The notes under the pieces: model-generated | The model's input: the letters and a program-made list of their open reading frames with translations, nothing else | The model's database searches: none | What the model was told of the DNA's origin: nothing | Part shown: piece after piece, positions 1 through 24,000 of the stretch | Numbering within the stretch: the first letter of the stretch is position 1 | Layout of the letters: every line of letters begins with the position of its first letter | NCBI RefSeq assembly: GCF_004684015.1 | Contig: NZ_SRIA01000013.1 | Span: forward strand, 124,579 to 148,578 | Direction: 5' to 3' | DNA: 24,000 nucleotides | Origin: Serratia proteamaculans | GTDB lineage: Bacteria > Pseudomonadota > Gammaproteobacteria > Enterobacterales > Enterobacteriaceae | Position numbers and translations under genes: made by a program

Positions 1-1322
1 TCTGGCATCTCGATACCCAGCGTATTCAGAATGGCTCGGTACTGCGTTCCACCGTGGAACAGAACAATCAGGTGCTTGGGTTGCTGAGGGAAAAGGGCTG
101 CGACTATTGCCATACCCCGTCGGCTTCGCTTCCGTTCTACGCCTCTTTTCCCATCGCCAAACAGTTGATGGAATACGATATTCGTCTGGGTTACTCCTCC
201 TTCAATCTGGAACCCGTGCGCAGCGCCCTGATTAAAGATAGGCCGCAGGCGCAAAGCGACCTGAATAAAATTGAGTGGGTAATGCAACACCAAACCATGC
301 CACCCACCCGCTATGTGGCTTTGCACTGGGCTGGGCAGATCAATCCCGATGAAAGGAAAATTCTACTTGCCTGGATAGCGCAGCAACGTGCGCGTTATTA
401 CGCCAGTGCCGATACCGCAGAGCCACATCGTAATGAGCCCGTTCAACCGATCCCCAAAACATTGCCGGTTGATGGGCGAAAGGTGGCATTGGGTTTTCGG
501 CTTTATCACGATCCTCGCCTTTCCGGGGATAACACTATTTCCTGTGCTCATTGTCATTCGTTGAATACAGGTGGGGTAGATGGAAGAAAAACCTCCATCG
601 GAGTTGGCGGCGCGGTGGGGCCGATTAACGCACCAACGGTGTTTAACTCGGTGTTCAATAGCGAACAATTCTGGGATGGTCGAGCGCCGACGCTACAGGC
701 CCAGGCGGGTGGCCCGCCATTAAATTCGATCGAAATGGCTTCCAAATCCTGGGATGACATTATCGATAAACTCGACAAAGATCCGCTGTTGACTCGCGAT
801 TTTGCTGCGGTCTATCCACAAGGGTTTAGCGGTGAAAATATTACCGATGCCATTGCCGAATTTGAAAAAACCTTAATCACCCCAAATGCCCCATTCGATA
901 ACTGGCTGCGCGGTGATGATAATGCCATGACGATGCAGCAAAAGCGTGGCTATCAATTGTTTAAGAACAATAAGTGCGCCACTTGCCATGCCGGGATCAT
1001 TTTGGGCGGGCGCTCCTTTGAGCCTTTGGGGCTGAAGCGTGATTTTAATTTTGGCGAAATCACCGCAGCAGATATAGGGCGTATGAATGTCACCAGCGAA
1101 GGGCGTGACAGGCTGCGCCAGAAGGTGCCAGGGTTGCGCAATGTGGCTCAAACCGCGCCTTATTTTCATCGTGGTGATGTCGCTACGCTGGATCAGGCGG
1201 TCAAACTGATGCTGCGCTATCAGGTGGGTAACGAACTGCCACAGCAGGATGTCGATGATATTGTCGCCTTCCTCGAAAGCCTGAACGGAGTCTATACCCC
1301 GTATCGGCAGAATGCACAATAA
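1..1322 (+). CDS. yhjA: Tri-haem cytochrome c peroxidase, YhjA-type; 5' end lies outside the window
   Basis: Frame 3 is open from base 3 with no stop before the GTG at 54, so the N-terminus is upstream of the window. Three CxxCH haem-c motifs: CDYCH nt 99-113, CAHCH nt 543-557, CATCH nt 975-989. The translation reads colinear with E. coli YhjA as I remember it (KIEWVMQ..TMPPTRY, GGPPLN.IEMAS, APYFHRGDV, LMLRYQVG). Confidence 0.9.
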   Translation, partial: WHLDTQRIQNGSVLRSTVEQNNQVLGLLREKGCDYCHTPSASLPFYASFPIAKQLMEYDIRLGYSSFNLEPVRSALIKDRPQAQSDLNKIEWVMQHQTMPPTRYVALHWAGQINPDERKILLAWIAQQRARYYASADTAEPHRNEPVQPIPKTLPVDGRKVALGFRLYHDPRLSGDNTISCAHCHSLNTGGVDGRKTSIGVGGAVGPINAPTVFNSVFNSEQFWDGRAPTLQAQAGGPPLNSIEMASKSWDDIIDKLDKDPLLTRDFAAVYPQGFSGENITDAIAEFEKTLITPNAPFDNWLRGDDNAMTMQQKRGYQLFKNNKCATCHAGIILGGRSFEPLGLKRDFNFGEITAADIGRMNVTSEGRDRLRQKVPGLRNVAQTAPYFHRGDVATLDQAVKLMLRYQVGNELPQQDVDDIVAFLESLNGVYTPYRQNAQ

Positions 1323-1479
1323 GAACAATCTCTTTTCATCTGGCCCCGGTAACGGGGCTATTCCAGCCTGATATCCCCGTCCGGCCCCCTCGTTTCTGAA
1401 CTAAAATTAAGGGTAACGATATAACGCTAATGTTATAGCGGAAGCAGGGGTCTCTACTGAATCGATGACAGGAGGCGCT

Positions 1480-1905
1480 ATGTGTTACCAACATATTGTG
1501 ATCGCCACCGACCTGAGTGATGACGGTAAACGGCTGGTGGAAAAAGGCGCGCGCCTGGCCGCTGCGCTGCAGGCTAAACTTTCCCTGATCTACGTGGATA
1601 TTTACTACGATACTTATCATGCCGCGATTGGTTTCTCGGAGAAGAGTTACGATGGGGGTTCTTTTGAAGACAAGATCAAAAAAGAGCTGGAGCCGCTGAC
1701 CCAAAACGTGAATTATCCGATCAGCGAGGTGATTATTGGGCGCGGTGATTTCACCGAGCAATTGCAAAATGCGGTGGTGGATAAAAGCATCGATCTGGTG
1801 ATCTTCGGCCACCACCACGATCTGTGGAACAAGCTGTTTTCTTCAACCCAGCATGCGATTAACCAGTTGAATGTTGACGTGCTGGTGATCCCGATTAAAT
1901 CCTGA
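1480..1905 (+). CDS. Universal stress protein, UspA family (about 141 aa)
   Basis: Usp-type layout: N-terminal YQHIVIATDLSDDG, C-terminal DLVIFGHHHD....VDVLVIP. The ATG at 1480 is preceded by AGGAGG (1470-1475), so it is preferred over the ATG at 1465 in the ORF track. The paralogue (UspC/UspD-like) is not resolved. Confidence 0.85.
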   Translation: MCYQHIVIATDLSDDGKRLVEKGARLAAALQAKLSLIYVDIYYDTYHAAIGFSEKSYDGGSFEDKIKKELEPLTQNVNYPISEVIIGRGDFTEQLQNAVVDKSIDLVIFGHHHDLWNKLFSSTQHAINQLNVDVLVIPIKS

Positions 1906-1916
1906 TGGGGGCGCAA

Positions 1917-1943
1917 CCCTGCCAGTTGAACGGCCTGGCAGGG
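1917..1943. terminator. GC-rich hairpin between convergent usp and ygjK (candidate bidirectional terminator)
   Basis: Perfect 9-bp stem CCCTGCCAG (1917-1925) / CTGGCAGGG (1935-1943) with a 9-nt loop, sitting between the two stop codons. No clear U-tract on either strand, so its function is uncertain. Confidence 0.4.
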
Positions 1944-1954
1944 TAACGGCGAGA

Positions 1955-5445
<3,491 letters not shown>

Positions 5446-5560
5446 TTAGCACGGCATAACACCGGCCAATTCAATCCATTAACACCAAGTGGGTCGACCC
5501 CGTTTCCCTGGGAGGAGGTAAAAAACCGTCTAAAGTAGAACGGTAAAGCGGCAGTTATAT

Positions 5561-5619
5561 TAGTAAAATATTTAGTAAAAAATATCGCAAAATCAGTAAA
5601 TCGTTAACTTGATCACAAA
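5561..5619 (-). promoter_or_regulatory. Candidate ygjJK promoter/operator region sharing architecture with the ebgA upstream region
   Basis: Read on the minus strand: TTTGTGATC (5619-5611), then 29 nt, then TTTTTACTAAA-tat-TTTACTA (ends at 5561). The same elements occur with almost the same spacing upstream of ebgA. TGTGA is a CRP-like half site; the second half site is poor. Confidence 0.3.
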
Positions 5620-5781
5620 GGGTGAAATCGGTATCTTCGCCACTATGCAGTGCGAAGAGTCTGAAACCGCCGCGCAGGGCGCGATAAGGATGTTTCTGAC
5701 GGGTAAAAAGGGGGGATGGCGAATCTGGGCGTATACCTTGCTGAGCTGTCCCGGTAAGCTAGTGTTTTGTCTATCCATTGA

Positions 5782-6768
<987 letters not shown>

Positions 6769-6776
6769 TTAATTTT

Positions 6777-6810
6777 CCCTGTGCGGCACGCCGATGGCTG
6801 CGGCACAGGG
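6777..6810 (+). terminator. GC-rich hairpin just after the ebgR stop (candidate terminator/insulator)
   Basis: CCCTGTGC (6777-6784) pairs perfectly with GCACAGGG (6803-6810), with an extra inner GCA/TGC pairing. It starts 9 nt after the ebgR TGA. No U-tract follows, so this is a weak call. Confidence 0.35.
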
Positions 6811-6863
6811 ACGCCCGCCAGAGTAAAAATTAACGTCATGATTAAAAGAGATATTTAATATTT

Positions 6864-10502
<3,639 letters not shown>

Positions 10503-10557
10503 CGGAAGTTTTTAATTCCAATATAAAGACCCCCTAAATAATTGGAGTTGCAACATC

Positions 10558-10613
10558 GTAGGGGCGCTGCATGCTGCGCCCGCATTCATCGGGGCGAATT
10601 TATTCGCCCCCTA
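10558..10613. repeat. Compound REP-type extragenic palindromic element
   Basis: GTAGGGG...CCCCTAC outer inverted repeat enclosing two hairpins: GGGCGCtgcatgctGCGCCC (10562-10581, a near-perfect 20-nt palindrome) and GGGGCGAATttATTCGCCCC (10591-10610, perfect 9-bp arms). It sits in the ebgC-ygjI intergenic space, a typical REP/BIME position. Confidence 0.65.
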
Positions 10614-10667
10614 CAAGGTGATTATGGTGATCAACCACAACCAACACCGGTGCAGCTTCAAGTATGA

Positions 10668-12191
<1,524 letters not shown>

Positions 12192-12211
12192 TCCATTATC
12201 GATAAAGCTCG

Positions 12212-12237
12212 CCCCTCGGCGCCCGCTGAGGGGTTTT
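12212..12237 (+). terminator. Rho-independent terminator of ygjI
   Basis: CCCCTC (12212-12217) / GAGGGG (12228-12233) stem with a GC-rich loop, followed by TTTT (12234-12237), about 20 nt after the ygjI stop. Confidence 0.6.
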
Positions 12238-12315
12238 AAATGGCGGCTCGGATAAGCGCCACTCTCATTCCTCCGATAAACTTGCGCATCAGGGTCGGGC
12301 GTCCGCACGGGGGAT

Positions 12316-12852
12316 TTATTGGGTCAACAGATAGTGGGACTGTACCAGGCCGGAAGGGAAGCTTCGGCTGGACAGTAATTTGAAATCGGCATCTTGAGGC
12401 ATCGCACCGAACAACGTTCTTCCTGAACCCAATAGCACTGGCACCGTGGTGATTACCATATCGGTGACCAGGTTTTCACGCAGGAAAGACTGTATCAGTT
12501 GCCCGCCATCGAGATAGACCCGACGGATGCTCTGTTCATCCAATTGTTCAATCAGGTGCTTTGGTGTGAGGTCGGAGAATTGTACTTTACCCTTCAGGGG
12601 CAGGGGAACTGGCTCATTGACCAGCTGTTTGGACAGTACCACGACGGGCAGGTCATAAGGCCAGGAGTCAAAGCTGAGAACTTTTTCATAAGTCCCTCGG
12701 CCCATCACGATCATGTCTTTATCAGCGATAAAGGCGTCGAAACCATGGTCTTCGCTTGGATCATCGCGTTGCAATAGCCACTCGATGTCGCCATCTCGCC
12801 GCGCGATATAACCATCCAGACTGGTAGCGATAAAAACGTGTATCGTGACCAT
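12316..12852 (-). CDS. Dihydrofolate reductase family protein (RibD C-terminal domain-like reductase, about 178 aa)
   Basis: Motifs typical of RibD_C/DHFR-like proteins: IHVFIATSLDGYIARRDGDIEWL, MGRGTYE, RRVYLDGGQLIQSFL. The ATG at 12852 is preceded by AAGGA. The 21 extra N-terminal codons in the track (to 12915) have no support. Confidence 0.75.
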   Translation of the reverse strand: MVTIHVFIATSLDGYIARRDGDIEWLLQRDDPSEDHGFDAFIADKDMIVMGRGTYEKVLSFDSWPYDLPVVVLSKQLVNEPVPLPLKGKVQFSDLTPKHLIEQLDEQSIRRVYLDGGQLIQSFLRENLVTDMVITTVPVLLGSGRTLFGAMPQDADFKLLSSRSFPSGLVQSHYLLTQ

Positions 12853-13046
12853 TGAAGGTTCCTTATTTATAAGCTGTAAAATTATTGTCCTGGAGGGCAG
12901 CAAAATCAACAACACGCGTTAAAACAAAAAATCCACGCCTTGGCGCTGAGGGATCCCCATAAATCAGCGCTAATAAACCAACACCATATTTCGGTAGGTT
13001 TTGGCGAGATGCTTCAGAATGGTGCTCAGCGCCATTCGATATAAAA

Positions 13047-13080
13047 TTAGCGGAGAATGTCGAAGGACATTCTCCGCTAA
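13047..13080 (-). terminator. Orphan intrinsic-terminator-like hairpin (leftward orientation)
   Basis: Perfect 15-bp stem TTAGCGGAGAATGTC / GACATTCTCCGCTAA with a 4-nt loop. On the minus strand it is followed by TTTTAT (13046-13041). No minus-strand gene lies upstream of it. Confidence 0.45.
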
Positions 13081-13141
13081 TGTCAGAATTTATGGAGCGG
13101 GGCTAAAGCTTCACGGAAGAACTTCTGAGATACTTGGCGAG

Positions 13142-13213
13142 CAGGCATAGAGGTGATCTCATTGAATTGTTGGAACAATCAGTAGATCACAAAACTCTAT
13201 GCCTGTCTTTTTT
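13142..13213 (+). terminator. Long compound hairpin followed by a T6 run (orphan terminator or sRNA 3' end)
   Basis: Three nested perfect inverted repeats: CAGGCATAGAG (13142-13152) / CTCTATGCCTG (13195-13205), GTGATCT (13153-13159) / AGATCAC (13184-13190), and ATTGTT (13166-13171) / AACAAT (13174-13179). TCTTTTTT follows (T6 at 13208-13213). No plus-strand ORF precedes it. Confidence 0.4.
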
Positions 13214-13215
13214 CA

Positions 13216-13252
13216 CCCGCCCATTACTGGGGATTCCCCAGTAATGGGCGGG
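13216..13252. repeat. 37-bp perfect palindrome (17-bp arms)
   Basis: CCCGCCCATTACTGGGG att CCCCAGTAATGGGCGGG, immediately after the T6 run. No U-tract follows on either strand, so it is not a standard terminator. Confidence 0.6.
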
Positions 13253-13489
13253 GATTTCAGAGTTTGCTGCAGAAGACGAGGTTTAGACGTTAAACCATAC
13301 TTACTTGTTTAAGTCGATGATATATATAGTTAATATTAATTTAATATAGCCATATACTCACGACTGTACTCATTTGATGTGATGCATCATTGGTACCCTG
13401 AACTATTTTACGAATACGTGTAATGAAGTCTTGTAGTACGTGATTAGCTCACTTCTTCATCTTTCCTGATGCTCTAACGTGAAAAAAGC

Positions 13490-13518
13490 GTCAAAGAGGC
13501 ATTTTTCATTGGTACAAT
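13490..13518 (+). promoter_or_regulatory. Candidate sigma70 promoter of the hsd operon (extended -10)
   Basis: TGgTACAAT (13510-13518) is an extended -10 match. A weak -35 GTCAAA (13490-13495) lies at 17-bp spacing, about 85 nt upstream of the hsdM ATG. Sequence inspection only. Confidence 0.3.
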
Positions 13519-13603
13519 AGGACAACTTGTCTCTGGCTTCGGCCAAACTCCATTTGTCATCTCTGATCGCCATATCAGAGACGTAAAAGTTATCAGGAAT
13601 CAT

Positions 13604-15235
13604 ATGTTAACAGGTAAGCTACGCAACCAGGTCGATGAGATCTGGACCTCCTTCTGGACCGGCGGAATCGCTAATCCCACTTCGGTTATCGAACAATTCA
13701 CCTATCTGCTGTTTATCCGCCGTCTGGATGAGCTTGAGATGCAGCGTGAGAATCAGGCGTTGTTGCGTAGCAGCTGTCTGCAAAACGCGCTCTTTCCGCC
13801 TGACAAACAGCACTACCGCTGGAACAAATTCAAGAACATTGACCCTGAGGAAATGTTTGAGCTTGTAAAGGACAAAGTTTTCCCGTTTATCAAGACTATC
13901 CACGGTCAGCAAAGCGCATTCGCTCGCCACATGAAAGACGCCATCTTCATGATCCCCAGCGCCCCAATGCTGGATAAAGTGGTTAACTTGATCGACAAGC
14001 TGGAAATGGACGATCGTGATACAAAAGGCGATCTCTACGAATACATGTTGAGCAAGTTGGGATCAGCAGGGACCAACGGCCAGTTCCGTACCCCGCGTCA
14101 TATCATCAAAATGATGGTGAATATGACCGAGCCAAAACTTGGTGGCGACAGCAGCGATGTGATTTGTGACCCGGCTTCCGGCACCTGTGGCTTCCTGATG
14201 GCCGCGGAAGAATATGTGCGCACACACCATAAAACCGCGTTAATGAAGCCAGAAAACAGCGCTCATTTCCATAATGTGATGTTCAATGCTTACGATTTTG
14301 ATCAGTCGATGCTGCGCATTGGCGCCATGAACATGATGCAGCATGGCGTGGATAACCCTGTAGTTGAATACCGCGATAGCCTGATGGATTACGGCGAAGA
14401 CAACATCAAAGACAAATTCACCCTGATCCTGGCTAACCCGCCGTTTAAGGGCAGCGTGGCCTACGATGAATTGTCGCCAGATTTGCTGACCGCACTGGGC
14501 AAATCGCCGAAAAAAGCCGAAAAGAAAGTCGTTAAGACAGAAGACGGCGAAGAGAAGAAGAAAAAAGACCCAACCGAGAAAACCGAGCTGTTGTTCCTGG
14601 CGCTGATCCTGCGCATGCTGCAGCCAGGTGGTCGCGCAGCCGTAATTGTGCCGGACGGTGTATTGTTTGGTTCGACAAAATCGCACCGTGAAATTCGTAA
14701 GACCTTGGTGGAAAAGCATAAGCTGGATGCGGTTGTTTCCCTGCCTTCTGGCGTGTTTAAACCTTACGCAGGTGTTTCAACAGCCATTCTGTTCTTCACC
14801 AAAACCAACAGCGGCGGGACGGATGATGTGTGGTTTTATGATATGCAAGCCGACGGTTTCTCGCTGGATGATAAACGTACACCGCTGATTAAAGACCAGC
14901 CGCTAACCACTGAAGCAGATACCGTTGATGAACAGGCTGCAGAAGGTGTTCAGGCTCCTTCAGAATTACCTAACCACAAATTGAGCAATATCCCTGATGT
15001 GTTGTGGCGTTGGCAAAATGCGCATAAAGAGATCGGACGTAAGCGCACCGATCAAAGCTTCTTTGTCCCAAAAAGTGAGATCGTGGAGAAAGAGTACGAT
15101 CTCAGCATCAACCGTTATAAAGAGACGCTGTATGAGGAAGTTAAGTACGAATCTCCAGCGGTGATTTTGCAGCGAATTAAAGAACTGCAAAAGGCGATGG
15201 AACAAGGGATTGCTGATTTGGAGAAAATGCTGTGA
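13604..15235 (+). CDS. hsdM: Type I restriction-modification system, DNA methyltransferase subunit HsdM (N6-adenine)
   Basis: N-terminal HsdM_N-like region (IWTSFWTGGI, QFTYLLFIRRLDE), AdoMet motif I DPASGTCGFL (from nt 14168), catalytic motif IV NPPF (14435-14446) and GGRAAVIVPDGVLFG. AGGAA Shine-Dalgarno lies before the ATG. It is followed by hsdS and hsdR. Confidence 0.95.
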   Translation: MLTGKLRNQVDEIWTSFWTGGIANPTSVIEQFTYLLFIRRLDELEMQRENQALLRSSCLQNALFPPDKQHYRWNKFKNIDPEEMFELVKDKVFPFIKTIHGQQSAFARHMKDAIFMIPSAPMLDKVVNLIDKLEMDDRDTKGDLYEYMLSKLGSAGTNGQFRTPRHIIKMMVNMTEPKLGGDSSDVICDPASGTCGFLMAAEEYVRTHHKTALMKPENSAHFHNVMFNAYDFDQSMLRIGAMNMMQHGVDNPVVEYRDSLMDYGEDNIKDKFTLILANPPFKGSVAYDELSPDLLTALGKSPKKAEKKVVKTEDGEEKKKKDPTEKTELLFLALILRMLQPGGRAAVIVPDGVLFGSTKSHREIRKTLVEKHKLDAVVSLPSGVFKPYAGVSTAILFFTKTNSGGTDDVWFYDMQADGFSLDDKRTPLIKDQPLTTEADTVDEQAAEGVQAPSELPNHKLSNIPDVLWRWQNAHKEIGRKRTDQSFFVPKSEIVEKEYDLSINRYKETLYEEVKYESPAVILQRIKELQKAMEQGIADLEKML

Positions 15236-16470
15236 ATTGGTCGATGGTGAAGTTGGGTGAGGTCCTTACATTTATAAGAGGAATCACTTTCAAGCCTGAA
15301 GAAAAGATAGATGCGTCTCATCCTGATGCTGTTATTTGTATGAGGACGAAAAACATTCAGGATGAACTGGACGAATCAGATTTAATTGCTGTTCCAAAGG
15401 CTCTTGTTAAAAGAGAAGAACTCTTTCTTAAACATGGTGATATCTTAATATCTAGTGCCAACAGTTGGAACTTAGTAGGTAAAGTCGTGCAGGTACCAAA
15501 ACTTGATTACCAGTCCACTGCTGGAGGGTTCATTTCTATATTGAGACCTGTTTTGGATAAAGTGCTGCCAGATTATTTATATTTATTTATTAATTCAGAG
15601 CAGGTTCAGCATGATATTCGATTGCTTGGAAAACAAACAACCAACATTTCAAATTTGGATCGTAAACGATTTCTTGAGCTGGAAATTCCGTTACCACCCG
15701 TTTCAATTCAAAAGCGAATAGCTGAAATACTTATGCAGTGCGGGGATTTACGTAAGCAATCTATTCAAATTAGCTCAGAACTCAACGCGCTGGCGCAAGC
15801 TGTCTATGAATCTAATGTGGGAATATCTGCAAAAGAACATTCTAATTGGAGCAGTTACACCATTTCAGATCTTTGCGATACAAGCAAAAGCAGCATGCGT
15901 ACAGGCCCATTTGGCAGTGATTTAAAACATTCAGAATTTGTCTCTTCTGGTGTTGCCGTAATCGGTATTGACAATGCAGTTTCAAATGAATTTCGTTGGG
16001 TTGAGCGGCGTTTCATAACAAAGCAAAAATATGAGAAATTAAAAAGATATACTGTTCATCCTCATGATGTAATCATTACCATTATGGGGACAACTGGCCG
16101 GGTTGCTGTGATTCCTGCTGATATACCTCTTGCAATTTCCACCAAGCACTTGGCGGTTTTAACACTTGATAAAAATAAGGCTAATCCTCATTTTATAGCT
16201 GATACTCTTAAATGGAATTCTCATGTCATAGAGCAAATTAAGAGAAGTAATAAGGGGGCTATCATGGATGGGTTAAATCTGGGGACAATAAAATCACTGG
16301 CCGTTGTGCTTCCTCCAAAAGAAATACAAGATGAATATGTTCTAAAAGCGAAAGCTATTCAGGACAGAATTGCAGAAACAAAAGAACTGAGTTTGACTCT
16401 TGAATTACAGTTCAACGCCCTAATGCAACGCGCCTTCTCCGGAAAACTGGACCTCAAAAAAGTGGCCTGA
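15232..16470 (+). CDS. hsdS: Type I restriction-modification system, specificity subunit HsdS
   Basis: GTGA start/stop overlap with hsdM. It has two variable target-recognition halves, each followed by a conserved helical spacer (LPPVSIQKRIAEIL... and LPPKEIQDEYV...LMQRAFSGKL). It is visibly AT-richer than its neighbours, as is usual for hsdS. Confidence 0.9.
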   Translation: MNWSMVKLGEVLTFIRGITFKPEEKIDASHPDAVICMRTKNIQDELDESDLIAVPKALVKREELFLKHGDILISSANSWNLVGKVVQVPKLDYQSTAGGFISILRPVLDKVLPDYLYLFINSEQVQHDIRLLGKQTTNISNLDRKRFLELEIPLPPVSIQKRIAEILMQCGDLRKQSIQISSELNALAQAVYESNVGISAKEHSNWSSYTISDLCDTSKSSMRTGPFGSDLKHSEFVSSGVAVIGIDNAVSNEFRWVERRFITKQKYEKLKRYTVHPHDVIITIMGTTGRVAVIPADIPLAISTKHLAVLTLDKNKANPHFIADTLKWNSHVIEQIKRSNKGAIMDGLNLGTIKSLAVVLPPKEIQDEYVLKAKAIQDRIAETKELSLTLELQFNALMQRAFSGKLDLKKVA

Positions 16471-16486
16471 TAAGTAAGGATACCCG

Positions 16487-19400
16487 ATGTCGAATTTTGC
16501 TTTCTTAAGTGAGTGGTCAGAAATTCAGCTAAATGCTCAGCAGGCGGAGAAAATGCTGAACAGCGATCCCCGTACCTGTTGTTTTTACAGTCGTTACACG
16601 CTGGAGCGAGCTGTTCACTGGATGTATGAATTCGACAGGGGATTACTGAAACCTAAGTATGATACCAGCCTTAACACGTTAATAAACCAGCCTGATTTTC
16701 GCGATTTGGTGGGGACCAGCGTTTTCCCTAAGATTAAAGCGATCCAGAAATCAGGTAATAATGCAGTGCACAGTTCTGCGAAAGTGAGTGCCGCTGTCGC
16801 CACGCAAACCCTGAAAGAGTTGCACCACGTTCTTTACTGGCTCTATCGTACCTATACCGCCCATCAGCCCGCCAGCAATCATGTGTTTGATCTTAAAAAT
16901 GTCCCGCAAACGGTTCATGTTGATGCCGAACTGATTACCCGCAGCGCGCAAAAGCTCAAAGAGTTACAACAGCAACTTGAAGAACGGGATAGTCAGCAGG
17001 AGCGTGAAGAGGAAAAACGCGAGCGGGAAAATGCCACCCTACGCCAGGAGCTGGAACAACTTAAAGCGAGAGTTGCTGAGCGTAAGCTGCAAAACGTTGA
17101 AGTTAAGGACAGTCATAATTACAACGAAGCTGAAACCCGTCACTTTATTATCGACCAATACCTAAAAGAGATGGGGTGGCTACTGGAGGACAGTCGCGAT
17201 CGCGAATATCCGGTCGCAGGAATGCCTCTTTCCAGCCAAAATCCGCAGGGAAATGGTTTTGTTGATTATGTTCTCTGGGGAGAAGACGGCAAGCCGCTGG
17301 CGGTTGTTGAGGCTAAACGTACTACAGTGGACGTTCAGCAGGGGAAGCGTCAGGCTGAACTTTATGCTGATTGCCTGCAGCAGGACTCCCGGTTTGAGGG
17401 CCGCCGCCCGTTAATCTATTTCACCAATGGCTATGAGATCTTCTTCTGGGACGATCTGAACTATGTGCCGCGTAAAGTGCAGGGTTTTTTATCCAGAGAT
17501 GAAATGCAGCGTCTGATCGATCGTCGCGAGTTGGCACAAAATCTGAATAATGTCGAGATCGACACGAGTATTGCTGGTCATAAACGCCCCTATCAACAGC
17601 AGGCTATTCGGGCTGTGTGTGAACAATTTGACCAGCAGCGTCGGCGCAAAGCGCTGTTAGTGATGGCTACTGGGACAGGGAAAACCCGAACGATTATCGG
17701 CCTGCTGGACCTCTTGATGCGCGCAGGTTGGGTAAAGAACGCATTATTTCTCGCTGATCGTAATGCACTGGTGACCCAGGCTAAAAAGGAGTTCTCAAAG
17801 CTGTTGCCGAAATGCTCACCGGAGATTCTGAGTGGGGCAACCAGTACATTGAAAGGACGACTGTATCTGTCAACTTACCCCACTATGATGAACTTGCTTA
17901 GCGCACCGGCGGACAGTCGCTTGTTCGGCGTCGGGCATTTTGACCTGGTGATTGTCGATGAAGCTCATCGCTCGGTTTATAAGAAATACGGCTATATCTT
18001 CGACTATTTTGATTCCCTGTTAGTGGGCCTGACCGCAACACCGAAAGCCGATCTTGATAAAAATACCTATGACGTCTTTCAGTTACCTGACGATGACCCG
18101 ACCTTTGCTTATGAACTACAGGAAGCCATCGATGATGGTTACCTCGTTCCACCGCGCGACGTCCGTGTTGAGCTGGGCTTTGTACGACAGGGGATTAAAT
18201 ACAGTGAATTAAGCAAAGATGAGCAGGAAGAGTGGGAAAGCAGTGAAGAGTTGGCCGAGCGGGATGAGGTGCTGCCTTCTGAAATTAACGAATTCTTATT
18301 TAATAAACCCACGGTTACTGCGGCCCTCAAAACACTAATGGAAAGAGGGATTAAAGTTGCAGGCGGCGACAGATTGGCGAAGACGATTATTTTTGCAGCA
18401 AATAATCGTCATGCACAGTTTATCAATGAGGTGTTCGATGACAATTTCCCAAAATTTAAAGGGAAATTTGCTCGCACGGTAACCTATAAAGAAAAATATG
18501 CCGAAAGCCTTATTGAAGAATTTAAAGGCGAACGAGACCCTGTTGATCCCAATACGCCTATGACGCTGGCTATTTCTGTCGATATGCTTGATACCGGCGT
18601 GGATGTCCCTGAAGTTTCCAATCTGATGTTTTTTAAGGTTGTTAAGTCTAAGGTGAAGTTCATGCAAATGCTGGGGCGTGGTACCCGACTGTGCGAGAAA
18701 TTATTCGGCCCCGTGACCCCGGATGATGACAAAATAGAATTTAAAGTATTCGACATCTGCCAGAATTTTGAGTATTTCGAAATGAATCCGCAGGGAGCCG
18801 CAGATTCTGCTGGTAAGTCGCTGTCACAGTCGTTATTTGAGAATCGCTTGATGCTGGCTCAGGTGCTAAAAGGCCACGAGGAAAGCGGTAACTATGGCGG
18901 GACCCTCAGGCAATATTTGCTGACAATGCTTCACCATCGTGTTGCTGGTATGAGCCTGGATAATTTTATTGTCCGTCCTAACCGTAAGCTGGTTGAGAAG
19001 TACCAGAAAGCCTTGATTTGGCAGGATTTGACGGATGAACATCTTGGCGAATTGATTAGTCAAATATCCCGGCTACCAAGTGCAGCGGAACCGCTTGATG
19101 AAAAGGAGCGGGAAGAAGAGTTGGCGTTGCGTTTCGATCAGTTAATTTTGACGATGCAGCTGGCTTTGCTTGAACGTAGAGGCGTTAGCGATACTCAGCA
19201 GGACAAATTGCTACAGATTGCCCAGAAGCTGAAAAGTAAGGCCAGCATTCCTCTGGTTGAAGTGCAAATCGAATGGCTCGAGTATGTGCTGAGTAAACAC
19301 TTCTGGCAGGAACTTTCCCTTGAAGATCTGGAGAAGACTCGCCTGCGTTTGCGTTTGTTGCTCCGGTTTGTCGATAAAGATAGCACGGGTGTGGTCTACA

Positions 19401-19948
19401 CCAATTTTCAGGATGAGCTCCTCTCTGTGCATGAGAGTGAATCACCCTACACCTTTACCTATGGCGATGCGTTAACGCTGTACAGGAAACGTGTTGAATC
19501 CTGGGTGAGGGAACACCAGCATGACCTCACTATCCAGAGGCTGCGTCGTGGGCAACATATTACTAAACTTGATCTTGAACTACTGGATCACAAGCTGTTT
19601 GAAGCGAGCGGTATCGAGAATACCGAGACTTACCAACAAACAATTCATCCCGATAAGCCTTTGGGCATTTTTATACGTGAACTTGTTGGGCTTGATCGCC
19701 ATGCGGCCAAAGCCGCGTTTGCCGATTATCTCGATGAGACTCGTTTTGATAGTCAGCAGATTCATTTCGTCAACACTATCATAGAATGGTTGACGGAAAA
19801 CGGTACGATGAGTCCGGAACGACTGGCCCAGCCTCCATTCACCGATGAGCATTTTGAGGGAGTATTTGGAATATTTGATGTTCCAACAGCGATGGTGTTA
19901 CGCGACAGACTCATCAGCATTGAACATAGTGCAGTTGGCCAAATTTAG
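16487..19948 (+). CDS. hsdR: Type I restriction enzyme, endonuclease/translocase subunit HsdR (1153 aa) with N-terminal extension
   Basis: PD-(D/E)xK nuclease core D260...E275-A-K277 (FVDYVLWGEDGKPLAVVEAKR, nt 17264-17317). SF2 helicase motif I MATGTGKT (17663-17686), motif II DEAH (17957-17968) and motif VI QMLGRGTR. The C-terminal region resembles the EcoEI-type HsdR C-terminal domain. The start lies 16 nt after hsdS with an AAGGA SD. Confidence 0.93.
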   Translation: MSNFAFLSEWSEIQLNAQQAEKMLNSDPRTCCFYSRYTLERAVHWMYEFDRGLLKPKYDTSLNTLINQPDFRDLVGTSVFPKIKAIQKSGNNAVHSSAKVSAAVATQTLKELHHVLYWLYRTYTAHQPASNHVFDLKNVPQTVHVDAELITRSAQKLKELQQQLEERDSQQEREEEKRERENATLRQELEQLKARVAERKLQNVEVKDSHNYNEAETRHFIIDQYLKEMGWLLEDSRDREYPVAGMPLSSQNPQGNGFVDYVLWGEDGKPLAVVEAKRTTVDVQQGKRQAELYADCLQQDSRFEGRRPLIYFTNGYEIFFWDDLNYVPRKVQGFLSRDEMQRLIDRRELAQNLNNVEIDTSIAGHKRPYQQQAIRAVCEQFDQQRRRKALLVMATGTGKTRTIIGLLDLLMRAGWVKNALFLADRNALVTQAKKEFSKLLPKCSPEILSGATSTLKGRLYLSTYPTMMNLLSAPADSRLFGVGHFDLVIVDEAHRSVYKKYGYIFDYFDSLLVGLTATPKADLDKNTYDVFQLPDDDPTFAYELQEAIDDGYLVPPRDVRVELGFVRQGIKYSELSKDEQEEWESSEELAERDEVLPSEINEFLFNKPTVTAALKTLMERGIKVAGGDRLAKTIIFAANNRHAQFINEVFDDNFPKFKGKFARTVTYKEKYAESLIEEFKGERDPVDPNTPMTLAISVDMLDTGVDVPEVSNLMFFKVVKSKVKFMQMLGRGTRLCEKLFGPVTPDDDKIEFKVFDICQNFEYFEMNPQGAADSAGKSLSQSLFENRLMLAQVLKGHEESGNYGGTLRQYLLTMLHHRVAGMSLDNFIVRPNRKLVEKYQKALIWQDLTDEHLGELISQISRLPSAAEPLDEKEREEELALRFDQLILTMQLALLERRGVSDTQQDKLLQIAQKLKSKASIPLVEVQIEWLEYVLSKHFWQELSLEDLEKTRLRLRLLLRFVDKDSTGVVYTNFQDELLSVHESESPYTFTYGDALTLYRKRVESWVREHQHDLTIQRLRRGQHITKLDLELLDHKLFEASGIENTETYQQTIHPDKPLGIFIRELVGLDRHAAKAAFADYLDETRFDSQQIHFVNTIIEWLTENGTMSPERLAQPPFTDEHFEGVFGIFDVPTAMVLRDRLISIEHSAVGQI

Positions 19949-19954
19949 TAAACC

Positions 19955-19993
19955 AATACACACCTTGTTCGTGGCACTGGTGTTATTTGTTTG
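19955..19993 (+). terminator. Candidate rho-independent terminator of hsdR
   Basis: AATA(c)ACACC (19955-19964) pairs with GGTGTTATT (19979-19987) with one bulge and is followed by T-rich TGTTTGTTG. It starts 7 nt after the TAG stop. The loop is long (14 nt), so confidence is moderate. Confidence 0.45.
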
Positions 19994-20374
19994 TTGTCCG
20001 ATCAGCGTTAACTATTAGGTTGTCTGTCATGCCTGTTTTTGGTTATTCTTTTATTAAGAGCGTACGGACACATATGGACTAAAAGCGTCATGGTGAATTA
20101 TTGATGCAACTGTGAAGTGCATAAGAGGGAATATGTTTGGCAATCTCTTTAGAAATATATCTTTTGGCGAAATGCCCGCCGAAAGCTCCATACAATAAAG
20201 CCCTGTACCAAAATTACCACATCTGACGATGCCCACTCTGAATGCTTCACAACCGAAGCCGCGTCAACGGTATGCCCTGACAACAACGCATTACCTGCGG
20301 ATCTGATCGTCTTTCTCCCCCTCAGAAAATACACATTCATCCTAAAGCATCAACTGCTTTCGGGGCTGGGAAAA

Positions 20375-20974
20375 GTGTCACAATTTGTACTTAAGGCACT
20401 ATCTAGGGAAGGATTCGGGCTGGAGGATATTGAGCGTATTACAGGCCTGACGGAAGAACATTTGTCGCCAATTTTGAGTCGACTGGCCGCTTTGGGCTGG
20501 TATGAACCCGCGCGCATGGAATTAACTCCTCGGGGATATGAAATGGCAAAGGCGGCCGGATTGACCGGGCGTCGTTTCTCCCTGTGGATCGATGGGTTGG
20601 ATAACAGAAACTCCCCCTTAATCCTCATTTCCGCTAACCAGATTGTACAACCGGAGGATGACAGACACGGGATTCGATTACCTGAATTTGAACGTGACTG
20701 GAATATCCTTGAAGTTCTACAGCAGCAGAGGTTATCGCGGAGACTGAGCGCCTATAAGGACAACGAAGGGGATCTCATGCCGCTGCTGTTGCTGCTTTGC
20801 GATGAAGCAGAACATGCTGCGCTGCAGCAGCAGAAGCTGGCCTGGGATTTCGAGCTGGAACTTGATCGCGAGTTATCCCAGCCGGGCTATATCGAACTCA
20901 TGCTTGCGCAGGGGCTTGCTATCGGTAATGACAGCGGTAAGCCGGTCAATCTCGGGTTGATTGCACAACAATAA
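20375..20974 (+). CDS. Hypothetical protein with N-terminal winged-helix-like domain (199 codons from GTG); possibly a gene fragment
   Basis: Long ORF with protein-like composition. The first ~60 aa look like a wHTH (SQFVLKALSREGFGLEDIERITGLTEEHLSPILSRLAALGWYE..LTPRGYEMA). I recognise no family for the rest. The only canonical start is the GTG at 20375, with weak GGGA upstream, and the frame is open a further 74 codons upstream without a start codon. Confidence 0.5.
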   Translation: MSQFVLKALSREGFGLEDIERITGLTEEHLSPILSRLAALGWYEPARMELTPRGYEMAKAAGLTGRRFSLWIDGLDNRNSPLILISANQIVQPEDDRHGIRLPEFERDWNILEVLQQQRLSRRLSAYKDNEGDLMPLLLLLCDEAEHAALQQQKLAWDFELELDRELSQPGYIELMLAQGLAIGNDSGKPVNLGLIAQQ

Positions 20975-20978
20975 ATAT

Positions 20979-22553
20979 TCAGTTTGTCTTTAGATGCGCC
21001 CATAGTCTGTCTAGCAATTGGCTGGAACTCTCGGCATTTTGCATTGTAAAGCAACCAGTCTGATGTTCCTGCCACCACGATTCGGATTCAAGCTCGGCAA
21101 GATGGTCATTACAGGGGACCAGCAGCAACGAAAGCACCGGACGTTTTCGCTCCCATCTCAGGCTGTCGTGATAAATATGAGCTGATGCCATCTCTTCAAG
21201 AATACGTTTGCTTCGCGAAGTGTATTTGCTGTCCAGGCAAATAAATTGTGTCATTCCAGCATTTACCACCTCCAGTACCAAATCAGGTCGACGCATCCCA
21301 CTGATGGAGTGAGGGACGTTTTGATTCGCTGAAGGCCTATGAAGTATTGCACGAAATGATTTCTGACTGTGCAGCCTTATACTGAAACCTTCGTGTTTTG
21401 CACGAAATGTGAGCCTGCCTGAATGCTGCGACAGCTGCCATTTCATATGTGGGAACTTTCGCTTCAGGCCGTTTGTTAAGGCAACGAAGCACCAGACTTC
21501 ATAAATGGCCCAGCTAGGTATCAGATAATGACTTTCATCACTGGATAGTCCGGATATGCCCTCACGAAGTAATCTCACTCCCATGCGCCACGTCAGCTGA
21601 TAATGAGGATGTCCGGCTACAGACTCGAAGTCCATCCCATAGGATTTTTCGGCATCTGTGGATGAAAAAGGCAGTTGCTGGGTGACATGCCGCAAGTGTT
21701 TTTTAATTACTGTAAGATAATTAATTCTACGAATTAGCCTCTCATTCAGGCTGGTTCGAGTCTCTGAGGCTTCGTTAACCGTTGTCGTCAGATCGCGTTT
21801 CAGGTCAGTAAGAATCTGTGTCACTCGTCGGTCTATCAAATTTAACTGGAATTTGAGCTGGCGATTTGCCGGCGTATCCCAGGACTTATCTATAAAAGTC
21901 GCCTGTACCTGCAGATTTTGAACGTCTCTGAAGGCAGAGCTGGTATTGGCTCTGGTCCCGGTCAGCAAATCTGCATGCTGGATGAGTTGCTGCACAACGG
22001 AAGGCGTGAGCTTTTTCAATCTTCCCAGCGTGTACAGTTGAGTCTGTTGTTGATAGCCTTGTACCGGGGTTAGAAGGACGGCTTTTAATCCCTGAGCATA
22101 GAGCGGAAAGAACTGCTTTATTCGAGCGTAACGTAGCCAGAGCCCAGCAAAGCGCGAAATGCCACCCAACTGGTGCTGCCCGGGTTCACTCCCTGCCAGT
22201 CTTGCACTGTCAAAATGAACAATGTCCTGAATAAATTGTTGCCAGGCTTGCTTACCGCTTTTGTCTGGGTCATTACTCACATCGACACGCCAACTTATAA
22301 TGGTGGCCTGATCGCTCAGAACGAGTTCCAGATCTACTTCTCCTGCGTAGAAACCCGGCTGCCAGACCCAGTAGTCCGGTATTCTCTGCAGACAGGCATC
22401 ATCAACATATAGCTGTGCTGACTGCAGATCTTTCGGGCATTCGATAAAGTACCTGCAACGTTCCGAAAACCCCCTTATAGGCTGATTTGCGGTATCCAGC
22501 AGTGCGGTGGGGGTAGCGCTGCGATTTCCTTCTTCCCAGACTCTGAGTCTCAT
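20979..22553 (-). CDS. McrC-like nuclease subunit: DUF2357-like N-terminal region plus C-terminal PD-(D/E)xK nuclease (524 aa)
   Basis: Translationally coupled to the upstream AAA+ gene (TGA-t-ATG at 22551-22557). It has an N-terminal WVWQPGFYAGEVDLEL-type segment and a C-terminal E352 (YEVW), P423-D424 (RRPDLVLEV) and D441-S-K443 (ICLDSKY), nt 21225-21287, which is a restriction-endonuclease-like core. Confidence 0.7.
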   Translation of the reverse strand: MRLRVWEEGNRSATPTALLDTANQPIRGFSERCRYFIECPKDLQSAQLYVDDACLQRIPDYWVWQPGFYAGEVDLELVLSDQATIISWRVDVSNDPDKSGKQAWQQFIQDIVHFDSARLAGSEPGQHQLGGISRFAGLWLRYARIKQFFPLYAQGLKAVLLTPVQGYQQQTQLYTLGRLKKLTPSVVQQLIQHADLLTGTRANTSSAFRDVQNLQVQATFIDKSWDTPANRQLKFQLNLIDRRVTQILTDLKRDLTTTVNEASETRTSLNERLIRRINYLTVIKKHLRHVTQQLPFSSTDAEKSYGMDFESVAGHPHYQLTWRMGVRLLREGISGLSSDESHYLIPSWAIYEVWCFVALTNGLKRKFPHMKWQLSQHSGRLTFRAKHEGFSIRLHSQKSFRAILHRPSANQNVPHSISGMRRPDLVLEVVNAGMTQFICLDSKYTSRSKRILEEMASAHIYHDSLRWERKRPVLSLLLVPCNDHLAELESESWWQEHQTGCFTMQNAESSSQLLDRLWAHLKTN

Positions 22554-22554
22554 A

Positions 22555-24000
22555 TCAGCGCCAGAACCTCATCATGCCAGCATTCTCCAGGTCACTTGAT
22601 AAGGATATTAACTTGTTAGCACACTGTGGTAGGTTAAGTTTCAGACAGAGGGCATGACAGTCCTGAAGCATTTTTCGCAAACGAGCGCTATCTGAACCGC
22701 GAATCTTAGGTAAAACGCGGGCGTAAATGACGTCATCAAGGGCATCTACAAGGTTAAAAGAAGTCAGCTGTCGCGCAAGTGAGATGTGGCTGAGTACATC
22801 TTCTATGGTGCGCCAACCAAAGTGCAAGCGCTCAGGCTTTAAATACTCCATAAGTGAAGTTAAAACATCACGAACATGCCCCAGTTCTCCAACACTGAGT
22901 CCGTAGTTGTTCCAGCCCGGAAAGTTTTTCAGGTCAATCTCCCAAAACTCCATAGTCCATGCCCGGTCGAGCACTTTATCAGACAGGCTAAGCGTGGTTT
23001 CATCCATGTTAAGTGTTCCGATAAAGGCGACATTGGAAGGATAACGTAGGCGCGCTGGCACTCCATCAAACATATCGCCCTCACTGTGAAGCATCAGCTG
23101 TGTTCCAGATTCCATCGCAGACAGGAAGGGCGCGAAATAATGCTCCGGGTGAGAAAGATTCATTTCATCGAGTATAACGACGAACGGGATCTCTGGTGAA
23201 TTAGCTGCTTCCAGCAAAAAGTTTAGTAACGGGGTTCGGGTATAACTTTCTGGTCTGAGGGGGTTTATATAGCCCAGAAGCGCAGAGGGATCGTACCAAC
23301 CGGATAGCACGGGTTGAACAAACCAGGTTTTTTTATCTTCATCGGAAGCGGGGGCAGGATGATGAGTGCTTAGCGCCTGAGCGTATCTCAGTGCGAGTTG
23401 TGTTTTACCTGATCCCGAAAGGCCGGCCAATATTGCGAAGTGCCGCTGTTTGTGTGCCCATAGTCCCAAATGAAGTTGTTCAACCTGTCGTGTCTGGAAT
23501 GCACTATCTTTAATTACGTCGCTGATTATCGCATTTATGTTCAGGGAATGAACACTGAGTTCAGATGAAACCTCATCCACGTCCAGGTCAGTTTCGATGA
23601 CAGGTACTTGAGGCAAGAATTCGGGCTGCCACGTAATGCGATTAGCCCACCTAAGGCCTTCATCTGTCAGGCTGAAGGTTTTCCTTTCGTCCTTTTCAAC
23701 TAAGCCAAGTTGAATAAGCCAGCTCAGTATTGAGCGGGGTACTGTTTCTGATGTCCAACCTGTATGAACTTTGCGGAGTAAAAACAACAACTGTGTAAAA
23801 CTTTGGCTCTCGTCTTTCATCGCACACAGTACATGGTCCACACCCAAAATATGCGTGATCATTACCGGGATTAGTTCTTGAGGATCCTGCGTTCTTAGAA
23901 ATGCTACTCCACGGGAAGAGAGACTAAATATGTCTCCCTCTTTTTCAATCACAAAGAATTCGTTGCTGAGGATGCTGATAATGGTACTCAGGGTACTGTT
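22555..24000 (-). CDS. McrB-type AAA+ (AAA_5) NTPase with winged-helix-like N-terminal region; 5' end probably outside the window
   Basis: Walker A GLSGSGKT (23401-23424), Walker B VVILDEMN (23158-23181) and McrB-position motif GTLNMDETT...DKVLDRA (22960-23019). The frame has no stop between the GTG at 23952 and base 24000 (..NSTLSTIISILSNEFFVIEKEG..), so the true start may lie beyond the window. Confidence 0.8.
   Translation of the reverse strand, partial: NSTLSTIISILSNEFFVIEKEGDIFSLSSRGVAFLRTQDPQELIPVMITHILGVDHVLCAMKDESQSFTQLLFLLRKVHTGWTSETVPRSILSWLIQLGLVEKDERKTFSLTDEGLRWANRITWQPEFLPQVPVIETDLDVDEVSSELSVHSLNINAIISDVIKDSAFQTRQVEQLHLGLWAHKQRHFAILAGLSGSGKTQLALRYAQALSTHHPAPASDEDKKTWFVQPVLSGWYDPSALLGYINPLRPESYTRTPLLNFLLEAANSPEIPFVVILDEMNLSHPEHYFAPFLSAMESGTQLMLHSEGDMFDGVPARLRYPSNVAFIGTLNMDETTLSLSDKVLDRAWTMEFWEIDLKNFPGWNNYGLSVGELGHVRDVLTSLMEYLKPERLHFGWRTIEDVLSHISLARQLTSFNLVDALDDVIYARVLPKIRGSDSARLRKMLQDCHALCLKLNLPQCANKLISLSSDLENAGMMRFWR

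Follow-up and report, generated by a model that had tools for sequence, protein, structure and literature searches.

Gene content and boundaries of the locus

The stretch of DNA analysed here, referred to throughout as the window, comprises 24,000 nucleotides of Serratia proteamaculans (contig NZ_SRIA01000013.1) and ends in two coupled minus-strand genes, one encoding an McrB-like AAA+ NTPase that is clipped by the window edge and the other an McrC-like nuclease of 524 aa (Table 1). The NTPase frame is uninterrupted from position 24000 to its stop codon at 22555-22557, a run of 481 codons, and the 5' ~816 nt of the gene, which encode the first ~272 residues and with them an entire additional domain, fall outside the window, past base 24000. 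Homologues that are 93-98% identical have a full length of 753 aa. In addition, the DNA of two related loci, L001 and L002, is 96% identical to the window over 20940-24000 and then runs on into a complete NTPase ORF. The tight junction of the two genes is typical of the group: in nearly every related locus, B and C overlap or lie ~1-10 nt apart. An earlier note, made from the letters of the window, had listed the junction, the Walker A and B motifs, the signature and the nuclease residues; all of these were found to be correct in the sequence, and the motif set and its coordinates go far beyond chance.

At the 3' edge of the cassette, blastn found window positions 20016-20940 to be 83% identical to an unrelated locus (L083). 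The earlier note had also entertained a 199-codon ORF as a possible part of the system. This third-component candidate was rejected: the ORF has just two homologues in 5.8 billion clusters, the gene at the matching position in L001 is unrelated to it, and it is the truncated first gene of another operon, namely a remnant of an unrelated helicase operon. A type I restriction-modification (R-M) operon, hsd, is also present near the pair; the two are convergent and are separated by the scar of that other operon. The surrounding island is real, with a lower GC content and the type I R-M operon within it, and the defence setting proposed earlier stands.

Table 1. Features of the McrBC-type cassette in the window (coordinates are window positions; residue numbers of the NTPase refer to the full-length protein).
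Feature	Position	Strand	Basis or remark
McrB-like NTPase gene, 3' part	22555..24000	-	residues 273-753 of 753 aa plus stop codon
Predicted winged helix 1, C-terminal part (residues 273-299 of 241-299)	23920..24000	-	AF2
Predicted winged helix 2 (residues 326-392), conserved P-G-W-T motif	23641..23841	-	AF2
McrB-type AAA+ NTPase core (residues 427-753)	22558..23538	-	Foldseek, phmmer to E. coli McrB, PADLOC PDC-M26A
Walker A, GLSGSGKT	23401..23424	-	G465, S467, G468, G470, K471 invariant
Walker B, VVILDEMN	23158..23181	-	D550, E551, N553 invariant
Signature/sensor-1 N-M-D-E, shortened NxD(E) form of the McrB NxxD motif	22999..23010	-	invariant; aligned to E. coli MNTADRS
DKVLDRA, conserved Asp/Lys/Arg segment	22960..22980	-	aligned to E. 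coli McrB VVDYALRRRF
Gene junction TGA-t-ATG, translational coupling	22551..22557	-	read from sequence; B then C
McrC-like nuclease gene, 524 aa, complete	20979..22553	-	ORF, Pfam, conservation, AF2, Foldseek
Ig-like beta-sandwich (residues 1-93), near-invariant WxWxPGFYAGE	22275..22553	-	AF2, Foldseek, conservation
DUF2357 helical region (residues 101-330)	21564..22253	-	Pfam, 26.8 bits (cut-off 23.3)
PD-(D/E)xK nuclease domain (residues 348-503)	21045..21512	-	Pfam PDDEXK_7, 30.3 bits (cut-off 22.1)
Cassette 3' end	20940..20978	.	identity to other cassette copies ends at 20940 (blastn)

The AAA+ core and its signature motif

The NTPase fragment has relatives of up to 98% identity and matched 1844 protein clusters at E<=0.001 among 8000 scored candidates. 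When its AAA+ core was compared with the PDB by Foldseek, the McrB chains 6ut6, 6ut4 and 6hz4 came out on top (E of 9e-6 to 1e-4), with NorQ interleaved from rank 5. The best solved-structure matches are thus the McrB proteins of E. coli and T. gammatolerans, which, together with the match of the partner protein to E. coli McrC, bears out the earlier designation of the two genes as an McrB/McrC-type pair. At the sequence level, phmmer aligns the core to E. coli McrB from Walker B through sensor-1 to the Arg region with marginal similarity (E=0.078). The NCBIfam McrB equivalog model NF008457 scored 17.6 bits in this comparison and 16-22.5 bits overall, against a cut-off of 637.

The segment GTLNMDETTLSLSDKVLDRA is located at 22960-23019 on the minus strand. 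Across 44 NTPase homologues, N603-M-D-E-T-T, D613, K614, D617 and R618 are invariant, as are the Walker A and B residues listed in Table 1. Relative to the N-T-A-D of E. coli, N-M-D-E carries Glu in place of Asp at the fourth position and departs from the canonical NxxD. Archaeal relatives and relatives in other phyla carry GT(V/L)NMDETT as well. In blastp searches, the core matched NxD proteins of other phyla at 1e-44 to 1e-114, whereas canonical NxxD McrBs reached just 1e-4 to 0.03, a gap of >40 orders of magnitude. An NxD motif, with Glu or Asp as its usual next residue, defines the NxD branch of McrB GTPases (Bell et al. 2024, PMC11090510), and the invariance of N-M-D-E therefore places the NTPase in this branch. 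The shortened signature may alter C-stimulated hydrolysis, and the adjoining DKVLDRA segment probably represents the arginine-finger region.

N-terminal modules of the NTPase

Full-length relatives (753 aa) begin with an all-alpha module, which a basic linker joins to two predicted winged helices; the AAA+ core comes last. The winged helices, then, are just part of the sensor region. The all-alpha module that precedes them spans 205 residues and lies beyond the window, and the linker between the two is conserved and basic, with the motif PAxQRRKGL. AlphaFold2 (AF2), run on a 44-sequence alignment, folded residues 241-299 and 326-392 each into a helix-helix-helix-hairpin unit, with a pLDDT of mostly 85-94, in agreement with the earlier suggestion of at least two winged-helix units. 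In the model of P0003, winged helix 1 consists of helices 241-250, 257-267 and 273-285 and strands 290-293 and 296-299 (pLDDT ~85-93), while winged helix 2 consists of helices 326-332, 340-350 and 358-369, strands 373-375 and 380-383, and a closing helix at 385-392. Within the second unit, W119, P125, G152 and W155 are invariant in alignment A4.

Profile searches yielded no Pfam family above threshold for either winged helix, the sub-threshold matches all being of the wHTH type: weak DUF7669 matches on winged helix 1 in 9 of 44 members, and HTH_45 and Mrr_N on winged helix 2. Winged-helix domains are known for their fast sequence divergence. The best PDB profile match for the region was Sso10a (E=0.038), on winged helix 1 (profile positions 41-74), and hhalign of the winged-helix profile (A4) against DpnI residues 184-257 detected no similarity (probability 0.2%), the template being a single sequence. 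Separately, the fold of this part of the protein weakly matched a phage protein with a FokI-like recognition domain (E=0.05), a match that was not relied on.

The earlier note also held that this N-terminus does not resemble the E. coli McrB N-domain, and the searches agree; in three full-length homologues, the region before the AAA+ core had no Pfam match down to E=1, MrcB_N/DUF3578 included, apart from the faint wHTH-type ones. For the all-alpha module, no family-level match was found. The same module recurs in EVE-McrB fusions, in an Mrr_N fusion and in two further proteins, a CHAT-protease/AAA_5 protein and a KAP NTPase. Related short forms can dispense with the winged helices. It is conceivable, albeit rather doubtful, that the all-alpha module is an unrecognised, portable sensor or regulatory domain that, together with the tandem winged helices, lets an NxD McrBC answer a cue other than 5mC or 5hmC. 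Such a cue could be a hypermodified base, a DNA structure or a phage protein. Were this so, the enterobacterial two-gene cassette would offer a tractable way into the whole NxD branch.

The McrC-like nuclease and the integrity of the cassette

The McrC-like protein, for which 148 homology matches were found, is built of three parts. Its N-terminal domain is modelled by AF2 as all-beta (residues 3-93) and matches FN3, PKD and Ig modules in Foldseek (e.g., 3pe9, probability 0.99), and it carries DYWVWQPGFYAGE at residues 60-72. The DUF2357 region that follows is predicted to form helices at 136-161, 228-258 and 269-291; in E. coli McrC, this helical region is the part that interacts with McrB. 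In the C-terminal nuclease domain, none of the catalytic residues (E352, D424, D441 and K443) varies among 45 diverse homologues, with P423-D424 and D441-S-K443 encoded at 21225-21287 on the minus strand, and the PD-(D/E)xK site is, judged by its residues, intact. Over 446 columns, E. coli McrC (6hz4_M, 8e-5) is the best PDB fold match of the whole protein.

Since the 5' ~816 nt of the NTPase gene fall outside the window and a recombination scar abuts the 3' edge of the cassette, one might ask whether the copy is decaying, its NTPase gene being truncated or disrupted just past the window edge; at other loci (L027, L031, L034, L038, L054 and L063), one of the two genes is indeed split or frameshifted. 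This is most improbable here, as the in-window codons are unbroken and 93-98% identical to full-length proteins, every invariant motif is intact, and the partner gene is complete. The two-gene McrBC-type cassette is real and looks intact.

Distribution and genomic neighbourhood

Species-representative genomes hold relatives of the NTPase in at least 581 places. In essentially all of the 60-odd fetched loci with both genes, C comes immediately after B. Within Enterobacterales, relatives at 78-93% identity are found in Rahnella, Pantoea, Morganella and Yersinia, and full-length copies also reside on megaplasmids or chromids of Cupriavidus, Variovorax and Burkholderia. Searches for phage-borne copies found essentially none, and complete E. 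coli genomes yielded no close DNA relatives. A 96%-identical copy of the cassette sits in a different island beside Lamassu, Mrr, HNH and integrase genes, with no adjacent methyltransferase. The cassette is thus horizontally mobile between defence islands and has in some cases, the window included, come to rest beside a type I R-M operon.

Clustering of the neighbours within 5 kb of 35 full-length loci revealed no conserved third gene, and the sole recurring neighbour family was type I R-M. This association bears on a different account of the pair, in which the winged helices and the N-terminal module bind unmodified or specific DNA, the host is protected by a methyltransferase encoded elsewhere, such as the type I HsdM, and the two genes form an extra R-M arm whose nuclease is blocked by modification. 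Type I R-M adjoins the pair in the window and in ~7/35 related loci, and in two of these (L004 and L005) the genes form a single co-oriented, tightly packed hsdR-M-S-mcrB-mcrC array. Unmodified DNA is a common ligand of winged helices. An association with DNA methyltransferases has been reported for many NxD GTPases (PMC11090510). Nevertheless, ~28/35 loci have no R-M gene within 5 kb, the 96%-identical copy mentioned above has no methyltransferase next to it, and the pair in the window lies outside the hsd operon, convergent with it and on the far side of the scar. On balance, a modification-blocked nuclease appears unlikely.

Proposed function

Quite likely, the two genes make up a restriction cassette of McrBC type within the NxD branch, self-contained and horizontally mobile, that most plausibly senses base modification. 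The conserved cassette lacks a methyltransferase gene and stands alone in unrelated genomic contexts; therefore, it most likely recognises a feature not present in host DNA. By analogy with the McrBC complexes of E. coli and T. gammatolerans, the B subunit would assemble as an NTP-bound hexamer, into whose ring C would insert, boosting hydrolysis, while the N-terminal modules of B would hold the complex on target DNA. NTP-driven translocation would then be followed by double-strand cleavage of the invader DNA by C. Should the feature missing from host DNA be a base modification, as is most plausible, the cassette would be of type IV in the strict sense. The NxD branch has no biochemically studied member (PMC11090510), and a literature search found no later paper characterising the branch; nucleotide use, assembly and substrate are therefore extrapolated from these relatives.

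The Serratia-type family represents the minimal NxD form, with two genes, an intact nuclease site and no accessory partners. Because it occurs in Enterobacterales, the pair should be easily expressed and challenged in E. coli, and because several NTPase-based defence architectures share its N-terminal module, the ligand of that module would inform more than one system. Study of an NxD system would also bear on how the motif affects NTP hydrolysis, on coupling to McrC, and on the targets of non-CoCoNuT members. The expected outcome is an extension of known McrBC biology and no new principle.

Comparison with known systems

The McrBC of E. coli K-12 is the prototype of the GTP-dependent type IV restriction enzymes and lies beside a type I R-M operon in the immigration control region. 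The Serratia pair resembles it in its two-gene operon with B upstream of C, in the DUF2357 region and PD-(D/E)xK nuclease of its C subunit, and in adjoining a type I R-M operon; with the McrB proteins of both E. coli and T. gammatolerans, it shares an AAA+ core with Walker A and B, a sensor-1 Asn and a conserved Arg segment. Of the features of McrBC systems in the broad sense, an McrB-type fold with Walker motifs, DUF2357 plus PD-(D/E)xK in C, and mcrB right before mcrC were found, and the canonical NxxD signature was not. Those of an E. coli-type McrB equivalog were not found, with no N-terminal DUF3578/ADAM match in Pfam and NF008457 below its cut-off. The signature is NxD(E) and not NxxD, similarity to the E. 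coli core is marginal, and the C subunit bears an additional Ig-like N-terminal domain. The reader differs as well, with an all-alpha module and two winged helices where E. coli has DUF3578/ADAM and T. gammatolerans a YTH-like domain.

As in the NxD branch, the Serratia NTPase has an invariant NxD followed by Glu, and its partner carries the Ig-like beta-sandwich that has been described on McrC homologues of the NxD clade, non-CoCoNuT members included (PMC11090510). The Walker A region matches a type I-A CnuB fragment (2e-8). The same work deferred the non-CoCoNuT NxD systems to a later publication, and the Serratia-type architecture is absent from it. CoCoNuTs, which belong to the branch, invite comparison with a system that targets RNA or acts by abortive infection, the real target of the nuclease after infection is sensed being RNA or the host cell. 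The NxD motif and the Ig-like domain of the McrC-like subunit are consistent with such a system, and the CHAT-protease/AAA_5 and KAP NTPase proteins that share the all-alpha module are typical of sensor-effector immunity. However, the longest helix in the B model has 22 residues, and neither AF2 model contains a long coiled coil; Pfam detected no CSD, YTH, SmpB-like or HEPN domain in either of the two proteins; and the clustering of neighbours showed no recurring gene family for a second nuclease. The Serratia nuclease site is intact, whereas that of CoCoNuT McrCs is often inactivated (PMC11090510). A CoCoNuT-like mode of action is therefore very unlikely. Membership of the CoCoNuTs themselves was rejected on the missing long coiled coil, HEPN and RNA-binding Pfam domains and conserved third gene, the pair lacking the coiled-coil fusion, the CnuA, CnuH and CnuE partners and a second nuclease.

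Another candidate, PADLOC PDC-M26, was also rejected. Its PDC-M26A model matches the AAA+ core (1e-40 to 3e-41), with the match limited to the core in two to three stretches, the best covering profile positions ~332-432 of 724, and no PDC-M26 model matched the McrC-like protein. No paper on PDC-M26 was found in a literature search.

An N-terminal domain, a winged helix and an NTPase, together with an McrC-like subunit, make up a layout already entered among putative type IV systems (Helbrecht et al. 2024, PMC11037411). This group was proposed as type IV and not characterised, one purification attempt having failed. The Serratia family has the same order, with winged helices before the NTPase and an McrC-like partner; the published group, however, was found by way of a DpnI-like, 6mA-sensing winged helix, and the two are likened by the described layout. 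The earlier note called the pair atypical and uncharacterised. The second adjective holds, while the first overstates the case, given a large, catalogued NxD branch (PMC11090510) and this published layout (PMC11037411). The pair belongs to a widespread, catalogued and biochemically uncharacterised branch of McrBC and, while no new kind of system, is a reasonable experimental candidate.

The gene pair and its motifs

At the edge of the window, the minus strand carries the 3' part of a gene for a McrB-like AAA+ NTPase (subunit B), followed by the gene for a McrC-like nuclease (subunit C). The earlier note had read the two as a McrB/McrC-type pair; its observation is confirmed and its interpretation is essentially right, as the best solved-structure matches are McrB for subunit B and E. 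coli McrC for subunit C. All of the motifs it listed translate exactly, at the coordinates in the table below. Both ORFs are real genes: relatives of the NTPase fragment are up to 98% identical, with 1844 clusters at E<=0.001 among the candidates scored, and the DUF2357 and PDDEXK_7 scores of subunit C exceed the gathering thresholds of Pfam. Related proteins already bear the NCBI names "McrB family protein" and "DUF2357 domain-containing protein".

Features of the window and of the two encoded subunits (nucleotide positions are those of the window; residues are those of the full-length proteins)
Feature	Position	Strand	Basis or remark
Type I R-M operon	13604-19948	+	
hsdM	13604-15235	+	type I R-M operon
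hsdS	15232-16470	+	type I R-M operon
hsdR	16487-19948	+	N-terminal DUF4145, C-terminal EcoEI_R_C
199-codon ORF	20375-20974	+	truncated copy of a 272-aa protein
Subunit C gene	22553-20979	-	524 aa
Subunit B gene, 3' part	24000 (edge) to TGA 22555-22557	-	481 codons open
B/C gene junction, TGA-t-ATG		-	read from sequence
Walker A GLSGSGKT	23401-23424	-	subunit B translation
Walker B VVILDEMN	23158-23181	-	subunit B translation
GTLNMDETTLSLSDKVLDRA	22960-23019	-	subunit B translation
P423-D424 ... D441-S-K443	21225-21287	-	subunit C translation; E352 likewise present
DYWVWQPGFYAGE	subunit C residues 60-72	-	translation
All-alpha module	subunit B 1-205		AlphaFold2 prediction
Conserved basic linker PAxQRRKGL...GG	subunit B around 222-240		AlphaFold2 model/alignment
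Winged helix 1	subunit B 241-299		AlphaFold2 prediction
Winged helix 2	subunit B 326-392		AlphaFold2 prediction
Low-confidence linker	subunit B 405-417		AlphaFold2
AAA+ core	subunit B 427-753		AlphaFold2
Beta-sandwich	subunit C 3-93		AlphaFold2
Helical region, two long helices (DUF2357)	subunit C		AlphaFold2
Alpha/beta PD-(D/E)xK domain	subunit C		AlphaFold2

Architecture of the subunits

Full-length relatives of the NTPase, close and distant, are about 750 aa long (753 aa in P0003, the 98% identical homologue), and the window therefore covers residues 273-753. Rahnella inusitata and Pantoea dispersa are among the species with a full-length copy. Two metagenomic contigs, L001 and L002, share 96% DNA identity with window positions 20940-24000 and run on into a complete ORF, which suggests that the copy of subunit B in this genome is probably intact; that the window instead holds a decayed copy of the cassette is very improbable. 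Elsewhere, the B or C gene is split into two ORFs at six loci (L027, L031, L034, L038, L054 and L063), probably through frameshifts or assembly errors, and some copies may therefore be decaying.

The AAA+ core finds its best solved structures in E. coli and T. gammatolerans McrB, with NorQ interleaved from rank 5 and MoxR-type ATPases thereafter, and its HMMER alignment to E. coli McrB runs from Walker B through sensor-1 to an Arg-rich segment. Ahead of the core, the two winged helices proposed from the translation are matched by the AlphaFold2 model (44-sequence alignment, mean pLDDT 85), each as a predicted helix-helix-helix-hairpin unit. Otherwise, their matches to wHTH families all fell below threshold: DUF7669 in 9 of the 44 members, HTH_45 and Mrr_N in 6 of 44 each, and Sso10a when PDB profiles were searched (E=0.038).

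Sequence comparison with Pfam and PDB gave no relative of the N-terminal module, and fold-class searches identified no class for it. The module is shared: when residues 1-252 were compared with 1.84 billion representatives, 168 proteins were matched, and five of the proteins outside the cassette family (P0257, P0265, P0290, P0312 and P0316) defined its other architectures. It lies between an EVE domain and an AAA_5 McrB core with the canonical NxxD motif (MNTADRS), on the C-terminal side of an Mrr_N domain with about 200 residues between, and at the N-terminus of both a CHAT-protease/AAA_5 protein (1289 aa) and a KAP NTPase (1167 aa). The residues that hardly vary are W, G, P, R, P and R, and no conserved acidic or histidine residue hints at catalysis. 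From these architectures and residues, it looks like a portable module with a binding or regulatory role.

Short forms of subunit B (about 545-590 aa) occur in Spirochaetia, Acidobacteriota and Chloroflexota (L035, L037, L040-L043 and L047), retaining the N-terminal module and the core of the NxD branch, the McrB GTPases with a shortened signature motif. They lack some 165-210 residues, as many as the two winged helices and their linkers take up. Judging from this length and from where the N-terminal match ends, the absent part is probably the winged helices, which suggests that these are an optional addition to subunit B.

For subunit C (AlphaFold2 model, pLDDT 82), E. coli McrC (6hz4_M, 8e-5, 446 columns) is the only PDB entry to match strongly, and in a PDB structure search its N-terminal sandwich resembles FN3/PKD/Ig modules. 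E352, D424, D441 and K443 are invariant across 45 homologues, as is most of WxWxPGFYAGE.

Genomic context and mobility

The GC content of the window is 0.51-0.58 upstream, among sugar-metabolism genes, and falls near 13000; the block from there to position 24000, at 0.40-0.50, holds the type I R-M operon and the McrBC-like pair. This step in GC is the boundary of a defence island acquired by horizontal transfer. The higher-GC part encodes cytochrome c peroxidase, a YgjK-like glucosidase, LacI, LacZ and a permease, and two core-genome ORFs (1336-1818, minus strand, 160 aa; 4345-5424, minus strand, 359 aa) matched no Pfam family at E<=0.001. No tRNA gene was found within the window. The type I R-M operon is complete and convergent with the McrBC-like pair.

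Relatives are encoded at no fewer than 581 places in a scan of species-representative genomes. In the fetched loci with both genes, C directly follows B, usually after a gap of about 1-10 nt or with an overlap, and clustering of neighbours within 5 kb at 35 full-length loci gave no third conserved gene. Type I R-M genes were the sole recurrent neighbours (about 7 of the 35). For example, Zobellella aerophila (L004, 1301-11837) and Alcanivorax jadensis (L005, 36-11805) carry a tightly packed, co-oriented hsdR-M-S-mcrB-mcrC array, possibly one transcription unit linking type I R-M to an NxD McrBC. The pair might thus be thought to act as a modification-blocked arm of the neighbouring R-M system, a reading we regard as unlikely; the cassette itself contains no methyltransferase gene and is present in unrelated contexts. 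In L001, the cassette has Lamassu (LmuA/LmuB), an Mrr-type nuclease, an HNH protein and an integrase as neighbours, and identity with the window stops at 20940, 39 nt beyond the McrC stop codon. These contexts and this end point indicate that B and C travel between defence islands as a two-gene cassette. The L001 island (1-22262) is dense, its integrase is of phage type, and it further carries a dynamin-like GTPase, a DUF87 ATPase with an LHH toxin and SUKH immunity protein, and AlpA.

The 199-codon ORF between hsdR and the C gene has just two homologues in a collection of 5.8 billion clusters, with weak matches to PADLOC MkoB and Pfam wHTH-PRTase_assc, and the gene after the cassette in L001 is unrelated to it. 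Window positions 20016-20940 are 83% identical to another locus, L083, ending at the very base where cassette homology starts. The full-length L083 gene encodes 272 aa, of which the ORF represents residues 64-218 at 86% identity; in L083 and L084 this gene heads an operon with genes for a 117-aa protein and a 961-aa AAA_11/AAA_12 (SF1) helicase. Because of this operon and the homology break, the ORF was ruled out as part of the McrBC-like system and is read as a truncated remnant, with 20940 a recombination scar between two defence-type cassettes.

A more distant NTPase relative (<60% identity) occurs on 161 Klebsiella plasmids and on plasmids of Salmonella, Escherichia and Enterobacter, apart from the five plasmid records with query coverage of 80% or more; it may represent a further NxD-type system that is common on plasmids of enterobacteria.

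Proposed mechanism

The best-supported reading, drawn from analogy to the solved complexes of E. coli and T. gammatolerans, is a McrBC-like machine. Subunit B would hexamerise in an NTP-dependent manner, subunit C would enter the ring and stimulate hydrolysis, the N-terminal modules would anchor the complex on DNA, and the PD-(D/E)xK site of subunit C would cut. Since the cassette brings no methyltransferase and is not tied to one context, the most economical assumption is that it recognises something host DNA does not carry, the simplest candidate being a base modification, although we would put this at roughly an even call.

Comparison with known systems

The general layout is already in print. 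In a search for fusions of restriction domains with winged helices of the DpnI type, Helbrecht et al. 2024 (PMC11037411) described systems that they labelled putative type IV, and reported one failed purification attempt; the likeness to subunits B and C is one of layout. The DpnI winged helix (sequence verified) has no detectable similarity to those of subunit B. The enterobacteria that host the closest relatives are Dam-positive as a rule, which speaks against G6mATC being what the window's member targets.

CoCoNuT identity was rejected: neither model contains a long coiled coil, Pfam detects no HEPN, CSD, YTH or SmpB-like domain in B or C, no further gene family is conserved beside the pair, and the nuclease site of subunit C is intact, whereas that of CoCoNuT McrCs is often inactivated. 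A CoCoNuT-like role in RNA targeting or abortive infection is accordingly given little credence. The CoCoNuT type I-A CnuB fragment (PMC11090510 supplement) matches the core at 2e-8, over Walker A and the PVxPxW...LLGYxNPL segment after it.

Bell et al. 2024 (PMC11090510) divided McrB GTPases by signature motif, and the MNTADRS of E. coli McrB is replaced in the subunit B family by an invariant N-M-D-E-T-T, which places subunit B in the known NxD branch as judged from sequence. Independent support comes from the CnuB match and from blastp with the core, which gave 1e-44 to 1e-114 against NxD-type proteins of Acidobacteriota, Bacillota, Myxococcota and Thermococcaceae and no better than 1e-4 to 0.03 against canonical NxxD McrBs; the anatomy of subunit C, with its Ig-like sandwich, fits as well. 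Taken as a whole, the system belongs to a branch, already catalogued and very widespread, of a well-known family.
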